Shown here in pieces: positions 1-64,000 of a stretch of DNA of 64,000 bases. The translations under genes were made by a program, and so were the position numbers. The stretch is from contig JBBRSU010000001.1 in assembly GCA_038245195.1 (NCBI GenBank), positions 192,121 to 256,120 on the forward strand, given 5' to 3'. This stretch comes from Candidatus Saccharimonadales bacterium (lineage in GTDB: Bacteria > Patescibacteriota > Saccharimonadia > Saccharimonadales > UBA10212). The notes below the pieces were generated by a model. That model was given only the letters and a program-made list of their open reading frames with translations. It made no database searches and had not been told where the DNA came from. Position 1 is the first letter of the stretch. The number at the start of each line of letters is the position of its first letter.

Positions 1-54
1 CTACAAAAAAATTGACGAACAGCTTATAATTAAACTTAAGCGACAACATTAAAA

Positions 55-168
55 ATGAAAATCAGGCAAAACCAAAACGGCTTTATCCCTATGCTAATCG
101 TATTTCTGCTAATCATCGTGGCTGTTATTTACCTGGCTTTCACCCAAGTCTTAAACCATCAAAAATGA
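55..168 (+). CDS. small hydrophobic membrane peptide (37 aa)
   Basis: ATG at 55. TM-like core IPMLIVFLLIIVAVIYLAF. The stop overlaps the next start as ATGA (165-168). Below the ORF-track length cutoff. Confidence 0.35.
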   Translation: MKIRQNQNGFIPMLIVFLLIIVAVIYLAFTQVLNHQK

Positions 169-749
169 GAATACTTTTAGTTAATAATCACACAGTGCAC
201 TTGCCATACTTAGGCAAAGCCTTGGCTGGGCATAAAATAGAAATCCAAAAATATCATCCAGGCATAAATTTTCATGATCAAACCGCCGATTTAATTATTC
301 TATCTGGCGGTGGCGGCGAAGGCTTAGAAATTCACGACGAATACCAACCCGGCAGGTTATGGTACGAAGACGAAATGAATCTGATAAGAACAACCGATAA
401 GCCAATTTTAGGAATCTGCATGGGCTTTGAGGTTATTGCCCGGGCTTACGGGGCACCAATCACAGCCGCTCGTGGGTTAGTTCTTGGCCGTGAAGAATTG
501 CAAGTTAGCCATGCTGCTCAATCTCAATTTGGCAGAACTATCAGCCAGTACGAAGCCCACAGCTGGCGAGTAGAAGATGTGCCATCCGATTTTGAAGTGC
601 TAGCTAAATCACGCAATGGCATAGAAATATTCAAATATCAGGAGCAGGCTACCTCTGGCCAAACTAAGAAAATTTTTGCCACCCAATTCCACCCCGAAAA
701 AGGCGGCACCCTCGAACTGAAAAAATTATTAAAATTTGCGACAGACTAA
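165..749 (+). CDS. class I glutamine amidotransferase-like protein (GATase1 / peptidase C26-like)
   Basis: Nucleophile-elbow motif GICMGFE and C-terminal FATQFHPEK, consistent with a Cys-His-Glu triad. Confidence 0.7.
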   Translation: MRILLVNNHTVHLPYLGKALAGHKIEIQKYHPGINFHDQTADLIILSGGGGEGLEIHDEYQPGRLWYEDEMNLIRTTDKPILGICMGFEVIARAYGAPITAARGLVLGREELQVSHAAQSQFGRTISQYEAHSWRVEDVPSDFEVLAKSRNGIEIFKYQEQATSGQTKKIFATQFHPEKGGTLELKKLLKFATD

Positions 750-820
750 GTCTACCACCGTTACTCTATGGACAAAAACTCTAAAAGATGATATCATTTA
801 TTTAGTTAAAAGATTATATT

Positions 821-1240
821 ATGGATAGAATTATTGGTGCATTTGAAAAAGTTAGCTTCCCGGATTTCGGGCTGGTTGGCGTTGTGGCCAAAATTGACAC
901 TGGTGCCGCGAGCGGTGCTCTACATGCCACCCATATCAAAGAAATTACGTTGGAAACCGGCGAGAAGGCCATTAACTTTCGACCTTATGGCCAACTACCT
1001 GCCGTAACAGTTGCTTCCTATGCTGTAAAGCCGGTTAGGAGCAGTAATGGAGCCGTTAGTATGCGCTATGTTATCCCAACTGTCATAGTTATTAGAAAGG
1101 TCCAATATCCGATTCACATCGGATTGTCAGACCGGACCTTAATGATGAAGGGCGTTTTGGTCGGCCGACAGTTTTTGCGTAAGCATGGTTTTATAATTGA
1201 CGCCAAAAAAGGAACGAAGTATCGTTACGAAGTAAAGTAA
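821..1240 (+). CDS. RimK-associated retropepsin-like protease (COG4067 / RimB-like)
   Basis: AKIDTGAASGALHA aspartic-protease-like motif. Lies directly upstream of rimK, as in rimB-rimK pairs. Confidence 0.65.
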   Translation: MDRIIGAFEKVSFPDFGLVGVVAKIDTGAASGALHATHIKEITLETGEKAINFRPYGQLPAVTVASYAVKPVRSSNGAVSMRYVIPTVIVIRKVQYPIHIGLSDRTLMMKGVLVGRQFLRKHGFIIDAKKGTKYRYEVK

Positions 1241-1244
1241 GTTT

Positions 1245-2150
1245 ATGAAAATCGCAATTTTATCCAAAGGCTCTCTAAATTACACCACCCAACGTCTTAA
1301 AGAGGAGGCTATAAAGCGTGACCACGAGGTGGTAATAGTTAATTATGCCAAATCTTATATGGCTGTTGAAAAAGGTAACCCAGTTGTCTACTACAAGGGT
1401 GAAAAATTAATCGGAATTGATGCCATAATTCCCCGTATTGCCCAAAGCTATACCCGTTATGGTTCGGCGGTGGTTCGCCAATTTGAAATGCAGGGTGTGT
1501 ACACCACCACCACATCAATTGCCATAGTTCGGTCTCGCGATAAACTTCGAGCTTACCAATTACTAGCCAAGGCCGGTGTTGGTGTACCAAAGACAGTATT
1601 TGCTCGCGAAACCGCCGATTTTGAGGAAGTTATTGAGCTAGCCGGCGGCGCACCAGTCGTAATCAAAGTTGCCCGAGGCACCCACGGTAACGGCGTTGTG
1701 CTGGCAGAGACTCGCAAAGCCGCAAAAGCTGTGATGCAAGCCTTTTTTGTTGAGGAAGTGAGTTTTCTAGTCCAAGAGTTTGTCGAAGAATCAGCTGGCA
1801 CTGATATTAGGGCTTTAGTCGTAGGCGGTCGAGTAGTAGCCAGTATCAAACGCCAAAGCTTGGATGATGATTTTAGGAGCAACACCCACCAGGGAGGCGT
1901 TGGCAAGGTTATTAGACTAACAGAAGAAGAAGAAAAAACTGCCATCAAAGCCGCTAAAGCCATGGGCTTACCAATTTGCGGAGTAGACATGATGCGCTCC
2001 AATCGCGGACCGTTGGTGCTTGAGGTGAATTCCTCAGCCAGTATTAAAACTCCAGAGACAGTTACTGGCCGAAATGTGGCTGAAAAAATTATTGATTATG
2101 TAGAGCACAATGCTAAAGCCCGTCGCCGCAAGGACCGTGTTGGCGCCTAA
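1245..2150 (+). CDS. rimK: RimK-family alpha-L-glutamate ligase (ATP-grasp)
   Basis: ATP-grasp motifs VVIKVARGTHGNGVVL and CGVDMMRSNRGPLVLEVNSSASI. 301 aa. Confidence 0.9.
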   Translation: MKIAILSKGSLNYTTQRLKEEAIKRDHEVVIVNYAKSYMAVEKGNPVVYYKGEKLIGIDAIIPRIAQSYTRYGSAVVRQFEMQGVYTTTTSIAIVRSRDKLRAYQLLAKAGVGVPKTVFARETADFEEVIELAGGAPVVIKVARGTHGNGVVLAETRKAAKAVMQAFFVEEVSFLVQEFVEESAGTDIRALVVGGRVVASIKRQSLDDDFRSNTHQGGVGKVIRLTEEEEKTAIKAAKAMGLPICGVDMMRSNRGPLVLEVNSSASIKTPETVTGRNVAEKIIDYVEHNAKARRRKDRVGA

Positions 2151-2652
2151 GCTAAAGCTTGATAATCGTCTTCGATTTGCTTTAATCTGTGGACTGTTAC
2201 TCGTGGTTGTCAGTCTGGCGGTTCTAGCGACTGGCAAAACAAGCTCTAATGTACAATCAAAAACTGCCTTAAGCTGTGGTGCTTATCGAACCGACAAAGT
2301 TGTTCGTATCTACGGACAAACCTTCAATGCCGAAACGCCATTAGACCAAGCAGCATTTAATAAAGGGCTTGGTGGAAGACCTTGCATTATGCCGAATCAG
2401 GCGATGTTGTTTCCATTCAGACAGCCTAGCCAGTATGCATTCTGGATGAAAGACATGAAGTTTCCGATTGATATGATCTGGGTTGGCCCTGACTTAAAGG
2501 TTGTGGCTGTTGATATCAATGTTCAACCAGCGACATATCCCGGGAAGAAATTTGCAAACCCACAAAACCAGCCAGCACAGTTTGTCTTAGAAATTAAAGC
2601 CAATCGTTCTAAAGAGTTAAATCTGGTTCTTGGAACACCAGTTAATTTTTAA
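2110..2652 (+). CDS. DUF192 domain protein with N-terminal membrane anchor
   Basis: FWMKDMKFPIDMIWV motif typical of DUF192, plus an N-terminal TM helix. Start uncertain: it overlaps the rimK end, and GTG/TTG alternatives exist near 2137-2140. Confidence 0.65.
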   Translation: MLKPVAARTVLAPKLKLDNRLRFALICGLLLVVVSLAVLATGKTSSNVQSKTALSCGAYRTDKVVRIYGQTFNAETPLDQAAFNKGLGGRPCIMPNQAMLFPFRQPSQYAFWMKDMKFPIDMIWVGPDLKVVAVDINVQPATYPGKKFANPQNQPAQFVLEIKANRSKELNLVLGTPVNF

Positions 2653-2676
2653 ACCTCTCGTGTTAAAATTAGCATA

Positions 2677-3153
2677 ATGACCGATGTTTTTCTTGTAATT
2701 TTAGTGTTATTGCCGGCCATCCTAGCTTTTTTATTGAAGAGCAACGCCTCGTTAGGTTTTTTATCATTGTGCGGTGGATTTGCCCTAATAACACTGTCAG
2801 GCAGCGATATTGAGCACCTGGTCGGTAAAACTCGCATAACCTCGTTAACCTCAAATAACGTTGATTTAGCCCTATTGGCTGTACCTCTGTTATTTAGCTT
2901 ACTTTTGACTTATCGCTCGGTTACATCAAAAAAGCGACGATATCTGCAAACCATTCCGGCTTTGTGTGCCGGCGGATTATTAGCAATTGTGGCTGGGCCA
3001 ATGTTTAGCGACGCCCTACAGATTAATTTATCAGATTCGCCATTGTGGAAAGATTTACAGAGCGCCCAAGCGTATATAGTGGGGGTGGGTCTGTTCTTTA
3101 GCCTAATTCTAAGCTGGGGCAAGGGCTTTTCGCACTCCAAAAAACACAAGTAA
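2677..3153 (+). CDS. integral membrane protein, unknown function
   Basis: Several hydrophobic helices. No recognisable motif. Confidence 0.5.
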   Translation: MTDVFLVILVLLPAILAFLLKSNASLGFLSLCGGFALITLSGSDIEHLVGKTRITSLTSNNVDLALLAVPLLFSLLLTYRSVTSKKRRYLQTIPALCAGGLLAIVAGPMFSDALQINLSDSPLWKDLQSAQAYIVGVGLFFSLILSWGKGFSHSKKHK

Positions 3154-3214
3154 CAGATTGATTTTTTAGCTAAAAAAACAGATAATGTAAGGTGTTATTT
3201 TTCCCGCGAGTTGC

Positions 3215-3291
3215 GGGCCCATAGCTCAGTTGGTTAGAGCAGCGGCCTTTTAAGCCGCGTGTCGTGGGTTCGAGTCCCACTGGGCCCTCCA
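3215..3291 (+). tRNA. tRNA-Lys (anticodon TTT), CCA encoded
   Basis: Cloverleaf by hand: acceptor GGGCCCA/TGGGCCC, anticodon arm GCGGC-CTTTTAA-GCCGC, T-arm GTGGG-TTCGAGT-CCCAC. Confidence 0.93.
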
Positions 3292-3295
3292 TACC

Positions 3296-3322
3296 AACCT
3301 CACAAACTGTGAGGTTTTTGTT
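3296..3322 (+). terminator. intrinsic terminator after tRNA-Lys
   Basis: Stem AACCTCAC / GTGAGGTT with a 5-nt loop, followed by TTTTTG. Confidence 0.7.
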
Positions 3323-3325
3323 ATT

Positions 3326-3348
3326 AAAAAACACCCAGATAGGGTGTT
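3326..3348 (-). terminator. intrinsic terminator of the minus-strand secreted-protein gene
   Basis: Stem AACACCC / GGGTGTT. On the minus strand it is followed by TTTTTT. Confidence 0.6.
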
Positions 3349-3354
3349 GCGATT

Positions 3355-3395
3355 GGGTGCGGCTCAAGACTCCCTAAGGAGTCCGAGCCGCACCC
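3355..3395 (-). other. long GC-rich hairpin just 3' of the secreted-protein gene
   Basis: GGGTGCGGCTC...GAGCCGCACCC with inner helix GACTCC-CTAA-GGAGTC. Part of the GC-rich block. Confidence 0.6.
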
Positions 3396-3409
3396 GTGAT
3401 GAAGGCCTG

Positions 3410-3781
3410 TCAGGCGTGCAGGCTGAACAGCGCTCTGCCGCTTGGCGTGTAGACCTGGTGTAGGCCATCGAAGTTCAGCTGCAGGTTACTACTGACGCCA
3501 GGCCCGTAGGCCAGCGACAGGTGACACGACAGCAGTATGCCGTTGGGGTTCGAGACGAAAGTCTCAAAGCCCAGGTAGTACCCGACGAAGTAGAAGTTCG
3601 TACCGTCGGTGGAGTACAGCGTATTGCTACAGGTCTCACCAGGGTTGTTGCCGTGGTTGAAGACCACGGTGTAGATCCCTGACTGGAACGAGCCGGGCTG
3701 GGCCGGACTCGCCAATGCGGTGTTGGCGAAGACTCCGAGTGCGGAAACGACTGCCAACAGAACGATGAACTTGCGTAGCAT
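3410..3781 (-). CDS. small secreted protein (123 aa), unknown function, GC-rich gene
   Basis: SD GGAAGGAGAG lies upstream of the internal ATG (MLRKF...). Signal peptide MLRKFIVLLAVVSALGVFANTALA|SP. The track ORF 3410-3853 is probably over-extended at its 5' end. Confidence 0.6.
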   Translation of the reverse strand: MLRKFIVLLAVVSALGVFANTALASPAQPGSFQSGIYTVVFNHGNNPGETCSNTLYSTDGTNFYFVGYYLGFETFVSNPNGILLSCHLSLAYGPGVSSNLQLNFDGLHQVYTPSGRALFSLHA

Positions 3782-3975
3782 TTGCTTCTCTCCTTCCGAG
3801 AGTGACAGCGATGACAGGTGCGAGCCTGTAGGCCCATGACTTATTGTGTTCAACCTCTCGGCCTCCCACCTCAGTCTTGAGCATATATTACCATAAGTTT
3901 AATAAAAAAGCAATACCTTTTTAAATAAACTTTAGCAATTAACTTCTTAGTCAGGCTGTGGGATTATTGGTCTGC

Positions 3976-5415
3976 ATGAGGAAGTTTCGGCGAACCACTC
4001 TTATTACAGTATTCTGCATATCCGTATTGGCTGGCCTCGCTCTAGCCAGAAAAACCGCTTTAGTACCGAACTTCTGGTTGTGGATACTCATACCAGCATT
4101 TATCCGTATAAAAAGCCGACGGGCTGCCCATCTGTTATTAATTATCGGGCTTGGATGTGGATTGGGTTTGTGGAGGGGCGGGGTATATATGCAAAACTTG
4201 GCAGAGTTACGACAGCTTTCGGCCCAAAAGGTGGTAGTCCGGGCAACCGTAACCACCGATTCGGTTTATTCGGCCCGTTCCCAAATTGAATTTACCGCCA
4301 AAAATATTCAGCTCGTGCAGCCAAATAGCAAACCGCTAGCCGGGAGCTTTAAAATAAGTGGGTTTGGAGTGCCGATTGTCTACCGGGGCGACCAAGTTTT
4401 GGTATCCGGCAAATTATTTCCTATGCGCGGTAGTAACCAGGGTCGGATAGCCTATGCAAAGCTTCAAAAAGTTGGAGCGGGTAGTAGTGCTATAAACGAT
4501 TTTACTCGCAAGTTTGATGCCGGTATGCAAAGTGCTTTGCCGGAACCGATGGCTTCGTTTGGTCTGGGACTGTTAATCGGCCAACGAAACACTCTGCCGG
4601 CCAACATCACAGCCGCTTTAACGGCTGTAGGACTAGTCCATATTGTGGCAGTTTCGGGTTACAACTTAACGATAATTGTGCGCGGTGTCGGCCGGCTAAA
4701 GCTGGGTTCAAAGTATCAAAAACTACTGGCTTCACTGTTATTAATAGCTGGTTTTGTATTAGTGACCGGCTTTAGTGCATCTATCGTTCGGGCAGCTTTG
4801 GTATCGGGTCTGAGCCTGTGGGCTTGGTACTATGGCCGTCGCCTAAAGCCCCTAGTTCTAATCAGTTTTGCGGCCGCCATAACTGGTTTTTGGAACCCGT
4901 TTTATGTATGGGGCGATTTAAGCTGGTACTTATCTTTCTTAGCATTTTTTGGGGTATTAGTAATAGCACCGCTAATCGCTGCTCGATTCTTTAAACAGCA
5001 GCCCAAACTGCTCACCATGGTCTTGCTAGAAACGTTGTCGGCCGAGCTAATGACCTTACCACTAATTCTTATGACATTCGGTCAGCTTTCAATTATCGCG
5101 CTAATAGCTAACGTTTTAGTTGTGCCATTAGTGCCTCTAGCCATGTTGTTATCGGCAACTGCCGGACTTTGCGGGGCCTTAATCCCACAATTCGCTGGCT
5201 GGTTTGCCTTGCCGGCCCGGATTCTGCTGACCTACATGCTTGATATTGTCCACCTGCTGGCCAGTATTCCTTCGGTTCTAGTTCATCGGAGTGTTAGTGC
5301 TAGCTACATGCTGGCTTTATACGGCTTAGTTTTGATGATGGTTTTAGTAATTCATAAGAAGATGCCCAAACGCCAGAAACCAATTGTCGAGGAAGCCGCT
5401 GTTGCTTTCCAATAA
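3976..5415 (+). CDS. comEC: ComEC/Rec2 competence channel protein (no C-terminal metallo-beta-lactamase domain)
   Basis: Polytopic membrane protein with the VGLVHIVAVSGYNLTIIV competence-domain motif. Start is ambiguous: GTG at 3958 or ATG at 3976. Confidence 0.85.
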   Translation: MRKFRRTTLITVFCISVLAGLALARKTALVPNFWLWILIPAFIRIKSRRAAHLLLIIGLGCGLGLWRGGVYMQNLAELRQLSAQKVVVRATVTTDSVYSARSQIEFTAKNIQLVQPNSKPLAGSFKISGFGVPIVYRGDQVLVSGKLFPMRGSNQGRIAYAKLQKVGAGSSAINDFTRKFDAGMQSALPEPMASFGLGLLIGQRNTLPANITAALTAVGLVHIVAVSGYNLTIIVRGVGRLKLGSKYQKLLASLLLIAGFVLVTGFSASIVRAALVSGLSLWAWYYGRRLKPLVLISFAAAITGFWNPFYVWGDLSWYLSFLAFFGVLVIAPLIAARFFKQQPKLLTMVLLETLSAELMTLPLILMTFGQLSIIALIANVLVVPLVPLAMLLSATAGLCGALIPQFAGWFALPARILLTYMLDIVHLLASIPSVLVHRSVSASYMLALYGLVLMMVLVIHKKMPKRQKPIVEEAAVAFQ

Positions 5416-5441
5416 CACCTTAAAAATGTTAAAATAGGCAT

Positions 5442-6173
5442 ATGTCGGGGCATTCAAAGTGGTCAACTATCAAGCGTCAAAAAGGCGCCAACGACGCCAA
5501 GCGTGGAGCAGTATTTACTAAACTTGGTAACCAGCTGGCGATTGCAGCCCGTGGCGGTACCGACCCAAGTACCAATTCTTCGCTTGCTATGGTCGTAGAA
5601 AAAGCCAAAGCCGCCAATATGCCATTGGCCAATATCGAACGCTCAATTCAACGAGCGGCCGATAAATCGGCTGCTCAGCTAGAAGAAGCTTTATACGAAG
5701 GTTACGGGCCGGGCGGTGTGGCCGTTTTGGTGGAAGTCGCCACCGATAATAAAAATCGCACGCTACCCGAGGTCCGATTAGCCTTTACCAAAACTGGCGG
5801 CAGTATGGCCGACCAAGGCAGTGTGGCTTTTTTGTTCGCTCGCCAAGGACTTATCCGCGTAAAGGGTACAGGCGACGAAGTTGAGCTTATAGCTATCGAA
5901 GCTGGTGCAGACGACGTTTATACAGAGCCAGAAACCGACGAAACAGTAGTTTACACCGCACCTAACGAACTAGCCAAAGTCCGCGACAACCTAAAAGCTT
6001 CGGGCGTAGAAGTTGTAGAGGCCGATTTAACCTATGTACCCAGCAATACAATTGAAATATCCGACCCCGAAACTGCTCGCAAAGTTATTAAACTAATGGA
6101 CGCCTTAGAAGACTTAGACGATGTCACCTCAACCCATACAAATTTTGAACTTGCCGATAGTTTAGAGCTATAA
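5442..6173 (+). CDS. yebC: YebC/PmpR family DNA-binding transcriptional regulator
   Basis: N-terminus MSGHSKWSTIKRQKG is diagnostic. Sits upstream of ruvC-ruvA, the classical synteny. Confidence 0.95.
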   Translation: MSGHSKWSTIKRQKGANDAKRGAVFTKLGNQLAIAARGGTDPSTNSSLAMVVEKAKAANMPLANIERSIQRAADKSAAQLEEALYEGYGPGGVAVLVEVATDNKNRTLPEVRLAFTKTGGSMADQGSVAFLFARQGLIRVKGTGDEVELIAIEAGADDVYTEPETDETVVYTAPNELAKVRDNLKASGVEVVEADLTYVPSNTIEISDPETARKVIKLMDALEDLDDVTSTHTNFELADSLEL

Positions 6174-6174
6174 A

Positions 6175-6813
6175 ATGCGGCTATTTTTATCATCTGAGAA
6201 TTTAGGTAACTACCCGCAAGAGTTTTTAGAACTGCTAGGACCCAACAAGAAGCTATCATTCGTGGAGAACGCTAAAGATGACTGGAATATAAATGATAGA
6301 AAAGCCAAAGTAGACACTCACCTCGAACAGTTTGAGTCGCAGGGTTTTAAGGTATTTGAGCTGGATTTAAGGGATTATTTTGGCAAGCCTAAAGAAATGG
6401 AAGAGGTGTTGTCTGAATGCGGCGGAATTTTCTTAGCTGGGGGCAACACATTTATTTTGACTCGCGCGCTTAGGTATAGCGGTGCCGACAAGTTACTTTA
6501 CGATATGGTTCGAAAGAATGAAATTGCCTTGGGCGGTTCAAGCGCGGGCTCAATTATCGCAACACCTTCTCTGCACGGTTCAGAGTTGGGTGACCATCCG
6601 GAAGTAACACCCCCTGGCTACAAAAAAGAAGTAATCTGGGATGGGTTAGATTTAGTAAATTACTACATCGTGCCTCATTACAAATCAGATTGGTTCGGCA
6701 TAGAAGCGGAGGCCATGCTTGATTACTTCAAGCAGAATGATATGCCTTATAGGGCGTTAATGGACGGCCAGGCGATTTTAACCAACGGCGACAAAGAAGA
6801 ATTCCTATCGTGA
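6175..6813 (+). CDS. peptidase S51 (dipeptidase E-like) family protein
   Basis: GGNTFIL and GGSSAGSII (nucleophile Ser) motifs. Confidence 0.65.
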   Translation: MRLFLSSENLGNYPQEFLELLGPNKKLSFVENAKDDWNINDRKAKVDTHLEQFESQGFKVFELDLRDYFGKPKEMEEVLSECGGIFLAGGNTFILTRALRYSGADKLLYDMVRKNEIALGGSSAGSIIATPSLHGSELGDHPEVTPPGYKKEVIWDGLDLVNYYIVPHYKSDWFGIEAEAMLDYFKQNDMPYRALMDGQAILTNGDKEEFLS

Positions 6814-7286
6814 GAATTATTGGGATTGATCCGGGCACCGGGATTTTAGGGTTTGGAATAATTGAAACCGATGGTTCAAAAAATCAGCTGGTTGATGCTG
6901 GTGTAATTAGAACGCCGGTAAAAGAAGACGACGCCGTGCGTTTGCAAACAATTTTTGAGGAAATAACTGATATAATTGCCCAAACCAAACCTCAAGAGAT
7001 GTCTATAGAAAAATTGTTTTTTGCCCAGAATGTTACCACTGCCATGACAGTGGCGCAGGCCAGGGGGGTAGTGTTGCTGGCCGGTATGCAAGCCGGTCTA
7101 AAAATCGCCGAATATACTCCGTTGCAGATTAAACAAGCCCTAACTGGCTACGGCCGGGCCGAAAAGAAGCAAATGCAAGAAATGGTAAGGGTGCTTTTGG
7201 GCTTAAAAGAGGTACCCCAGCCCGACGATTGCGCCGACGCACTGGCCGCGGCTTTAACTCATGCATCCCAACTTAAGGTAAAATAA
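6810..7286 (+). CDS. ruvC: crossover junction endodeoxyribonuclease RuvC
   Basis: MRIIGIDPGTGILGFG and DDCADALAAALTH. Confidence 0.95.
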   Translation: MRIIGIDPGTGILGFGIIETDGSKNQLVDAGVIRTPVKEDDAVRLQTIFEEITDIIAQTKPQEMSIEKLFFAQNVTTAMTVAQARGVVLLAGMQAGLKIAEYTPLQIKQALTGYGRAEKKQMQEMVRVLLGLKEVPQPDDCADALAAALTHASQLKVK

Positions 7287-7292
7287 GCCAAG

Positions 7293-7865
7293 ATGATTGC
7301 AACTCTTTTTGGAAAAATCAGTGAAAAAATTGGCGACTTGGTAGTTTTAGACTGTGGCGGTGTAGGTTATGGATTGTTTGTAACTTTTGAGGATTTTGGC
7401 AGTCTTAATTCCGGCGATTCCACCAAACTATTTATTTACGAGCACATCCGTGAAACCAGCCACGACTTATTTGGTTTCCGTAATCTTGAAACCAAATTTT
7501 TATTCGAGCAGCTACTAAGCGTCAATGGCGTTGGCCCCAAAATGGCTTTATCAATTCTAAGCATTGCTAGCTCTAGCCACGTACGGCAGGCAATAGCCGC
7601 CGGCGATACCAAGTTCATTGCTCAGGCAAATGGCGTAGGCAAACGGGTTGCAGAGCGGGTCGTAGTTGACCTAAAAGACAAAGTCGGCCTTACATCCGAT
7701 GAAGGCGCTACCAACTTCTTAACTACCGGCTCTAACCCTAACGACGAAGCTCTTCAAGGCCTGGTGGTGCTGGGTTATTCCGTTCAAGATGCCGCTAAGG
7801 CCTTACAGGGGGTAGATGAGCAGCTAAAACCCGCCGACCGCATCAAAGCCGCTCTCAAGTCCTAA
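7293..7865 (+). CDS. ruvA: Holliday junction branch migration protein RuvA
   Basis: LLSVNGVGPKMALSIL helix-hairpin-helix motif. 190 aa. Confidence 0.95.
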   Translation: MIATLFGKISEKIGDLVVLDCGGVGYGLFVTFEDFGSLNSGDSTKLFIYEHIRETSHDLFGFRNLETKFLFEQLLSVNGVGPKMALSILSIASSSHVRQAIAAGDTKFIAQANGVGKRVAERVVVDLKDKVGLTSDEGATNFLTTGSNPNDEALQGLVVLGYSVQDAAKALQGVDEQLKPADRIKAALKS

Positions 7866-7904
7866 ATTGCATATTAGTAGCTTTTATGTTAATATATTAA
7901 TTAA

Positions 7905-8453
7905 ATGACTAAGAAGACTTATCATCCTAATCAATCTCAACTGTTCACTGCTAACCTAGCCTGGAATGATTTAGAGATTCAACCTTCAGTAAATGAAATC
8001 CCTTTAACCATGGGCGAACCCGGCACCTATGTAGATGTTGAGGAGCGAGCTAAACTGCTAATAACGGCACTCGGGGCATTCAGCCAAAGGAATAGTCGAA
8101 GAACGTTCCCCTTAGCCGCATATACTTCGCAATACAGCTCCCCAATATGGCAACGATATCAAGAATATACCGAACCTGTAGTAATCCCTGGGGCCCGGCG
8201 TAATGCCGAAATGTACGATCGGATTGCAGCACACAGTTTTTGGCATGCCACAGGCTTTCCTGCTTTAAAGAAAGTTGTCGGAATAGAGAATATAATTCGA
8301 CCAAAGCAAATAGACGAAAGAGCTATAAAAATGTGGGATAGCTTTCAGGATCTATATGGTCGGCCAAAAGACCTAAAAGATAGGAATGGCTACAAAAGAA
8401 AGCTTGGCAAATTTGTGACTAATGTTGTCGATTCAGAAGCCAATGCCGCATAA
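7905..8453 (+). CDS. hypothetical protein
   Basis: 182-aa ORF with no competing frame. No recognisable motif. Confidence 0.45.
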   Translation: MTKKTYHPNQSQLFTANLAWNDLEIQPSVNEIPLTMGEPGTYVDVEERAKLLITALGAFSQRNSRRTFPLAAYTSQYSSPIWQRYQEYTEPVVIPGARRNAEMYDRIAAHSFWHATGFPALKKVVGIENIIRPKQIDERAIKMWDSFQDLYGRPKDLKDRNGYKRKLGKFVTNVVDSEANAA

Positions 8454-8467
8454 AGTATAATTGGCTT

Positions 8468-8794
8468 ATGAAAGAACCAGAATTACACCCACAAATGCCC
8501 GATGACTTTGATCGCCGTGATGATCAGGGGATCTGGACCGGCCAGTATGCGCGGGAAGGACAGTATCCTCCCAAAGAGCCAATTACTAAGGATGCATCTG
8601 CTGGTCCAAAGAAGCCGGTAAGAGCACCGGTGCGGGGAAGTATCCAGCTTCAAATAGCTGATAACGATAAAACCGCTGAGGAAACTCACGATAGAATGGA
8701 AAGTGAATCCGAAATGCGCCAAACAGTTACCGACGAAGAGCGCTTACATGGTGCTGAGCAAGCCCGTAAATGGCTTGATGATAATAAGAAATAG
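8468..8794 (+). CDS. hypothetical charged, probably disordered protein
   Basis: 108-aa ORF rich in D/E/K/P. Confidence 0.4.
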   Translation: MKEPELHPQMPDDFDRRDDQGIWTGQYAREGQYPPKEPITKDASAGPKKPVRAPVRGSIQLQIADNDKTAEETHDRMESESEMRQTVTDEERLHGAEQARKWLDDNKK

Positions 8795-8803
8795 TATCTC
8801 CAG

Positions 8804-9754
8804 ATGAGTTTTTTGGAACAACTACCTAAGCCATTCTTTGTTTTGGCACCGATGGACGATGTTACAGACACGGTTTTCCGTCAAATTGTAGCGGGTTGTG
8901 CCAAGCCCGATTTAATGTTCACCGAATTCGTGAATGTTGATGGTCTGCAAAGCCCGGGCAGGGAACATCTAATGCATAAGCTCAAGCTATCGACCGCCGA
9001 AGGCCCGGTGGTGGCTCAGCTATGGGGCTTAAAACCTGAGAATTATTACAAAACTACTAAAGAGATTATCGAAATGGGCTTTGCCGGAGTGGATATTAAC
9101 ATGGGCTGCCCGGTAAAAACTGTTATTAAAAATGGTGCTTGTGCGGCACTTATAAATAACCGCCTGCTGGCTGGGGAAATCATTGATGCCGTCAAAGCAG
9201 CAGCAGGGGACACCCTGCCCGTCTCTGTTAAAACTCGTGTGGGTTTTACAACGATTGATATGAGCTGGATTGTTTTTTTGCTCAATAAAAAAATACTTAA
9301 CATGTTAAGTATTCATGGCCGGACGGCCAAGCAATTATCTAGCGTTCCAGCTAACTGGGACTTGATAGGCCAAGCCGCACAACTGCACACTTCCCTTTCA
9401 CCTTCAACTTTAATAGTTGGTAATGGTGATGTGATGAACCTCCAAGAGGCCGAGGATTTGGCAAAAAAACATAATTTAGATGGAGTGATGATTGGCCGCG
9501 GTATTTTTCATGACCCATTTGCGTTTGCTCAGGAAAGTCCGTGGCAGGGCTGGACCAAAGACCAAAAACTGCAACTTTTTGTTAAACATATAGAACTCTA
9601 TCTAAAAACTTATCAAGACGGTCAGCGCCGGTTCGAAACTTTGCGAAAATTCTGCAAAGTCTACATCAATGGCTTTGACGGAGCATCAGAACTTCGGACC
9701 AAATTTATGAATAGCAATACTCCAAACGAAGCCCTGGAGTTGCTAAAACAATAG
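8804..9754 (+). CDS. dus: tRNA-dihydrouridine synthase
   Basis: FVLAPMDDVTDTVFR, GVDINMGCP (catalytic Cys) and SIHGRT. Confidence 0.9.
   Translation: MSFLEQLPKPFFVLAPMDDVTDTVFRQIVAGCAKPDLMFTEFVNVDGLQSPGREHLMHKLKLSTAEGPVVAQLWGLKPENYYKTTKEIIEMGFAGVDINMGCPVKTVIKNGACAALINNRLLAGEIIDAVKAAAGDTLPVSVKTRVGFTTIDMSWIVFLLNKKILNMLSIHGRTAKQLSSVPANWDLIGQAAQLHTSLSPSTLIVGNGDVMNLQEAEDLAKKHNLDGVMIGRGIFHDPFAFAQESPWQGWTKDQKLQLFVKHIELYLKTYQDGQRRFETLRKFCKVYINGFDGASELRTKFMNSNTPNEALELLKQ
9292..9313. repeat. palindrome family copy D (AATACTTAAC-AT-GTTAAGTATT) inside dus
   Basis: Perfect 22-bp palindrome preceded by an A-run. Encodes KILNMLSI. Confidence 0.8.
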
Positions 9755-9764
9755 CCTTTATCTC

Positions 9765-9773
9765 TGTTATACT
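9765..9773 (+). promoter_or_regulatory. extended -10 promoter (TGTTATACT) for the following tRNA
   Basis: TGn-TATACT lies 9 nt upstream of the tRNA 5' end. Confidence 0.45.
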
Positions 9774-9782
9774 GGTGTTTAC

Positions 9783-9858
9783 GGGGGCGTAGCTCAGTGG
9801 TTAGAGCAGTCGGCTCATAACCGATTGGTCCCTGGTTCAAATCCAGGCGCCCCCACCA
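9783..9858 (+). tRNA. tRNA with CAT anticodon, probably tRNA-Ile2 (lysidine type); Met not excluded
   Basis: Acceptor GGGGGCG/CGCCCCC and anticodon loop CTCATAA. The body (AGTGGTTAGAGCAG..CTCATAA..TTGGTC.CTGGTTCAA.TCCAG) closely resembles my recollection of E. coli tRNA-Ile2. tilS is present in this window. Confidence 0.85.
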
Positions 9859-10325
9859 TGATTATGTTTGAGAAAATCCAAAATATTTATAACAACAAAA
9901 CCACCAAACAACTACTAGATGTCCGGAATCTTGGCTTGTACGTTTTTGGGATAGTGATTTTGGCAATTGCCTGGAGTGGTGCTAAAACCGTCCAGAATAA
10001 CTACGAACTGCAAAAGAAAATTTCTACACTCCAACAACAAAACGCTATTTTGTCGCTGGAAAACAACAATACTTATTTGCAAAACCAATATTATAAGACT
10101 GACCAGTATTTAGAGCTGTCAGCCAGGCAGAATCTAGGACTGGCCGCCCCCGGCGAACAAGTACTTTTGGTATCAAGAGAAGCGGCCCTCAAATACATAG
10201 ACCCAAACCTAGGCCAAACCACTGATACTACCAAAAACGCAGTGGCTGACAGCCGCTCAAAACCGGTTAAAAACCTGGAAGCTTGGCGCGATTTTCTCCT
10301 CGGTCGGAAGCTTTTTCAAAACTGA
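9858..10325 (+). CDS. septum formation initiator (FtsB/DivIC-like) protein
   Basis: TM helix, then coiled coil (LQKKISTLQQQNAILSLENN), then YLELSARQNLGLAAPGEQV. The ATG shares its A with the tRNA CCA end. The track ORF starting at 9825 runs through the tRNA. Confidence 0.6.
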   Translation: MIMFEKIQNIYNNKTTKQLLDVRNLGLYVFGIVILAIAWSGAKTVQNNYELQKKISTLQQQNAILSLENNNTYLQNQYYKTDQYLELSARQNLGLAAPGEQVLLVSREAALKYIDPNLGQTTDTTKNAVADSRSKPVKNLEAWRDFLLGRKLFQN

Positions 10326-10541
10326 GACAAACAGGGGTAAAACCGCTTCATTGATAAGTTTACAACATAGCTCACAGGGGCGGATTTGACTTATATTTTA
10401 CGACGTGTACGATGGTCTTTGTATCTCTACGTTTTTTGTGAGGTGGAGATGCATCAAAACCGAATCTAAAAACTGCTAAACTAATTAAATTTTATAACCG
10501 CGTAAATAGCGCGGGCGGTTTAGATTTGGTAAGGAGGATAA

Positions 10542-11168
10542 ATGCGTTTAGCGACGATAACAGCCGGATTGGCTGGAGCCGCGGTATTAGCAGTGCTTGG
10601 CAGTCCATCTGCACATGCACAAACACAACCACAAAACCAACAAAGCCAACCAAAAACAATTCAATCGGTGGTGGTAGCCGAAGGTGATACGCTGACGGCA
10701 ATTGCCGACGGCCATCAAACAACCTACGTTAGGATATTCGATGCTAACACTGGCATTACAGATCCTAATTTAATTTATCCAGGCGATAGTTTGCGGATTC
10801 CTGATGCCAGCGAACAGCTGGCAACGCGGGATATTCCAGCGGCTTTTGTGGCTGCAAATCCATTACCTGTGGCTCAAGCCCAAACACCACCCGCTCCTGC
10901 AGAAGCACCTCTGGCCCAGTCTGGTCCAGTTTCGGGATGCGGTGATAACCAATATGCCAACTTTATCTACTCCCATGAATCGGGTTGTAGAACTACGGCA
11001 ATGAGCCCTAACGGCTGCTTTGGCATCGGGCAAGCCTGTCCAGCCAGTAAGCTAGCCTATTGTGGGGCAGATTACGCCTGTCAGAACGACTTCTTCACGG
11101 CTTATGCCGGTAAATACGGTGGTTGGGCCGGGGCTTACGCCTTTTGGGTCAGCCACGGTTGGTGGTAA
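10542..11168 (+). CDS. secreted LysM-domain protein with Cys-rich Apf-like C-terminal domain (putative cell-wall-active protein)
   Basis: SD AAGGAGG. Signal peptide ...SPSAHA|Q. LysM domain VVAEGDTLTAIA...IYPGDSLRIP. C-terminus IYSHESGC...GIGQ...YGGWAGAYAFWVSHGWW. Confidence 0.8.
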   Translation: MRLATITAGLAGAAVLAVLGSPSAHAQTQPQNQQSQPKTIQSVVVAEGDTLTAIADGHQTTYVRIFDANTGITDPNLIYPGDSLRIPDASEQLATRDIPAAFVAANPLPVAQAQTPPAPAEAPLAQSGPVSGCGDNQYANFIYSHESGCRTTAMSPNGCFGIGQACPASKLAYCGADYACQNDFFTAYAGKYGGWAGAYAFWVSHGWW

Positions 11169-11223
11169 GCCTAGCCTAGCTTTTTGCAAAGCTAGCCAAT
11201 AAAAGTTTAGTTCACATCTATAC

Positions 11224-11260
11224 AAAAACTCCCCGTCTCGCTTGAGTCAGGGAGTTTAGT
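11224..11260 (+). terminator. hairpin terminator between the LysM gene and the tRNA
   Basis: AACTCCC...GGGAGTT stem with inner CTC-GCTT-GAG, flanked by an A-run and a T-rich tail. Confidence 0.5.
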
Positions 11261-11270
11261 ATTTAAAACT

Positions 11271-11345
11271 TGGTAGCGGGGAGAGGACTCGAACCTCTGA
11301 CCTCATGGTTATGAGCCATGCGAGCTGCCGCTGCTCCACCCCGCG
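11271..11345 (-). tRNA. initiator tRNA-fMet (CAT), CCA encoded
   Basis: Reverse complement is CGCGGGG...CTCATAA...CCCCGCT-A-CCA. Position 1:72 is unpaired (C1/U72), and there is an A11:U24 pair and a GG/CC pair at the base of the anticodon stem. Confidence 0.85.
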
Positions 11346-11460
11346 TTAACTTTGAAGGACAACCTACGGTTTTCCTTTAACGACACTTTCGGAATAAATC
11401 CGAATTCTGCTTAAGCAGAACCTTGTCTACTACCTTTCCCTTAATTAAAAAGGAAGACCA
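11346..11460 (-). ncRNA. unclassified structured RNA (copy A), co-transcribed upstream of tRNA-fMet
   Basis: Paralogue of 38935-39049. Sequence blocks are identical and four helices covary. It has its own promoter at 11468-11496. Confidence 0.55.
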
Positions 11461-11467
11461 ATGAGTA

Positions 11468-11496
11468 ATTCTAATCTGTTAAACCTTAAAAGTCAA
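11468..11496 (-). promoter_or_regulatory. sigma70-type promoter: TTGACT, 17-nt spacer, TAGAAT
   Basis: Minus-strand reading is TTGACTtttaaggtttaacagatTAGAAT. The predicted start is about 7 nt downstream, at the 5' edge of structured RNA A. Confidence 0.6.
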
Positions 11497-11716
11497 TCTG
11501 TTGCTGGAGTAACTATATATATTTGGTTTGGGCTTGCCCGGGCTGGTTATGTCTGGCTCAATGCTAGGCAGAACAATGATTAACAGAAGCGGCCCAATTT
11601 CCGGCTTACTTTTACGCAACCGTTTCATTAGTCCAATGTTCGTTTAATTTTTCACAAACACATGTTTAAAACTGTGCTTTAATAACAATTACAAAAGATT
11701 ACGAAGGAGGTTTTAT

Positions 11717-12139
11717 ATGAGTAAATCAACAATTGTAGGGGTAATAATCGTAGCTATTCTAGCAATCGGCGGTGTGTTGGCACTAACACATAAATCTAGC
11801 AACATTAATAACTCCACAACAAGCACTAACACTACATCGCAGACGAACGGCACCAGTTCTAGTGCCACAAATCAGGCATCAGCCACTGGCGCTATAGACA
11901 TTAAAAATATGATGTTCAAACCGCCCCAGATTACAGTGGCAAAGGGCGGAACTGTTACTTGGACAAATAATGATAGCGTTGCCCACACCGTAACTGACGA
12001 TTTGACCAATGTCGGCGGACCGGCCAGTGGCAATATCGCACCAGGTTCAACCTATAGCTTCACCTTTACCAAGGCCGGCTCATTCCAGTATCACTGCACT
12101 ATTCACCCCAGCATGCGCGGTACAATCGTAGTAAAGTAG
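11717..12139 (+). CDS. membrane-anchored cupredoxin (plastocyanin/amicyanin-like blue copper protein)
   Basis: SD GAAGGAGG. N-terminal TM helix and Ser/Thr/Asn-rich linker. Type-1 Cu ligands H..(C)TIH....M in VAHTV...YHCTIHPSMRG. Confidence 0.8.
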   Translation: MSKSTIVGVIIVAILAIGGVLALTHKSSNINNSTTSTNTTSQTNGTSSSATNQASATGAIDIKNMMFKPPQITVAKGGTVTWTNNDSVAHTVTDDLTNVGGPASGNIAPGSTYSFTFTKAGSFQYHCTIHPSMRGTIVVK

Positions 12140-12208
12140 TTTTTTTAGCTTAAAATCCGATGGTTCCGCGGTTGGTTGGCTCTTTTCGGTAAACCAAGAC
12201 TTTATTGA

Positions 12209-12367
12209 TTGAAGAGTGAGCCCCATAGGCCTCCATGGCTCGCCTGTCTTCTAGATGAGAAGTATAGGTCTCTACCGGGGGTGAAATTCGGGTTTACCGA
12301 AAAAGGCTGGGACTTGCTGTCAATAGTCGAGAGCATGGCCGACTGGGGCAACAAATATACTAAATAA
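12209..12367 (+). pseudogene. remnant of an HxlR-type transcriptional regulator (C-terminal ~50 codons only)
   Basis: The open frame reads ...YRSLPGVKFGFTEKGWDLLSIVESMADWGNKYTK*, resembling the HxlR wing/C-terminus (Y.LT.kG..L...l..l..WG). No N-terminal half and no start codon. Confidence 0.35.
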
Positions 12368-12393
12368 AAAACTCCCAGAACTGGGAGTTTTTT
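12366..12393. terminator. bidirectional intrinsic terminator
   Basis: AAAAAACTCCCAG-AA-CTGGGAGTTTTTT. Serves the convergent RRM gene and the HxlR remnant. Confidence 0.8.
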
Positions 12394-12410
12394 AAATCGA
12401 TTGGTAAAAA

Positions 12411-12683
12411 TTACCAGCGATTTTCGCGCGGGCGGTCCTCTTTAGGACGTGCCTCGGCGACCGAAATACTGCGTCCACCGACTTCTGAGCCGTTGAGCGC
12501 CTTTTCGGCGGTTTTGCCTTCTTCGTCATTTTCGAATTCAACAAAACCGAAACCTTTGCTGCGGCCGCTTTCGCGGTCACGTACGACGTTAGCGGAAGCT
12601 ACTGCGCCATGAGCGGCAAATAGTTCACGTAGTTCGTCGTCGGTGGTCGAAAAAGGTAGACCACCTACAAATACTTTGTACAT
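12411..12683 (-). CDS. RRM-type RNA-binding protein
   Basis: RNP-2 VFVGGL and RNP-1 KGFGFVEF. 90 aa. Confidence 0.88.
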   Translation of the reverse strand: MYKVFVGGLPFSTTDDELRELFAAHGAVASANVVRDRESGRSKGFGFVEFENDEEGKTAEKALNGSEVGGRSISVAEARPKEDRPRENRW

Positions 12684-12836
12684 ATTAGTTCCTTATTAAT
12701 TCTTACTAGGTACGACCCTTACTTGATCTGGTAGCTGAACTCTAGCACTGGGCCGAACATTCTCACCAAGAACAGATAAGCTCCTAACATGCCAAGTTAA
12801 ACATTAATTCAATAAAAAAGCAATTAATATTTTGGA

Positions 12837-12864
12837 TTGACTTTTAGAAAGAATTGTGTATAAT
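12837..12864 (+). promoter_or_regulatory. strong sigma70 promoter: TTGACT, 16-nt spacer, TGTG-TATAAT
   Basis: Consensus-like -35, a TG extension and a perfect -10. Confidence 0.6.
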
Positions 12865-12902
12865 ATTATTTAGGATTTAGCAAAAACAAAAAGGAAAAAA
12901 AG

Positions 12903-12983
12903 ATGCCACAACTAGCATATATTCTTATGCCAACGGCAGACTCACAAATCCTAGATTTGGATGAAGTGTTGTCGGAAGCTTAA
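12903..12983 (+). CDS. candidate small ORF (26 aa) MPQLAYILMPTADSQILDLDEVLSEA
   Basis: AAGGA lies about 9 nt upstream of the ATG and the strong promoter is about 40 nt upstream. No conservation evidence is available. Confidence 0.25.
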   Translation: MPQLAYILMPTADSQILDLDEVLSEA

Positions 12984-13062
12984 GCCAGCTTTTAGAATCA
13001 CAAAAAACTGCCTCAATCATTGGGGCCGTTTTTATTTACCAGGCGATTAACAGATGTAAATA

Positions 13063-13081
13063 TGCTATAATCCCATCTGTT
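13063..13081 (+). promoter_or_regulatory. conserved tRNA promoter motif TGCTATAAT-N5-CTGTT (copy 1)
   Basis: Extended -10 TGCTATAAT. The same 19-nt pattern lies upstream of tRNA-His and tRNA-Gly. Here the -10 is bracketed by the inverted repeat AACAGATG (13049-13056) / CATCTGTT (13074-13081). Confidence 0.6.
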
Positions 13082-13087
13082 AAATAC

Positions 13088-13164
13088 GCCAGGGTAGCTC
13101 AGTTGGTTAGAGCACAGGACTCATAAGCCTGCGGTCGCCGGTTCGAATCCGGCCCCTGGTACCA
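13088..13164 (+). tRNA. elongator tRNA-Met (CAT), CCA encoded
   Basis: GCCAGGG...CAGGA-CTCATAA-GCCTG...CCCTGGT-A-CCA. G1-U72 and A31/G39 are non-Watson-Crick. Confidence 0.85.
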
Positions 13165-13198
13165 GGCATCATATATCAAATATAATTTAAAGTAATTT

Positions 13199-13711
13199 AT
13201 GAATAATAAAGTAGACAGATTAGAGTATAACCCAGCCGAACAGCCGCAGACTGCGACCGATAAAGCCTTTCGCATAAGCCTTTACCTAAAAGGTCTTGAT
13301 GGTTTTTTAGAAACGCTTGGCGGCATATTACTATTGATAGTCAAACCGGAGCAGATAAATCATTTGGCAAGATGGTTTACCCAAGGTGAGTTATCCCAAG
13401 ATCCGCATGATTTTATCGCAAATCATATACTAAAATCAGCTCACCATGTGACTGGCACTTCTTTGGTATTTGGAGCTTTGTACCTATTAAGCCACGGCGT
13501 CGTAAAGATTTTCTTGGTCTATCAGGTATTACGCGACCGCCTGTGGGCTTATTTAGCATTGATTGGTGTAACTGGCCTATTTGTGATTTATCAAGTTTAC
13601 CGGTTGATAGACAAATTCTCGATGAGCTTATTCTTGCTAACTATTTTTGACCTAGTGATTATTTACTTGACCCAAAAAGAGTACCGTCGACAAGTTATAG
13701 CTAAGAAATAG
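13199..13711 (+). CDS. DUF2127-like membrane protein
   Basis: Four hydrophobic helices. YLLSHGVVKIFLVY pattern. Confidence 0.55.
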   Translation: MNNKVDRLEYNPAEQPQTATDKAFRISLYLKGLDGFLETLGGILLLIVKPEQINHLARWFTQGELSQDPHDFIANHILKSAHHVTGTSLVFGALYLLSHGVVKIFLVYQVLRDRLWAYLALIGVTGLFVIYQVYRLIDKFSMSLFLLTIFDLVIIYLTQKEYRRQVIAKK

Positions 13712-13713
13712 CA

Positions 13714-14622
13714 ATGAAAATCCAAATTCAAAAAGGTAAGTACATTTTGGCGGTTAGCGGTGGAGTGGATTCTATGGCTTTATTACATATGCTGGCTAAC
13801 AAACCGGGTTTTGAACTAGTGGTCGGGCATTTTAACCACAATATTAGAGAGGATTCCGGGCTTGATGAGCAACTGGTTAGAAAAACCGCAAAAAAATACA
13901 ACTTAATTTATGAAACGGCATCAGCAAACAATGGAGAATTAAAAAGCGAAGAATCGGCCAGAAACGCCCGATATGCCTTTCTTGCGAGGATAAAAAACGA
14001 ATATAAAGCCAAGGCTATTATTACGGCTCATCATCAGGATGACAAAATCGAAACAGCCTTACTAAATGTGATACGCGGCACCGGAAGAAAGGGCCTTTCA
14101 GCTATTTCCGATAATAAGGGAATAATAAGGCCATTACTGGGGGTGTCCAAGAACGAGTTACTAAATTATGCCAAGCAAAATAATATAATCTGGTACGAAG
14201 ATCCAACCAATCTAAGTTTAGACTATACGCGCAATCGTTTAAGGCTATCGGCGATGCCGAACTTAACTGATAGGAATCGCGAAAAAATAATTCGCAAACT
14301 AGATAAAGTCGCAAAATTAAATAAAGATATTGATGATAAAATCGCGACAATATCGCAGACTATATCCAAAGATGGCAAAATTAATAGAGTAGTATTTAAC
14401 AACTTGCCTGATGCAGTCGGCAAAGAACTAATCGCCTATTGGCTTCGATGTCAAAATATTCAAGACTTCGACAAGCCGACAATCGACAGACTCAGCAGTG
14501 TTATTAAGACTGCTAAAAATAATACAAGACATCCTATAAAACGTAATTATTCAATACTAGTAGGACTTGATTACGTACAGTTTAGCAACACCTTTAAAAA
14601 ACCCTATTCACTACTGGTATAA
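13714..14622 (+). CDS. tilS: tRNA(Ile)-lysidine synthase
   Basis: PP-loop AVSGGVDSMALLHML. Sits upstream of ftsH, a conserved synteny. Confidence 0.9.
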   Translation: MKIQIQKGKYILAVSGGVDSMALLHMLANKPGFELVVGHFNHNIREDSGLDEQLVRKTAKKYNLIYETASANNGELKSEESARNARYAFLARIKNEYKAKAIITAHHQDDKIETALLNVIRGTGRKGLSAISDNKGIIRPLLGVSKNELLNYAKQNNIIWYEDPTNLSLDYTRNRLRLSAMPNLTDRNREKIIRKLDKVAKLNKDIDDKIATISQTISKDGKINRVVFNNLPDAVGKELIAYWLRCQNIQDFDKPTIDRLSSVIKTAKNNTRHPIKRNYSILVGLDYVQFSNTFKKPYSLLV

Positions 14623-14631
14623 TAGCTTGGT

Positions 14632-16503
14632 ATGGAGAAAAAACCCTTTAAACTAGGTGGCGGTAAAACCGATGGTCGGAATAATCGGTTTAAGAACGCC
14701 GGCTTTATTGCTTTAGTAGTTCTTTTCGGCCTTATTATTTACGCAGCTGTTAATCAGCCAAGTCAGTTAAGTAAAGTGCCATTTTCTCAAGCGATTAGTG
14801 AGGCTAACGGTGGAAAAACCCAAGAAATTACTGTTAAAGGTAACGAGTTATTAATTACCCCAAAAGGCCAAACCAAACCGACTGAAAAATCTAATAAAGA
14901 AGATGGTTCCAGCATTTACCAGCAGGGACTCCAGCAGGGCAAGGTAGTGCTTAATAATGAGCCGACTAATAGTAGTAACAGTGCTTGGCTGAGCCTGATT
15001 CTAGGAACCGTTCTCCCGATTGTAATAATTGGTGGGCTGCTGATTTTTATGTTTCGTAGTGCACAAGGCCAGGGCAATCAAGCGTTAAGCTTTGGCAAGA
15101 GCAAAGCTAGGTTATACGGCAACGAGAAAGATAAAATTGCCTTTAAGGACGTTGCCGGTAACAACGAAGCCAAGCAAGATCTGGAAGAAGTTGTGGAGTT
15201 TTTGAAGTATCCCAAAAAGTTTGAAGGTGTGGGAGCCAAGATACCTAAGGGTGTTTTGCTAATTGGACCCCCGGGCACCGGTAAAACTCTGTTAGCACGG
15301 GCGGTAGCCGGTGAAGCCAATGCTCCGTTTTTTAGCATTAGTGGTTCGGAGTTTGTAGAGATGTTTGTAGGGGTTGGAGCTAGCCGAGTGCGTGATTTAT
15401 TCAATAAAGCTAAGAAAAACGCCCCATGCATTATATTTATTGACGAAATCGATGCTGTTGGCCGCCGCCGAGGCAGTGGCATGGGTGGCGGGCACGACGA
15501 ACGCGAACAAACTCTTAACCAAATCCTGGTGGAAATGGACGGCTTTGAACAAGGGGTAAACGTAATAGTCTTGGCGGCAACTAACCGCTCCGATGTCTTA
15601 GACCCAGCCTTATTGCGGCCTGGCCGATTTGATCGCCGGGTTAACATCGATTTGCCCGACCGAAAAGACCGCGAAGCCATCCTTAAAGTTCACTTTAATG
15701 AAAAGCCGGTCGGTAAAGATGTTGATTTAGATTCACTAGCCGCCAAAACGGCCGGTAGTTCGGGTGCTGATTTGGCCAACATCGCCAACGAAGCGGCAAT
15801 ATTGGCGGCTCGCCACAACCGTAAAGTTATTGAGAACGATGACGTTGTCCAAGCTTTTGAAAAAGTAGCCATTGGCCCAGAGCGTAAGGGCAAGATAATG
15901 AGTGAGAAAGAAAAAGAATTAACTGCTTATCACGAAGCCGGCCACGCAATTGTGGGCCATGTACTGCCGGATAGCGACATGGTCCACAAAGTTACTATTA
16001 TTCCTCGCGGCGGAACTGGCGGTGTAACCTGGTTTATCCCACCGGAAGACAAAAGCTACCACAGCATTATCGAATACAAGGATGTCTTGGCTAGAATGTT
16101 AGGCGGACGAGTCGCCGAAGAGTTGGTTTATGGGTCTGAGCGGGTAACCACTGGTGCTGGCAGTGATTTGCAAAAAGCCGCCGAGCTGGCCCGAGAGATG
16201 GTTGTTAACCAAGGCATGGGCAAAAAACTACGTGATCAAGTGTTTCATACCGATGACGGCATGATGTTCGATAAGATGATGCACGAACGACAGTATTCGG
16301 ACGAGACCGCCAAAGTTATTGACGATGAAGTCGAAGCCTTAATTACCGAAGCTGCTAATCGAGCCCGAATAGTGGTCAAAGCCAATATGCCTAAGCTAGA
16401 TGCCCTTAAAAAAGTCTTGCTCGAAAAAGAAACCGTTGAAGCCAAAGAAGTTTTGAAGATTCTTGAAGGCAGTCATATGCCCAAAGACGCTGGTTTATAC
16501 TAA
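14632..16503 (+). CDS. ftsH: ATP-dependent zinc metalloprotease FtsH
   Basis: Walker [18 protein letters not shown], second region of homology, and Zn site [10 protein letters not shown]. Confidence 0.97.
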
Positions 16504-16536
16504 ATCCTGAACTCGACAAAATGTTAAACTGTTTGT

Positions 16537-17562
16537 ATGGCGATTGAGAGAATTGTTAATACTACAGCTAAGGATGAGCCCGAGGAACAAGAGCTAGAAC
16601 AAACTCTACGGCCGCGTGATTTTAAAAGTTATGTCGGGCAAGAACGGCTAAAGAAAAACCTGCGCTTGGCTATTAGTGCTGCTAAAAAACGCGAAGAGCC
16701 GATTGATCATGTACTACTTTACGGCCCACCAGGACTCGGCAAAACTACCCTAGCTGGAGTGATTGCCAACGAAATGGGTGCCCAAATTAGGATAACCTCT
16801 GGTCCAGCGGTTGAACGGGCCGGTGACTTAGCTAGTTTATTAACTAACCTCCAGGACGGCGATATCTTATTTATCGATGAAATTCACCGCTTGCACCGAG
16901 TTGTCGAAGAGGTTTTGTACTCGGCTATGGAAGACTTTAAGCTTGATATTATGCTGGGCAAAGGCCCGAGTGCTCGTAGTTTACGTTTAGACCTGCCGAA
17001 GTTCACTATAATAGGTGCTACAACTCGTACCGGCGCTTTGGCTGCCCCATTACGTGATCGCTTCGGCATGATTCACCGGCTAGAGTTTTATGAGCCGGAT
17101 GAAGTTAAGCGAATCATTAAACGATCGGCTGGGATTTTGAACGTCCCAATTAATGACGAGGCGGCCACGATACTCTCCAGCCGGGCTAGGCTGACGCCTA
17201 GAATTGCCAACCGTCTATTGAAACGGGTAAGGGATTATGCCGATGTTAACGGCGATGGAATTATCGATACTAAAATTACTACCGATGCCCTAGGCCTACT
17301 TGAAATAGACTCGTTAGGTTTAGATCCAGCCGATAGGAATTTGCTGTCGGCAATTATGGAACACCACAATGGTGGGCCAGTAGGCGTAGAGACCTTGGCG
17401 GCCCTAACCAGCGAAGAACGCTCTACAATCGAAGATTTTCACGAACCTTACCTAATGCAAATTGGCCTGTTAGAACGCACTCCTCGGGGCCGAAAAGTTA
17501 CCCTCCGAGCTTGGGAGCATCTAGGTAAAAAACCAACAAAAGCCCAACCTAGCCTGTTATAA
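16537..17562 (+). CDS. ruvB: Holliday junction DNA helicase RuvB
   Basis: [11 protein letters not shown] and [10 protein letters not shown]. Confidence 0.97.
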
Positions 17563-17571
17563 TCACCTCAA

Positions 17572-18189
17572 ATGGCAGACAATTCTAATCAGGCTCCTCC
17601 TGCAACTCCTCCACCTCTAAAAGGTGTTTCATCTCAGAGGAGTGAAGATATGTTGGAGCCCGGCGAGTCTATCTTGAGCGTAGTTCATCGTTCGGCAATT
17701 GGCTTAGCCGGTATATATCTGGTAGCGATTGTAGCCGTGGTTGCCATTTTTGGCTTAATAATTGCATTATCACCTGATACTTTTAACTCCAGCGGCGATT
17801 CAATTTCAATTCAGTTAACGGCAATTATGGTGGTTGGAGCCGCTTTGTTAGTCTTGATACTATTCACGGCCACTTACGTGTATCGACAAAGCCGACTGTT
17901 GGTTACCGACAAGAGCCTGGTCCAGATACTCCAAAAAACTCTATTCATCAGAAAAGTTTCACGCCTGAGTATGTCGAATGTTGAAGATGTAAATGAGGAA
18001 CAACGCGGTATTTTAGCTAGCATCTTTAATTTCGGAACACTGACAGTTCAGACTGCCGGAACTGAGGATAATTTTGTATTTACATTGTGCCCAAACCCAG
18101 CTAATTTGGCGGACAAGATTATTGAAGCTCGCCAAGCCTACGCTAAAGCCACCGAGGAAGAACAAGCCCACGCTGCCCAATATACTTAG
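17572..18189 (+). CDS. bacterial PH-domain (YdbS/YdbT-like) membrane protein
   Basis: Two TM helices followed by YRQSRLLVTDKSLVQ...FGTLTVQTAG. Confidence 0.5.
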   Translation: MADNSNQAPPATPPPLKGVSSQRSEDMLEPGESILSVVHRSAIGLAGIYLVAIVAVVAIFGLIIALSPDTFNSSGDSISIQLTAIMVVGAALLVLILFTATYVYRQSRLLVTDKSLVQILQKTLFIRKVSRLSMSNVEDVNEEQRGILASIFNFGTLTVQTAGTEDNFVFTLCPNPANLADKIIEARQAYAKATEEEQAHAAQYT

Positions 18190-18201
18190 CAACTATAGTA
18201 T

Positions 18202-18507
18202 TTATTCCTGGAAAGGGTTAGTCCGGGCTTGCTCGAATAAAGTATGGATTTGAGTATTGCTCTGCTCTAGTGATTGAATGTGGCTGATGGCTTTTTGATC
18301 GACTTGGGGGATAACAAGTGGATTAGAGGCGGTCTTATCAGCTGCTGGCTCGGCTTTAGCAAATCCGCTAATTTTATACACTACAAAGATGTAAGCCAAA
18401 AGTACCACAATAACTGACCCAAAAGCCGCATGCCGACTGTATTTCTTAAGAAACTTACTGATCGACGATTTAAGATTGAGATTTTTAACGCTTAATTCTT
18501 TGCTCAT
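18202..18507 (-). CDS. small single-pass membrane protein at the distal end of the pilus operon
   Basis: One TM helix. 4-nt overlap with the upstream gene. Confidence 0.45.
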   Translation of the reverse strand: MSKELSVKNLNLKSSISKFLKKYSRHAAFGSVIVVLLAYIFVVYKISGFAKAEPAADKTASNPLVIPQVDQKAISHIQSLEQSNTQIHTLFEQARTNPFQE

Positions 18508-19238
18508 GGCTTTATAAATATGTTAACCGTTAGAGTAAAAGATAGCGACTGGGTCTTGGTGGGTGGCTGGACGATTACCTGAGTAATTTGAGCGGTGTGA
18601 CGATTATTTTCAATACGGCTCAGAAAATCGAGCATTTTGGGGTAGGTTATTTGCAGAGCGGCTGGAACTAGGGGCCCAGATTCTGGAGAAATGGTTAGCT
18701 CTAAACTGTATAAGCCAGGAATATCGGCAACCGGTTTGGCTTGGGTTAGTACGCTGGCCGTAGATGAGGCGGAGGTGGCGTCCTGTGGTGTGGTGGTTGT
18801 AGTTGTGGTGGCCCGCAGCCCCAGGTTACTCACCGGAAAAGTTATGCTTTGGAGTGACAGGCCAGAAGCACTAGCCATCTGGAAAATCTCCAACACCGAT
18901 TCGGCCTGGTTTTTATCACTGGGGATAACGGTTTTAGCCACATCTTTAAAGTAAGCGTATTTTTCTACATCTCTTTTTGATTGTTCTAAATTCAGCAGCT
19001 CATTATCGGTCGATTGGCTTTTAGCTTTTAAATCGACCAATGATTTACTTTTAGCGCTGATTAATGACAACCCACTAGAAGTTATTACAAAGAAAATAAT
19101 CACCAATAACGTGAGTGTCCCCATCATAACTAATCTGAGATTTTTGCTGTTTAGCTCAAATTTTCGACGTTTTACAACTTTGCTGGTTGGTTGGCTGGGT
19201 GGTTTTAGGATGGCCTTGTCTTGTTTTGGCGGAATCAT
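18504..19238 (-). CDS. PilO-like type IV pilus assembly protein
   Basis: N-terminal TM helix plus coiled coil. Position after pilM-pilN. Overlapping stop/start codons. Confidence 0.5.
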   Translation of the reverse strand: MIPPKQDKAILKPPSQPTSKVVKRRKFELNSKNLRLVMMGTLTLLVIIFFVITSSGLSLISAKSKSLVDLKAKSQSTDNELLNLEQSKRDVEKYAYFKDVAKTVIPSDKNQAESVLEIFQMASASGLSLQSITFPVSNLGLRATTTTTTTPQDATSASSTASVLTQAKPVADIPGLYSLELTISPESGPLVPAALQITYPKMLDFLSRIENNRHTAQITQVIVQPPTKTQSLSFTLTVNIFIKP

Positions 19239-19834
19239 GTTTTACTCCGGCTCGGGACGCTTAAGAATTTAGTCTGAGCTGTTTTTGAGAACAGTGCCCT
19301 TAGTGTAACTGTACATTTATAGTCATCTGGAATACTAGAACTGCAGTTCACGCTGATGATATCTACTTTAGAGAATAGCTGATTTTGAGGGTCGCTAAGA
19401 TTTACGGCAATTTGGGTGGCAGAGGTATAGTCTTTGGCATTAGCGGTAAAATCGATAGCTCCATTGACTTTATTACTAAGACTGAGTGCCCCCAAAACCG
19501 TACCAGGCGGCATATCATTGCCGATGGCTTGGATTAACTCCGAGAACCGAACTTCTTGGCTTAAAACCTTATTTATGACGGTAATATCGCCAGTTATTTC
19601 TTTGGCGTCTTTTTGGACTTGGCTTAAGTTTTGCTCTTTGAGCTGAGTATTTACAGAAACTATGTGTTTTTGGAGGTTTTTGGATTGCTGATCGATATAG
19701 ACCCAACCACTTACAAGGATTACGATTAAACCGCCGATGGCAATGGCTATACCGAACAACCAGATGCGCAGGGTGGTGTTTTGGCGGCCAAAGCGGATGG
19801 CATCGGCCCTTGATGGAGGCAGTAGATTAATCAT
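19235..19834 (-). CDS. pilN: PilN-like type IV pilus assembly protein
   Basis: N-terminus MINLLP conserved as in PilN, one TM helix. Translationally coupled to pilM. Confidence 0.65.
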   Translation of the reverse strand: MINLLPPSRADAIRFGRQNTTLRIWLFGIAIAIGGLIVILVSGWVYIDQQSKNLQKHIVSVNTQLKEQNLSQVQKDAKEITGDITVINKVLSQEVRFSELIQAIGNDMPPGTVLGALSLSNKVNGAIDFTANAKDYTSATQIAVNLSDPQNQLFSKVDIISVNCSSSIPDDYKCTVTLRALFSKTAQTKFLSVPSRSKT

Positions 19835-20901
19835 GCGTTAACTTCCAGTGGTTCGATAATTGCTTCGCCAGCAACGGTAATAAACATAGATAAATCGGGT
19901 TCCTGGGGCTTTACAAGCTGTCCAAAATCAATAATTTCCCAGGGGTTTAAGTTTTCAGTAGGCAAGCGTAATTCTTGGGAAATATATTGGTTAAAACCGG
20001 GCATTACCGCTCCCCCACCAACGGTAATGATTTTGGTGATATTTTTACCAGCATTGTTAGTGCGTTCACTGTAAAACCGGATGGATTTTTGAGTTTCATG
20101 AATAAAGGTATCAAGCTGAGGTTTAAGAGCATCGATAATCCGCTGTTGTTTATCGCTAAAAGCAATACCATATTGATTTTTAAGCTCGGTGGCCTGCTCA
20201 ATATTCATATGCATCGACCTAGATATCAGATTGCTAAAAGTATCACCGCCACCATTCATGGTGCTAGACACCAATAGGCTTTTATCAAAGATGGCAATGT
20301 CGGTAGCTAGCGAGCCGATATCAACCAGAATTGCCGGTTCGGCACTCATGTTGCCGACGATTTTGAGCAAGCGTGAAGCGGCATTGATACTGGGCTCGAA
20401 AGCGACCGGCTCTAAATCGAGTGATTGTAAAAGGTCTAAGTAACTATCGACAATTTTTTTGGAGGTCGCAACCATCAAAAGCTCCATTTGTTGTTCGTCT
20501 TCATAAGAAATTTCGTAATCAAGGTAAAGACTATCCAGAGGAATCGGTATATACTGCTCAGCTTCAAGCTGTACTGCCTCTTTGATATGCTCGCGATTCA
20601 TTATAGGAATCTTCATTGGTCGGCTGAAGGTGTAGGCGGTTGGCAAAGTACAGGCAACTCGACGGCTAGTTATCTTGCCTACCAGATTTTTATCGAACAG
20701 CTCGTGCATGGCTTTGGCAATAACCTCGGGGTTAATGATTACGCCGTTCTGAATAGAACCCAAAGCAAAATTACTAATTCCATAGCCTTTTATAACTGGC
20801 GGGTGGCCAGAAACCTTGTCTATTTGCATAGCCTTTAAATTGGTGTGGCCGATATCCAGTCCGAAGAGCGGTTCGTCCTTATAAAATTTTACGGTGCCCA
20901 T
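19831..20901 (-). CDS. pilM: type IV pilus assembly ATPase-fold protein PilM
   Basis: Actin-like fold motifs GLDIGHTNLKA and DIGSLATDIA. 356 aa. Confidence 0.85.
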   Translation of the reverse strand: MGTVKFYKDEPLFGLDIGHTNLKAMQIDKVSGHPPVIKGYGISNFALGSIQNGVIINPEVIAKAMHELFDKNLVGKITSRRVACTLPTAYTFSRPMKIPIMNREHIKEAVQLEAEQYIPIPLDSLYLDYEISYEDEQQMELLMVATSKKIVDSYLDLLQSLDLEPVAFEPSINAASRLLKIVGNMSAEPAILVDIGSLATDIAIFDKSLLVSSTMNGGGDTFSNLISRSMHMNIEQATELKNQYGIAFSDKQQRIIDALKPQLDTFIHETQKSIRFYSERTNNAGKNITKIITVGGGAVMPGFNQYISQELRLPTENLNPWEIIDFGQLVKPQEPDLSMFITVAGEAIIEPLEVNA

Positions 20902-20962
20902 CTTGTTTATTTAGCTTATCCTTATCAGATTATATCAAGTCTTAATCTGTTATGACAGCTAA

Positions 20963-22393
20963 CTATAACCTGCGATAGCGCGTGGCATGCCAAGATAGAT
21001 TTATGGGGACTTTAGTTGAGTCGAAAGTGGAATCTAGTTTGAGATCAAAAGGTGTTCCGGGGTTAGTGGCAATGTAAATATTTTTGCCGGATAAGCCACC
21101 AATTGCCGGAGCTGCCCCAAACTTAGTTTTATCCAGGCAAACTCCATTATTGGCCAGAAAATACATGGCTGGAGCACTAGAATTACCACTGTTACCAAGA
21201 TAAATTGCACCACCCAACGGACACACGGCAACTTTGGATGCTGGGTCAGCTCCGTAAACAATTAAAATAATTGGGCCACTACCGGCGGCCGTATTAATAG
21301 AGTTAAAATTAACTGAACCTTCCACAAAAACGTACCTGGTTGTGCCTGTAGGGTTATAAAAGGTAGGGGTACAACCGCTGGCGGCACACAGGTTGGCCCG
21401 AAGATGAACGTTATCGGTGATATTGTATTGGCCGCTGGTTAAGGTTAAATCGCCAGAAGTGCCGCATGAGGCACTGACATTACTACCACTATCGGGGTAA
21501 TGAGTTTTTTTACTGTTGGCCACCGATGGTATCGAGCGCGGAAAAGCACCAGTGGTCCAGTCGTTGCAGTTGCCGGCACTGGTATAGCTGGCATCCATAT
21601 ACTGCGACCAAGGGATATAAGTTGATTGCACCTGGCTGATAGTATTTTGGTTTGCCGAAACATTAAAACCAGCATTGGTGGTGTTGCCCGGCGGACTTAT
21701 ACAGTTGTTATAAGCTAGCGTTAAATTGGTTTTAGTTTGCCCAGGCGTGCTAAAGGAAGCTGGTTTAACTAGATTGCCCGGTCCGCCAATCGAGCAATTG
21801 GTGGCACCGGTATTTTTCCCGCCAACTGTGATATTCTCGGCCACAATATTAGTGGTGTTTTTATTGGTGTTAATATAACCATTCACATATAGGTCTTTGG
21901 CATATAGGTTTTTAACACCGCTCTGGAGTTCAATTATGTTACGGCTAAGAATGCCGGTTACCGCCACAGAATCAGAGGTGTGCTGAGTAACTACTTCAAT
22001 TTTTCTGGTATAGCTCACGGTCGCAGAACTAGCTGGTGAATAGACTTTGCCGATCGCAGTAATAATTTTTTCGTTACTGGATGAGCCCGCCACGACAGTA
22101 GTTGAGTAGGTGGCTTTATATAAACTATTACTCAAAATAGTTATTTCAGTAGCACCGGTGCCAGCATAGGTGGCGGTAGGGTCGGCATTAAGATAGCCAA
22201 TGGCACTGTCGGCGCCCGATTCGGCCGCATATTGCGATTCTAGGGTTAAAACTCGGCCACGACCCCTGGATAAATTAGAAGTAGCATAAACAATTAAGGA
22301 CGATGCTAAAATCGACAAGAATAGAGTAATTACCAGAATACTTACAATAATCGAGCCGGATTCCTTGGAGATATTATTTGTATGTTTCCTCAT
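20963..22393 (-). CDS. large PilX-like pilus-associated protein (476 aa)
   Basis: N-terminal hydrophobic segment GSIIVSILVITLFLSILASS, then a Thr/Ser/Asn/Gly-rich, beta-rich body. Located in the minor pilin block. Confidence 0.5.
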   Translation of the reverse strand: MRKHTNNISKESGSIIVSILVITLFLSILASSLIVYATSNLSRGRGRVLTLESQYAAESGADSAIGYLNADPTATYAGTGATEITILSNSLYKATYSTTVVAGSSSNEKIITAIGKVYSPASSATVSYTRKIEVVTQHTSDSVAVTGILSRNIIELQSGVKNLYAKDLYVNGYINTNKNTTNIVAENITVGGKNTGATNCSIGGPGNLVKPASFSTPGQTKTNLTLAYNNCISPPGNTTNAGFNVSANQNTISQVQSTYIPWSQYMDASYTSAGNCNDWTTGAFPRSIPSVANSKKTHYPDSGSNVSASCGTSGDLTLTSGQYNITDNVHLRANLCAASGCTPTFYNPTGTTRYVFVEGSVNFNSINTAAGSGPIILIVYGADPASKVAVCPLGGAIYLGNSGNSSAPAMYFLANNGVCLDKTKFGAAPAIGGLSGKNIYIATNPGTPFDLKLDSTFDSTKVPINLSWHATRYRRL

Positions 22394-22395
22394 AG

Positions 22396-23169
22396 TTAAT
22401 TCCTTAAGGCGATTCTAATCACGGTACTGTTTTTGGTCGGGTTAGTGGCTGAAAAGCTTGGTTTTTTGGATAGATTTAGGGTTATCTCCAAAACTTCAAC
22501 AGCCGTAAAATCCGGCCCGGCATATTGCCCGGTGTTGGGGTCGATAATTGACGTATAATCAATTAAATTGCCGGTACGCGAAAAATATCGAGTGCTGACA
22601 GATCCTATGTCTGAAGCAATGGTTTTATCTAATGGGCATGATGCACTGATTTGAGCAGCCGGACAGCTGGTTTTGAGCCGGTTGCCGGCTGCGGAAGGGT
22701 TAGCTAGGCTGCGTTGCATAAGGCTTTTACCGGTACCGTCTAAGTACAAAATATACTCATCCTCGTACGGCAGAGTGCCATTCATGATGTATTGTTTGGA
22801 GCTATTCAAGCTGTAGTCACGAAAATAAATTAGGGGGGTGTAGCTACCACTGGCCGGTAGAACAGTAGTGCCGGGGATAGCATGGATTGGTAGCCAATAT
22901 TTGCCACCGGGGATTGACGGATCGGGAACTGCGGCGTTGGAATCTTGGATACTGTTCTGAATTATTAAGCCTACCGATGCCCCGATTTCATCTCGTAGAC
23001 TATCACCAGAATTGTAGCGCGTGACTAGGGTGTCATTATTCGCTGCTTGGGTGGCAGATGTTCGCCACAAATCAAAGGCAAAAACCATGATTACAATGGT
23101 GAGTAGGCTTGTAAAAATCATCGATATCAGCAACTCGGCGATAGTAAAGCCTGATTCAGTCGGCTTCAT
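22396..23169 (-). CDS. prepilin-type minor pilin (PilW-like)
   Basis: N-terminal cleavage/methylation motif SGFTIAELLISM. Confidence 0.65.
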   Translation of the reverse strand: MKPTESGFTIAELLISMIFTSLLTIVIMVFAFDLWRTSATQAANNDTLVTRYNSGDSLRDEIGASVGLIIQNSIQDSNAAVPDPSIPGGKYWLPIHAIPGTTVLPASGSYTPLIYFRDYSLNSSKQYIMNGTLPYEDEYILYLDGTGKSLMQRSLANPSAAGNRLKTSCPAAQISASCPLDKTIASDIGSVSTRYFSRTGNLIDYTSIIDPNTGQYAGPDFTAVEVLEITLNLSKKPSFSATNPTKNSTVIRIALRN

Positions 23170-23618
23170 TGTTGTCCAATTCCATTACGAGTGATGAGCA
23201 TACGTAGTTCCATGGGCGGAGCTGAAGTATTAAGATTGCTAACTTTGATGTCAATTACCTTACTATCCGGTACGCCTTGTAATGGATCAGCGTTAGGTAG
23301 TGAACTGGTTGGGGTGACAGTTAAGGTTGGAGTGTAGGTATAAACCGCACTGCCCCCATTTTCTCCGTAAAAAGTATTGTTGGGGTAGCAATTATTTGTG
23401 CCATTTACGATATCGTAATCTAGGGCCCGGTCGATTTCCGGGCAAGCACTTAAAACGGCGTACATATCGTTAAATTGTCGGGCTTGAGTATAATCGACAC
23501 TAACTGAGTGAAAGGCACTGTACATGGCAATAACAATAATCGGAAAAACTACGCAAGCTGTGGCAATCTCGACAATCGTAAATCCCTGTTGATTAAGTGG
23601 TTTTGAAAACAGTTTCAT
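23166..23618 (-). CDS. prepilin-type minor pilin (PilV-like)
   Basis: QGFTIVEIATA N-terminal motif. Confidence 0.6.
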   Translation of the reverse strand: MKLFSKPLNQQGFTIVEIATACVVFPIIVIAMYSAFHSVSVDYTQARQFNDMYAVLSACPEIDRALDYDIVNGTNNCYPNNTFYGENGGSAVYTYTPTLTVTPTSSLPNADPLQGVPDSKVIDIKVSNLNTSAPPMELRMLITRNGIGQQ

Positions 23619-23668
23619 GCTTATGTTAATTATATAGGCTTATTGATCAGAGGCTATAAAGATTAAAG

Positions 23669-23698
23669 AAAAACCCGGCTGTCTTTACCGGGTTTTTT
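23669..23698. terminator. bidirectional intrinsic terminator downstream of pilA
   Basis: AAAAACCCGG-loop-CCGGGTTTTTT. Confidence 0.75.
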
Positions 23699-23719
23699 CA
23701 GATTTTTTGTTAGCTGACT

Positions 23720-24169
23720 TTAGTTGTTAGATTGAACTGCGAAGGTTCCGCCCGCTTCTAGCGTGGCTGTCAAAACGTAGTTAGAACAGTCACCGTTAGC
23801 AGCGTTGTCGCAACCACTTGGTGTTAGGACATAACCATAGCAGCTGGAAGTTGTTGCAGCACACAATGATTGTGAACCAGCATCCTTAGGATCAGCCAAA
23901 GCCGCTGGGTCTAGGCCTTTCAAGTTAGCTGAGCGGAAAGTCGCATCATTCATGTTGGCCATGGTTGGGTACTTGGCGTTATTAGCCCAATAGGCTTCGA
24001 GCTGGCCCTGAACGGCCTTAATGTCGGTCTTGCGTTCCGTATCACGTGCTTTTTGTTGAATACCGTTATAGGTAACTATGACCAATGCAGCCAAGATACC
24101 GATTACTACGATAACAATCAAAAGCTCAACGATTGTAAAACCGCGATTGTTCTTTTTTAATGAGATCAT
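23720..24169 (-). CDS. pilA: major type IV pilin
   Basis: MISLKKNNRG|FTIVELLIVIVVIGILAA class III signal peptide with E+5. Four Cys in the C-terminal half. The ATG at 24169 is preferred over the GTG at 24181. Confidence 0.82.
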   Translation of the reverse strand: MISLKKNNRGFTIVELLIVIVVIGILAALVIVTYNGIQQKARDTERKTDIKAVQGQLEAYWANNAKYPTMANMNDATFRSANLKGLDPAALADPKDAGSQSLCAATTSSCYGYVLTPSGCDNAANGDCSNYVLTATLEAGGTFAVQSNN

Positions 24170-24294
24170 TCTATGACCCACCCTTCTTATTTTACTTTTT
24201 TTAAATTGGTTTTTAGGAACATTTACTGTTCTATGACTATGATTATAAGCATAAGCTTACTGTTGTCAACCCGTTTGCTTTCACTAGTGGAGGC

Positions 24295-25566
24295 CTAACC
24301 ACCAATGTTTTTAGACAGTGAAGCGATTGGTCCCATGACAGATGCCGCAATTAAGCCTACAAAACTACCCAAAACGATAATCATTATAGGCTCGATAATG
24401 CTAGTCATGCCATCTATCACAGCATCAACCTCTTCTTCATAAAAATCGGCAACCTTAACCAAAACTATGTCTATCTTGCCAGTTTCCTCGCCCACCGACA
24501 TCATCTGGCCGACTATCGGTGGGAAGAACTGGGCATCAAGCAGTTGCTTGCCAAGCGGCTGGCCATTTTTTACGGCTTCGGATACTTTGACTAGTTCTTT
24601 TTGAATGACAGTATTACCTACTGCTTTGCCAGTAACTTCCAGTGCATCAAGTACACTGACACCAGAGCCCATTAATGACGAGAATGTCCGGGCAAACCGA
24701 GCGATCGCCACTTTAGCCAGGATATTCCCAAGAATTGGAGTTTTTAATAGCAATAAATGCCACTTGAATCGGCCTTTAGGGGTATGGATATAACGCCTAA
24801 AATAGATTAAACCAATTACCATCAGTGCGATAATGAACACGGAATTTGGTAAAAGTTTAATAATTGGAATTTTATTAAGGATTGGTATGGAATTCATTAT
24901 GCTGTGGCCAATCAAGAAACTGCTGACGCCCAGCATGGCTCGGGTATAAACCGGCAGCTGAGCGTGTGGTCCGCCCAAATCTTTAAAAATTTTGCCAATT
25001 TTAGGTAGTATAAACAGCATAATTCCAAAGAATGCCACCACAGTGATGGTTAAAATCACAATTGGATAAGCCATGGCTGATCGAATCTTCTTACGAATCG
25101 TAGCGTCTTTCTCGACCTGTGTTGCTAGGCGTTTTAAAATTTCATCCAAAATCCCGCCAGATTCACCAGCCCGTACCATATTCACGTAAACATCACTAAA
25201 AGCACTTGGGTATTTGGCCATGCCATCGGCCAGTGGTGTGCCGCTTTCCACATCATGATTGACACCGGCAATTACTTCTTTGAAGTATTTATTTTCGAGC
25301 TGGCTGGATAAGGTATCTAGGGCCCGAGGCAGGGGCACTCCAGCACTAATCATGGTTGAAAGCTCCCGCGTAAAAATCACTAAATCTTTGAGCTTAACTT
25401 TGCCTTTGCCGCTCTTGGAGCCTCTGGATTTAGTCTCTTTAACACTAAGCGGTTTATGGCCTTGGTCGCGTAAACTTTTTACAGCCTCATCGCGAGTACC
25501 AGCGGTAATGGTTCCGCTAATACTCTGACCCTGGGCGTTTATGGCGCTATAAGCAAATTCAGCCAT
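24295..25566 (-). CDS. pilC: type IV pilus platform protein PilC (GspF family)
   Basis: Two T2SF repeats. 423-aa polytopic membrane protein. Confidence 0.9.
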   Translation of the reverse strand: MAEFAYSAINAQGQSISGTITAGTRDEAVKSLRDQGHKPLSVKETKSRGSKSGKGKVKLKDLVIFTRELSTMISAGVPLPRALDTLSSQLENKYFKEVIAGVNHDVESGTPLADGMAKYPSAFSDVYVNMVRAGESGGILDEILKRLATQVEKDATIRKKIRSAMAYPIVILTITVVAFFGIMLFILPKIGKIFKDLGGPHAQLPVYTRAMLGVSSFLIGHSIMNSIPILNKIPIIKLLPNSVFIIALMVIGLIYFRRYIHTPKGRFKWHLLLLKTPILGNILAKVAIARFARTFSSLMGSGVSVLDALEVTGKAVGNTVIQKELVKVSEAVKNGQPLGKQLLDAQFFPPIVGQMMSVGEETGKIDIVLVKVADFYEEEVDAVIDGMTSIIEPIMIIVLGSFVGLIAASVMGPIASLSKNIGG

Positions 25567-25567
25567 C

Positions 25568-27364
25568 TTAGTGTTCGTTGGTAACTCTCATTATTTCTTC
25601 AAGAGTAGTTTGGCCTTGCAAGGCTTTAACCAAACCATCGGTTTGCATAGTAACCATGCCTTCTTTAATGGCTTCCATCTGTATTTGGTCGCTGGTAGAG
25701 CCACTAATAATATGTTTTTGAATTGATTGAGTGATAGGCAGTACCTCATAAATTCCCAGCCGACCCTTGAACGAGGTGGCACCGGCTTCGCCTTTCATGC
25801 GCCAAAGTTTATTCATGGTACTGCCATTGGTTGAGGGTTCGGCGTGAGCAATCGCCTGTGTGCTGTTAAGCACATTTTCCATACCAGCCTGAATAAATTG
25901 CATCTCCAGTTTATGAATCCGAGCCATGTCATCAGGAGCGTTTAGGGAAAAAGCGGTTCGAATTCGTTTGATCGTCGGCTCGTCAGGGTGAAAAATTTCA
26001 GTGCTTTCTGGAACCAATTTACGGACTAAACGTTGGGCTACCACCGCTCTAACTGTGCTGGCAATCAAAAATGGCTCGATTCCCATATCTAGTAAGCGCG
26101 GCAGGCTGGTTGCGGCATTGTTGGTGTGCAGGGTTGAGAACACTAAGTGGCCAGTTAGGGCGGCCTGTACCGCCAAGTTTGCCGTTTCAGAATCGCGAAT
26201 CTCGCCAACCATAATAATATTGGGGTCCTGGCGTAGTAGAGCCCGCAACCCATTGGCGAAGCTCATGCCGGCAACGGGGTTCACCTGGACCTGGTTAACG
26301 CCCGGAATTTTATACTCTACCGGGTCCTCGACAGTACTTATATTTACAGACGGTAAATTTAAGCGACTTAAAATACTAAACAAGCTGGTACTTTTACCAG
26401 AACCAGTTGGGCCGGTGAATAAAATCATGCCATGCGGGCTGGTGATGGCGTGTTCGAGATACTCTAGATTTGACCCCCAAAAGCCCAACTCGCGTAGAGT
26501 ATTCGGTTTACTAGATTCGTTCAAAATACGCATAACTACCTTTTCGCCATCGGCAATTGGCAGAGTACTAACACGCAGGGCGTACTCGCCGGACCCCAGG
26601 GTTACTTTAAATCGCCCGTCTTGGGGTGCACGACGCTCATCAATTTTTAAATTCGAGAGAATTTTAATACGACTAACCAGCGCGGCGATGATTTTCTTAG
26701 GCAAGCGGTTAGTTTCTCGTAATTGGCCGTCAATTCGGTAACGAATTGCTACAAATTCTTCGCGCGGCTCGATATGGATGTCGCTAGCGCCTTGTTTGAT
26801 GGCGTATTCAATTAGTAGGTTCACGGTTTTGGCGACTGGACTGTCTTCGGCGACATCAGCTTCAGATACCTCTTCTTCGCTTGGAGTGCCATCACCTTCA
26901 GCAATTACTTCAGTTAATTCCGAGCCGATATTACTACGATATTGGTCAATCGCCGCTAGAATATTCGAGCGAGTGGCAATATAGACTTTAATATTCGAGC
27001 CCAACTGTTTCTGCAAAAAGCTAAAAGCCTGGACATCGTCAGGGTCCTCCATAGCCAGCCGGCGGGTTCCATTAGGCTCTATATCAAACAGAATGGCATT
27101 GTATTGCCTGGCAATATGCTCAGGGATTTGGCCAAAGACTTCTTTTCGCAAATTTTTTGGTACCAACTCAACAAACGGCACATCGATTTTGGAGGCATAG
27201 AGTTTAGTTAAGTCAGCTTCTGGTAAAACATTGTTTTTAATAACAATATCTTGGAGTGGTTTTTTCTCGGTCTTTTGCTGTTCGAGTAAGCTATGAAGTT
27301 GCTCATCATTAACTTTACGGCTTTCTTTGAGCAATCTTATAACTAGAGCGTCGCTAATCCGCAT
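25568..27364 (-). CDS. pilB: type IV pilus assembly ATPase PilB (GspE family)
   Basis: Walker A GPTGSGKSTSL, Asp/His boxes and an N-terminal T2SSE_N-like domain. Confidence 0.92.
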   Translation of the reverse strand: MRISDALVIRLLKESRKVNDEQLHSLLEQQKTEKKPLQDIVIKNNVLPEADLTKLYASKIDVPFVELVPKNLRKEVFGQIPEHIARQYNAILFDIEPNGTRRLAMEDPDDVQAFSFLQKQLGSNIKVYIATRSNILAAIDQYRSNIGSELTEVIAEGDGTPSEEEVSEADVAEDSPVAKTVNLLIEYAIKQGASDIHIEPREEFVAIRYRIDGQLRETNRLPKKIIAALVSRIKILSNLKIDERRAPQDGRFKVTLGSGEYALRVSTLPIADGEKVVMRILNESSKPNTLRELGFWGSNLEYLEHAITSPHGMILFTGPTGSGKSTSLFSILSRLNLPSVNISTVEDPVEYKIPGVNQVQVNPVAGMSFANGLRALLRQDPNIIMVGEIRDSETANLAVQAALTGHLVFSTLHTNNAATSLPRLLDMGIEPFLIASTVRAVVAQRLVRKLVPESTEIFHPDEPTIKRIRTAFSLNAPDDMARIHKLEMQFIQAGMENVLNSTQAIAHAEPSTNGSTMNKLWRMKGEAGATSFKGRLGIYEVLPITQSIQKHIISGSTSDQIQMEAIKEGMVTMQTDGLVKALQGQTTLEEIMRVTNEH

Positions 27365-27465
27365 ATGCTTAGTATAATCGAAGTCGACTTTTTAAGCTCC
27401 AGCAATTTTTAAACAGTTATTATTGATATAATATAATTAGCAAATTAGGGATTTTGGAGGACAAA

Positions 27466-28485
27466 ATGGCAGACAAGAAAGTTAAAGACGCCCCGGCACT
27501 CAGTGGTAAAAGCCAAGCACTACAGTTGGCGGTAGATCAAATAGAAAAACAATTTGGCAGGGGCTCAATTATGCGTTTGGGCGAATCAACCACAACCGAC
27601 GTCGAAACTATTCCAAGCGGCTCAATTAGCCTCGATTTAGCATTAGGCGGTGGTATACCCAAAGGCCGGATTGTAGAAATTTATGGCCCGGAAAGTTCCG
27701 GTAAAACCACGGTTTGTTTACACGCCGTAGCCGAAGTTCAAAAATCCGGGGGCACGGCCGCTTATATTGATGCCGAACACGCTTTAGATCCGGCTTACGC
27801 CAAACGCTTGGGAGTTGATACCGACAAGCTTTTAATTAGCCAACCCGATAGTGGTGAGCAAGCTTTAGAAATCCTAGAAACTTTGGTTCGCTCTAACGCG
27901 GTTGATATCGTCGTAATAGACTCAGTGGCGGCTTTGGTGCCCCAAGCCGAAATCGAAGGCGACATGGGCGACGCTCACATGGGTCTCCAGGCCCGTTTAA
28001 TGAGCCAGGCCTTACGTAAACTAACAGCAGTAATTAATCGCTCAAAAACTACTGTTATTTTTGTTAATCAATTACGCATGAAGATTGGCGTGATGTTTGG
28101 TAACCCCGAGACAACCACCGGCGGAAATGCTCTAAAATTTTACGCTTCGGTGCGGATGGATATCCGCCGGCAGGCTCAAATAAAGCAGGCTGATGTAGTG
28201 ATTGGTAATCATGTTCGAGTTAAAGTTGTCAAAAACAAGGTTGCTCCCCCCTTCCGAGAAGCCGAATTCGATATTATGTACAACCAAGGCATTAGTCGCG
28301 AGGGCGATGTAATCGATTTGGCCGTTACCTACGAAGTAGTTGATAAAGCCGGCGCTTGGTATGAATACAAAGGCGAAAAAATTGCCCAAGGCCGTGAAGC
28401 CGCCAAAAAATTCTTGGCCGAAAACCCCAAAGCTTTTGATGAAATCGCCAAGGCCACCGTCGCAGCTGCTAATAAACCCGAGTAA
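27466..28485 (+). CDS. recA: recombinase RecA
   Basis: SD GGAGG upstream of the ATG at 27466. [10 protein letters not shown] and ALKFYASVR. Confidence 0.97.
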
Positions 28486-28494
28486 ACTAAGCTC

Positions 28495-28950
28495 ATGACC
28501 GGACTCAATCATGTAGCGACAGGTGCGTTAGTTGCAGCGACTTTTAACAAGCCTTTAATCTCAATACCTGCGGCTCTGCTCAGCCATTTTGTTGCCGATG
28601 CTATTCCCCATTGGGACTACAAATTAAAACCGCACATTGCCCGACGCCAGGTAGTTATGCTGGCCGATCTGGTTCTCAGCCTAGCGCTTTTGCTTATCTT
28701 AGCTCTAACAGTAGACGCTAATCCGTATCTGGTAATTGCCGGCGGGTTGCTTGGGATATTGCCGGATACGATGTGGCTGAGGTTCTTCATTACCGGCCGG
28801 CCGGCAATTACGGGCAATCCTAAACGTTATATAAATCGACTCAGGCAATTCCATCACTGGATTCAATGGAGCGAAACAGCTAAAGGATTTTTTGTTGAAT
28901 TACTTTGGTTCCCGCTAATTGTGTGGCTGATTTACCAAGTCCACCATTAA
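28495..28950 (+). CDS. membrane protein, possibly YdjM/DUF457-like metal-dependent hydrolase
   Basis: LNHVATGALVA, HFVADAIPHWD and GILPDTMW. Lies between recA and recX. Confidence 0.35.
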   Translation: MTGLNHVATGALVAATFNKPLISIPAALLSHFVADAIPHWDYKLKPHIARRQVVMLADLVLSLALLLILALTVDANPYLVIAGGLLGILPDTMWLRFFITGRPAITGNPKRYINRLRQFHHWIQWSETAKGFFVELLWFPLIVWLIYQVHH

Positions 28951-28954
28951 GACT

Positions 28955-29572
28955 ATGAAAATTACTGCTATAAAGGTCCAGGTTAAAAACCCAGAGCGAG
29001 TCAGTATTTTCGTCGATAGTAAATACGAATTTTCATTGACCTTAGATGAGCTAATCAAACATAAGTTAAACAATCATGATGAATTAGATGTGTCGGCAGT
29101 CAAGAAATATAAAAAAATTTCGGCTGACGGGAAACTTCGGGCCAGAGCACTAGAGTGGCTAATTAACCGGCCGCACTCTGAGCACGAATTCCGTGATTAT
29201 TTGTATCGTAAAAAAGCCGAAACCGATCAAATCGACGGGCTTGTAGAAGAGTTTACTAATAAAGGCTATCTAAATAACGTCAAATTCGCTATTTGGTTTG
29301 CCGAACTCCAAGCTCGTCGTAATAAAAGCGACCGCCAAATTAAAGCCGAATTATATAAGAAGGGGGTCATCCGGGAAGTGGTAGACGAAACATTGCAGCA
29401 GGGAAGTGTTGATGAGCATGAAAGATTAATACAATTGATTCAAAAAAAGGCCCAACTTAGTCGTTATAAAAATGATCCTCAAAAATTAATGCAGTTTCTG
29501 GTTGGCCAAGGCTATAGCTGGCAGCTTGTAAAAGATACCATCGCTAATAACCCAGAGTATAAAAATACTTAA
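28955..29572 (+). CDS. recX: recombination regulator RecX
   Basis: Three-repeat helical protein located after recA. ARALEWL and EF..YL motifs. Confidence 0.8.
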   Translation: MKITAIKVQVKNPERVSIFVDSKYEFSLTLDELIKHKLNNHDELDVSAVKKYKKISADGKLRARALEWLINRPHSEHEFRDYLYRKKAETDQIDGLVEEFTNKGYLNNVKFAIWFAELQARRNKSDRQIKAELYKKGVIREVVDETLQQGSVDEHERLIQLIQKKAQLSRYKNDPQKLMQFLVGQGYSWQLVKDTIANNPEYKNT

Positions 29573-29586
29573 CAAGTTAAGTATTT
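29563..29586. repeat. palindrome family copy R (AAATACTTAAC-AA-GTTAAGTATTT); bidirectional terminator
   Basis: Overlaps the recX stop codon. Sits between convergent genes. Confidence 0.8.
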
Positions 29587-30106
29587 AAGCCGAAGCCACG
29601 GCGCCGGATAGTTCTTCAACATTTGCATTAATTTCGGTGCCCCGAACCAGAATATATCTATCGGTTACTTCCAAGATTTGGTCTCGGTCAATAATTAAGG
29701 TATCTTCGGAGCTGAAGATCTTGTGTAACGGCCTGGCGACATACAATTTTTGGACAAAAAAGCCGTCGTTATAACTAAAATCGCTCACCCTGCCCAATCT
29801 TTGGTGTTTTGTTCTAACCTGCTTATCAATTAACTGAAACTGAATTTCCAGAATTTCTTTATGCCGGACTAGATCCGCAGGATCGCTCAAGGCATCTTCG
29901 TCATTTACAGCCAGACCATTGGGCATGGTTTCGCGAACATCCTCGGCCAGCAACACTTGTTTCCGGCCGTTGGCACCAAGACACCACCAGCCCATTATTT
30001 TTAAATTATGAGGGTTAATTAAAGGAGTGTTAGCTATAGCTATCTGGTTTCCTGCCCGCAAACTCATAACTGGCTGGTTAATTAAGGACCCACTCAACTT
30101 CAACAT
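29585..30106 (-). CDS. PRC-barrel domain protein
   Basis: INQPVMSLRAGNQIA and VSDFSYNDGFFVQKLYV, consistent with two PRC-barrel-like halves. Confidence 0.55.
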   Translation of the reverse strand: MLKLSGSLINQPVMSLRAGNQIAIANTPLINPHNLKIMGWWCLGANGRKQVLLAEDVRETMPNGLAVNDEDALSDPADLVRHKEILEIQFQLIDKQVRTKHQRLGRVSDFSYNDGFFVQKLYVARPLHKIFSSEDTLIIDRDQILEVTDRYILVRGTEINANVEELSGAVASA

Positions 30107-30185
30107 ACTTGTTCATAGTATAATCCCGAAAAATTCAATTCGCTACTGCTTGCATAAACTTATTTTTGACCGATAATTGAATTAG

Positions 30186-31550
30186 ATGAGGAAATATTTT
30201 ATAAATATATTTCTTATGCTTTTGGGGGTTATATTGCCTTTCAAGTCGGTTTTGTCGGCCACTACTCCCCCGGTCCCAGCTGTGCCCCTAACTCTGGCCG
30301 TTTCCGAAATAAAAGTTACTGGTGATGAGTTTATAATTCTGCGTAACAATACTGGCAAAGACATAGCCGACCTTAGCGGTTATTGGCTAGATGATTTCAA
30401 TAGTAACCAACCGCTCGGCTCTGGTGTTAGTCGTTCTACTCAACAACTTCCGGCTACTAAGTTAGCCAATGGCCAAACCGTTTTGCTAAGTTCCAGCGGC
30501 ATGGCGGTTTGCGGTGCGGCAGTAGTTTCAAAACTTTCGGTTAGCTTAACCGATTCAGCCGGTTTTTTACAGGTCGTTCAAATATCACAGACTTCACTTG
30601 GTGTCATGCAGGTTCCGGTTGATTATGTATCTTGGAGCTCGGGCGCCGACTCGATAATTTCTAATTTGCCATCCACTACCAAAGACCCTAAAGCGGCTTA
30701 CTATAGATACGCCAATAGCACTGGTTACGCCTGGCAGTTAGCTGATCTAGATACGACTAACCCATGTCAGTTGAACGTCGCCGGTGGAGCCACAGTTAGC
30801 ACCGGTCTAACTCAGCCAATTTCGCCGGTGCCTAGCGTAGTTGGGATTAGTGGCAACAATAGTCTAAATATTCCCTCCGACGATGTCGGTTTGGCGGCCC
30901 CCCAAATTTCAGAAGTTCTGCCCAACCCGGCCTCGCCTCAAATTGATGCCGACGATGAATTTATCGAACTATATAACTCCAACAACAATAGCTTTAATCT
31001 GAGCGGTTTTATTTTGCAGGTTGGCACTACAACTGTTCATAAATATAGCTTCCCAGATGGTACTCACATGGATCCACACCAGTTTATGGCTTTTTACTCT
31101 TCAGATACTGGCTTGAGTTTGAGCAATACCGACGGACAAGTTAAATTGCTAGAACCCGGTGGGAATGTCTTGGGTCAGACCGATGAATATACCTCAGCTA
31201 AAGACGGCTACGCCTGGGTACCGGCCGACGGGCTGTGGCAATGGACCACCACACCAACCGCCAACGCCGCCAACATCATTACAACCCCACCGCTCAGCAA
31301 ATCAGCTGTCAAGTCTGCCACTACAACCAAATCCGCAAAATCAAGCAAAGCCAAAACTAAGGCAACGCCCATAAAAACGTCATCAAATAGCTTTTCCAGC
31401 GGAACTCCAGCTAGCAGCCTGCACCCGGCGATACTTGCCGGCATAGGCTCCTTAGCCGTAATATATGCCCTGTATGAGTACCGAAATGATTTGGCAAACC
31501 AACTCTACAAGTTCCGCAGAAACCGAGATTCTCGGCGAATTGCTGGGTAG
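30186..31550 (+). CDS. secreted, C-terminally anchored protein with two lamin-tail domains (LTD)
   Basis: Signal peptide, two LTD signatures (SEIKVTGDEFIILRNNTG and ISEVLPNP...DEFIELYNSNN), a Ser/Thr/Lys-rich stalk and a C-terminal TM helix. Confidence 0.7.
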   Translation: MRKYFINIFLMLLGVILPFKSVLSATTPPVPAVPLTLAVSEIKVTGDEFIILRNNTGKDIADLSGYWLDDFNSNQPLGSGVSRSTQQLPATKLANGQTVLLSSSGMAVCGAAVVSKLSVSLTDSAGFLQVVQISQTSLGVMQVPVDYVSWSSGADSIISNLPSTTKDPKAAYYRYANSTGYAWQLADLDTTNPCQLNVAGGATVSTGLTQPISPVPSVVGISGNNSLNIPSDDVGLAAPQISEVLPNPASPQIDADDEFIELYNSNNNSFNLSGFILQVGTTTVHKYSFPDGTHMDPHQFMAFYSSDTGLSLSNTDGQVKLLEPGGNVLGQTDEYTSAKDGYAWVPADGLWQWTTTPTANAANIITTPPLSKSAVKSATTTKSAKSSKAKTKATPIKTSSNSFSSGTPASSLHPAILAGIGSLAVIYALYEYRNDLANQLYKFRRNRDSRRIAG

Positions 31551-31968
31551 TCAGCTATCTGGTGGTGAGGTAATCGAACTGCGTTCCGATTTGGGTGGTG
31601 GTAAAACTACTTTCGTTACCGGTCTGGTTCGTGGTACCGGCAGCCAAGATCGAGTGTCTAGTCCAACCTTTACCCTCAACCGAATCTATAAAGCTAAAAA
31701 GTTTGATATCTATCATTATGATTTTTACAGGTTAAGCGAGCCGGGTATTCTAGAAGAACAGCTGGCCGAAGCTCAAACTCATAAACATGTTGTGGTGGTT
31801 GAGTGGGCCGGTATTGTCAAACAAACTCTTGCGAATAATCGAATTCTAATTGAATTTCAGCCGGTAGCCCAGAATCCCGATGTGCGACAAATTACTTTTA
31901 GATATCCGGACTCAAAACGAGCGATTATAACTTATTTAGAAACAAAATTTTCAGAGTTAAAGCCATGA
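31465..31968 (+). CDS. tsaE: tRNA t6A37 biosynthesis ATPase TsaE
   Basis: P-loop SDLGGGKTTF. Start uncertain (ATGs at 31465, 31474 and 31486, all overlapping the upstream gene). Confidence 0.8.
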   Translation: MPCMSTEMIWQTNSTSSAETEILGELLGSQLSGGEVIELRSDLGGGKTTFVTGLVRGTGSQDRVSSPTFTLNRIYKAKKFDIYHYDFYRLSEPGILEEQLAEAQTHKHVVVVEWAGIVKQTLANNRILIEFQPVAQNPDVRQITFRYPDSKRAIITYLETKFSELKP

Positions 31969-32357
31969 TAATCCTAGCCATAAGAACTGATAAACCTCAA
32001 GCCGAACTGTACATATATGATGATCACAGAAAACTGTCTGAGATAAAATGGGAAGCGCACTTAAAGTTGGCTGAAACTCTAAATGCCAAGATTAAAGAAA
32101 TACTTGATAGCTCAAGTATTTCATATGATGATCTTGAGGGCATTGCTGTATTTAGGGGTCCGGGTAGTTTTACTGGCTTGCGGATTGGAATCAGCGTGGC
32201 TAACGCCCTGGCCTATGCTCAAAATATACCGATTATCGCTAGAGGTGGCTCGGACTGGTTAGACCAAGTTATCAAGGATATGGCCCTTGGTAAAAACCAC
32301 AAAATTGCCCAGCCTGAATACGGTGCACTCCCTCATATCACCAAACCCCGCAAGTAG
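31965..32357 (+). CDS. tsaB: TsaB-like protein (short, N-terminal domain only)
   Basis: GPGSFTGLRIGISVANALA. 130 aa, compared with about 230 aa typically. Confidence 0.75.
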   Translation: MIILAIRTDKPQAELYIYDDHRKLSEIKWEAHLKLAETLNAKIKEILDSSSISYDDLEGIAVFRGPGSFTGLRIGISVANALAYAQNIPIIARGGSDWLDQVIKDMALGKNHKIAQPEYGALPHITKPRK

Positions 32358-32534
32358 TCCCAGACCTTAGATTATGATATTATTTAGGTGGATTTTGATG
32401 CAAGTTTTGGGATAAATCCGGTTAAATTTTACTAACATCTGAAAACCTAAACTGTTTGATACTTGCCTGATAATGAAGTGATAGTGATTCTGGCAGTCTA
32501 ACAGCCATAAGGTCTTCTGAAAGAGGAGGACGAC

Positions 32535-34049
32535 ATGATAATAGTTACTATTGTGCTAGCAATAGTTGGTGTTTTAGTTGGCGGAGGCGGCGGTGTAGCA
32601 GTTACTCGACGTCAGCAAAGCAAACTGGCCGACGAATCAAAAAAAGAATTACAAAAAGCCAAAAAAGAAGCCGCCGAGACTATTCGCAAAGCTGAGGAAG
32701 ACGCCGCTAGGCGGATTGAGGAAGTCCGCAAAGACGAGCAGAAGCGCCGAGGCGAGCTTAAAGACATCGAGCAACGGTTAATTAACCGAGAAGACAGTTT
32801 TGATAAAAAACTCGATGATTTAGATAAGCGCTCCGAAAACCTGCGAAAGGCTGAGGCCGAAGTAGAGGACTTAAAAAACGAGATTCGAGATATTCGCACC
32901 AAACAACAAGATAAGCTTGAAAAAATTGCCAAACTCAGCAAAGTCGATGCCGCTGAAAAACTAATGCAAATGACCGAGCGCGATATTAAGAACGACCTAC
33001 TAGGCCTAATTAATAAAGCTCAAAACGACGCTAGGGAAAACGCCGAAGAACAGGCCTCACTAATCTTGGTAACTACTATGGAGCGCATGGCCAGTGAAGT
33101 GACCTCAGAGCGAACCGTAACTGCCGTAAAACTGGAAGACGAAGAGATGAAAGGTCGGATTATTGGTAAGGAAGGCCGTAACATTCAATCCCTCCAACGA
33201 GCCACTGGCGTGGACATTCTGGTAGATGAAACACCCGGGATGATTATTCTATCCAGTTTTGACCCGGTGCGTCGTGAAGTCGCCCGCCAAGCCATGGAGA
33301 TGTTACTCAAAGATGGACGTGTTCACCCCGGCCGAATTGAAGAAGTCGTTGAAAAAGCCCAAAAACAAGTTCAAAAGGATGTTATTCGGGCCGGCGAAGA
33401 CGCTGCCCGAGAAGTTGGAATTGTCGGTGTGCCAAAAGAGATCCTACAGCTTATGGGTGAGCTAAAGTACCGCACTAGCTATGGTCAAAATGTTTTGAAG
33501 CACTCCACTGAAATGGCTCAGCTAGCCGGAGTGCTAGCCGAAGAACTTGGTGCGAACGTAAAAGTTGCCAAGTATGCTGCCTTGACCCACGACATGGGCA
33601 AGGCTTTAACGCATAAAGTCGAAGGCAAGCATCACCATATTACAGGCGAAATGCTCCGTAAATACGGAGCACCCGAAGAGGTAGCCTTAGCTGCTGAGCA
33701 ACACCACGATGATGTTGACGCCACTTCTATAGAAGCCGTGATTGTTCGGGTTGTGGATGCCATTAGCAGTGCCCGGCCAGGGGCTCGTAACATTAGTGCC
33801 GAAAACTTCGCCGAGCGCATGAAAGAATTAGAAAACACTGCCTTAGGCTTTGACGGGATCGAGAAGGCTTACGCCATTAGTGCCGGCCGTGAAGTTAGGG
33901 TGTTTGTTCAGCCCAAAGCCATCGACGATCTATCAGCTATTCGGCTGGCCCGCGATATTGCCAATAAGATTGAATCTACCATGCAGTATCCCGGAACAAT
34001 CAAGGTGAATGTTATCCGTGAAACCCGTGCCATCGAATTCGCTAAATAA
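32535..34049 (+). CDS. rny: ribonuclease Y
   Basis: N-terminal TM helix, coiled coil, KH domain (GRIIGKEGRNIQ) and HD domain (LTHDMGK). Confidence 0.95.
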   Translation: MIIVTIVLAIVGVLVGGGGGVAVTRRQQSKLADESKKELQKAKKEAAETIRKAEEDAARRIEEVRKDEQKRRGELKDIEQRLINREDSFDKKLDDLDKRSENLRKAEAEVEDLKNEIRDIRTKQQDKLEKIAKLSKVDAAEKLMQMTERDIKNDLLGLINKAQNDARENAEEQASLILVTTMERMASEVTSERTVTAVKLEDEEMKGRIIGKEGRNIQSLQRATGVDILVDETPGMIILSSFDPVRREVARQAMEMLLKDGRVHPGRIEEVVEKAQKQVQKDVIRAGEDAAREVGIVGVPKEILQLMGELKYRTSYGQNVLKHSTEMAQLAGVLAEELGANVKVAKYAALTHDMGKALTHKVEGKHHHITGEMLRKYGAPEEVALAAEQHHDDVDATSIEAVIVRVVDAISSARPGARNISAENFAERMKELENTALGFDGIEKAYAISAGREVRVFVQPKAIDDLSAIRLARDIANKIESTMQYPGTIKVNVIRETRAIEFAK

Positions 34050-34076
34050 AAAATACTTAACAAGTTAAGTATTTTT
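34049..34076. repeat. palindrome family copy Y (AAAAATACTTAAC-AA-GTTAAGTATTTTT); bidirectional terminator
   Basis: 13-bp arms, starting at the last base of the rny stop codon. Confidence 0.85.
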
Positions 34077-34078
34077 CG

Positions 34079-34160
34079 TGGTCGGGGTGAGAGGACTCGA
34101 GTTATTTTGCTCCTGCCCAAAATGCAAGCATTGGGCGAGGCGGCCAAGCAAGGAAAACTC
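34079..34160 (-). pseudogene. decayed tRNA-Pro copy (3' 22 nt intact, body degenerate)
   Basis: TGGTCGGGGTGAGAGGACTCGA is identical to 34248-34269. A TTTGGG anticodon-loop-like remnant is present, but no 5' acceptor strand. Confidence 0.5.
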
Positions 34161-34213
34161 AAACAGTCGTCGACTGTTCTCGCCTATCGGTTCTCGTTCT
34201 AACCCAAGCAATG

Positions 34214-34239
34214 AAAAACGTCCCACCAACAGGTGAGAC
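34214..34239 (-). terminator. intrinsic terminator of tRNA-Pro(TGG)
   Basis: Minus-strand reading GTCTCACC-TGTT-GGTGGGAC followed by GTTTTT. Confidence 0.7.
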
Positions 34240-34247
34240 GATTTTCA

Positions 34248-34324
34248 TGGTCGGGGTGAGAGGACTCGAACCTCCGACCCCCGCGTCCCAAACGCGGTGC
34301 GCTAGCCAACTGCGCTACACCCCG
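34248..34324 (-). tRNA. tRNA-Pro (TGG), CCA encoded
   Basis: CGGGGTG...CCGCG-TTTGGGA-CGCGG...CACCCCG-A-CCA. Confidence 0.92.
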
Positions 34325-34371
34325 GACTATGAACAGATTAAATTATAGCAAAAAACAGGGGTAGGTTATAG

Positions 34372-35181
34372 CTATTTTTTATTTCGGGCTTGGTGGTAAA
34401 GTACGGCTGTAAATATTGCATTGGCAACTTTAAAGCCTACCAAGCTAGATGCACCCAGTACAATGCTGACCACCCAGCCGACATTGCTAGCAGTTTGGCT
34501 CCTAAAAAAACCATGTTGAATCAGTTTTGGGGCAACAAAAATTAGAAAAACTAATAAGTACATGCTAATCTTTAGGACTAAACTCTCTCGCCAAGACTTA
34601 CCAAGAGTATCGATAGAAACCCTAACAGTCTCGCCCATCTTTTTGTTGGTTGTCAGTATGGCCGGGGCCGCCTGGGCCATGTGCATAGTTAGCGAGCTAC
34701 CCAACACTCCCAGCCAACCTCCGGGTAACTTTCGTCGCTGAGCATAGACGCTGAGCGGGAAGAAAAAAACCGAAATAATCGCAAAACGGGTAACTCGGAC
34801 AAAGTTTTTGCCAACTCGGGCTAATCCGTAAAATGGTTTTACGTCCCGGCCTTCTAGCTTGGCGATAACGCTGATTGACACGGCACAAGTAAAGTAAGCA
34901 GCTACTAGGGCACTGTAAAACGCCCAAAAACCAACTAAGCCTAAAACGGTATGGGCTTTGTTTGGGATATATGCACCAGTTTCCGAAAAGACTCGGCGGT
35001 ACCAACTAGCAAACAAGGTCGAGCTAACCAACGGGAAAGTAATTGATATAAAGACCGCGGCTATATAGGGGTAAGTAGCTATTTCTGGATGATTTTTAAG
35101 CACTCGAACAGTATCCTTTAGAACTATTAAAGCTCCACGGATGGACTCCAAGACAGAGCTAGGAAATTGCTTAAGCGACAT
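34372..35181 (-). CDS. polytopic membrane protein, unknown function
   Basis: 269 aa with at least six hydrophobic helices. Confidence 0.5.
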   Translation of the reverse strand: MSLKQFPSSVLESIRGALIVLKDTVRVLKNHPEIATYPYIAAVFISITFPLVSSTLFASWYRRVFSETGAYIPNKAHTVLGLVGFWAFYSALVAAYFTCAVSISVIAKLEGRDVKPFYGLARVGKNFVRVTRFAIISVFFFPLSVYAQRRKLPGGWLGVLGSSLTMHMAQAAPAILTTNKKMGETVRVSIDTLGKSWRESLVLKISMYLLVFLIFVAPKLIQHGFFRSQTASNVGWVVSIVLGASSLVGFKVANAIFTAVLYHQARNKK

Positions 35182-35231
35182 GCTTGGTTTATATCAACAA
35201 TAATCGTAATCCGCAAATTGATAGCAAATTC

Positions 35232-35240
35232 TGTTATAAT
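35232..35240 (+). promoter_or_regulatory. extended -10 promoter TGTTATAAT for tRNA-Pro(CGG)
   Basis: Located 15 nt upstream of the tRNA 5' end. Confidence 0.5.
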
Positions 35241-35255
35241 TACCCCCGTTAATAT

Positions 35256-35332
35256 CGGGGATTAGCGCAGCTTGGTAGCGCGCCGCGTTCGGGACGCGGA
35301 GGTCGTGGGTTCAAATCCCGCATCCCCGACCA
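35256..35332 (+). tRNA. tRNA-Pro (CGG), CCA encoded
   Basis: CGGGGAT...CCGCG-TTCGGGA-CGCGG...ATCCCCG-A-CCA. Confidence 0.92.
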
Positions 35333-35353
35333 AAAAGGAGTACAATCTACCTA

Positions 35354-36001
35354 ATGCTTGCGGTTACTGCCTGCCTAATCGGAATTTTTGGTTTATTAAT
35401 AATTGCTGAGCTACTCGGCAAGTACCGCATATTAAAGGGCGAGTATCATCGTAAGTTCTTACACATCACAGCAGGGAGTTTTATAGCTTTTTGGCCTTGG
35501 CTAATAAGTTGGCGGTCAATTGAGCTATTTGGGTTGGCAATGCTGGCGGTCATGGTCGCCAACCACTATTTATCATTCTTGAACTACCGCGGACGAGTTG
35601 GCCGGGCTACTTTCGGTGATATGTTTTTGGCTCTGGCTATTTTTTTGTCAGCCACACTAACCCATAATAAAATCTTTTTTGCATTGGCAATTCTAGAAGT
35701 TGCTTTGGCCGATGGTTTGGCAGCCGTTATTGGCATAACATATGGGAAATACTGGGGGTATAAAGTTTTTCATCACCGCAAGACGGTAATTGGCTCAATG
35801 GTGTTTTGGTTAGTAACACTGTGTATATTTGGTGCTGGCTTATTATCTGCCCACAACGCTATATCATTCCAAGACTACTTTTTACTTTTGTTACTTTTAC
35901 CCCCAGCTTTCACCCTTGCTGAAAATTTTTCAGTATTCGGACTAGACAATTTAATAATTCCGCTTCTAACAATAATTATATTGCGGACCGTCCAGATTTA
36001 G
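35354..36001 (+). CDS. diacylglycerol/polyprenol kinase-family (CdsA/dolichol kinase-like) membrane protein
   Basis: RKFLHITAGSF and ADGLAAVIGITYGK motifs. SD AAGGAG. Confidence 0.55.
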   Translation: MLAVTACLIGIFGLLIIAELLGKYRILKGEYHRKFLHITAGSFIAFWPWLISWRSIELFGLAMLAVMVANHYLSFLNYRGRVGRATFGDMFLALAIFLSATLTHNKIFFALAILEVALADGLAAVIGITYGKYWGYKVFHHRKTVIGSMVFWLVTLCIFGAGLLSAHNAISFQDYFLLLLLLPPAFTLAENFSVFGLDNLIIPLLTIIILRTVQI

Positions 36002-36474
36002 GCAACACCAATTAGGATACCGGCGACAAATACAATCGCCCCGCCGAACATAACCATGGCAATCGATTTCCAGAACGGCATATTGAAAAAATGATATCTA
36101 ATATAGCTAATTGCCATTAACTCCAGAGCGACCACAATTGAGGCAATCACCAACGCAACATGGAAATTTGATAATAAAAAGGGCAGGGTATGAAAAATAC
36201 CGCCCAGAAAAGTCATAGCACCAATTATTACTCCTCGCCGGAAAGGGTGGCCGCGGCCGGTTAACTTTCCATCGTCACTCAGTCCTTCGGCAAACGCCAT
36301 ACTTATGCCGGCGCCGACAGCCGCCGACACACCAACCACAAATGCCACATGCGGTCTGTGGGTTGCGAAAGCGGCAGCAAAAATCGGGGCTAGCGTAGAA
36401 ACGCTACCATCCATTAACCCAGCTAAGCCGGGCTGAACAGTCTGCAATACAAATTTATCATCTTGTTTAGTCAT
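35998..36474 (-). CDS. VIT1/CCC1-family metal transporter-like membrane protein
   Basis: GLAGLMDGSVSTLAPIFAAA and GISMAFAEGLSDDG. Confidence 0.65.
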   Translation of the reverse strand: MTKQDDKFVLQTVQPGLAGLMDGSVSTLAPIFAAAFATHRPHVAFVVGVSAAVGAGISMAFAEGLSDDGKLTGRGHPFRRGVIIGAMTFLGGIFHTLPFLLSNFHVALVIASIVVALELMAISYIRYHFFNMPFWKSIAMVMFGGAIVFVAGILIGVA

Positions 36475-36480
36475 AGATCT

Positions 36481-36558
36481 TGGGGTGCCTGAAGGGACTT
36501 GAACCCTCGACTTTCAGTACCACAAACTGACGCTCTAACCAACTGAGCTACAGGCACC
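36481..36558 (-). tRNA. tRNA-His (GTG) with encoded G-1 and CCA
   Basis: G-1 + GTGCCTG...TCAGT-TTGTGGT-ACTGA...CAGGCAC-C-CCA. Confidence 0.92.
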
Positions 36559-36560
36559 AC

Positions 36561-36579
36561 AACAGGGGTGATTATAGCA
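36561..36579 (-). promoter_or_regulatory. conserved tRNA promoter motif TGCTATAAT-N5-CTGTT (copy 2, tRNA-His)
   Basis: Minus-strand reading TGCTATAATCACCCCTGTT, ending 2 nt before G-1. Confidence 0.55.
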
Positions 36580-36604
36580 TTTATATACTCAATAAACCAG
36601 AAGT

Positions 36605-36829
36605 TTAATCGATAGGAACTGTTGTTACATCGAAATCGTAAGCGTACTGGTCCATAACTAATTGATCTGTGCCGTTATCAAGATAAGCATAGGTTTTTTT
36701 GGCAGACTCTGGCATTGCCAGGCTTCCTAATATTATCGGGGTAATAACTGCTTGCTCTGCTTCTCCAGTAATTTCCTCAATTGGCACCAATTCTGCTTCG
36801 GACATATTACCTAAAAGTATAATGGACAT
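36605..36829 (-). CDS. hypothetical small acidic protein
   Basis: 74-aa ORF in an AT-rich region. No motif. Confidence 0.35.
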   Translation of the reverse strand: MSIILLGNMSEAELVPIEEITGEAEQAVITPIILGSLAMPESAKKTYAYLDNGTDQLVMDQYAYDFDVTTVPID

Positions 36830-36938
36830 GCTTAAGTCAGCCTAAAAAAATCTGTTGTTAAATGACCGATGCATAAAATTGGTACAGCACACTGAACGAG
36901 CTTAGAACCATTTTAACCAGTCTATGATGAAGCTTGTT

Positions 36939-37172
36939 CTAATACTTACTGAAGTATTTTCTGGCGATATTAAACCAGTAGAAATCTTTAACATCTGAAT
37001 CATCAAAAAGATTCCGTGAACTTCTCTTCCCGTTCTCCGGGGCAAAGCTGTCATCCTTATACTTTAGATAGAAATCTACTGGCTCGTCCTTATGTAACAA
37101 GTAATGAGGATAGTTATTTGCCTCATCCATTTCTCGATGGACCGTATTTGCTCTATTTATAAATAAATTCAT
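36939..37172 (-). CDS. hypothetical small protein
   Basis: 77-aa ORF rich in D/K/Y/F. No motif. Confidence 0.35.
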   Translation of the reverse strand: MNLFINRANTVHREMDEANNYPHYLLHKDEPVDFYLKYKDDSFAPENGKRSSRNLFDDSDVKDFYWFNIARKYFSKY

Positions 37173-37306
37173 GAACCCTCCAGACCTGAATACTTACAGC
37201 TAGACCTCCTAGGACCTCTAACCTACATAAATGATACCTTTAAGATGTGCGGCCCGCCGTGCTGGATATCACAACCTCGATGTGGATAAAGGTATAAGCT
37301 AAGTAT

Positions 37307-37969
37307 ATGAGTAATATGACTCTTAATAGACACGCCAGTGAAAGTATTGATGCTCATTTCGATGAGGGTACTTCGAAGCGCTATCTGAAGAATGAGATTA
37401 TCGTACAAGGTGATGAAGAGCCTTCGGGAGTGTTTTTCATTTTAGAGGGCTACGTAAAGGCCTACTCCATATCGCAACTGGGACAACAAAACCTTTTATT
37501 AATTCAAGGGTCTCATGAAATTCTGCCTTTGCCTTGGGCCCTAGACGGACCTCAAAAAATTGGTATTTATTACGAGGCGATGTCCGATGTAACTCTTAAA
37601 CGAACTTCCAAAGCCGCGTTGAGGGCATCCATGGGCAGCGATCCCTGGCTTACCGAACAAATACTCCGCCAATTAGTCGATGCCTTTACAGTTTACGCAC
37701 AAAGGATTCAAAGCCTTGGGTTTCGATTACCCCGTGAACGAATAATTGCTTGTTTACTTGATTTAAGCACACGCTTTGGTGAAAGGCATGATGATAACAA
37801 TATAATCAAAGCACCTATAACTCATCAAGATATAGCTGATTCTACAAACATGACAAGAGAAACAGCCAGTAGGGCTATAGAGCAGCTATTCAAAGATAAG
37901 TTAATTCATCAAGAAAACCATTTTTTTGTAATTAACAATGAATCAAAACTAAAGTCAGAACTTAGCTAA
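37307..37969 (+). CDS. Crp/Fnr family transcriptional regulator (paralogue 1)
   Basis: cNMP-binding-like beta-roll (GVFFILEGYVKAY) and C-terminal HTH (THQDIADSTNMTRETASRAIEQL). Confidence 0.85.
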   Translation: MSNMTLNRHASESIDAHFDEGTSKRYLKNEIIVQGDEEPSGVFFILEGYVKAYSISQLGQQNLLLIQGSHEILPLPWALDGPQKIGIYYEAMSDVTLKRTSKAALRASMGSDPWLTEQILRQLVDAFTVYAQRIQSLGFRLPRERIIACLLDLSTRFGERHDDNNIIKAPITHQDIADSTNMTRETASRAIEQLFKDKLIHQENHFFVINNESKLKSELS

Positions 37970-38103
37970 GTAACGTGATTAAGCGTACATAAATAATGTA
38001 TATCTTGTTGTTTAATGGTAGCTAGACATCGTTGCCCTTATCAAATGTTAGGCAACATGTCACTAGACCCTTGGTGGAGTAATCGAGGGTCTCTTTATTT
38101 CCG

Positions 38104-38781
38104 TTAACTAAGAGCGTTTTGCAACTTTGGTAAGTCTAAGATTGTGAACAGGTGATCTTCTTGGCCCAATAGGCCTTCGTCAAAAAGTAATTCTAATGCC
38201 CGGCTGGCGGTCTCACGGGTCATATTAATTGAATCAGATATATCCTGATGGGTTACCGGAGCATCTATAAGGACTTCTTCTCCTCGATGTTTACCAAACA
38301 TTTCCGCTAGATTTAATATCTCCGCAACTATTCTTCCACGGGCCGAGCGATACTCCAGAGTCTGGATTCTTTGAGCATAAACGCTAATTATATTTACTGA
38401 TTGTTTTAATAGCTCTTGCGATAGCCAGATGTTATCTCCCATGGCTATACGTAGCTTCTCTTTGGACGTACGAAGTACTGTAACATCTGACATTGCCTCG
38501 TAATATAGGCCCTCTGTATGCACTCCGTCTAAAGCCCAAGTAAGAGGGATGAACTCTCCCGCATCATGAATAAGTAACAAGCTCTCCTGGCCGGCTTTAG
38601 TTATTGTGTAGGCTTTAACAAAGCCATTTTTAATAAGATATACACCCTGTGGTTCGTCCAAGCCATTTATTATGATCTCATCTTTTGAGTATTTCAGAAT
38701 CACGCCATCACTGAAGTAAGTATCAATGTCTTCTTCTCTGACTTTTTCGGTCGGCGTAATTGCCAGTGTGTGCTTTGGCAT
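38104..38781 (-). CDS. Crp/Fnr family transcriptional regulator (paralogue 2)
   Basis: Same architecture (GVYLIKNGFVKAY; THQDISDSINMTRETASRALELL). Clearly similar to 37307-37969. Confidence 0.85.
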   Translation of the reverse strand: MPKHTLAITPTEKVREEDIDTYFSDGVILKYSKDEIIINGLDEPQGVYLIKNGFVKAYTITKAGQESLLLIHDAGEFIPLTWALDGVHTEGLYYEAMSDVTVLRTSKEKLRIAMGDNIWLSQELLKQSVNIISVYAQRIQTLEYRSARGRIVAEILNLAEMFGKHRGEEVLIDAPVTHQDISDSINMTRETASRALELLFDEGLLGQEDHLFTILDLPKLQNALS

Positions 38782-38814
38782 AACTATATTATATGCAAAC
38801 TTAGAACTTTACCT

Positions 38815-38830
38815 TGTGCGTTTAAACACA
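38815..38830. promoter_or_regulatory. CRP-like box TGTGCGTTTAAACACA (TGTG-N8-CACA) upstream of Crp paralogue 2
   Basis: Centred about 41.5 nt upstream of the ATG at 38781, with a TATAAT (38793-38788, minus strand) 6 nt before the ATG. Confidence 0.45.
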
Positions 38831-38857
38831 CGCTATGGATTTTACCGTACAGCGAAA

Positions 38858-38934
38858 TGGTACCCCCGGCAAGATTCGAACTTGCGACCTTGAGCTTAGA
38901 AGTCTCCTGCTCTATCCAACTGAGCTACGGGGGC
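38858..38934 (-). tRNA. tRNA-Arg (TCT), CCA encoded
   Basis: GCCCCCG...GGAGA-CTTCTAA-GCTCA...CGGGGGT-A-CCA. The anticodon stem has two mismatched end pairs, and 1:72 is G-U. Confidence 0.8.
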
Positions 38935-39049
38935 AAAATTGAAGGACAACCTACGGTTTTCCTTCAACACCCGGTCGGCACAAGCCGAGTTTGCAAGCAA
39001 ACCAAGCCGGGCTACTATCTTTCCCTGGAATAGGAAAAGACAAGAACAA
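38935..39049 (-). ncRNA. unclassified structured RNA (copy B), exactly filling the spacer between tRNA-Gly and tRNA-Arg
   Basis: Paralogue of 11346-11460. The terminal hairpin TTGAAGGA-A-AACC-GTA-GGTT-G-TCCTTCAA is identical, and the three-way-junction helices covary. Confidence 0.55.
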
Positions 39050-39124
39050 TGGTGCGGGATGGGGTAGTCGAAACCCCGTCTTAAGTTTGGAAAACTTACA
39101 TATTAACCGTTATACGAATCCCGC
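39050..39124 (-). tRNA. tRNA-Gly (TCC), CCA encoded
   Basis: GCGGGAT...TAAGT-TTTCCAA-ACTTA-AGAC-GGGGT-TTCGACT-ACCCC-ATCCCGC-A-CCA. Confidence 0.88.
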
Positions 39125-39127
39125 TCG

Positions 39128-39146
39128 AACAGATGAAATTATAGCA
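39128..39146 (-). promoter_or_regulatory. conserved tRNA promoter motif TGCTATAAT-N5-CTGTT (copy 3, tRNA-Gly operon)
   Basis: Minus-strand reading TGCTATAATTTCATCTGTT, ending 3 nt before the tRNA-Gly 5' end. Confidence 0.55.
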
Positions 39147-39208
39147 GGTTTACTGGTTATTATTACATCAACTAATTGCCCTAATGCTAAATTTAGTATA
39201 ATGGTAAT

Positions 39209-40441
39209 GTGAAAACACAACGCAAAAAACTGAAGACCTGGAAGGTAAAGTTTACTATATTCTCAGGCTTAGCTATTCTCGTAATATCCTCGTGGTTTCT
39301 CGGTAGAACAGCAGCTGCTCCATGTCTATCAGATAGCCAAGTGCTATCAGCGAATACCACAAAAATAATTAAACCTAAAGCCATTTTAACCAAGCACGAA
39401 GTAAATGCTCCGGATGCAAAAGTCGTTTCAAATACTAATAATGTGGTTCTTCCGCCGCTACATACAGGCTTAAGTACAAGTAGCGAACCACAGTTGCGTA
39501 GGCTCGCAACATATGAACAATCTGCTGGGGGGGCGGTCGCTTCGGGTATGATGATTTTCACAGAATTGTCTTCGAATAATGCCGATGCACAATCAGCGGC
39601 AGTAGATATGGCAAAATGTCTAAGTAATTTTGCGACCTATAATATAAAACCAATTATTATAATGGAGCCAACTTTAAATGGAAGTGCTGTTAGCTTTAGC
39701 TCCTATCGAAACGGTGCATATGACTCGGTTTTAGACAAGTACTTTAGTGCGTTAAAAGGTGCAGGTGTGACTGATAGCGAAATGGGTCTTTGGACATACT
39801 TCCCAGAGGCAAATCTGCCGCAATGGGGTCCAGTAGATGTAGCTGATTTCGCACCAAACGTGATAAGGACGGTCAATATCCAGAAGAAGTATTTTCCGAC
39901 CAGCAAGGCGAGTATTATGCTAGATGCTGAAAGCTATCCATCTGGTAGTACGGATTGGGGTAATGGTTCATATGTAAATCTTTCCCCATTTATTAATGGA
40001 ATTCCTCGGGGCTTGATAGATAGCTTCGGACTTCAGGGTTTTCCTTGGGCCCCCCCAGCTAATCAGGGTGGCGACCCAAGTTACGACCCTTCGATTTATT
40101 TAGCTAGCAATCTAGCCATTCAAACTGCTCAACAAATGGGGCTATCAAGTGTCTGGCTCAATACCGGTACTTTTGCAGCGATGTATGCCAACGATAAGTC
40201 CCAGACTGTAAATATGTCTGCCACCCAACGCCAACAACTGCTAAATGGAGTTATTACTCAGGCTGAGAACATAAAGAATTCTGGACTTAAAGTTTCCATA
40301 AATTTATTTAGTGAAGATAAATCAAAAAGTGATGAAGCAACCGACTGGTCTTATCAAACATCAGATGCCCAAGCCGTATTTAAGTCATTCTCCCAACAGC
40401 TTTTTTTGGACAATATAGAGCTATGGCTATTCGATAACTAA
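39209..40441 (+). CDS. secreted or membrane-anchored protein, possibly a glycoside-hydrolase-like TIM barrel
   Basis: N-terminal signal anchor. Alternating beta/alpha-like pattern (IIIMEPTL, WTYFPEAN, FGLQGFPWAP). Function unproven. The GTG start is uncertain. Confidence 0.5.
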   Translation: MKTQRKKLKTWKVKFTIFSGLAILVISSWFLGRTAAAPCLSDSQVLSANTTKIIKPKAILTKHEVNAPDAKVVSNTNNVVLPPLHTGLSTSSEPQLRRLATYEQSAGGAVASGMMIFTELSSNNADAQSAAVDMAKCLSNFATYNIKPIIIMEPTLNGSAVSFSSYRNGAYDSVLDKYFSALKGAGVTDSEMGLWTYFPEANLPQWGPVDVADFAPNVIRTVNIQKKYFPTSKASIMLDAESYPSGSTDWGNGSYVNLSPFINGIPRGLIDSFGLQGFPWAPPANQGGDPSYDPSIYLASNLAIQTAQQMGLSSVWLNTGTFAAMYANDKSQTVNMSATQRQQLLNGVITQAENIKNSGLKVSINLFSEDKSKSDEATDWSYQTSDAQAVFKSFSQQLFLDNIELWLFDN

Positions 40442-42426
40442 AGTTGCGGTTGAATTTCAGCTAAAGCTTGTTTGACTGTCTCGACCGCAATCCCAGTGGA
40501 CTTAAGATAGGCTAGTTGTGAATCAAGGTCCGATTGGTAGGTGTTATAGGGTTCTGTGGTCTTGTTTAAGCTTGAATCCACCTGGTGATATACAAGTACT
40601 AACCAGGTGTTGGTAGCCTGTGCTTGCTGAATCCATGATTGGACTTGTGCTAGCGTGGTTGTTGCAAGTAAGTTTTGAACTTTTATATCATAGATGTCAA
40701 AGTTACTTTTTGCGTTATATCCATCCTCGACACCTCGATGAGAGGCGTAATACTGCTTAACATTGTTTAATACTGTTTGATTATAGGCCCCATACGGTGA
40801 TGCAAAGTCAGTTACCGGTAACCCGATCAGTGTCTGAAGCGTTAGTTGAGAATTCTTAAGTTCCGTATTTAGCTTTATCGTTCCCTGGGACGTAAGATCG
40901 GGATGGTCTACAGTATGAGAGCCTATCTCGTGCCCCGCGAGAGATAATTGTTTAACCTGGGCGGTTGTCATATACTGTGGGTCGCCCAGATAACCGCTAA
41001 CAATATAATCGGTCGCTTTAAATCCATACTTATTCAAGATTGGCAGCCCATTATTGAAGTAACTTTGCCACCCATCATCAAAGGTTAGGGTTACAATCGG
41101 GCGGTTAAACCCCACGACACTATATGGGCTTAAGTTGAAGTCATCGGTTTGGAGCCAACCAACGCTGTAGATACTATGATAAATGCTTACTGATACTGCA
41201 TTAGCAGGTGTAGTGAACTGAATCCTAAACTTTGTCCAGTTAGTTTTATCGGGATAGGTAGCACCCAGATAAAGGTATTGAGTAGTTCCGTCTGATAGGT
41301 TTATACCAGCATCAACTTCAGTCACAACGCTAGCTTTGTAATAGTCAGTAAAGTCATATTGATGATTGGCGACTACCGGTTGAGGAGCAAAATACCAATA
41401 GCTTGCACCACTAGAATAGCTATTCATCTTGACCTTTAGACTGCGGCTACCACTGTGCCCAGATGTATTTAGGTAGCTAAAGCTTGTAGAGTTTGTCCCC
41501 CAAGTGCCTTTATTCCATCCCTGAGGCAAACTTGAGTTACTTGGGTCAGCAGTTTCGACCGAAGGATTAGGCACAATGTTACCAGAATTAATGCTAGCAT
41601 TGGAAACATTAACATTAATTGGTGTTGCGGAAACAGTTTGACTGTCATTAGTAGTGGCAGTCGCACCTATGGTGTGTGAGCCATTGATTAGTTTAGTAGT
41701 GTCCCAGCTAAGTTGATAAGGAGCAAAAGTCACAGGGTTGCCAAAATTTACTCCATCGATTTGAAACTGAATGTTGCTAATACCACTTGGTGAACTGGCG
41801 CTAGCAGTAATTTGTCTAGTGCCCGAAACGGCTGAATTAGCAGATGGGGAAGTAATTGCCGCTGTTGGTCCAGCGACTACAGTCGATATCGAATAATCAT
41901 CGCTTTGGAGCCAGCCGACATTGTTTATGAGATGAAAAATAGTCACATTCTTGGCCGTGATTGGAGCCGTAAAATTCAAACTGGCTTGATTCCAGGTGCT
42001 TATGCTGGGCGTCTGGATGCCTAAGTCGCTGTAGCTAAAATGTCCGGCTCCATCGTCGAATTGAGCAACAATGTCACTTGAAATGCTAGATTCGTAATAG
42101 TCGGAGAAACTGTATTGGCTACCACCTGTAATTGCAATTGGGCTAAAGTACCACTTGGCATCACCATTCGTGTAGTTGGAGATATCAACCCGAATCCCTT
42201 TGGATCCAGTGTGGGCAGCTGAAGGGTAACTAAATGTAGCTGAATTTGTACCCCAATTACCCTGAAGCCAACCTTGCGGCAGGCTGGAATTTACGGAATC
42301 GCTACTCTCAACTGAAGAATTATTTATTAGATTAACTGGAGCAGCCTTAGCGGTATGAAGACAAATAGGCAGCAAATTTGCAGCTGCGATCACGGCGAAA
42401 TATAGAAATGCGTATAATTTTTTCAT
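40438..42426 (-). CDS. secreted polysaccharide deacetylase (CE4/NodB) with two CBM-like repeats and an Ig-like domain
   Basis: Signal peptide. Duplicated NSSLPQGW..GTWGTNS modules. NodB motifs TFDDGW and HEIGSHTVDHPDL. Confidence 0.85.
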   Translation of the reverse strand: MKKLYAFLYFAVIAAANLLPICLHTAKAAPVNLINNSSVESSDSVNSSLPQGWLQGNWGTNSATFSYPSAAHTGSKGIRVDISNYTNGDAKWYFSPIAITGGSQYSFSDYYESSISSDIVAQFDDGAGHFSYSDLGIQTPSISTWNQASLNFTAPITAKNVTIFHLINNVGWLQSDDYSISTVVAGPTAAITSPSANSAVSGTRQITASASSPSGISNIQFQIDGVNFGNPVTFAPYQLSWDTTKLINGSHTIGATATTNDSQTVSATPINVNVSNASINSGNIVPNPSVETADPSNSSLPQGWNKGTWGTNSTSFSYLNTSGHSGSRSLKVKMNSYSSGASYWYFAPQPVVANHQYDFTDYYKASVVTEVDAGINLSDGTTQYLYLGATYPDKTNWTKFRIQFTTPANAVSVSIYHSIYSVGWLQTDDFNLSPYSVVGFNRPIVTLTFDDGWQSYFNNGLPILNKYGFKATDYIVSGYLGDPQYMTTAQVKQLSLAGHEIGSHTVDHPDLTSQGTIKLNTELKNSQLTLQTLIGLPVTDFASPYGAYNQTVLNNVKQYYASHRGVEDGYNAKSNFDIYDIKVQNLLATTTLAQVQSWIQQAQATNTWLVLVYHQVDSSLNKTTEPYNTYQSDLDSQLAYLKSTGIAVETVKQALAEIQPQL

Positions 42427-42661
42427 TTAAATCCGAAAACTTTAAATAACATTATATACGATAAATAACATGTTTGTCAATATCTCAACAATTCAAAGAC
42501 TAAGCGTAAACATATTAAATAATACTATTTACAAAAGCACATTAATATAGTATTCTAGTAACCAAGACGAGTTTGAGGTTTTGAACTGCCTGTACGAATT
42601 TCTTGTGCAGGGGCTAAGAAACATACAGACCCGGACTAAATAATCATAAAGGAGCTTCAGC

Positions 42662-42841
42662 ATGAGTGGAAGTGGACAAGTACTGGGTTGCAGTACAACT
42701 GCTTGCAGTGTGGCGTTATTGCCTAACACTGGTGGTTCCCGCGCTCTGTTCTGGGTTGGCATGGTTGCTCTTGGTATCGGCCTTCTGACGTTGGCTGTGA
42801 CCGGGGCTGTAAGCCTAAAGCAGCGTATGAACCGCGGATAA
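42662..42841 (+). CDS. 59-aa LPXTG mini-protein (sortase substrate candidate)
   Basis: SD AAAGGAG 7 nt upstream. MSGSGQVLGCSTTACSVALLPNTG-G + hydrophobic helix + KQRMNRG is a complete cell-wall sorting signal. No N-terminal signal peptide. Missed by the ORF track (below 60 aa). Confidence 0.6.
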   Translation: MSGSGQVLGCSTTACSVALLPNTGGSRALFWVGMVALGIGLLTLAVTGAVSLKQRMNRG

Positions 42842-42919
42842 GGTAGCAATACCTTAATCGGACAACGGTGTGGTGAACTTAATTGTTTGCTACTCCGTTT
42901 TCTCTTGAAAGTAGGAACA

Positions 42920-43513
42920 ATGAAATATTTTTATAAGAAGCAAGTAATAATAATTGCTAGTTTGATGTTTATTATTGGCTTGGCCGGAAGCCTGCCAACT
43001 TTCTATTATCTATTAACCAATCGCGGATCAGTTAGTTCGCACGCACTACCCAGACCGCCTAGTATTCAGGTAAGCCACCGAACACCTCTAATAAGTGGTC
43101 AGCCAGTTGCTATATCTATTCCGAGTGTAGATATTAATATCCCAGTTATTAATGGTTACTACAACCAAAGAACCAAGGATTGGAGCCTATCTTTAGACAA
43201 GGCACAGTTCGCTACGCCTACAGTTATCCCAAATAATCAAACGGGCAACACCTTCATCTATGGGCATTATAGGCTAGGTGTTTTCTATACTTTGCCACAT
43301 GTTCAGTCTGGTGCTGAGGCGACTATAATCACTGATAACGGCTACAAATTTACTTATAAGTTTTATTCTACCTATGCCACACAACCGACTGACTTATCAG
43401 TCTTGACCTACAAAGGCCCACCCATGCTAACATTGCAAACTTGCTCTGGTACATGGTATCAAAACCGACAAATGTACCTGTTCAGTTATGTCGGTTATCA
43501 AAAAGCTTCTTAA
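42920..43513 (+). CDS. sortase (transpeptidase)
   Basis: N-terminal TM anchor, catalytic His (IYGHY), LTLQTCSG (TLxTC) and a downstream Arg (YQNRQ). The ATG at 42920 is preferred over the TTG at 42887. Confidence 0.85.
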   Translation: MKYFYKKQVIIIASLMFIIGLAGSLPTFYYLLTNRGSVSSHALPRPPSIQVSHRTPLISGQPVAISIPSVDINIPVINGYYNQRTKDWSLSLDKAQFATPTVIPNNQTGNTFIYGHYRLGVFYTLPHVQSGAEATIITDNGYKFTYKFYSTYATQPTDLSVLTYKGPPMLTLQTCSGTWYQNRQMYLFSYVGYQKAS

Positions 43514-43519
43514 ATAAAT

Positions 43520-43711
43520 TTACTTGGAAGTGGTGTTCGATACTGAATTAGTACCCGTAGTCCTACTAAAGTTCTTCACAAAGTTACCAACCGAGTAGAA
43601 ATGATATGCTACAAACGCGAATACTAGAAGTACTATAAGTGCTTCTAGGGACTTCTGAGCTATTGATTTTGCCGTTAGTCGGACGGACTGTTTCTTTAGT
43701 TGCCTATTCAT
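43520..43711 (-). CDS. small single-pass membrane protein coupled to the GT2 synthase
   Basis: 63 aa with one TM helix. Its start overlaps the GT2 stop by 4 nt. Confidence 0.5.
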   Translation of the reverse strand: MNRQLKKQSVRLTAKSIAQKSLEALIVLLVFAFVAYHFYSVGNFVKNFSRTTGTNSVSNTTSK

Positions 43712-44844
43712 CGAGCTGTGTCCCGTAAAGCTTTAGTATCCAGCGAATATCGGCGGCCCTCAGTCTGCCAGCCGACTATTTGGGTTCTGAATTTTCTTAA
43801 TACAATTACCTCTATGAACGCTTTAATAAATATTGTTAATTCGATCATCCGCATAAAATAGAACAAGGGGAAAACGCTCATTATAGAAAACCGTTTGGCC
43901 GATATAGCCGTAAAAACTGCTAACATTGAAATAAATAGATAGTCAGCTAGGAAAACAGAGGGTATTGCAACCCACCGGTGTGGATGCGTGTTGATTATGA
44001 CCAGTGGCAAAACAACAGTCATCTGTAGTAGATAAATCGACGTCTCAAGTAGTTGATAGCCAATATAGAGATCGATGGCTTGAGGCCTTGTACCGACTTT
44101 ATATTTCCTCACTCCTTGGAAAAAACCACGATGCCACCTAGAGGTTTGGATACAAAAATCCTTCAGTGTTTGCGGATCTTGGGTGTAGTTTATAGCTCCT
44201 GGGATGTACTTAATCTTCCCTAGTTTTAAACGGTGAAATTGTAAAGTAAGGTCAAAGTCTTCTGTGAGGCTTTCAGCCGAGAAGTCTAGCTTAGAAATTA
44301 TGTCCGTTCTAAGACTAGTGACTGGTCCAGGGAAAACCGAAACCATACCCATCCAGGACTGCAACCGGCGTAGAACTTGTTGGCCATAAGTATAACTAAA
44401 CACTCGATATTTACTTATCCAATTACCTCGTAGGCTTTGGACAAAGCCCACTGCGGCCACATATCTCTTACCGATTAAGTTGCGACGATAAATTCGGAAG
44501 TAATTCTTACCAAATACACTGTCTGCATCAGCGACATGTAGCCACTGATATCGTTTCTCTATCTCAAAGTAAGCAATTGCCTGATAGACAGCTCTAGCTT
44601 TGCCACTGCGTTTTACGCTCAGCACTTGCTTTCTACCCAGCATAGCGACTGCCTCTTTGCGAGTTCTATCCGTCGAGGAGTCATCAACCACAAAGATATT
44701 ATCTTTGGATTGACCAGCAGCAATCGCTGAACGAATAGTGGACTTAATAATCAGCTCTTCATTATGAGCCGGAAGCAGTAATGCCATCTTTCGTTTGTAA
44801 ACGCGATTGGCATTCTTTGATTGATTCTTAGGTGTTTTTCCCAT
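43708..44844 (-). CDS. processive family-2 glycosyltransferase (PgaC/IcaA/cellulose-synthase-like) with C-terminal TM domain
   Basis: DDSSTD, HVADADS (DxD), LTEDFDLT (TED) and QTSRWHRG (QxxRW) motifs, plus 3-4 C-terminal helices. Confidence 0.85.
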   Translation of the reverse strand: MGKTPKNQSKNANRVYKRKMALLLPAHNEELIIKSTIRSAIAAGQSKDNIFVVDDSSTDRTRKEAVAMLGRKQVLSVKRSGKARAVYQAIAYFEIEKRYQWLHVADADSVFGKNYFRIYRRNLIGKRYVAAVGFVQSLRGNWISKYRVFSYTYGQQVLRRLQSWMGMVSVFPGPVTSLRTDIISKLDFSAESLTEDFDLTLQFHRLKLGKIKYIPGAINYTQDPQTLKDFCIQTSRWHRGFFQGVRKYKVGTRPQAIDLYIGYQLLETSIYLLQMTVVLPLVIINTHPHRWVAIPSVFLADYLFISMLAVFTAISAKRFSIMSVFPLFYFMRMIELTIFIKAFIEVIVLRKFRTQIVGWQTEGRRYSLDTKALRDTAR

Positions 44845-44910
44845 AGTAAATAACTACAAAACATAAATACTATATCCTATTATAGTAAAAAAAGCAATAT
44901 GCTTATGTAA

Positions 44911-46461
44911 TTAGGCTTCGTGGATCACGGAGATGTGGGCACCGAGACTATTTAGGCGGTCGGCCAGATCTTCATAACCTCTGTTAATCGTATAAACGTT
45001 GCGCAACATGGAAATCCCAGAAGGGGCCAGCATGCCAATTAATAAGATCACCGCTGGGCGTAAACCGCTGGGAGCCACTATATCTGATGCCCGCCAGCGA
45101 GTTGGACCGTCTACAAAGATTCGGTGTGGGTCGGCTAGTTCGAGATTGACGCCAATTTTTTTCATCTCGGTATACATTAAGGCTCGGTCTTCATAGACCC
45201 AGTCGTGGATTAAGGTCCGACCTTTGGCCACAGCCACAATTGGCACAAAATACGGCAGGTTATCGATGTTGATGCCGGCTCCGCCGGTTAGTGGGTGAAT
45301 TTTCTCTTCTGGAGCTTTAAGCTCGCCGTTGTGCTTATGAACTCTAATATCAACTAGGTTTGTCTGGCCATTGTCAGCCTTATAAACCTCAGTCATATCA
45401 GTTTTGAGGCCCATCTTATTTAGCTTTAAAAGTTCTAGTTCCAAGAAGTCGATTGGAACCCGTTTGATGGTAAAAGACGAATTGGTGGTTATAGCTGCCG
45501 CTAAGAAGGTCATAGCTTCTACTGGGTCCTCGGCTGGTGAGTAGCTAATATTCTTCTTGATGATTCTTACACCCTTAATCTTCAGAGTATTAGTGCCTAT
45601 TCCATCGATCTTAACACCCAGTTTTTGCAAGAAATAACAGAGATCTCGGACCATATAATTGGCGCTAGCTTGTTTAATTACAGTTTCACCTTCGAAGCGA
45701 GCAGCCGCAATCAGGGCGTTTTCGGTGGCCACGTCACTCATCTCGTACATTACGACTGGCTCTTTTGGCAAGCTTCGCTTAACTGTCACATTGTAATGTC
45801 CACTGTGAGCCACAATTTTAACTCCAAATTCTTCCAAAGCGTAGATATGCGGCAGAATGGTTCTCCGCCCTAGCTCACAACCGCCAGCATAGGGGATTTG
45901 AAACTCCGAAAATTCGTGCATTAAGCTACCGGCTAGCATAATTACAATCCGCGTCTTGCGAGCGGCTTCTTTATTCAGTTTTGATAAATCTAGTGTCTTG
46001 GGGGGCCTAATCTCTAACTCATTGTTAGCCAGCCACTTAATTTGCACTCCAATACTGGATAATACTTCGATAATTCGATTAACTTCTTCAATCCGAGCGA
46101 CTCGTTTTAAGCGAGTAACTCCTTTGTTTAATAAACTGGCACATAAAATAGCCACAGCGGCGTTTTTGGAAGTTTTGAGCTCAATTTCGCCCTTGAGTTC
46201 ATGGCCGCCTTCGATTCGTAGATTGATAGCCCCACCACTTAGCGAAATAAGCTGTTTATTAAGTACGTCGCTAATGCGAGCAAGCGTATCCAAGCTAAGA
46301 TTTTGTTTGCCGTGTTCGATACGGTTAACGGCTGATTGGCTTGTACCTAGCTGTTTGGCAAAACCGGCCTGGGTTAAACCGCGTTCTTGCCGTATCTGGT
46401 AAATTAAACGGCCAATTTTTTGATTTGTTTCGTGCATTAACTCAAAAATAATATCATCCAA
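44911..46461 (-). CDS. murA: UDP-N-acetylglucosamine 1-carboxyvinyltransferase fused to an N-terminal XRE-type HTH domain
   Basis: Residues ~15-70 form an HTH (RGLTQAGFAKQLGTSQSAVNRIEHG). The MurA body starts at LRIEGGHELKGEIELKTSKNAA, with the active-site loop YAGGCELGRR. Start is TTG at 46461 or ATG 24 nt downstream. Confidence 0.88.
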   Translation of the reverse strand: MDDIIFELMHETNQKIGRLIYQIRQERGLTQAGFAKQLGTSQSAVNRIEHGKQNLSLDTLARISDVLNKQLISLSGGAINLRIEGGHELKGEIELKTSKNAAVAILCASLLNKGVTRLKRVARIEEVNRIIEVLSSIGVQIKWLANNELEIRPPKTLDLSKLNKEAARKTRIVIMLAGSLMHEFSEFQIPYAGGCELGRRTILPHIYALEEFGVKIVAHSGHYNVTVKRSLPKEPVVMYEMSDVATENALIAAARFEGETVIKQASANYMVRDLCYFLQKLGVKIDGIGTNTLKIKGVRIIKKNISYSPAEDPVEAMTFLAAAITTNSSFTIKRVPIDFLELELLKLNKMGLKTDMTEVYKADNGQTNLVDIRVHKHNGELKAPEEKIHPLTGGAGINIDNLPYFVPIVAVAKGRTLIHDWVYEDRALMYTEMKKIGVNLELADPHRIFVDGPTRWRASDIVAPSGLRPAVILLIGMLAPSGISMLRNVYTINRGYEDLADRLNSLGAHISVIHEA

Positions 46462-46583
46462 GGTATAGCGTGTCTATATAAAAATAACAACTCAGCAATC
46501 CCGGCCAACTTGCTACAATTAATGAATGGTATAGTTTCCCTCATCTTTTTGGAGTTTAATTTTTAAGAGAGGAAATTTTTATT

Positions 46584-47861
46584 ATGAAAGACAAGCCGGT
46601 AGCCAAGCTAATAGCATCTGAGGAAAACCGCCAGCGCGAGGGATTAGAGCTAATTCCCTCCGAAAACTACGTTAGCAAGGACGTATTGAATGCTTTAGGC
46701 AGTGTTTTCACCAATAAATATTCAGAGGGTTACCCCGGTAAACGCTACTACGGTGGCCAAGATTTTACTGACCCCCTAGAAACCTTAGCGATTGAGCGTG
46801 CCAAGAACTTATTTAAGGCCGATCACGCCAATGTTCAGCCGCATTCCGGTGCTCCGGCCAATGTAGCGGTTTATTTTGCTTGGTTGGAACCTGGCGATAC
46901 GGTTATGGGCATGCGGTTGGACCATGGTGGACACTTAACCCACGGCCATCCGGTAACCACTATGGCCAAACTGTACAACTTTGTACGCTACGGAATTAAA
47001 GATTTAGAAACCGGCGAAATTGACTACGATGCCATGCGCCAGGTAGCGCTTAAAGAAAAACCGAAGATACTTTTGGCTGGCTTCTCCGGGTACCCCCGTA
47101 ATTTGGACTACGCCAAGTTTGCCGAAATTGGTAACGAAGTTGGGGCGATGCTAATGGCCGATATGGCCCACATAGCCGGTTTGATAGCTGGCAAAGCTCT
47201 GCCTAACCCGTTTGACTACGGTTTTCATGTCATTACTACCACTACCCATAAAACTTTGCGTGGTCCACGTGGCGGCCTGATATTAACTAAAGGCAAGGTT
47301 GGCAACCCCCTAAAGCAAGTCGAGAAAAGCCTGGAGAATTTGCCGACCCTAATTGATAGGGAAGTGTTTCCTGGCTTCCAGGGTGGCCCGCATATGAACA
47401 ATACGGCCGCTAAAGCCGTGGCTTTTCATGAAGCTGCCCAGCCAGCGTTTCAGGTTTATGCCAAACAAATCCTATCAAATGCCAAGGTTTTAGCCGATGA
47501 AATGATGAAACGCGGTTTCAAATTAGTAACTAATGGTACCGATAACCACCTAATAATGGCCAATGTATACACCAGCTTTGGCGTGAACGGCCGAGAAGTC
47601 CAGGATATTTTAGATAAAATTGGCCTATCAGCTAACTGCAACTCCATACCGAACGATGTTCTGCCACCATTTCGGCCCAGCGGGCTTCGGCTGGGCACTC
47701 CGGCTATGACAAGCCGCGGGCTTAAAGAAGAGCACATGGGTCAGGTAGCCGAGTGGTTGAAAAAATCTATCAAAGGCCGCAATGATGATAAATTACTTAA
47801 TAGCTTAAGAAATGAAGTGAAAGAATTTAGCCTGCAATTCCCGCTGCCCAGCGATATTTAG
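46584..47861 (+). CDS. glyA: serine hydroxymethyltransferase
   Basis: TTTTHKTLRGPRGG PLP-lysine motif. Confidence 0.97.
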   Translation: MKDKPVAKLIASEENRQREGLELIPSENYVSKDVLNALGSVFTNKYSEGYPGKRYYGGQDFTDPLETLAIERAKNLFKADHANVQPHSGAPANVAVYFAWLEPGDTVMGMRLDHGGHLTHGHPVTTMAKLYNFVRYGIKDLETGEIDYDAMRQVALKEKPKILLAGFSGYPRNLDYAKFAEIGNEVGAMLMADMAHIAGLIAGKALPNPFDYGFHVITTTTHKTLRGPRGGLILTKGKVGNPLKQVEKSLENLPTLIDREVFPGFQGGPHMNNTAAKAVAFHEAAQPAFQVYAKQILSNAKVLADEMMKRGFKLVTNGTDNHLIMANVYTSFGVNGREVQDILDKIGLSANCNSIPNDVLPPFRPSGLRLGTPAMTSRGLKEEHMGQVAEWLKKSIKGRNDDKLLNSLRNEVKEFSLQFPLPSDI

Positions 47862-48088
47862 CTGGTTCGTTTGGCGATGAAGGTCATGACGGCCGTAGCG
47901 GCGACCCAGTTTGGAACAATCAATAAAATCGCCTGCTGGTAAGTGTCGGTATCTCTAAAACCAAAAAACAGGCTAAAGCCCAGGTAAGCGATGAAGGGCA
48001 GGTAGGTTAACCAGCCCAGCCAATTATTTGGTAAGTAGCTATCTCGAACCGGTACGAACATGGTGTCTGTGTCGGGTTTTTTACTCAT
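47858..48088 (-). CDS. small two-helix membrane protein
   Basis: 76 aa with two hydrophobic segments. Confidence 0.4.
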   Translation of the reverse strand: MSKKPDTDTMFVPVRDSYLPNNWLGWLTYLPFIAYLGFSLFFGFRDTDTYQQAILLIVPNWVAATAVMTFIAKRTS

Positions 48089-48105
48089 AAAACAATATTA
48101 TCACT

Positions 48106-49134
48106 TTACGGAAGCAGCTCGGGTTCTTGTTCCAAACTAATTCCAAACATTTGTTGAACTCGGTCCAAGATCTGCTGTTTAAAGGCTAGTAAATCACTGG
48201 TGTGTTGGGCCGATTCATTAACTAAGACCAATGCCTGATTTGGCCAAGTCGCCATGCCGGTTGCTGGGTCACGGACTCCTTTAAAACCAGCTTGCTCAAC
48301 CAACCAACCAGCCGCAACCTTAATATGTCCGTCTTTAATCGGCCAGCCTTTGATATCGGGATAAGTCAGTTTTAGTTGCTCAAATTTGGAATGCTCAATT
48401 ATTGGATTAGTGAAAAACGAGCCATTATTAGCGACCTTTTCAGGATCGGGTAGTTTGTGGCTGCGTATATCTATCACAGCTTCCCTGATAGTTTTAGGCG
48501 TATATTTATTAGCTCCATGGTCATCCAGATAAGTTTGCAGAGTTTCGTAAAATGGCGGCACCGGGTTGGTTTTGCGAAGAGTTAGTGTGATAGAAACGAT
48601 AAAAAACCGTCCGCGATCGGTGGTTTTAAACCGGCTGGAACGGTAAGAGAAATTGCACTCGTGGTTTTGGAGTTTTACCAACATATTCAGCGTTGAATCG
48701 TAAGCTTCTAGTTCTAATAAAGTATCTGATAACTCGCCACCATAGGCTCCCACATTCTGGACCGGGGCAGCCCCAACTGTGCCCGGCACTAGCGACATGT
48801 ATTCGATGCCGGTCAGCTTTTTCCCCACCACCCAATCAACCGCTTTATCCCAATTTTCGCCGCTAGCAATTTTTAAGGTTGCAGAATGATTATCTTCACT
48901 TATAACTTCACGGCCCATAATTTTATTTACGATAATCAGGCCGTTAAAGCCCTCATCACGCCAAACTATATTACTGCCACGCCCTACCATAATTATTGGT
49001 AGCTGCTGCGTCTTGGCCCAACTAACAGCTTCTGGAATTTCTTCGTTTTTGGAAACCTGGGTTAAGTACCGAGCCACTCCTCCTAAACGCATAGTACTAT
49101 AGGCGGCTAAACTAACGTTTTTCTGGATATTCAT
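48106..49134 (-). CDS. murB: UDP-N-acetylenolpyruvoylglucosamine reductase
   Basis: FAD-binding domain (MVGRGSNIV) and C-terminal AGWLVEQAGFKG. Confidence 0.92.
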   Translation of the reverse strand: MNIQKNVSLAAYSTMRLGGVARYLTQVSKNEEIPEAVSWAKTQQLPIIMVGRGSNIVWRDEGFNGLIIVNKIMGREVISEDNHSATLKIASGENWDKAVDWVVGKKLTGIEYMSLVPGTVGAAPVQNVGAYGGELSDTLLELEAYDSTLNMLVKLQNHECNFSYRSSRFKTTDRGRFFIVSITLTLRKTNPVPPFYETLQTYLDDHGANKYTPKTIREAVIDIRSHKLPDPEKVANNGSFFTNPIIEHSKFEQLKLTYPDIKGWPIKDGHIKVAAGWLVEQAGFKGVRDPATGMATWPNQALVLVNESAQHTSDLLAFKQQILDRVQQMFGISLEQEPELLP

Positions 49135-49187
49135 TAACCTTATTATAAGCTAAGCTTGCAGGCGAGCCGAAACAGTTAGTACAATAT

Positions 49188-49730
49188 TTGGATATGGCCG
49201 AAATAAATCCGCATAGTCAGTATCGCCCGCTTGGTAAAAACCTCAAAGATTTGAGAACTCGGGCTAACGAAAGTTTGGCCGAAGCATCTGGAGCTGTTGA
49301 GATTGATGTCATGGAGCTGGCCAGTTTCGAGCTGGGCAAAGCCTGCCCAACAGAAGACGTACTGTTGCTTTTGATAAGCCACTTTGGCGCCAAGGACGAT
49401 GAGGCGGTTAGGCTTTGGGAAATGGCCGGTTATGCCATGGAAAAAATTCCAATGACTCACGCTGTGAATGTGGAGCTTCTGGGCCAAACAATAAATAATG
49501 ATAATCGAATATTATTTACCGACGTGGTTGACATTATGGTTAACAACTACGGGGTTATTATGAACTTTATGCAAAGTGGCCCAGCTAACTCATCTCAGTC
49601 GGTGGCTAGGGTTGGTATGAGTCGCGAACATGCCAAAAGTATTTTGCTGATTCTGCAGAAAACCATCGCCCAAACCGAAAAGAACTCAGCCAAAAAAACT
49701 GCTCCAGACGCCGGTTCAACTCCACAATAA
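49188..49730 (+). CDS. XRE-type HTH protein with DUF3467-like C-terminal domain
   Basis: N-terminal LGKNLKDLRTRANESLAEASGAV. C-terminal FTDVVDIMVNNYGVIMNF...ARVGMSREHAKSIL. Confidence 0.5.
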   Translation: MDMAEINPHSQYRPLGKNLKDLRTRANESLAEASGAVEIDVMELASFELGKACPTEDVLLLLISHFGAKDDEAVRLWEMAGYAMEKIPMTHAVNVELLGQTINNDNRILFTDVVDIMVNNYGVIMNFMQSGPANSSQSVARVGMSREHAKSILLILQKTIAQTEKNSAKKTAPDAGSTPQ

Positions 49731-49731
49731 C

Positions 49732-49740
49732 TGGTATAAT
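49732..49740 (+). promoter_or_regulatory. extended -10 promoter TGGTATAAT for tRNA-Arg(CCG)
   Basis: Located 27 nt upstream of the tRNA. Confidence 0.45.
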
Positions 49741-49767
49741 CAAGGCCACTGCTTAGTTTTTTGATAT

Positions 49768-49844
49768 GCGCGTGTAGCTCAGTTGGATAGAGCGTTGGTT
49801 TCCGGTACCAAAGGCCGGGGGTTCGAATCCCTTCACGCGTACCA
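49768..49844 (+). tRNA. tRNA-Arg (CCG), CCA encoded
   Basis: GCGCGTG...TTGGT-TTCCGGT-ACCAA...CACGCGT-A-CCA. G1-U72. Confidence 0.88.
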
Positions 49845-49851
49845 AGCATCT

Positions 49852-50070
49852 TTATGCAGCAATGTCGTGGTGCACGATTAGGAATTCAGCGGCTTTACGA
49901 CGGCATCTTTCGGCGACTATGGCTTCAAGCTCAGCTTTATCGGGATAGCCTGTTTCGAAGCTTTGTGCAGATAGGTCCTCGTACTCTTGGGCTAATTGCT
50001 CTAAAACTACCGGATCATCAGGTTTTATATCCGAATCGGATAAAAGATATAGTGGTGTGCCTTCTATCAT
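49852..50070 (-). CDS. hypothetical small acidic protein
   Basis: 72-aa ORF between two tRNA-Arg genes. Confidence 0.35.
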   Translation of the reverse strand: MIEGTPLYLLSDSDIKPDDPVVLEQLAQEYEDLSAQSFETGYPDKAELEAIVAERCRRKAAEFLIVHHDIAA

Positions 50071-50140
50071 TTTTGTTTTAATTAATGTTTACATATTCAT
50101 TTTAGCACTCTGCTCAAACGATTCAAGAGTAGCTCTAATC

Positions 50141-50149
50141 TGTTACAAT
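50141..50149 (+). promoter_or_regulatory. extended -10 promoter TGTTACAAT for tRNA-Arg(TCG)
   Basis: Located 15 nt upstream of the tRNA. Confidence 0.45.
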
Positions 50150-50164
50150 GAATTTACTCTTCAC

Positions 50165-50240
50165 GCGCCCGTAGCTCAGTGGATAGAGCGTCGCGCTTCG
50201 GACGCGAAAGTCGGCGGTTCGAATCCGTCCGGGCGTACCA
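50165..50240 (+). tRNA. tRNA-Arg (TCG), CCA encoded
   Basis: GCGCCCG...TCGCG-CTTCGGA-CGCGA...CGGGCGT-A-CCA. G1-U72. Confidence 0.88.
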
Positions 50241-50290
50241 AGCATAAGTGCTATTGATTAGTTTGCACATACAAACTACTCTACTACCAG

Positions 50291-50806
50291 ATGCCCGCTA
50301 AAAGTCTGAGCTCCCATTTATCCAAACATGTCGCCATTTTGCGAGTTGTGTTTGGCCTGATGTGGGCTATAAACGCAGCTTTTAAGTGGCAAACGGCTTT
50401 TAAGGATAGTTTTTTGGATCAAATTAGAGCCGCCAGCGATGGCCAGCCCAGCTGGTTGCATGGCTGGTTTAATTTTTGGTCTACCAGCCTGGCTCATAAT
50501 CCGCACCTGTTCGCTTACCTAGTAGCAATTGTTGAAACACTCATTGCCCTGGCATTAATTTTTGGTGTGGCTAGAAGATTAACCTACATTTCAGCAGCTA
50601 TTTTTAGTTTGCTGATTTGGGGCGTGGCCGAAGGTTTTGGTGGCCCGTATAATGCCGAATCAACCGACATCGGTACTGGCATAATCTATGCTGTAGTGTT
50701 CTTTTCTTTGTATGGCCTTGAGCGTTTCGCAACCCGGCCTATCTGGTCGCTAGATAATTACATAATCAAACGACTGCCTTGGTGGGCAGTTATCTCTAAC
50801 CCCTAG
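50291..50806 (+). CDS. DoxX-like four-helix membrane protein
   Basis: LRVVFGLMWAINAAFKW and later helices. Weak family assignment. Confidence 0.4.
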   Translation: MPAKSLSSHLSKHVAILRVVFGLMWAINAAFKWQTAFKDSFLDQIRAASDGQPSWLHGWFNFWSTSLAHNPHLFAYLVAIVETLIALALIFGVARRLTYISAAIFSLLIWGVAEGFGGPYNAESTDIGTGIIYAVVFFSLYGLERFATRPIWSLDNYIIKRLPWWAVISNP

Positions 50807-50809
50807 ATA

Positions 50810-51577
50810 TTAGGCTTCGTTACTATTTTTCTGTCGCTGGCCTTTTTGCCAGCCCATTTGCCGTAGAAAAGGTTCGAACAAATCGTCCTCCATATGCTCT
50901 AAATAAAAGCCTTTTATTTCTTCTAAAGTTGGATTTCTATCTTGAAACTTAACAAACGGGATATCAGAAATCACTGCTAGTGGAGTTTGTTCTGAACCTT
51001 CGCCCATTACCACCACGGCGGCCGAAGCTAGGGCATCCACTATGTTTGAAATACTAACTTCAAGAAGTCGGCCGAATAAATCAGGTTTACCAACATAGTT
51101 ATTATTTGGCAAGAATCCACTATAGCGAATGGTAACCCCTTCGGTGCCATAGTGTAGTGGCCGGGCAGTGCTATCGGTTAAAATCACCCCTACATTTTTT
51201 ATACCGAATCTTTTTACTAGATATTCCCTGACAGAATTCACAGTCTTTTGAGGGTCTTTGGGCCACAATACATACTTGCCGTCACCATTAGATAAATCTA
51301 TCCCGGCAGCCGGAATTAACGTGTTATGTAATATCGTGAAGCTAAAACCATACTTACTTAGATTTTTTGGCAGGTAGTAATCAGACTCTTGTTCAACAAG
51401 CTGGCTTTTATCAATCCCTTCGACTGGTATAACTCGACCTTCGCAGATTGCCGCCACCTTGGATGTAATCGCCAAAACCGAATTATCTTCAAAGCTCCCT
51501 AGACTTTTATCAAGTAAACTTTCCAAGCTACCATAGCTGGCTGTAATCTTATCGGTCTTAATTGTCTTAACAATCAT
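50810..51577 (-). CDS. CofE-like gamma-glutamyl ligase (putative folate-metabolism gamma-glutamate ligase)
   Basis: AITSKVAAICEGR and PAAGIDLSNGDGKYVLWP. Adjacent to the 5-FTHF cyclo-ligase. Confidence 0.7.
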   Translation of the reverse strand: MIVKTIKTDKITASYGSLESLLDKSLGSFEDNSVLAITSKVAAICEGRVIPVEGIDKSQLVEQESDYYLPKNLSKYGFSFTILHNTLIPAAGIDLSNGDGKYVLWPKDPQKTVNSVREYLVKRFGIKNVGVILTDSTARPLHYGTEGVTIRYSGFLPNNNYVGKPDLFGRLLEVSISNIVDALASAAVVVMGEGSEQTPLAVISDIPFVKFQDRNPTLEEIKGFYLEHMEDDLFEPFLRQMGWQKGQRQKNSNEA

Positions 51578-51586
51578 AGCTTTGGA

Positions 51587-52054
51587 TTATACCTCAGTTA
51601 GAATTCTATCGAGTGGTATATCATGGGCTTGATGTTCAAAACCGGCTTCTACTAGGCCATTAGCAAAACTCAGACCGACTTTTAGTGCCTTCGGCTGTCC
51701 AGCTAAAAACTTATCATACCAACCACCACCCCATCCCAGCCGATAGTTCTGACTATCAAAAGCCAAACAGGGAACAATAATCAGATTAAATTTGTCGCTA
51801 GGAAACTCGGTACCCACTGTTTTACCCAATAATTTTACTTCAATACCTTGGTTTTTTAGTCGTTTGACTAATGGAGCGGTATCGATTTCGTTGAATTTCT
51901 CTATCGGCTGGAACACACAGACTGTTTGATATTTTGTCCAATCAAAATCGTTAATTAATTTCCGAATAATAATCCGGCTTTTAGAGCTAACTTCAGGCGG
52001 GCTCATTCGTAGTCTAATCTGCCGATACACAGCTCGAAGCTCGTCTTTGTTCAT
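51587..52054 (-). CDS. 5-formyltetrahydrofolate cyclo-ligase (short form)
   Basis: VPCLAFDSQNYRLGWGGGWYDKFL. Confidence 0.8.
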   Translation of the reverse strand: MNKDELRAVYRQIRLRMSPPEVSSKSRIIIRKLINDFDWTKYQTVCVFQPIEKFNEIDTAPLVKRLKNQGIEVKLLGKTVGTEFPSDKFNLIIVPCLAFDSQNYRLGWGGGWYDKFLAGQPKALKVGLSFANGLVEAGFEHQAHDIPLDRILTEV

Positions 52055-52204
52055 ATACTTAATAGTATAGATAATCCGGCGAATCCCAGAAGCCCAACTC
52101 TATTCTTAAGTTGTATCCCGAGCTAAGACTTTCCTAGCAGTCGTCGGATAAGCATCACGAGTTTTGGTGGGCCATGTGCAAAATGCTACTGCAACTAAAA
52201 TATA

Positions 52205-52588
52205 CTACTCAGGACGAGCGTCTTTGTAGGTTTGTTGCAACGTCCAGCTATTACCATCCGGATCTTCAAAGTATGCATACTTTACGCCGCCCATATTGTT
52301 GACTTTACTAATCTCTACGCCGTTTTTCACGAGCTCATTGCGCGCTAACTCTATATTTTCAACTACTAAGTGGGTGTTCTTAACTGATCCAGGGCTAGAT
52401 AAAACTCCCATTCCGATACCAAAAACAATAGAGCACCCTGAGCCAACTGGTGTTAGCTGGACTACTCGCATCCCGTTTCCGGGTTGTACATCGTGATCCA
52501 AGTTAAAGCCTATCTTGTTCTGATAAAAATCTATGCTGTTGTCTATGTCTGTAACTGGCAACATCACTACTTCTATCTTCATTTCCAT
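52205..52588 (-). CDS. VOC/glyoxalase family protein
   Basis: MLPVTDIDNSIDFY...FEDPDGNSW. Confidence 0.75.
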   Translation of the reverse strand: MEMKIEVVMLPVTDIDNSIDFYQNKIGFNLDHDVQPGNGMRVVQLTPVGSGCSIVFGIGMGVLSSPGSVKNTHLVVENIELARNELVKNGVEISKVNNMGGVKYAYFEDPDGNSWTLQQTYKDARPE

Positions 52589-52590
52589 AA

Positions 52591-53004
52591 CTATTGAGCC
52601 ACATTTATATTTACCATCCAGTTTATGCCGAATTTATCTACAAAATAACCGAATGAATCACCCCAGCTTTCGGTTTTGAGTGCTTGCTTGACTTGACCGC
52701 CAGCCGACAGCTTGTCGAAAGCAGTTGATAGTCGATCATGATCACTACCCGAGAGCGCGATTGCTACATTATCACCTACGGTTGCAGGATAATCTGGATG
52801 ACCATCTGAGCCCATGATAAGTAAACCATCTGAAGATACCAATCCGTGCATAATATGGTCATTTGGTCCAGCTTCTTTTGGCGGGCCCTTAGGATTCTCC
52901 GTCATTAAGGTAATCTCACCACCAAGAGCATCATGATAAAACTCTAATGCTTCACGTGCGTGGCCTTGAAAATTAATATACGGATTTGCATCTATTTTAC
53001 TCAT
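52591..53004 (-). CDS. VOC family protein (PhnB-like)
   Basis: YINFQGHAREALEFY...FVDKFGINWMV. Confidence 0.75.
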   Translation of the reverse strand: MSKIDANPYINFQGHAREALEFYHDALGGEITLMTENPKGPPKEAGPNDHIMHGLVSSDGLLIMGSDGHPDYPATVGDNVAIALSGSDHDRLSTAFDKLSAGGQVKQALKTESWGDSFGYFVDKFGINWMVNINVAQ

Positions 53005-53093
53005 TATGATCCCCCTAAACTTTGTTGTTATCCTGGCTCTATTATACAGTCACATAATTAAGAAGTACTCACATCTTTCAGTACAGACGGTAT

Positions 53094-53170
53094 TGGAGGG
53101 CCCACTGGGACTCGAACCCAGGACACGAGGCTTAAGAGGCCTCTGCTCTAACCAACTGAGCTATGGGCCC
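53094..53170 (-). tRNA. tRNA-Lys (CTT), CCA encoded
   Basis: Same backbone as tRNA-Lys(TTT) at 3215, with anticodon arm GAGGC-CTCTTAA-GCCTC. Confidence 0.92.
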
Positions 53171-53239
53171 GGGCTATAACATACAAACTTTAACAAACTA
53201 CCTCTGTTTTTACAATATTCTGCGGTACAATTACGAGGT

Positions 53240-54046
53240 ATGAAAATATTGAACGGCTCTGAGTTAGCCGGCTTTATAAAACAACGCCATTCCCAGCAGG
53301 TTGGAGCTTTGCTATCTAACAAGCTTCAACCTAAGTTAGCCATAGTCCAGGCCAAAGATGACCCTGTTATAAATACGTACGTTAGGCTTAAAAAACAATA
53401 TGGAGCAGACATTGGCGTTGAGGTTGAGGTTCATAAATTGGCCCAAACCGCGGTCCCGGAGATACTTAACAAGTTAAGTATCGATAAAACTGTGAATGGC
53501 ATTATTGTACAGCTACCGCTTGAGGATCCAAGCGAGACCGACAAAATTGTCAATTTGGTAGTTTCCAGCAAAGACGTCGATGCCTTGGGTAAAAAGTCGA
53601 AGTTTGAGCCAGCTACGCCAATGGCCATTTTGTGGTTGCTCAATGGTTATAATGTTGAGCTAAAAAATAAAAAAATCCTACTGATTGGGCGAGGAAAACT
53701 GGTAGGGGCTCCGCTAGAAAAGATACTAATCGCATCTGGGCATGAGGTGGAAGTAATTGACCGTGAAATCCCAGACCTTAAAACTAAAACCTTAAACGCC
53801 GATATTATTATCACAGCCACCGGCCGGCCGGCAATTCTCTACGCCGATATGATTAAGCACGGTGCAGTGGTGGTTGATGCCGGTGTGGCTAGCGAATCCG
53901 GCAAAACCGTTGGCGACCTCGACTCCGCAGTCTACCAACGCGATGATTTAACTATCACTCCCGAAAAGGGAGGTGTTGGTCCATTAACAGTCTGTGCCTT
54001 ATTCGAAAACGTCCTTCGGGCAGCCAGTGAGCTAAATCGTGGCTAG
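53240..54046 (+). CDS. folD: bifunctional methylenetetrahydrofolate dehydrogenase/cyclohydrolase
   Basis: GIIVQLPL, GRGKLVGAPL and PEKGGVGPLT. Confidence 0.95.
   Translation: MKILNGSELAGFIKQRHSQQVGALLSNKLQPKLAIVQAKDDPVINTYVRLKKQYGADIGVEVEVHKLAQTAVPEILNKLSIDKTVNGIIVQLPLEDPSETDKIVNLVVSSKDVDALGKKSKFEPATPMAILWLLNGYNVELKNKKILLIGRGKLVGAPLEKILIASGHEVEVIDREIPDLKTKTLNADIIITATGRPAILYADMIKHGAVVVDAGVASESGKTVGDLDSAVYQRDDLTITPEKGGVGPLTVCALFENVLRAASELNRG
53461..53482. repeat. palindrome family copy F (GATACTTAAC-AA-GTTAAGTATC) inside folD
   Basis: 10-bp arms. The outermost pair is G/C instead of A/T, so pairing is kept. Confidence 0.8.
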
Positions 54047-54590
54047 ACAGACTGCCTTAGAAAGAGAGATTTTAGCTACCGGGGCTCTACATCATGGCGA
54101 TTTTACAGCCGCTAATGGCGAAAACGGCAACTTAAAAGTGGATTTAGATAGTTTACTAAATGATGAGCAGCACCAGCAGCTTCGGGCCAGGGTAGTTGCT
54201 AAACTTGCCGATGAGCTAAGTGATTTTGATCCCCAGATAATTATTCCCATGCCAGAGGGTGCTAATAGTTTAGGACTTAGTCTGGCCAAGGCTTTAGGTT
54301 CGCGGGCTGTGATGATGCTTTGGAAAGACAAGCAAAATGGCATATTAGCTTACGCCGACCAGCACCATAGAATTGCCGTCTGTTTGGCCGAGCGTATAGC
54401 ACTGGTCGATGATGTTTATCGAACCGGTAGTACTTTCGATAATGCCATTATTCATGCCGAACTGTCTAACAAACAGCTGATTGGCGGTGCAGTTTACGAT
54501 AGAAGCAACCCCAGAACGGTTCAATCTAGTTTCCCAATTCACTCGGTGGTTAAGCGTTTTATGCCAATATATATTGAGCCAGAATCGTGA
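54039..54590 (+). CDS. phosphoribosyltransferase-family protein (PyrE-like)
   Basis: PRPP-binding loop VALVDDVYRTGST. Confidence 0.65.
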   Translation: MARQTALEREILATGALHHGDFTAANGENGNLKVDLDSLLNDEQHQQLRARVVAKLADELSDFDPQIIIPMPEGANSLGLSLAKALGSRAVMMLWKDKQNGILAYADQHHRIAVCLAERIALVDDVYRTGSTFDNAIIHAELSNKQLIGGAVYDRSNPRTVQSSFPIHSVVKRFMPIYIEPES

Positions 54591-55234
54591 AAATCGGTGT
54601 TTTCGATAGCGGGGTTGGCGGATTATCTGTAATTAATGCCATCAAAAAAGAATTACCTCAGCTAGAAATTATTTATAAGGACGATAAAGTCCATTTACCC
54701 TATGGTTCGCGTACTGTTAAAGAAATTCACGGCTTCGTAAAACCAATTTTTCAGCAATTTATGAATGAGGGCTGCCAAGTTATCGTAATCGCCTGTAATA
54801 CCGTTACAACCAACCTAATTGAGTCATTAAGACAAGAATTTGATGTACCGATGGTGGGCATGGAACCGGCCATTAAACCAGCGGCCGAGGCTACTCGATC
54901 GGGGATAATCACAGTTTGTGCAACTCCAAGAACCTTAGCCAGTAAACGCTACGCATGGCTAAAATATCAGTTCGCCAGAAATCTTGAAGTACTAGAACCA
55001 GATTGTAGCGACTGGGCTCTAATGATTGAGAATAACGAACTGGAGCGCGAAAAAATCGCAAAAACCATAAACGATGTTTGCCAGCAGGGGGCCGACCAAA
55101 TTGTCTTAGGTTGCACCCACTATCACTGGATTGAGGGTTTAATTCTACAAGCTTCCGAAGGTCGGGCAACAGTTATTCAACCAGAGCAGCCAGTTATAAC
55201 ACAACTTAAGACAGTGCTAACACAGATTTCTTGA
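54587..55234 (+). CDS. murI: glutamate racemase (short form)
   Basis: GVFDSGVGGLSV, VIACNT and LGCTHY. Confidence 0.88.
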   Translation: MKIGVFDSGVGGLSVINAIKKELPQLEIIYKDDKVHLPYGSRTVKEIHGFVKPIFQQFMNEGCQVIVIACNTVTTNLIESLRQEFDVPMVGMEPAIKPAAEATRSGIITVCATPRTLASKRYAWLKYQFARNLEVLEPDCSDWALMIENNELEREKIAKTINDVCQQGADQIVLGCTHYHWIEGLILQASEGRATVIQPEQPVITQLKTVLTQIS

Positions 55235-56567
55235 ACTGGTCACCACGGTCTTTATAATCTTTGAATAACCCAAAGCTAGAAGTCCCGCAAGACAGTAAAA
55301 CAGCGTCACCGGGCTGAGCTTTGGCTTCGGCTTCGGCGACAATTGCCGACATCGTCTCTAGCCCTTCAGTAACTGCCGTAAATCGCTTAACCCGCAACAT
55401 CTCGGCTAGCATGGGCCCTATGGCACCTATAGCAATCACATGCCTCACTCGGTCTTCCATAGCTATTTCGTTTATCAGTTCTGTATAATCTAAGCCTTTA
55501 TCGTGACCGCCCAAAATTAAGACCACCGGTTCAATTAAGGTCTTCAGCCCGACAATTACTGTATCCGGAGTTGTCCCAAATGAATCATCGTAATATTTAA
55601 CAGAGTTTAGTTCTCGTACAAACTCCAGGCGGTGCTCTAAACCCGTAAAACTGCCAAGAACTTGCTGCATAGCTTTTACGTCTTGGGTAATCTGCCAAAC
55701 TGCTGTTAATGCCGCACAAACATTCTGGAGATTGTGCTCACCAAGTAGCTTAATATCATATCTAGATATAATCTCAATCTCATCCTCGCCAATCACAATT
55801 CTGCCATCAGGCCGAACAAAGGCTCCCGGTTCTTCGAAATACGGAATTTTCTGGCCAGCCGAAAAACCGGCAATCTCCATAGAATATTGATCTTCAGGAA
55901 AATAAATAGCGATATCATTTTTGGTTTGATGAATGAATAGGTTGGCCTTGGCTTTCACGTAATCCTGCATAGTTTGATGCCACTCAAGGTGCTCGGGCGT
56001 TATCATAAGGCAAACGGCGATATGGGGGCTATATGTTAAGTTGTATAGTTGAAAATTTGACAGTTCCAATACAACCCAGTCGTCAGCTTGGACTTGATTG
56101 ATAAAATCTAGTGGGCTATTACCGATGTTTCCACCTAAAAAAACGGTTTTGCCGGCGGCTTGTAGCATCATATAGATTAAGCTCGAGGTTGTGCCTTTGC
56201 CCTTAGTGCCGGTAACCCCAATTATGTTTTTGGTTTTTACATCCTCGAAAAAGATGTGTTGAGTGGTGGTGGCTTTTGTCCAAAAGGCTTTATCATCACC
56301 AAAAATCTTTTCTAAATTCTTCGCCGCCGCAATCGTATAGATAATTCGGTCACAGTCTTTAATGCCTTCTAAGTAGCTTAAATCGGCAACATTACCGGTC
56401 AGACCTGGTTTTCTTTCGGATTTTATATATTGAATCTTTAGTCTATTGCTCTCGGGTGGAAAATCGTTTCTTGGCTCTTCATTAACAATCAGATAATCAT
56501 TATCCGGCCCAAAGTATTTATAAGCGCTTTGGCCTTCGACCCCCCAGCCAACAATCCCGATCTTCAT
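55206..56567 (-). CDS. murD: UDP-N-acetylmuramoylalanine--D-glutamate ligase
   Basis: GVTGTKGKGTTSS. Mur ligase middle and C-terminal domains. Confidence 0.92.
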   Translation of the reverse strand: MKIGIVGWGVEGQSAYKYFGPDNDYLIVNEEPRNDFPPESNRLKIQYIKSERKPGLTGNVADLSYLEGIKDCDRIIYTIAAAKNLEKIFGDDKAFWTKATTTQHIFFEDVKTKNIIGVTGTKGKGTTSSLIYMMLQAAGKTVFLGGNIGNSPLDFINQVQADDWVVLELSNFQLYNLTYSPHIAVCLMITPEHLEWHQTMQDYVKAKANLFIHQTKNDIAIYFPEDQYSMEIAGFSAGQKIPYFEEPGAFVRPDGRIVIGEDEIEIISRYDIKLLGEHNLQNVCAALTAVWQITQDVKAMQQVLGSFTGLEHRLEFVRELNSVKYYDDSFGTTPDTVIVGLKTLIEPVVLILGGHDKGLDYTELINEIAMEDRVRHVIAIGAIGPMLAEMLRVKRFTAVTEGLETMSAIVAEAEAKAQPGDAVLLSCGTSSFGLFKDYKDRGDQFKKSVLALS

Positions 56568-56575
56568 AGGCTATC

Positions 56576-56947
56576 TTAGGCGGTTGCCAATTCTTTTTTG
56601 GCCAGCTCGGAAACTTGCTTAGGCGTCATCTCGGCTTTAACAATAAAGGCTTTAACATCTAAAGATTTGAGTTTGTCGGGGGCTTCTTGCTCTCCAACGT
56701 TTGTTAAGATAATAACTTTAATGGCTTTACCCCAATCGGTGCCGCGCATTTTTTCCAGCATCTCGTCGCCGTTCATCTCTGGCATCATCAAATCAAGTAA
56801 TACTAGGTCGGGCTTCATCTGCTCGCACAAAGCTAAGCCCAATTTGCCGTTCTCGGCAATATCAACATGAAAGCCCTCGGCCTCAAATTTCATACGGTAC
56901 ATCTGGGCAATGGCTAGGTCGTCTTCAACAATCGCAATCTTAGGCAT
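56576..56947 (-). CDS. single-domain response regulator (receiver only)
   Basis: IVEDD...DLVLLDLMMPEMNG...K at the expected spacing. Confidence 0.85.
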   Translation of the reverse strand: MPKIAIVEDDLAIAQMYRMKFEAEGFHVDIAENGKLGLALCEQMKPDLVLLDLMMPEMNGDEMLEKMRGTDWGKAIKVIILTNVGEQEAPDKLKSLDVKAFIVKAEMTPKQVSELAKKELATA

Positions 56948-56981
56948 TTGATTAGATATTACACGAGAAAATGCTTAAACG

Positions 56982-58124
56982 CTAGGGATTAGGGATGTGG
57001 TCCAGCAAGATTTTAACAGATTCATTGACACGCTCAAGGCCGGTTTTAAGACTGTCAATATTACCGGCAAATGAAACGCGGATATAATCACTTGCAGTTG
57101 AGAAAGCGCTACCTGGCAAGACAATAACACCGCGATGAGATAATTGATTAACCACTTTAACATCCTCTAAGCCTCGAGGTAGCTTCAGAAAAAGATAAAA
57201 GGCACCTTGGCCGCCCTGAATCTCTTTAAACACAGGTGAAAGTATTTTTACCGCCAAGTCGCGTTTGGCTTTGTATTTATCGGTTAAGTGGGTAGGGGGT
57301 TGTTTTAAAGCTTCTAGGGCTGCGTATTGAGCGATTGATGATGATGAGAAAACTACATATTGCTGGAGTTGATTGATAGCTTCGATGATGTCGCCTGGTC
57401 CACCTATATAACCTACTCGCCAGCCGGTCATGGCATAAGCTTTGGAAAAACCGTTTAGGGTTAGCGTAGCTTCATAAATACTTCCAATACTAAAGTGCGG
57501 ATTATCATACGAAAAATATTCGTAAATTTCATCCGAAATGATAATTAGATTGTGCTCTCTGGCTAATTGGGCGATTTTGCGGAGTTCGGCCTCATCGTAC
57601 ACGGCTCCAGTCGGGTTGTTTGGCGAATTTACGACAATGGCCTTTGTTTGTCCGCTAATTTTTTGGCGAATTGCGTCGGCCGTTAACTGAAAGTTGGGGA
57701 AAGTACTCAACGGAACCGGAGTTCCACCGGCAAGTTTGACCAGCTCATAGTAGGGTGGGAACAGAGGTTGGGGAACAATAACTTCGTCGCCAGGGTTAAT
57801 TATGGCAAGGTAACACAGCAAGATAGCCGTTGTCAGTCCCGGCGTAATACTGATGCTAGTTGCCTCCAGACGGATATTATTTTCGTCTATTAGCTTCTTG
57901 GCCACGGCCTCCCTTAGCTCCGCCAGACCATTTGTCGGCAGGTATCGGGTGTGATTTGCCTCTATCGACTGAATCCCGGCACGCTTGATATTGTCAGGGG
58001 TATTTTCTTCGGGGAAGCCGATGCTTAGATCAATTTGATCAGGTATTTCTTTTGCCAATTCGAAGGCTAGTCGGATTTTCCCGCTATCGAAATCATCTAA
58101 TCTATGTGCAATTCTATCGGACAT
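56982..58124 (-). CDS. class I/II pyridoxal-phosphate aminotransferase
   Basis: NSPNNPTGAVY and FSKAYAMTGWRVGY (PLP Lys). Confidence 0.88.
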   Translation of the reverse strand: MSDRIAHRLDDFDSGKIRLAFELAKEIPDQIDLSIGFPEENTPDNIKRAGIQSIEANHTRYLPTNGLAELREAVAKKLIDENNIRLEATSISITPGLTTAILLCYLAIINPGDEVIVPQPLFPPYYELVKLAGGTPVPLSTFPNFQLTADAIRQKISGQTKAIVVNSPNNPTGAVYDEAELRKIAQLAREHNLIIISDEIYEYFSYDNPHFSIGSIYEATLTLNGFSKAYAMTGWRVGYIGGPGDIIEAINQLQQYVVFSSSSIAQYAALEALKQPPTHLTDKYKAKRDLAVKILSPVFKEIQGGQGAFYLFLKLPRGLEDVKVVNQLSHRGVIVLPGSAFSTASDYIRVSFAGNIDSLKTGLERVNESVKILLDHIPNP

Positions 58125-58200
58125 GTTTATTTTACTGCCGTAGACCTACGATACAACCAAAAACTTCTTAAGACAATATCTATCTGATATATTTGTGTCT

Positions 58201-59307
58201 ATGATGCATAAAAAAATAAACAGTGACCAAATTCTTGAATTAAAAACACAGCACCCAGAAATGACCATTGATGACAGGGTGGATCTAGCGGTTGATGAGC
58301 TGTTTGATATAGCTTATCCTGCCAAGAAAGACTCCAAAACCGAGCCCGAAGTTGAAGATTACAGATCCACACTTTTCGCCGAACCAAACGAGTGGGGCGA
58401 ATGGTTTTACTACCCATGGCTGAATAAACTCGTGCACTTTCCGCCCAAGGCAGAATTGCGAGCTCTTCGTACCTCTCGAAACCGGAATCTTATAAATGCC
58501 GAAGAGCAAGCAAAGCTCTATAACTCGACAATTTTAATTATCGGGATGAGTGTCGGTAGTAATGTAGTTGAGGCACTGGTAGGCCAGGGGATCGGCAGTA
58601 AATTAGTGTTGGTTGATATGGATATTTTGGAGCCCAGCAATCTCAATCGGATTCGCTCGCCATACCATCACATAGGTCTGCACAAAGTTGAGGCAATTTC
58701 CCGGAAAGTCTGGGAGAACGACCCTTATATTGAAATTGTGGCTGAGCATAATGGTTTGAAAGACGATAATATCTCCGGACTAATAAAAGATAACCGAGTC
58801 AATGTAATTGTCGACGAGATGGATGATTTACGTATGAAGATACTCCTACGCGAGGCCGCCAAAGAAAATCACCTGCCGGTGGTTATGGCCGCTGACGACG
58901 GCGACGGAGCCCTGATAGACGTCGAGAGATATGACCTTAAGCCGGAAACACCCATTTTCATGGGCCAGATACCCGTTGATGTGCTTGAGCGAATTACGGC
59001 CGGCGGCATTCCCAGGGCTGAACTCGGTAAAATGATTGGCCAGTATTTCATTGGGATAGAGAATATCCCAGTCCGCATGTTTCAATCATTGGCTGAAGTC
59101 GGTAAGAGTTTGCCCAGCTGGCCGCAACTTGGTGGAGCAGCGACTTTAGCCGGCGTTAGCCTTGCCTTTTGTATCCGACGAATCATCCTGGACCAGCCGC
59201 TTAAAGACGGCCGCACACTCATTTCTCTAGAAGAAAAACTTGACGCGGGTTATGGTAAACCGGAGCAACAGGCTGAACTGGAGCATTATCGTCAAATGAT
59301 GAAATAA
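58201..59307 (+). CDS. ThiF/MoeB/HesA-family E1-like adenylyltransferase with ~100-aa N-terminal extension (Rv1355c N-domain-like)
   Basis: Rossmann/ATP loop ILIIGMSVGSNVVEAL..LVLVDMDILEPSNLNR. The GTG at 58195 is an alternative start. Confidence 0.72.
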   Translation: MMHKKINSDQILELKTQHPEMTIDDRVDLAVDELFDIAYPAKKDSKTEPEVEDYRSTLFAEPNEWGEWFYYPWLNKLVHFPPKAELRALRTSRNRNLINAEEQAKLYNSTILIIGMSVGSNVVEALVGQGIGSKLVLVDMDILEPSNLNRIRSPYHHIGLHKVEAISRKVWENDPYIEIVAEHNGLKDDNISGLIKDNRVNVIVDEMDDLRMKILLREAAKENHLPVVMAADDGDGALIDVERYDLKPETPIFMGQIPVDVLERITAGGIPRAELGKMIGQYFIGIENIPVRMFQSLAEVGKSLPSWPQLGGAATLAGVSLAFCIRRIILDQPLKDGRTLISLEEKLDAGYGKPEQQAELEHYRQMMK

Positions 59308-59311
59308 CCTA

Positions 59312-60820
59312 ATGCAAAATAAATACCTTAACGACCCGATTAAATTTCAGAAAGCCTTAAAACGAAAGCCAGAAAAATATTGGTTACGAAGAGGTGAAAA
59401 AATGGCCTTGGGGTTATTTCAGCAGATGTCTCTGAGGGTGCCGGCCTACCAGGATTTCTTAGCAAAAAATAACTTCGACCCAAAAAGTGTTAAGCAGCTA
59501 ACAGACTTTAAAAAAATTCCCAAGGTCGACAAGGATAATTATTTGAGGGCTTACCCATTGAATCAGTTGTGCTGGGATGGGGTTTTTGACGGCCGACCGT
59601 GGGTCATTAGCTCTACCTCCGGATCCACCGGCGAGCCCTTCTACTTTCCTCGGGGCAGCATGCAGGATGAGTTTTACGCAGTTACGGCCGAGATTTACTT
59701 GAGGGAAAATTTTCAGATTGATAAAAAAACTACACTTTACGTTGACGCCTTTGCCATGGGTGCCTGGATTGGAGGTGTATTCACCTATGAAGCCATTAAC
59801 CGGGTTGCTCGTAAAGGCTACCCTTTAAGTATCATTACCCCTGGGATTAATAAAGCTGAAGTAATAAGCGGCATTAAAAGGCTCGGACCGAGTTTTGACC
59901 AAGTGATTATCGGCTGTTACCCACCAATTCTCAAGGATATTATCGACCTAGGGATAGAAGAGGGCCTCGATTGGGCTAAATATAATTTGGGAATAGTATT
60001 CTCTGCGGAGGGTTTCAGCGAAGATTTTCGTGATTATATTATCCAGAAAGCATCACTGACCAATACTTTCACTTCGACGCTTAATCATTACGGTACGGTG
60101 GACCTTGGGACTATGAGTCATGAGACTGCTTTATCGATATTTATAAGGCGACAGGCAGTTACCAAACAGCCCCTTTTCAACGATTTGTTTAGTGGAGTTA
60201 AAAAACAACCAACGTTAACCCAGTACATACCAGAAATGTTCTATTTCGAGGAAGAGAACGGCCAGTTGCTTTGTTCAAGTCACAGCGGCCTGCCACTGGT
60301 TCGTTATGATTTGAAGGATTTAGGTGGCATGCTGACAATGGCCGAAGCTGAAAAGACCTACAGAAAACATGACCTAAATTTATTAAAGGAGGCTAAAGCT
60401 GCCGGAATAGCCCAGCATACCTGGAATTTACCATTTGTTTATTTATCAGAGCGCAAAGACTTTTCTGTCACTTTAATTGGGGGAAACATCTATCCCGAAG
60501 AAATACGAAAAGCCCTCCTGAATAAGCGACTTCATAATTTAGCTACCGGTAAATTTTCCATGGAAATAGTCAGCAATAAGCGGATGGACAATAAGTTAGT
60601 CGTCCATGTAGAGTTGCGAAAGGATGTAAAATCAGCCTCCGAAATACGTAAAATCGTCACCCAATCAATAGTCGAAGTGTTGTTGAGGGAAAACTCGGAG
60701 TATCTAAGTAACTATTCTGTTTATGGACGTAAATTGTGGCCACAAATTAAGCTTTGGCCGAATGACCATCCGCTTCATTTTTCCGGCCGCGGCAAGCATA
60801 AATGGGTAGTTAAGAAGTAG
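59312..60820 (+). CDS. adenylate-forming enzyme of the phenylacetate-CoA ligase / F390 synthetase (PaaK/CapK-like) family
   Basis: AMP-binding loop SSTSGSTGEPFYFPR. 502 aa. Confidence 0.72.
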   Translation: MQNKYLNDPIKFQKALKRKPEKYWLRRGEKMALGLFQQMSLRVPAYQDFLAKNNFDPKSVKQLTDFKKIPKVDKDNYLRAYPLNQLCWDGVFDGRPWVISSTSGSTGEPFYFPRGSMQDEFYAVTAEIYLRENFQIDKKTTLYVDAFAMGAWIGGVFTYEAINRVARKGYPLSIITPGINKAEVISGIKRLGPSFDQVIIGCYPPILKDIIDLGIEEGLDWAKYNLGIVFSAEGFSEDFRDYIIQKASLTNTFTSTLNHYGTVDLGTMSHETALSIFIRRQAVTKQPLFNDLFSGVKKQPTLTQYIPEMFYFEEENGQLLCSSHSGLPLVRYDLKDLGGMLTMAEAEKTYRKHDLNLLKEAKAAGIAQHTWNLPFVYLSERKDFSVTLIGGNIYPEEIRKALLNKRLHNLATGKFSMEIVSNKRMDNKLVVHVELRKDVKSASEIRKIVTQSIVEVLLRENSEYLSNYSVYGRKLWPQIKLWPNDHPLHFSGRGKHKWVVKK

Positions 60821-61775
60821 TTATTATATCTTTTAGGGAACGCCTTGGCGAAGGTCGCGCCATTTTTTTGGCATAGCCAAGCCTTAGAAGGACAACCGGC
60901 GGATTTTTAATTTTCAATTTAGACATAATTTCAGATGTAATTTTATTATCTACCACGGCGGCACTGTAAGCTGCGGAGCTAATATCCATCATTTGGGCTT
61001 CGATACATAATTTCTGGTATAGCCTGCCGGCGTCAAGCCAGTTTCGCGGCCGTTGGTCTGGTAATGTTATAAGAGTTACTGCCGCGGAATTAAGAACACT
61101 CTTTGCGTCTTTCTTGGCTTGGCCGTCGGCAACTTTAGGGTTTTTTCTTATGATAGTCTTGGCCATCAGGCTGACAGGGCCAGGGATCCCCTGAACATAT
61201 GCCGGCATGCCATCGGCCTGTCGAGTCCAGTTGTGGCGGACCCAAGTGGATAGTTCTTCCCGGAACTCGTGGCGCCGCATGGCTCTTAATGTCGCCTCGC
61301 GGGTCGCTTCGCTCAGGAATTTAACTTCTTCTTCTTTGGTATATATCTCCAATGTGGCCGTACCGCTGGTGAGTTTCTTCAGGCGAGCCAGCTCATCCTT
61401 TAATATAGGTTGATTAAGGAAATTACGTCGGTTAGAGCGCCGTTTGCGTATAGCCTCGCCCAGTTTTGGCTCGGGCTTGCTGGCTTTGGTGAATATTAAT
61501 TTTGCCACACCTTCGGGGCCATCCCCGATAAATAAACTTGTCATCTTATAACCCAGGCTCTGAGCGGCTACCGCCGCGGTCTGCATAAAGCACCCAAGGC
61601 TGATAAACAGCTCCCGCATATTCGGGTCGCCAACTTTTAGGTGACGTTCTGGCTCATAGCCGACTATTACATAATTATTTTTGACCGATAACCTCCAGGG
61701 CTGAGTATTATGGCTAGATGGCGCTAATCGTGCCAAATCCATAATTTTCATAATATATTCTCCGTCTTTTACCAT
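60810..61775 (-). CDS. Acg-type two-domain nitroreductase-fold FMN oxidoreductase
   Basis: APSSHNTQPWR. The internal ATG at 61775 has SD AAGAAAGGG. The track ORF extending to 61892 would overlap the histidine kinase gene. Confidence 0.7.
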   Translation of the reverse strand: MVKDGEYIMKIMDLARLAPSSHNTQPWRLSVKNNYVIVGYEPERHLKVGDPNMRELFISLGCFMQTAAVAAQSLGYKMTSLFIGDGPEGVAKLIFTKASKPEPKLGEAIRKRRSNRRNFLNQPILKDELARLKKLTSGTATLEIYTKEEEVKFLSEATREATLRAMRRHEFREELSTWVRHNWTRQADGMPAYVQGIPGPVSLMAKTIIRKNPKVADGQAKKDAKSVLNSAAVTLITLPDQRPRNWLDAGRLYQKLCIEAQMMDISSAAYSAAVVDNKITSEIMSKLKIKNPPVVLLRLGYAKKMARPSPRRSLKDIITTS

Positions 61776-61808
61776 TGCCGGCCCTTTCTTTGTATAATTA
61801 AAACGATA

Positions 61809-63950
61809 ATGTTTACTCTTCTTGCGGTAATTGCCGCCCTCTTGCTTATCGGAATCTCCTTGGGAGTATATTACCGCCGACGCGGCAACCATACAAATCT
61901 GATATTTATGTTTTTGACGCTGTCACTGGCAGCTTGGTCATTTACTAACTACCTCGCCATCACTATCCCGCAGAACAACAACACTCTTTACGTTATCCGA
62001 ACGGTCTTATTGTTCGCCCTAATCCAGAACACCCTTTTTTACTTCTTTGCCCGTACTTTTCCTGCCACTCGGTTTAGCGAACTACCGTTTAGGAATAAAT
62101 TATTGCTCGCCTATTCGTTCATCGTGGCGTTGCTTGTTGAATCGCCACTGGTTTTCTATTCGATAACTCTCAAGCATGGCAAAGCCAACCCTAACCCTAA
62201 GCCCTTTATTATCTTCTTTATTCTCCACGCTCTCATTACTATAATAGGCGGGTTCGTCCAGCTGATAGCCAAATATAGGCGGGCCCGGGGTGTAGCTAAA
62301 CGCCAGCTTTTATTCATCCTTATTGCCTCTCTAGTTTTATGGCTAATAGTGCCAATAACCAATTTTGCCATCACTTTAAGCGCCCAGACCACGATCTTTA
62401 TTAAGCTCAGCCCCTTCTTTGCTCTGGTTTTCGGGCTATTCATAACATACGCGATCGTCGCCCAAAAACTGTTTGATATCAGGGCAGCCGTAGCCCGCTC
62501 CGTAGCTTACGTTCTGGTGCTGGCGGCTGTAATCGGTATTTACGGGCTTCTAGTGTTCGGACTTGTCGATGCCGTGGTCAAAGACCCCCACACTCGGCAA
62601 ATCCTGTCGCTTTTCCTGGTACTGCCGCTGGCTATCAGTTTTCACGGATTTAGATTGTTTTTCGGGAAGATAACCAATCGCATCTTTTTCAGGGACACCT
62701 ACGATGCCCAAGAGGTGCTGGATAAATTAGGCTCGGTGATGGTAGCCGAAATTGATATAAATAAGATCCTGCTTAACACGCGTAATATACTGTCCAGCGC
62801 TTTTAAGAGCAGTTTCATAGAGTTCATATTAATCGAGGATAACAAGCCAGTACTTAGCGCTTCTAGTGAAAAAAAACTTCAAGACAGTCTGAGCTCTCTT
62901 GGCAACCGACTGCATGAACAGCACAAAGACATATTAGAGGTAGAAACAGCTGGTCATCATAATCCGCTGCGCCAAGAGATGGCCGAGATCGGTGCAGCCG
63001 TCAGCTTAAGGCTGAAGAACCAGCAGCAAATTGTCGGTTTCATCTTATTCGGTGAGAAATTAAGCGGTGATATCTATAGTGCCCAGGATCTTAAGCTGAT
63101 GGCGATTATCGCTAATGAGCTGTCGGTAGCTGTCCAAAACGCATTACGTTTCGAAGAAATCCAGCAGTTTAATGTAACCCTGCAGCAAAAGGTAGATGAA
63201 GCCACAAAACAGCTTAGTAGTGCTAATAAACGGCTTAAGGAGTTAGATAAGACTAAGGACGAGTTTATTTCTATGGCGTCGCATCAGCTTCGCACGCCCC
63301 TTACATCCATTAAAGGCTATTTGAGTATGGTGCTAGAGGGCGATGTGGGGCCGGTTAGAAAAAACGAAAAACAGATGATTCAGACGGCGTTTGATAGTGC
63401 CGAGCGAATGGTATTTTTGATAGCCGATTTACTGAACGTTTCGCGCCTTCAAAGTGGAAAATTTGTTATTGAAAATAAACCGACCGATTTGGCCAAGATG
63501 GTAGAAGCCGAGGTAAACCAATTGCAGGAAACCGCCAAGAACCACCACTTAACACTTAGCTATAAAAAACCCGACAAGTTCCCGATGCTGAATTTGGACG
63601 ACACTAAGATCCGCCAGGTGGTAATGAATTTTATGGATAATGCCATTTACTACACGCCGGCCGGTGGCAGCATAGAGGTTAAGATGGAGGCGACTCCAAA
63701 AGAAGCGATTTATACTGTAACTGATACTGGCCTTGGAGTACCAGCCGCCGAGCAGCATCATCTGTTCGCTAAGTTCTACCGGGCTGGCAACGCTAGGAAG
63801 ATGCGGCCAGATGGCACGGGGTTAGGGTTATTTATGGCTAAGAAGGTAGTGGTAGCCCAGGGAGGGGCGATTATCTTTAAGAGCACTGAGGGCAAAGGCA
63901 GCACCTTTGGCTTCAGCTTCCCCAGAGCCAGCCTAGAGCTTAAAGCATAA
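61809..63950 (+). CDS. sensor histidine kinase (multi-TM sensor, GAF-like, HisKA, HATPase_c)
   Basis: H-box SHQLRTPLTSIKG, N-box NFMDNAIYYT and G-boxes DTGLGV / GTGLGLFMAKKVV. Confidence 0.9.
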   Translation: MFTLLAVIAALLLIGISLGVYYRRRGNHTNLIFMFLTLSLAAWSFTNYLAITIPQNNNTLYVIRTVLLFALIQNTLFYFFARTFPATRFSELPFRNKLLLAYSFIVALLVESPLVFYSITLKHGKANPNPKPFIIFFILHALITIIGGFVQLIAKYRRARGVAKRQLLFILIASLVLWLIVPITNFAITLSAQTTIFIKLSPFFALVFGLFITYAIVAQKLFDIRAAVARSVAYVLVLAAVIGIYGLLVFGLVDAVVKDPHTRQILSLFLVLPLAISFHGFRLFFGKITNRIFFRDTYDAQEVLDKLGSVMVAEIDINKILLNTRNILSSAFKSSFIEFILIEDNKPVLSASSEKKLQDSLSSLGNRLHEQHKDILEVETAGHHNPLRQEMAEIGAAVSLRLKNQQQIVGFILFGEKLSGDIYSAQDLKLMAIIANELSVAVQNALRFEEIQQFNVTLQQKVDEATKQLSSANKRLKELDKTKDEFISMASHQLRTPLTSIKGYLSMVLEGDVGPVRKNEKQMIQTAFDSAERMVFLIADLLNVSRLQSGKFVIENKPTDLAKMVEAEVNQLQETAKNHHLTLSYKKPDKFPMLNLDDTKIRQVVMNFMDNAIYYTPAGGSIEVKMEATPKEAIYTVTDTGLGVPAAEQHHLFAKFYRAGNARKMRPDGTGLGLFMAKKVVVAQGGAIIFKSTEGKGSTFGFSFPRASLELKA

Positions 63951-64000
63951 CCCTTTAGGGTTATGGCGTCATTGCATTTATAAAAATCACTGTTATAATC

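Follow-up and report, generated by a model that had tools for sequence, protein, structure and literature searches.

A predicted Y-shaped RNA filling a tRNA-Gly/tRNA-Arg spacer of a Saccharimonadales bacterium belongs to a candidate family of modular elements found in Bacteria and Archaea

Introduction

Phage T4 encodes in a tRNA cluster two small structured RNAs, the stable RNAs C and D (species 1 and 2), which are co-transcribed with the tRNAs, freed by tRNA processing and have no assigned function. Short multi-copy hairpins of the REP/BIME, ERIC and Correia types are found in transcribed extragenic regions, operon gaps and 3' untranslated regions (UTRs). They show presence/absence polymorphism, and some are RNA stabilisers or processing sites. 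Modules that sit directly upstream of an RNA 5' end and define or protect it include plant mitochondrial t-elements, mascRNA and the STAB-SD/terminal stem-loops of Firmicutes. To our knowledge, the structured RNAs whose core is invariant from Bacteria to Archaea are few: ribozymes, universal ribonucleoprotein RNAs and a handful of riboswitches.

Here we analyse a stretch of 64,000 nucleotides (the window) from a Candidatus Saccharimonadales bacterium. A predicted structured element occurs in it twice, as the leader of an initiator-like tRNA-Met (copy A) and as the spacer between tRNA-Gly and tRNA-Arg (copy B). We describe the anatomy of copy B, its homologues and their genomic contexts, and weigh a role as RNA against other explanations.

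Results

On the minus strand, tRNA-Gly(UCC) (39050..39124), copy B (38935..39049) and tRNA-Arg(UCU) (38858..38934) abut exactly, as the original prediction had stated; both tRNAs were called by ARAGORN and Rfam. Copy B is bounded at its 5' side by the 3' end of tRNA-Gly, whose encoded CCA ends at 39050, and at its 3' side by the 5' end of tRNA-Arg, the site of RNase P cleavage. Copy B, delimited by sequence, fold and homologues, occupies the entire 115-nt spacer. Its last hairpin is followed by 3–4 U and then by G1 of tRNA-Arg, in agreement with the claim that about TTTT alone separates the two. Both ends abut mature tRNA ends, on a predicted transcription unit, in copy B and in locus L149. 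Release by tRNA end-processing is plausible for copy B, the geometry being compatible with it. Upstream of tRNA-Gly lies an extended −10-like box, TGCTATAAT (39138..39146, minus strand), the putative promoter of a tRNA-Gly/element/tRNA-Arg transcript. It went unscored in the promoter scan because it has no −35 match; the same TGnTATAAT box also precedes homologous tRNA-leader copies.

Copy A (approximately 11346..11461, minus strand; apex at 11357–11375) is abutted by a tRNA at its 3' side only. This is tRNA-Met(CAU) (11271..11345, minus strand), which is directly downstream and initiator-like in its 1:72 mismatch; the arrangement recurs in L151. On the other side the proposed promoter boundary was recovered as a promoter-like TTGACT-17-TAGAAT (11468..11496, minus strand) that ends at 11468. 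Copies A and B are only ~65% identical outside the core and differ by compensatory changes. A common 5' boundary sequence, also proposed earlier, was found as the UGUU(C/A)U start shared by tRNA-leader copies. This tract is at the same time the pyrimidine strand of the P1 hairpin described below, and it is absent from non-tRNA copies. We compared it with boxA, the rrn-type antitermination leader that is UGUUCUUU-like in Gram-positives and binds NusB/S10. A TATAAT-like box was present 12–40 nt upstream of the GGGAA box in 13 of the 16 tRNA-leader homologues.

The minus-strand RNA of copy B (115 nt) had a predicted folding energy of −47.1 kcal/mol (z = −5.3), which none of 200 shuffles equalled. 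The plus strand reached −37.6 kcal/mol, so that the minus strand was better by 9.5 kcal/mol. In the stems of homologue alignments, G-U was commoner than A-C. These two observations, together with the co-orientation of copies with downstream tRNAs, support the minus strand as the sense strand at copy B. The orientation originally predicted was thus retained, but the argument first offered for it, a G-U pair in the 5' helix, was dropped, as that helix (P1) is not conserved family-wide.

Folding and covariation indicate that the 115-nt spacer is a real, Y-shaped structured RNA. In the P1 hairpin (39015..39043, minus strand), an optional helix of the minimum free energy fold, GUCUUUUCCU (5' strand) pairs with AGGGAAAGAUAG. 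Its mean length was 6.2 bp in tRNA-leader copies versus 4.1 bp in other copies and 4.0 bp in shuffles; P1 is enriched only in tRNA-leader copies and does not characterise the family as a whole. The GGGAAAG box (39019..39025, minus strand) was invariant across family alignments. In 112 of 122 copies, drawn from all lineages, the hairpin was preceded within 75 nt by the first five bases of the box, GGGAA. The P2 three-way-junction domain (38969..39012, minus strand) consists of a closing helix (39007–39012 with 38969–38974), P2a (38989–39002) and P2b (38975–38988). P2 showed 87 double-sided changes versus 22.9 ± 4.4 in shuffles; none of 500 shuffles reached that number, and slid controls did not exceed 7. 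Three P2 positions carried the pair types CG/UA/GC/AU, and the inner P2 segment formed two hairpins in 56 of 67 homologues despite differing sequence. The P3 hairpin (38938..38968, minus strand) carries the invariant apex GGAAAACCGUAGGUUGUCC (38944–38962), with an A.G mismatch and a GUA triloop. The stem flanking the apex covaried across lineages and phyla (68–86% paired versus 42–62% in shuffles), and rare apex variants retained pairing. The covariation figures come from anchored pair counts, which replaced RNAalifold on a plain MAFFT alignment; the latter found only P2b and P3, with P2 and P2a out of register.

Homologues of the same class as copy B numbered about 65–66 metagenomic and 16 genomic copies. 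Across all classes, more than 190 copies were collected from Saccharibacteria, other CPR bacteria, DPANN archaea and some Firmicutes. As judged from these sequences, family members combine a AGGGAAAG box with a hairpin whose apex, GAAAACCGUAGGUUGUC, is invariant; a variable domain may lie between the two. The box is single-stranded or paired, depending on the member. The variable domain, which is optional across lineages, is the Y-shaped three-way junction in copy B. A helix that pairs the GGGAAAG sequence occurs in two topologies, with an upstream partner in Saccharibacteria and with downstream UUCCC/UUUCCC in some archaea, Kerfeldbacteria and Agathobaculum. The core of ~24 nt is identical in Bacteria and Archaea, and the family is multi-copy and patchily distributed across the phylogeny. 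The 19-mer P3 apex was present at more than 119 genomic loci among the matches listed, versus ~17 expected by chance according to our own estimate from the collection size. The invariant part is an ordinary-looking hairpin and not a junction or loop, which would suit recognition by a protein or as a DNA hairpin equally with an RNA active site.

Rfam 15 annotated only tRNAs in the window and gave no match on the motif in homologues from all lineages. A scan of both copies at E ≤ 10 returned only a chance match to YrlA (16 bits versus a gathering score of 69). Models of hammerhead, twister, twister-sister, pistol, hatchet, HDV-like and hairpin ribozymes at E ≤ 10 gave none in the Saccharibacteria, CPR, DPANN or Firmicutes forms. 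The element had no ARAGORN or Rfam tRNA score. Intron_gpI did not match at copy A or B, and neither copy interrupts a gene. The literature search retrieved no description of the element family. As far as tested, the family appears to be previously uncatalogued, lying outside Rfam and the described literature.

We also considered a cis-regulatory leader, i.e. a riboswitch or protein-binding attenuator that controls read-through, with the 3' hairpin and U-run as terminator. The UUUU after the copy B hairpin fits such a leader, as do the many downstream genes of the translation apparatus and the position of the element upstream of T-box leaders in L075 and L114. The terminator scan, however, found no terminator-like site in 38800–39300, where P3 of copy B is followed only by UUUU; copy A is followed by AAGUUAA, and most homologues have no U-run. 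The predicted folds contained no alternative terminator/antiterminator pairing that could serve as expression platform, and no coherent regulon emerged: downstream genes are as heterogeneous as secF, ftsL, adk, membrane proteins and varied tRNAs, some copies lie in 3' UTRs, and the element is dispensable at the Gly/Arg site (see below). We regard this explanation as the least probable of those weighed here.

Several other identities were tried and rejected. The many tRNAs suggested a phage origin. The window encodes FtsH, ComEC, RNase Y, a PilB-type ATPase and MurA-like proteins, Crp homologues were labelled Saccharibacteria, and phage searches matched tRNAs only; among viral sequences, the apex occurred in two contigs. 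In a crystallisation construct of the NAD+-I riboswitch, CCGUAGGUUG belongs to P1a and adjoins the ACANCCCC bulge; the different architecture and the absence of an RF03013 match mark this likeness as coincidence. The resemblances to 16S helix 45 (AACCGUAGG), which differs in Firmicutes with the same core, to the ops/RfaH element, and to the AGGGAAAGUG stretch of RNase P RNA (in L016) are short purine-rich matches. An integron attC site was set aside because R'' and R' stand in the wrong order and the outer stem differs from lineage to lineage. A split Shine-Dalgarno or IRES-like enhancer suits the spacing to ATG but fails for the tRNA, rRNA, intron and 3' UTR copies. An archaeal promoter element was suggested by a TTTAAA that precedes the box by 6–8 nt in six copies from Archaea; its spacing is incompatible with the bacterial contexts. 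All six adjoin tRNA genes or fragments, and four are followed by a tRNA 3' fragment.

The genomic contexts of the copies were diverse; most members lie in sense orientation in transcribed gaps that code for no protein or other RNA. Approximately 35% of same-class copies were tRNA-adjacent and ~65% had no same-strand tRNA neighbour, so that the survey did not bear out a constant adjacency to tRNAs. A position 8–14 nt upstream of a co-oriented tRNA was seen for 23 of 66 copies, versus one convergent case, and the distance from element to tRNA 5' end was 3–15 nt overall. The downstream tRNAs of same-class copies were those for Pro, Met, Asn, His, Gly, Lys and Leu. Copies also preceded ribosomal-protein cistrons, and a shorter single-hairpin form was located ~14 nt before 16S rRNA. 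Intercistronic copies were found in rpsF–ssb, rpsS–rplV, rplE–rpsN, rplW–rplB, rpoC–rpsL, secY–adk, secD–secF and rsmH–ftsL. Some copies followed stop codons, in 3' UTRs; a location in the 3' UTR before a terminator is a qualitative description only, as the simple terminator detector was too strict (2 of 40 copies). The spacing to ATG was 2–5 nt in DPANN archaea and 12–17 nt in Microgenomates. In Saccharibacteria the element lay 22–24 nt before ATG, with a small hairpin and a Shine-Dalgarno-like loop (GGAG). The earlier claim that the unit is conserved independently of its context thus found support, as homologues with compensatory changes stand upstream of many different genes.

The element was also met at the 3' end of a group I intron in 23S rRNA, with 9 nt left to the 3' exon; in L145 and L100 it occupies the stretch from P9 to the 3' splice site. 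L145 has a bona fide intron core (AAGAUAUAGUCC, P9 GNRA hairpin), and the element follows on its 3' side. Since the module also occurs in non-intron contexts, it is an add-on to that intron and not an intron part. Other copies argue against a role as sense RNA: an intact copy runs antisense within the H79 expansion segment of 23S, another is antisense between two tRNAs (L047), and seven are divergent from neighbouring tRNAs. Co-orientation with the downstream gene was found for only 43 of 59 copies, based on crude gene calls.

These contexts bear on the possibility that the element is a new self-processing module (a self-cleaving ribozyme) or an RNase J-blocking module, which would make or protect the downstream 5' end without host-specific factors. 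We judge such a module improbable; it would be a narrower version of the explanation favoured in the Discussion. The cross-domain invariant core with covarying helices and the patchy, multi-copy distribution agree with it, and so do the optional inserted domain and the two topologies of the GGGAAAG helix, a permuted strand topology being typical of small ribozymes. The copies 2–5 nt before ATG in DPANN would also be explained, where a stable hairpin otherwise blocks initiation. Against it, no Rfam ribozyme model matched and the conserved nucleotides form a plain hairpin. The variable distance to the tRNA 5' end implies that RNase P is still needed, and the 3' UTR and antisense copies have no obvious use for such an activity. 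In its fullest form, the AGGGAAAG box and GAAAACCGUAGGUUGUC hairpin would be the catalytic or nuclease-blocking core of a new CPR/DPANN module that punctuates polycistronic transcripts, makes or protects the 5' ends of tRNA, rRNA and near-leaderless mRNA, and spreads as a mobile cassette; this is a long shot that fits the sequences.

The tRNA-Gly/tRNA-Arg site was filled in the window and in L149, and empty, with a 5-nt spacer, in two related contigs (L129 and L182). The filled junction reads CACCA/TT...TTTT/GCCCC and the empty one CACCA/CATTA/GCCCC. L129 carries the element before tRNA-His instead. Members of the family are gained or lost as whole units. As two relatives have the same Gly/Arg pair without the element, it is dispensable for these tRNAs. 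Dispensability at this site is also what a selfish passenger would show. The nearest relative according to the neighbouring Crp (91% identical protein) is devoid of the tRNA cluster altogether, which makes synteny with it uninformative.

The original prediction amounts to a trans-acting stable small RNA with tRNA-punctuated ends which, speculatively, would help to mature or regulate limiting tRNAs (Arg-UCU and initiator). Its boundaries at exact tRNA ends and its stable fold agree with this, and Gly-element-Arg recurs in L149 as element-initiator does in L151. A special link to tRNA-Arg(UCU) or initiator tRNA is contradicted by the many tRNA identities, the ribosomal-protein cistrons and the sites after stop codons, as well as by the relatives that have the same tRNA pair and no element. 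The element accompanies just 2 of the window's 12 tRNAs, most of the class stands apart from same-strand tRNAs, and the intercistronic and 3' UTR copies have no comparable end definition. We consider this model very unlikely.

The presence/absence polymorphism brings to the fore a selfish, REP- or MITE-like repeat acting at the DNA level. Hairpin and box would then be putative transposase or recombinase sites on DNA or on single-stranded DNA hairpins. Copies would gather in transcribed gaps because insertions are tolerated there, with the RNA structure a by-product and the RNA discarded by tRNA processing. The element behaves as an interspersed repeat in being multi-copy (two copies in 64 kb) and in its presence and absence at the same tRNA pair, and its locations shift between genomes. 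The antisense insertion in 23S H79, the insertion inside an intron and the lack of P1 conservation also fit. In Agathobaculum, the motif is located in both inverted arms of a repeat of ~750 nt with at least 8 copies among the loci examined, which looks like a DNA-level mobile element. Bulleidia likewise has inverted motif pairs in a multi-copy repeat of ~750 nt, and copies in Archaea have duplicated 3' fragments of tRNAs on their flanks, a tandem array among them.

Other properties do not suit a selfish repeat. The ends of copy B, UUGUUCUU... and ...CCUUCAAUUUU, are not inverted repeats, and the filled and empty Gly/Arg junctions showed no target-site duplication; both would be expected of a MITE. 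The Y1 (HUH) transposase motif [FWY]xPK[YF]R of the IS200 type was absent from six-frame translations of 191 loci and the window, a weak test covering ~1 Mb of flanks. GTAG is inside the hairpin apex and not 5' of the foot, as the guide tetranucleotide of REP/IS200-IS605 would be. That copies A and B have diverged so far around a shared core, compensatory changes included, argues for old copies selected for structure and against recent transposition. A 24-nt core identical in Bacteria and Archaea is atypical of transposon ends, and a selfish repeat would not predict the strong sense preference just upstream of tRNA 5' ends or the fixed start-codon spacing. We regard a purely selfish repeat as unlikely, though as a serious contender.

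Discussion

Our preferred reading, tentative and with a probability of roughly 45%, is that copy B belongs to an uncatalogued family of modular structured RNA cassettes that is mobile, sense-transcribed and, at this locus, released by tRNA processing. The cassette would have been inserted into, or kept in, a Gly/Arg spacer that measures just 5 nt in other lineages, and would be transcribed from the promoter upstream of tRNA-Gly. The RNase P cut at tRNA-Arg would free its 3' side and the 3' maturation of tRNA-Gly its 5' side. Position and covariation suggest a role at the RNA level, and the cassette may act as RNA and in cis. We hypothesize that the cross-domain core is a self-contained recognition or processing module that marks, insulates or protects the 5' end of the downstream RNA, as a nuclease barrier or a processing signal. 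The cassette would then not be a regulator of particular tRNAs, and it may have spread as a cassette within and between genomes.

The family, which has no Rfam entry, abounds in both great radiations of ultra-small microbes that depend on hosts, the CPR bacteria and the DPANN archaea, and it precedes tRNAs, rRNA and ribosomal-protein cistrons. If it acts as RNA, it would be a shared, portable means of transcript punctuation or protection in organisms whose RNA-processing machinery is minimal. A selfish family would be a mobile element that crosses domains. Either way, it is a concrete, testable object and a marker that can better the intergenic annotation of these genomes.

Compared with the stable RNAs C and D of phage T4, copy B would follow the same punctuation logic. 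There is no detectable sequence relation, and the present family is cellular, two-domain and mostly not tRNA-flanked. With REP/BIME, ERIC and Correia repeats, the family has in common the hairpin, the multiple copies, the transcribed gaps and the polymorphism. In contrast to these repeats, it has a core that is invariant across bacterial phyla and Archaea, an optional covarying Y domain and a strong preference for lying in sense directly before tRNA 5' ends, and no terminal inverted repeats, target-site duplication, RAYT or TnpA were seen.

Small self-cleaving ribozymes (hammerhead, twister, pistol, hatchet and HDV-like) resemble the family in their size of 45–115 nt, a core of ~20–25 nt with covarying helices, optional stems and alternative topologies, scatter across domains and association with repeats and gaps. 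The family differs from them in having no CUGANGA- or GAAA-type core and no Rfam model at E ≤ 10. The P9.1/P9.2 extensions of group I introns occupy the same site as the element in L145 and L100, whereas the copies in the window have no intron core and lie outside genes. With t-elements, mascRNA and STAB-SD stem-loops, finally, the element shares its placement upstream of an RNA 5' end; it is not tRNA-like and, by analogy, would be a candidate for a processing or stabilising role.

Locus and predicted fold

On the minus strand of the window, a TGCTATAAT box (39138–39146) comes first, followed by tRNA-Gly(UCC) with an encoded CCA (39124–39050), the 115-nt spacer that is copy B of the element (39049–38935) and, directly 3' of it, tRNA-Arg(UCU) (38934–38858). 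Copy B was predicted to fold as minus-strand RNA with a free energy of −47.1 kcal/mol (z = −5.3), which no dinucleotide shuffle out of 200 equalled; the plus strand of the spacer gave −37.6 kcal/mol. In order, the fold comprises a 5' hairpin (P1), a three-way junction closed by helix P2 and enclosing P2a and P2b, and a 3' hairpin (P3) with an A·G mismatch and a GUA triloop, followed by UUU(U) and tRNA-Arg. A terminator scan of the locus revealed none at copy B. Searching the window with nhmmer and blastn returned one further copy, copy A (approximately 11346–11461, minus strand), with a TTGACT-17-TAGAAT promoter just upstream and a tRNA-Met(CAU) with a 1:72 mismatch directly downstream. P3 (30 nt) is nearly identical in the two copies, which also have the box GGGAAAG(R)UAGUAG in common; outside these parts they are about 65% identical, with the same helices. 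A group I intron core was absent at both. The original prediction, a 115-nt structured RNA between tRNA-Gly and tRNA-Arg and a second copy 5' of the initiator tRNA, was correct, since tRNA order, fold and second copy all checked out. Copy B would be co-transcribed with both tRNAs; maturation of the tRNA-Gly 3' end would then free its 5' end, and RNase P cleavage at tRNA-Arg its 3' end. We infer this release from established tRNA-processing biology.

Of the 12 tRNA genes in the window, which are scattered singly over both strands of the 64 kb, just two have the element as leader; three of the 12 are tRNA-Met(CAU), and Pro, Lys and Arg are each represented by a pair of isoacceptors. A phage origin was rejected, as the window encodes cellular proteins (ComEC, FtsH, RNase Y, a PilB-type ATPase, a MurA-like protein and a Crp-family regulator whose homologues are labelled Candidatus Saccharibacteria) and phage databases matched only its tRNAs.

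Covariation and conserved core

A metagenome scan for GGGAAAGRTAGTAG, 32–62 nt and the P3 apex defined a Saccharibacteria class of 65 loci with 66 copies. P2 was paired in 87.5% of cells in an alignment of 56 sequences (A3), with 87 double-sided changes against 22.9 ± 4.4 in shuffles (0 of 500 as high) and at most 7 with slid partners; three positions alternate among CG, UA, GC and AU. The segment enclosed by P2 formed exactly two hairpins in 56 of 67 distinct copies, and this inner fold is kept between sub-types in which the P2a sequence is wholly different. The element is thus real, structured, supported by covariation and in sense orientation relative to the tRNA operon. P1, the helix from which the strand had been assigned, is not a general feature: the best helix averaged 6.2 bp where the copy is a tRNA leader, whereas the remaining copies (4.1 bp) were at the level of shuffled controls (4.0 bp).

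Since P3 is invariant within the Saccharibacteria class, that class is uninformative about its structure, which is supported by comparison across lineages. In a scan of one genome per species, the apex RGAAAACCGTAGGTTGTCY occurred at no fewer than 119 loci (about 17 expected by chance, by our own estimate). The 80 matches listed included 16 from Saccharibacteria, 17 from other CPR (Kerfeld-, Curtiss-, Peregrini-, Nomura-, Doudnabacteria and others), 23 from DPANN archaea (Pace-, Woese-, Nano-, Micr- and Aenigmarchaeota), 16 from Firmicutes (Agathobaculum, Bulleidia, Flemingiibacterium and others) and a few others; only two viral contigs carried it. The stem flanking the apex varies in sequence by lineage while pairing is kept (first five positions 68–86% paired versus 42–62% with shuffled partners), using AU, GC, UA, CG and GU pairs, with G-U (51) more frequent than A-C (31). 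Rare apex variants retain the helix, such as GGAAACCGUAGGUGUCC, in which one A-U pair is deleted on both sides. A GGGAA(AG) box lies 6–75 nt 5' of the apex in 112 of 122 copies. In certain copies from archaea, Kerfeldbacteria and Agathobaculum, this box, as GGGAAAG, pairs instead with a UUCCC/UUUCCC tract 3' of P3. The interval between box and P3 is a mere 5–9-nt linker in most DPANN archaea and Microgenomates, one hairpin in some other copies, and in Saccharibacteria the Y-shaped domain seen in the window. Scans against Rfam 15 gave no family match to the motif for any of the lineages, also with the threshold relaxed to E ≤ 10, and the literature searched held no description of it. The element therefore belongs to a very large, cross-domain, uncatalogued family.

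Two resemblances were set aside. A 10-mer in common with a construct of the NAD+-I riboswitch is a coincidence, and that link was rejected. One contig carries a bacterial type A RNase P RNA (L016:4140–4480) about 1 kb from a copy; it contains UAGGGAAAGUGCCACAGAAA, in which the first 10 nt are those of the AGGGAAAGUG box that many archaeal copies carry, probably a chance likeness of a purine-rich tract.

Genomic contexts

Adjacency to tRNAs is not constant: 23 of the 66 Saccharibacteria-class copies lie 8–14 nt upstream of a same-strand tRNA (Pro ×8, Met ×6, Asn ×3, His ×2, Gly-GCC ×2, Arg-UCU ×1, one more). This gives no support to a role confined to tRNA-Arg(UCU) or the initiator tRNA. Most of these 23 have a TGnTATAAT-type box 12–40 nt 5' of the GGGAAAG box and begin with UGUU(C/A)U. 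Seven copies have an opposite-strand tRNA diverging from them; others lie 0–14 nt after a stop codon, or are followed by a Shine-Dalgarno-like sequence and then an ORF. In the wider family, the element fills gaps within conserved operons, namely rpsF|ssb, rpsS|rplV, rplE|rpsN, rplW|rplB, rpoC|rpsL, secY|adk, secD|secF, rsmH|ftsL and L44e|S3Ae. Its distance to the start codon is fixed per lineage (DPANN archaea 2–5 nt, Microgenomates 12–17 nt, Saccharibacteria 22–24 nt), the last gap holding a small hairpin with a Shine-Dalgarno-like loop (GGAG). A Doudnabacteria copy ends about 14 nt before the 16S rRNA, and in a 23S rRNA group I intron (L145; second copy in L100) the element is the last ~120 nt, after the P7 element AAGAUAUAGUCC and a P9 GNRA hairpin, with 9 nt separating its end from the 3' exon CGUGAGACAGUUCGG. 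By crude gene calls, the downstream gene was co-oriented in at least 43 of 59 cases; the true figure is higher, since these calls contain known errors. The family thus consists of modular cassettes occupying transcribed gaps.

Several loci have further features. In six Saccharibacteria copies 5' of mostly ribosomal-protein genes (L009, L022, L038, L054, L079, L086), the gap to the start holds a 3–4-bp mini-hairpin (e.g. GCCCGGAGGGC or GGCGGAGCC) with a Shine-Dalgarno-like GGAG or GAAG in its loop ~8 nt before the ATG; the same mini-hairpin with a U-run in 3' UTR copies (L091, L138) resembles a tiny terminator. The Saccharibacteria 23S rRNA gene of L145 (reverse strand, 8242–10472) has at least two group I introns, one with a LAGLIDADG-like ORF (203 aa) and the second, at an I-CreI-type site (GAACGU|CGUGAGACAG), with the element as its 3'-terminal domain, as well as insertions of low-complexity repeats (ctgtcttctgtctact...). 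A conserved CGAACGUGGGUGCGAAGCAUAGUUUGGAU ~10–45 nt 3' of three Saccharibacteria copies (L148, L160, L190), with no Rfam match at E ≤ 1 and no convincing ORF, may mark where a further unannotated RNA begins. In two Clostridia contigs (L075:213–602, L114), an extra helix GCGCCA/UGGCGC, followed by UCUUUU, encloses the element, which lies ~120 nt upstream of a T-box leader.

We favour, with a probability of roughly 0.45, a self-contained module acting in cis at the RNA level to mark, insulate or protect the 5' end of the downstream RNA, because copies next to tRNA 5' ends are strongly biased towards the sense strand, keep a fixed spacing where they precede start codons, occupy positions between cistrons and ahead of rRNA, and have diverged within one genome with structure preserved. 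A riboswitch or attenuator is unlikely, as downstream genes are heterogeneous, most copies lack the U-run and there is no expression platform.

Cassette behaviour and repeats

The tRNA-Gly(UCC)–element–tRNA-Arg(UCU) arrangement recurred in L149, whereas in L129 and L182 the two tRNAs are 5 nt apart (CATTA) without the element. L129 instead has it upstream of tRNA-His, and the window tRNA-His lacks it. The element is thus a discrete cassette, optional at this site. No target-site duplication or terminal inverted repeat was visible at filled or empty junctions, nor was a Y1 transposase motif found in ~1 Mb of flanks. The Crp gene adjoins tRNA-Arg in the window; even a 91%-identical relative shows no synteny between this gene and the tRNA cluster.

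The main competing explanation, a selfish repeat at the DNA level, draws on this indel polymorphism, on an antisense insertion in 23S rRNA, on duplicated tRNA 3' fragments after archaeal copies and on inverted pairs in a multi-copy repeat of Agathobaculum and Bulleidia. The antisense copy (L146:560–760), intact and with its P1 partner, sits at the tip of expanded helix 79, so the rRNA transcript would carry its reverse complement. We consider a selfish repeat less likely than the cis-acting module.

In Agathobaculum (L030:2166–2600, L018, L031, L060, L062, L063, L090, L093, L104, L105, L109, L119) and Bulleidia (L006, L044, L106, L117), a non-coding, G+C-rich repeat of ~750–1000 nt carries the motif, facing outward, in each of its two inverted arms. 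It has a ~330-nt conserved centre, tandem ~65-nt sub-repeats beyond the arms and often the variant apex GGAAACCGUAGGUGUCC on one arm. The repeat had no Rfam match and no ORF; at least eight near-full-length copies occurred among the Agathobaculum loci examined. DPANN copies near tRNA 3' fragments (L003:1582–1765, L108, L026:2817–3089, L027:1760–1850, L015, L071, L073) include several with the fragment, T-loop to acceptor end, 2–5 nt downstream. In L003 and L108 an intact tRNA-Ser lies immediately upstream, and the fragment is a duplicate of its 3' end; L026 has two 88-nt units in tandem after a tRNA. The pattern resembles att-site duplications of integrated units that are very small.

Comparison with known systems

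Copy B resembles RNAs C and D of the T4 tRNA cluster, which we take to be tRNA-punctuated passengers likewise. REP, ERIC and Correia repeats are similar in niche and polymorphism, and small ribozymes in their conserved core, optional stems and scattered distribution; a new ribozyme or an exonuclease-blocking module is improbable. The defining features tested for each of these systems were absent: there was no model match, no TIR or TSD and no Y1 transposase motif (~1 Mb of flanks), and the window copies are without intron core or terminator. We therefore place the element in the broad kind of structured intergenic or leader RNA elements.

What the first reader, a model, noticed from the sequence alone, without database searches (positions are those of the whole stretch)
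42662..43513. 59-aa LPXTG mini-protein without a signal peptide, paired with its own sortase
An unannotated ORF (42662-41, good SD) encodes MSGSGQVLGCSTTACSVALLPNTGGSRALFWVGMVALGIGLLTLAVTGAVSLKQRMNRG.

Residues 20-59 are a textbook cell-wall sorting signal: LPNTG, a hydrophobic helix, and a positively charged tail. Only 19 residues precede the LPNTG motif and there is no Sec signal peptide. The next gene is a sortase with His, TLxTC and Arg motifs.

Sortase cleavage would release or anchor a 23-residue peptide that contains a C-STTA-C pair, a possible disulfide loop. This is far smaller than any typical surface protein or pilin.

The short N-terminal tail could reach the outside through N-out insertion of the C-terminal helix. 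The arrangement suggests a sortase-attached surface or signalling peptide, or a peptide-capping module. It may be relevant to an epibiotic lifestyle.

No other LPXTG protein is present in this window.
Basis: partly seen in the sequence, partly recalled or inferred. Interest (0 to 1): 0.66.

Follow-up and report, generated by a model that had tools for sequence, protein, structure and literature searches.

The report
Mini LPXTG peptide with dedicated sortase
A 59-residue protein that is little more than a cell-wall sorting signal, with no export signal, sits next to its own sortase; the pair is conserved across Saccharibacteria beside a sugar-polymer synthase, so it looks like an undescribed way of decorating the cell envelope.

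Summary
The ORF at 42662-42841 encodes a 19-residue uncharged N-tail, then LPNTG, a 25-residue hydrophobic segment and a basic tail. It has a strong Shine-Dalgarno site and no Sec-type signal. A sortase with the His/TLxTC/Arg triad starts 79 nt downstream.

This is not a chance ORF or a gene remnant:
- Of 73 related sortase loci with usable upstream DNA, 72 carry an LPxTG gene just upstream. 63 are complete 42-70 aa minis.
- dN/dS is about 0.12, including in the N-tail.
- An exhaustive profile search found 244 representatives. The best 150 are 48-139 aa, and all 11 outliers I inspected were start-codon miscalls, frameshifts or sorting-signal-only mini hits.

New findings:
- The mini gene has its own promoter and a stable downstream hairpin.
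- The sortase lies next to a PgaC-like processive glycosyltransferase in 47/47 loci, usually translationally coupled.
- A CE4 deacetylase is usually nearby.

The Cys pair is specific to this clade. A conserved 'MY' N-terminus is unexplained.

The most likely mechanism is Pf3-coat-like N-out insertion, followed by sortase transfer of a ~20-residue peptide to peptidoglycan. The acceptor is untested. I found no publication or curated family for it. I rate it a new variant of a known kind.

The parts
42528..42556 (+). Promoter-like site of the mini gene: -35 TTTACA, 17-nt spacer, -10 TATTCT, preceded by an AT-rich stretch
   Evidence: Consensus scan. The hexamers and the upstream AAACATATTAAA(T/A)AATA block are conserved in L013 and L010.
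42563..42661 (+). Inferred ~100-nt 5' leader with the Shine-Dalgarno AAGGAG at 42649-42654 and an in-frame TAA at 42647-42649
   Evidence: Sequence. A conserved AAGACGAG lies near the inferred transcript start. No Rfam match at E<=1.
42662..42841 (+). Mini LPXTG pre-peptide gene, 59 aa. N-tail residues 1-19 (42662-42718). LPNTG residues 20-24 (42719-42733). Hydrophobic segment A28-L52 (42743-42817). Basic tail KQRMNRG (42818-42838). Stop codon 42839-42841.
   Evidence: 11 close homologues of 57-78 aa. 63 complete minis upstream of related sortases. dN/dS 0.12 against L013.
42860..42908 (+). Stem-loop followed by CCGTTTTCTCTT between the mini gene and the sortase gene: an intrinsic-terminator or attenuator-like element
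   Evidence: The terminator scan gives a stem at 42870-42893 with a T-rich tail. The 78 nt from the stop codon fold at -27.2 kcal/mol, z -3.9. In the family, dG <= -25 in 41/59 post-stop windows against 43/600 random windows.
42920..43513 (+). Sortase, 197 aa. N-terminal membrane helix at residues 6-34. Catalytic H116 (43265-43267), C175 in TLQTC (43442-43444) and R183 (43466-43468).
   Evidence: Pfam PF04203 E=3e-18. No NCBIfam class model reaches its cut-off. Invariant triad. AF2 model pLDDT 91.8. Foldseek top hits are class A and class E sortases.
43708..44844 (-). Family-2 glycosyltransferase, PgaC/IcaA/NodC-like, with the QxxRW motif (QTSRW). It is convergent with the sortase here. In most relatives it lies directly downstream of the sortase on the same strand.
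   Evidence: Adjacent to the sortase in 47/47 loci of at least 4 kb. A typical member aligns end to end with TIGR03937 PgaC_IcaA at E=5e-45. QxxRW is present in 43/45.
43520..43711 (-). 63-aa single-helix ORF overlapping the GT2 stop by 4 nt. Possibly the split-off last helix of the synthase, or a small partner subunit.
   Evidence: It is found only where the GT2 gene is on the opposite strand to the sortase, as here (window, L013, L010, L004, L006), and these GT2s are mostly short.
40438..42426 (-). Secreted 662-aa protein with Ig-like, CBM_4_9 and CE4 polysaccharide-deacetylase domains, divergent from the mini gene
   Evidence: A homologue is within the cassette in 35/47 loci and in L089-L094.
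44911..46461 (-). HTH_3 + EPSP-synthase-fold (MurA-like) fusion protein, a recurrent neighbour of the cassette
   Evidence: Present in 17/47 loci and in L089/L090 and L093/L094.

Best explanation
This is a dedicated two-gene sorting module.

**Step 1, expression (anatomy shown, expression inferred).** The mini gene is made from its own promoter. A terminator-like hairpin follows it. I infer that the mini is produced in excess over the enzyme.

**Step 2, insertion (inferred).** The 59-aa product has no Sec signal. It would insert after translation with its C-terminal helix in the membrane, the basic tail in the cytoplasm and the short uncharged N-tail pushed outside. This is how the 44-aa Pf3 coat protein is inserted by YidC.

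**Step 3, cleavage (inferred from the invariant motif and the intact triad).** The membrane-anchored sortase encoded next door cleaves LPNT|G and forms a thioester with Thr23.

**Step 4, transfer (inferred, least certain).** The 23-residue peptide MSGSGQVLGCSTTACSVALLPNT is passed to an envelope amine. The most likely acceptor is the side-chain or cross-bridge amine of lipid II. This would give peptidoglycan a dense coat of short, uncharged peptides rich in Gly, Ala, Thr and Val, and would occupy stem-peptide amines.

**Context (linkage shown, functional coupling inferred).** The module is one part of a conserved envelope cassette: a CE4 deacetylase with carbohydrate-binding modules, the mini gene, the sortase and a PgaC-like processive GT2 synthase. 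I infer that the peptide coat is laid down together with a GlcNAc-type surface polymer.
For: **A real, selected gene**
- 11 close homologues of 57-78 aa have LLPNTGGSR invariant.
- 63 complete minis (57 distinct sequences) lie 50-280 nt upstream of sortases that are 37-71% identical to this one. Nearly all have ATG starts and Shine-Dalgarno sites.
- Five more loci are partial at contig ends and one is frameshifted. Only one locus (L028) lacks it.
- dN/dS is 0.04-0.24 in 38 of the 39 close pairs that could be scored (one more was saturated). By region it is 0.125 in the N-tail, 0 in the motif and 0.141 in the helix plus tail.

**The family is mini-only**
- A profile search found 405 clusters. 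The top 120 are 55-73 aa.
- An exhaustive HMM search of 1.84 billion representatives gave 244 hits. The best 150 are 48-139 aa.
- All 11 outliers I inspected were upstream start miscalls, frameshifts or sorting-signal-only mini hits.

**Substrate features**
- P and T are invariant, and L and G are at least 90% conserved.
- PF00746 hits 20/39 minis and TIGR01167 hits 21/39.

**Topology**
- N-tails are 9-28 aa with net charge -1 to +1 and no hydrophobic core.
- C-tails are +3 or +4 in 51/57.

**Enzyme**
- Sortase domain, invariant H/C/R, N-terminal helix and sortase fold.

**Expression design**
- Conserved promoter and a stable hairpin after the stop codon.

**Independent check starting from the mini**
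- 3 of 3 look-ups gave mini, then sortase, then GT2, preceded by a CE4 gene.

**Relatives with a conventional substrate**
- In L083 and L086 the same sortase-GT2 pair follows an ordinary signal-peptide LPXTG protein. This shows that sortases of this type serve LPXTG substrates encoded just upstream.
Against: - There is no biochemical or expression evidence of any kind.
- Insertion without a signal peptide is argued from charge and length only. YidC dependence was not tested, and I did not look for yidC.
- The acceptor is unknown. The operon link to a polysaccharide synthase is not explained by plain peptidoglycan anchoring.
- The N-tail and the cytoplasmic tail (ARxVAKKAYKA in most members) are more conserved than a passive decoration or a generic sorting signal would need.
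- The conserved 'MY' start (48/57 in loci, 108/127 in the database) has no role in this model.
- I could not survey whole genomes for other LPXTG proteins or a second sortase. Southlakia has two sortases and conventional LPXTG-like proteins, so 'dedicated' rests on adjacency alone.
- The window copy scores just under the TIGR01167 cut-off.
Confidence: 0.55

Rival explanations
1. The peptide is joined to, or anchors, the polysaccharide rather than plain peptidoglycan. In one version, the sortase uses an amine of the de-N-acetylated GlcNAc-type polymer as nucleophile. The polymer would be made by the adjacent GT2 and trimmed by the CE4 deacetylase. In another version, the Thr/Ser-rich N-tail carries the glycan and the sortase then fixes the glycopeptide to the wall.
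For: - The sortase is adjacent to the GT2 in 47/47 loci. In about 35 the two are on the same strand, with gaps of 0-21 nt or overlapping.
- The GT2 is PgaC-like over its full length, and QxxRW is present in 43/45.
- A CE4 deacetylase is present in 35/47 loci.
- GT2 orientation changed in some clades while adjacency was kept.
- The long-type substrates in L083/L086 are S/T/N/G-rich, like glycosylated stalks.
- The GT2's second-best NCBIfam match is the XrtG-associated glycosyltransferase family, another case of a sorting enzyme paired with a GT2.
Against: - No sortase is known to use a polysaccharide acceptor in vivo.
- From my own knowledge, the 2-amino group of GlcN is a poor sortase nucleophile in vitro compared with primary CH2-NH2 amines.
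- Processive GT2 synthases are not known to start on peptide acceptors.
- Some of the synteny may reflect shared ancestry within one class.
Confidence: 0.15
2. The mini-protein is not consumed as a substrate. It is a small membrane subunit or pseudo-substrate that docks on the sortase, or on the GT2 synthase, and stabilises or regulates it. This would be analogous to SafA for actinobacterial SrtA, or to IcaD/PgaD for PNAG synthases.
For: - Small single-helix proteins encoded beside sortases (SafA, 52 aa) and beside PgaC/IcaA are established partners (PMC9282373; my own knowledge for IcaD/PgaD).
- The helix and cytoplasmic tail are under purifying selection, dN/dS 0.141.
Against: - An invariant LPxTG with P and T never changing is the signature of catalysis, not of helix packing.
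- SafA is downstream of srtA, is N-in/C-out, uses an FPW motif and has no sorting motif. None of these applies here.
- A separately terminated, strongly initiated gene points to excess over the enzyme, which is unlike a 1:1 subunit.
Confidence: 0.1
3. The sortase acts as a maturation protease or ligase for a released peptide. Water could resolve the thioester and free a ~23-residue signalling or antimicrobial peptide. The CX4C loop in this clade would then matter.
For: - The gene design (precursor gene with its own terminator, followed by the processing enzyme) resembles peptide-pheromone and bacteriocin loci.
- The N-tail is under purifying selection among close relatives but differs between clades.
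- A CX4C pair arose in two separate clades.
Against: - The neighbourhoods contain no transporter, immunity, receptor kinase or modification genes. They contain GT2, CE4, GH10 and MurA-like genes instead.
- There is one precursor copy per locus.
- The composition (23% Gly, 19% Ala, 13% Val, 12.5% Thr, nearly uncharged) is unlike known pheromones or bacteriocins.
- Cys pairs occur in only 4/57 minis.
Confidence: 0.08
4. The sortase polymerises or cyclises the mini-peptide. The N-terminal amine, or a Lys of one copy, would attack the LPNT-thioester of the next. The result would be a repetitive fibre or a head-to-tail cyclic peptide.
For: - The 'MY' N-terminus is strongly conserved (48/57 and 108/127). 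Tyr at position 2 should keep Met1, my inference from the known rules of methionine aminopeptidase.
- High expression relative to the enzyme would suit a structural polymer.
Against: - Lys is present in only 30/57 N-tails and is absent from the window copy.
- There is no pilin-like fold or motif.
- The model shows no class C lid.
- An N-formyl or Met-Tyr terminus is not a known sortase nucleophile.
Confidence: 0.05
5. The sORF is a chance ORF, or the decayed 3' end of a former large surface-protein gene.
For: - The window copy scores marginally below the TIGR01167 cut-off.
- An overlapping 106-aa ORF exists on the opposite strand.
Against: - The small size is conserved across sortase divergence down to 37% identity.
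- Shine-Dalgarno sites and ATG starts are conserved.
- dN/dS is about 0.12.
- The upstream frame is closed by a stop codon.
- No long homologue appears among the 150 best of 244 exhaustive hits.
Confidence: 0.01

Closest known systems
Canonical LPXTG surface proteins and housekeeping sortases (classes A and E)
   Same: LPXTG pentapeptide, hydrophobic segment and basic tail. A membrane-anchored Cys transpeptidase with the His/Cys/Arg triad and the sortase beta-barrel fold. The nearest solved structures are class A and class E enzymes.
   Different: - All characterised substrates have an N-terminal Sec signal and a folded or repetitive passenger. Here there is no signal peptide and only 9-28 residues precede the motif.
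- The enzyme reaches no NCBIfam class cut-off: 18-39 bits against 140-166.
- It is about 20% identical to solved sortases.
Dedicated sortase-substrate pairs encoded side by side (SrtB-IsdC, class C sortases with pilins, class D with spore proteins)
   Same: One specialised sortase is encoded beside its cognate substrate gene. Motif variants track clades here: LPNTG, LPFTG, LPSTG, LPATG and MPKTG.
   Different: Those substrates are full-size, signal-peptide-bearing proteins. There is no conserved pilin Lys here (30/57 minis have any Lys) and no lid in the model.
SafA, the 52-aa membrane protein encoded next to actinobacterial srtA (PMC9282373)
   Same: A conserved single-helix mini-protein of about 50-60 aa that is genetically linked to a sortase.
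   Different: SafA lies downstream, is N-in/C-out, acts through an exoplasmic FPW motif to shield SrtA from signal peptidase, and has no sorting motif. The Saccharibacteria protein lies upstream, is predicted N-out/C-in, and has an invariant LPxTG.
Pf3 coat protein and other YidC-only N-out mini membrane proteins (PMC9421054, PMC8548208)
   Same: About 45-60 aa, no signal peptide, one helix, a short weakly charged N-tail that must cross the membrane, and a basic C-terminus inside.
   Different: There is no homology, and Pf3 is not processed after insertion. YidC dependence here is inference only.
EPS-linked C-terminal sorting systems: PEP-CTERM/exosortase (PMC1569441) and the XrtG system with its TIGR03111 GT2
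   Same: A C-terminal sorting enzyme is genetically tied to exopolysaccharide synthesis. The cassette's GT2 has TIGR03111 as its second-best NCBIfam match.
   Different: The enzyme family is different (a sortase, not an exosortase), as are the motif and the phylum. Exosortase substrates carry signal peptides.
NCBIfam NF058583 'LAXTG motif-containing small protein' and NF033073 'doubled motif LPXTG anchor'
   Same: Curators already recognise small sortase-motif proteins and doubled motifs. L003/L004 carry LPATG...MPKTG.
   Different: Only 1/39 minis (E=0.029) and 4/39 minis (best E=0.0058) give weak hits, so the minis are not members. I could not read the family descriptions.
ica/pga poly-N-acetylglucosamine loci
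   Same: A PgaC/IcaA-like GT2 with QxxRW and a CE4 deacetylase.
   Different: No ica/pga locus is known to include a sortase or an LPXTG gene. Scores are far below the equivalog cut-off (154 against 422 bits). The polymer is unknown.
Sortase-anchored hydrophobic coat proteins (Streptomyces long chaplins; Actinoplanes CwpA/CwpB, PMC13251363)
   Same: Sortase-dependent attachment of hydrophobic sequences that change surface properties.
   Different: Those are class E/LAXTG substrates. From my own knowledge, chaplins carry signal peptides and folded or amyloid domains; I did not check this for CwpA/CwpB.

Membership tests
Sortase superfamily (PF04203) | Sortase domain profile match above the curated cut-off | tested here: met
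   66.1 bits against 26.6, E=3.2e-18.
Sortase superfamily (PF04203) | Catalytic His, TLxTC Cys and Arg | tested here: met
   H116, C175 (TLQTC) and R183 are invariant in 9 and in 78 homologues.
Sortase superfamily (PF04203) | Eight-stranded beta-barrel fold with an N-terminal membrane anchor | tested here: met
   AF2 pLDDT 91.8, helix at residues 6-34. Foldseek probability is 1.00 to class A, E and C sortases, with TM-score normalised to the target of 0.5-0.75.
Sortase classes A-F (NCBIfam class models) | Score at or above the class cut-off | tested here: not met
   Best is class D at 36.6-39.3 bits against 140-165. Class F scores 27, class E 20 and class C 18. The class is unassigned.
LPXTG cell-wall sorting signal (TIGR01167 / PF00746) | LPXTG, then a hydrophobic segment, then a basic tail at the C-terminus | tested here: met
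   Sequence. Family statistics.
LPXTG cell-wall sorting signal (TIGR01167 / PF00746) | Profile score above the curated cut-off | tested here: inconclusive
   The window copy scores 15.6 against 15.9 bits. 21/39 minis hit TIGR01167 and 20/39 hit PF00746 at E<=0.1.
Canonical sortase substrates | N-terminal Sec signal peptide | tested here: not met
   - No basic n-region in the window copy.
- The best 9-residue hydrophobicity of the N-tail is 1.36 (family median 1.52, maximum 2.41). Real signal peptides in these loci score 2.4-2.7.
- 11/57 N-tails are shorter than 16 aa.
- No dedicated signal-peptide predictor was available.
Canonical sortase substrates | Cleavage at T|G and amide linkage to peptidoglycan | not testable with these tools
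   Needs enzymology or muropeptide mass spectrometry.
SafA-type sortase-associated factor | Gene immediately downstream of srtA; N-in/C-out; exoplasmic FPW motif; no sorting motif | tested here: not met
   The gene is upstream. The charge distribution predicts N-out/C-in. FW is seen only in the window clade and lies inside the helix. LPxTG is invariant.
Pilin / class C sortase polymerisation | Conserved Lys nucleophile (pilin motif) in the substrate, and a lid in the sortase | tested here: not met
   Lys is present in 30/57 N-tails and absent from the window copy. The model has no lid helix.
YidC-only N-out mini membrane proteins (Pf3-coat type) | Single helix, short N-tail with few charges, no signal peptide, basic C-terminal flank | tested here: met
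   N-tail 9-28 aa with net charge -1 to +1. Helix 19-28 residues. C-tail net +3 or +4 in 51/57.
YidC-only N-out mini membrane proteins (Pf3-coat type) | Insertion depends on YidC and not on Sec | not testable with these tools
I did not search for yidC.
PNAG-type synthase loci (pgaABCD / icaADBC) | Processive GT2 with QxxRW plus a CE4 de-N-acetylase | tested here: met
PNAG-type synthase loci (pgaABCD / icaADBC) | Equivalog-level match to PgaC/IcaA; product is beta-1,6-GlcNAc | tested here: not met
   74-154 bits against a cut-off of 422. The polymer cannot be identified with these tools.
RiPP / peptide-pheromone precursor loci | Transporter, immunity, modification or receptor genes next to the precursor | tested here: not met
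   The neighbours are GT2, CE4, GH10, a MurA-like fusion and housekeeping genes.
NCBIfam NF058583 LAXTG motif-containing small protein | Profile match | tested here: not met
   1 of 39 minis matches, at E=0.029.

The most novel reading that the evidence does not exclude
The sortase of this cassette does not perform ordinary wall anchoring. Instead it couples the signal-less mini-peptide to the GlcNAc-type polymer made by its operon partner, or polymerises the peptide itself. Either would create a covalent peptide-polysaccharide or peptide-polymer surface layer. That would be a new acceptor chemistry for sortases, and a new sortase-based way to build or fix an exopolysaccharide coat in ultra-small bacteria.
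Probability: 0.17. Interest if true: 0.85.

Novelty: new variant of a known kind. Interest (0 to 1): 0.68.

Why it matters
- **It breaks the textbook substrate definition.** Every characterised sortase substrate enters the pathway through a Sec signal peptide and carries a passenger domain. A conserved, selected family of 50-60-residue substrates with neither would be the minimal natural sortase substrate.
- **It implies another entry route.** Substrates could reach the sortase pathway by insertase-type N-tail translocation.
- **The synthase link is unexplained.** The tight link of the sortase to a PgaC-like synthase points to a connection between protein sorting and polysaccharide coat assembly, in a phylum whose envelope biology is almost unknown.
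- **It is practical to test.** The pair is small: a 23-residue peptide and a 150-residue catalytic domain. It can be assayed in vitro and could yield a new sortase/tag pair for protein ligation.
- **It affects annotation.** The minis are annotated as 'hypothetical protein' or missed altogether, so surveys of sortase substrates that require a signal peptide will have overlooked them.

Tried and rejected
- **Source record.** An exact look-up of the window's sortase (P0012) found no gene on record, so the source genome and its annotation could not be read. A later exact look-up showed that both proteins are in the collection, from a 287-kb NCBI contig.
- **RNA elements.** Rfam found only tRNAs in the window at gathering thresholds. 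It found nothing at E<=1 in 42400-42960, so there is no known riboswitch or leader.
- **Terminator counts.** A strict perfect-stem terminator scan found only 16/59 sites. It missed bulged stems and stems that pair with the T-run. I replaced it with an MFE comparison against random windows. The T-run count stays imprecise.
- **Sortase class.** Neither NCBIfam nor PDB sequence or fold comparison singles out one class.
- **GT2 against PDB sequences.** No hit at E<=1e-3.
- **Literature.** Eight full-text searches found no paper describing mini LPXTG proteins, signal-less sortase substrates, or sortase-GT2 operons in Saccharibacteria or other CPR bacteria. The CPR pilus preprint (10.64898/2026.03.03.709456) concerns donor-strand-exchange pili and is unrelated.
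- **Hidden signal peptide.** I considered that the N-tail might be a cryptic Sec signal and rejected it. The hydrophobicity is too low and many N-tails are too short.
- **Long precursor.** I considered an upstream extension and rejected it, because an in-frame TAA lies 12 nt upstream.
- **Cys loop as the key feature.** Rejected, because it is present in only 4/57 minis.
- **Not possible.**
  - A genome-wide census of LPXTG proteins and sortases in cassette-bearing genomes, because only flanks of up to 10 kb can be fetched.
Full report
**1. What is in the window**

- An in-frame TAA at 42647-42649 closes the frame, so there is no hidden longer N-terminus.
- AAGGAG sits 7 nt before the ATG.
- Residues 20-24 are LPNTG. 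A28-L52 is uncharged and hydrophobic. The last seven residues carry three basic charges.
- The generic sorting-signal model TIGR01167 scores 15.6 bits against a cut-off of 15.9.

The next gene, 42920-43513, matches the Pfam sortase domain at E=3e-18.
- His116, Cys175 (TLQTC) and Arg183 are invariant in 78 homologues.
- The AlphaFold2 model (pLDDT 91.8) has an N-terminal membrane helix and a sortase barrel.
- Foldseek places it nearest to class A and class E sortases, at about 20% identity.
- The best PDB sequence hit is SrtE1 at E=8e-5.
- No NCBIfam class model comes near its cut-off.

My scan of all six frames found no other LPXTG-type C-terminal signal in the 64 kb.

**2. Is the small ORF real?**

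A search of 5.8 billion proteins returned 11 homologues of 57-78 aa. LLPNTGGSR is invariant in them.

I fetched sortase relatives from 8 Saccharibacteria genomes and 80 metagenome contigs. Their sortases are 37-71% identical to the window's. Counting the window, that makes 89 loci:

| Outcome | Loci |
|---|---|
| Complete mini gene (42-70 aa, 57 distinct sequences) ending 50-280 nt upstream of the sortase, same strand | 63 |
| Conventional longer LPXTG gene in that position | 2 |
| Expected gene present but cut by a contig end (4 loci show only the helix/tail end or a short stub; L084 is of the long type) | 6 |
| Frameshifted mini | 1 |
| Too little upstream DNA to judge | 16 |
| Genuinely lacks it (L028) | 1 |

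Nearly all complete minis have an ATG start and a Shine-Dalgarno site.

Evidence of selection:
- Nei-Gojobori dN/dS for 40 close pairs is 0.04-0.24, with one exception of 0.43 and one pair too saturated to score. Window against L013 is 0.12.
- By region, dN/dS is 0.125 for the N-tail, 0 for the motif and 0.141 for the helix plus tail.

The gene is therefore translated and under purifying selection along its whole length.

**3. The family**

A profile of 39 minis found 405 clusters at E<=1e-3. The best 120 are 55-73 aa. The few that carry a name are called 'hypothetical protein' from Candidatus Saccharimonadales, Saccharibacteria or Patescibacteria MAGs, or 'LPXTG-motif cell wall-anchored protein' (JGI).

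An exhaustive HMM search of 1.84 billion representatives gave 244 hits. The best 150 are 48-139 aa. All 11 outliers I inspected were upstream start miscalls, frameshifts or sorting-signal-only mini hits. No large surface protein shares this sorting signal at comparable scores.

Family features:
- Length is 49-70 aa, median 59.
- The N-tail is 9-28 aa, median 19. Its composition is Gly 23%, Ala 19%, Val 13% and Thr 12.5%, with net charge -1 to +1.
- A recurring VLGAxTTxxGAxV segment precedes the motif.
- The motif is LPNTG in 42/57 minis. Clade variants are LPFTG, LPSTG, LPATG, LPDTG and MPKTG.
- The helix is 19-28 residues.
- The tail is net +3 or +4 in 51/57 and often reads ARxVAKKAYKA.
- The N-tails lack a signal-peptide core. 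Their best 9-residue hydrophobicity has a median of 1.52, against 2.4-2.7 for real signal peptides in the same loci. Eleven N-tails are under 16 residues.
- The second residue is Tyr in 48/57 minis from the loci and 108/127 from the database. The codon is TAC 43 times and TAT 5 times. I have no explanation for this.
That is 4 of 57 distinct minis.

**4. Gene design**

Upstream of the mini gene there is a conserved promoter-like site. It reads TTTACA-17-TATTCT, with an AT-rich block before it, and is shared with L013 and L010. About 100 nt of leader follow, with no Rfam match.

Directly after the stop codon nearly every locus has a very stable stem-loop, usually with a T-run.
- Median dG is -27 kcal/mol over 78 nt, with a median z of -5.1.
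- dG <= -25 occurs in 41/59 post-stop windows against 43/600 random windows from the same loci.

The mini gene therefore looks like its own strongly expressed transcription unit, with attenuated read-through into the enzyme gene. This is the layout expected for a substrate or structural subunit made in excess. That last step is inference.

**5.

In all 47 loci with at least 4 kb, a family-2 glycosyltransferase lies next to the sortase.
- In about 35 it follows on the same strand, with a gap of 0-21 nt or an overlap. This suggests an operon with probable translational coupling.
- In the window's clade it is inverted but still adjacent.

A typical member aligns end to end with PgaC/IcaA at E=5e-45, which is below the equivalog cut-off. 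Its second-best match is the XrtG-associated GT2 family. 43 of 45 carry the QxxRW motif of processive synthases.

Other recurrent neighbours:
- A secreted CE4 polysaccharide deacetylase with CBM_4_9 and Ig-like domains is in the cassette in 35/47 loci.
- GH10-family proteins and an HTH-MurA-like fusion also recur.

Starting from three mini-proteins instead of from sortases gave the same order each time: CE4, mini, sortase, GT2.

Two relatives (L083, L086) keep the sortase-GT2 pair. In them it is preceded by a 178-187-aa protein with a signal peptide, an S/T/N/G-rich body and an LPXTG signal. This suggests that the minis are an extreme reduction of a low-complexity stalk-type substrate.

**6. 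Mechanism**

Shown:
- The motif is invariant and the enzyme is intact.
- The two genes are conserved neighbours.
- The charge asymmetry, the expression design and the synthase linkage are all present.

Inferred:
- The mini inserts after translation with its N-tail outside, as the Pf3 coat protein does through YidC (PMC9421054, PMC8548208).
- The sortase cleaves LPNT|G.
- The 23-residue peptide is transferred to an envelope amine, most likely on lipid II or peptidoglycan.

I give this composite model a confidence of 0.55. The weakest step is the acceptor. The operon link to a PgaC-like synthase and a deacetylase keeps open that the peptide is coupled to, or anchors, a GlcNAc-type polymer (0.15). 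The other rivals are:
- a SafA- or IcaD-like accessory role (0.10);
- a released peptide (0.08);
- polymerisation or cyclisation (0.05);
- a chance ORF or remnant (0.01, effectively refuted).

**7. Comparison with what is known**

It works like a sortase/LPXTG pair. The enzyme is a member of the sortase superfamily but of no defined class.

The substrate meets the C-terminal definition of a sorting signal. It fails the N-terminal signal-peptide feature shared by all characterised substrates.

It is not SafA, which has the opposite position, the opposite topology and no sorting motif (PMC9282373).

NCBIfam already holds a 'LAXTG motif-containing small protein' family and a 'doubled motif' family. 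Small sortase-motif proteins are therefore recognised as a kind, but the minis give only weak hits to them.

The pairing of a sorting enzyme with exopolysaccharide genes has a precedent in PEP-CTERM/exosortase systems (PMC1569441).

In the cultivated Saccharibacterium Southlakia, the Tn-seq table lists two sortases. One is essential. The other is a 199-aa 'class E sortase' whose disruption gives a growth advantage and which has no room for a mini gene upstream. Saccharibacteria can therefore have a housekeeping sortase as well as specialised ones.

Eight full-text searches found no description of this module.

**8. Verdict**

- Novelty: a new variant of a known kind.
- Interest: 0.68.

Noticed in passing
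window 43520-43711 (-): A 63-aa single-helix ORF overlaps the stop of the GT2 gene by 4 nt. The same arrangement occurs in L013, L010, L004 and L006, all loci where the GT2 gene is on the opposite strand to the sortase and is mostly short (369-416 aa; 454 in L006). It is absent where the GT2 follows the sortase on the same strand. It looks like a split-off last helix of the synthase, or an IcaD/PgaD-like partner.
   Followed up: partly
window 44911-46461 (-); also L089, L093 and 17 of 47 loci: A 516-aa fusion of an XRE-type HTH domain with an EPSP-synthase-fold (MurA-like) domain recurs beside the cassette. It could be a UDP-GlcNAc-sensing regulator. I know of no description of it.
   Followed up: no
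L083 2373-2936, L086 2361-2897, partial in L084: In these relatives the same sortase-GT2 pair is preceded by an ordinary 178-187-aa protein with a signal peptide, an S/T/N/G-rich body and LPNTG or LPKTG, instead of a mini. This is a possible ancestral state of the minis.
   Followed up: partly
L003 5759-5929, L004 5755-5925: These minis carry two motifs in tandem, MYNSTKGLLPATGAAVLMPKTG..., and the functional position reads MPKTG. NCBIfam has a 'doubled motif LPXTG anchor' family, to which 4 of 39 minis give weak hits.
   Followed up: no
family-wide (loci L001-L088, proteins P0132-P0247): The N-terminus 'MY' is conserved in 48/57 and 108/127 minis, with codon TAC 43 times and TAT 5 times. The window's clade starts MSGSG instead. 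No explanation was found.
   Followed up: partly
window 42689-42706; L080/L088 minis: A CX4C pair arose in two unrelated clades: GCSTTACS here and ACGAICTG in L080/L088/P0165. It is absent elsewhere in the family.
   Followed up: partly
L078 about 800-1000: The mini gene is present but frameshifted within the helix: MYGQGAGPQVLGWQLPNTGDNW... continues in another frame as ...IIVAKKAHKA. This is either an assembly error or a pseudogene.
   Followed up: no
L028 1-427: This is the only informative locus without an LPXTG gene upstream of the sortase. A ruvA-like gene is there instead. I did not search its downstream side for a relocated mini.
   Followed up: no
window 39209-40441 (+): A 410-aa protein with no Pfam or NCBIfam match is conserved next to the CE4 deacetylase gene in 6 loci.
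   Followed up: no
L025, L029, L030, L050, L089, L091 and others: Glycoside hydrolase family 10 proteins of 545-632 aa flank the cassette in at least 11 loci. This is odd beside a GlcNAc-type synthase and deacetylase.
   Followed up: no
Southlakia epibionticum ML1, SEML1_0327 and SEML1_0711 (supplement of PMC10633639): This cultivated Saccharibacterium has two sortases. A 448-aa one is scored essential or growth-defective. A 199-aa 'class E sortase' gives a growth advantage when disrupted. Only 57 nt separate it from the upstream gene and RNase Y follows it, so the cassette is not there.
   Followed up: partly
window 38861-39124 and elsewhere: There are twelve tRNA genes in the 64 kb, two of them just upstream of the cassette.
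   Followed up: no
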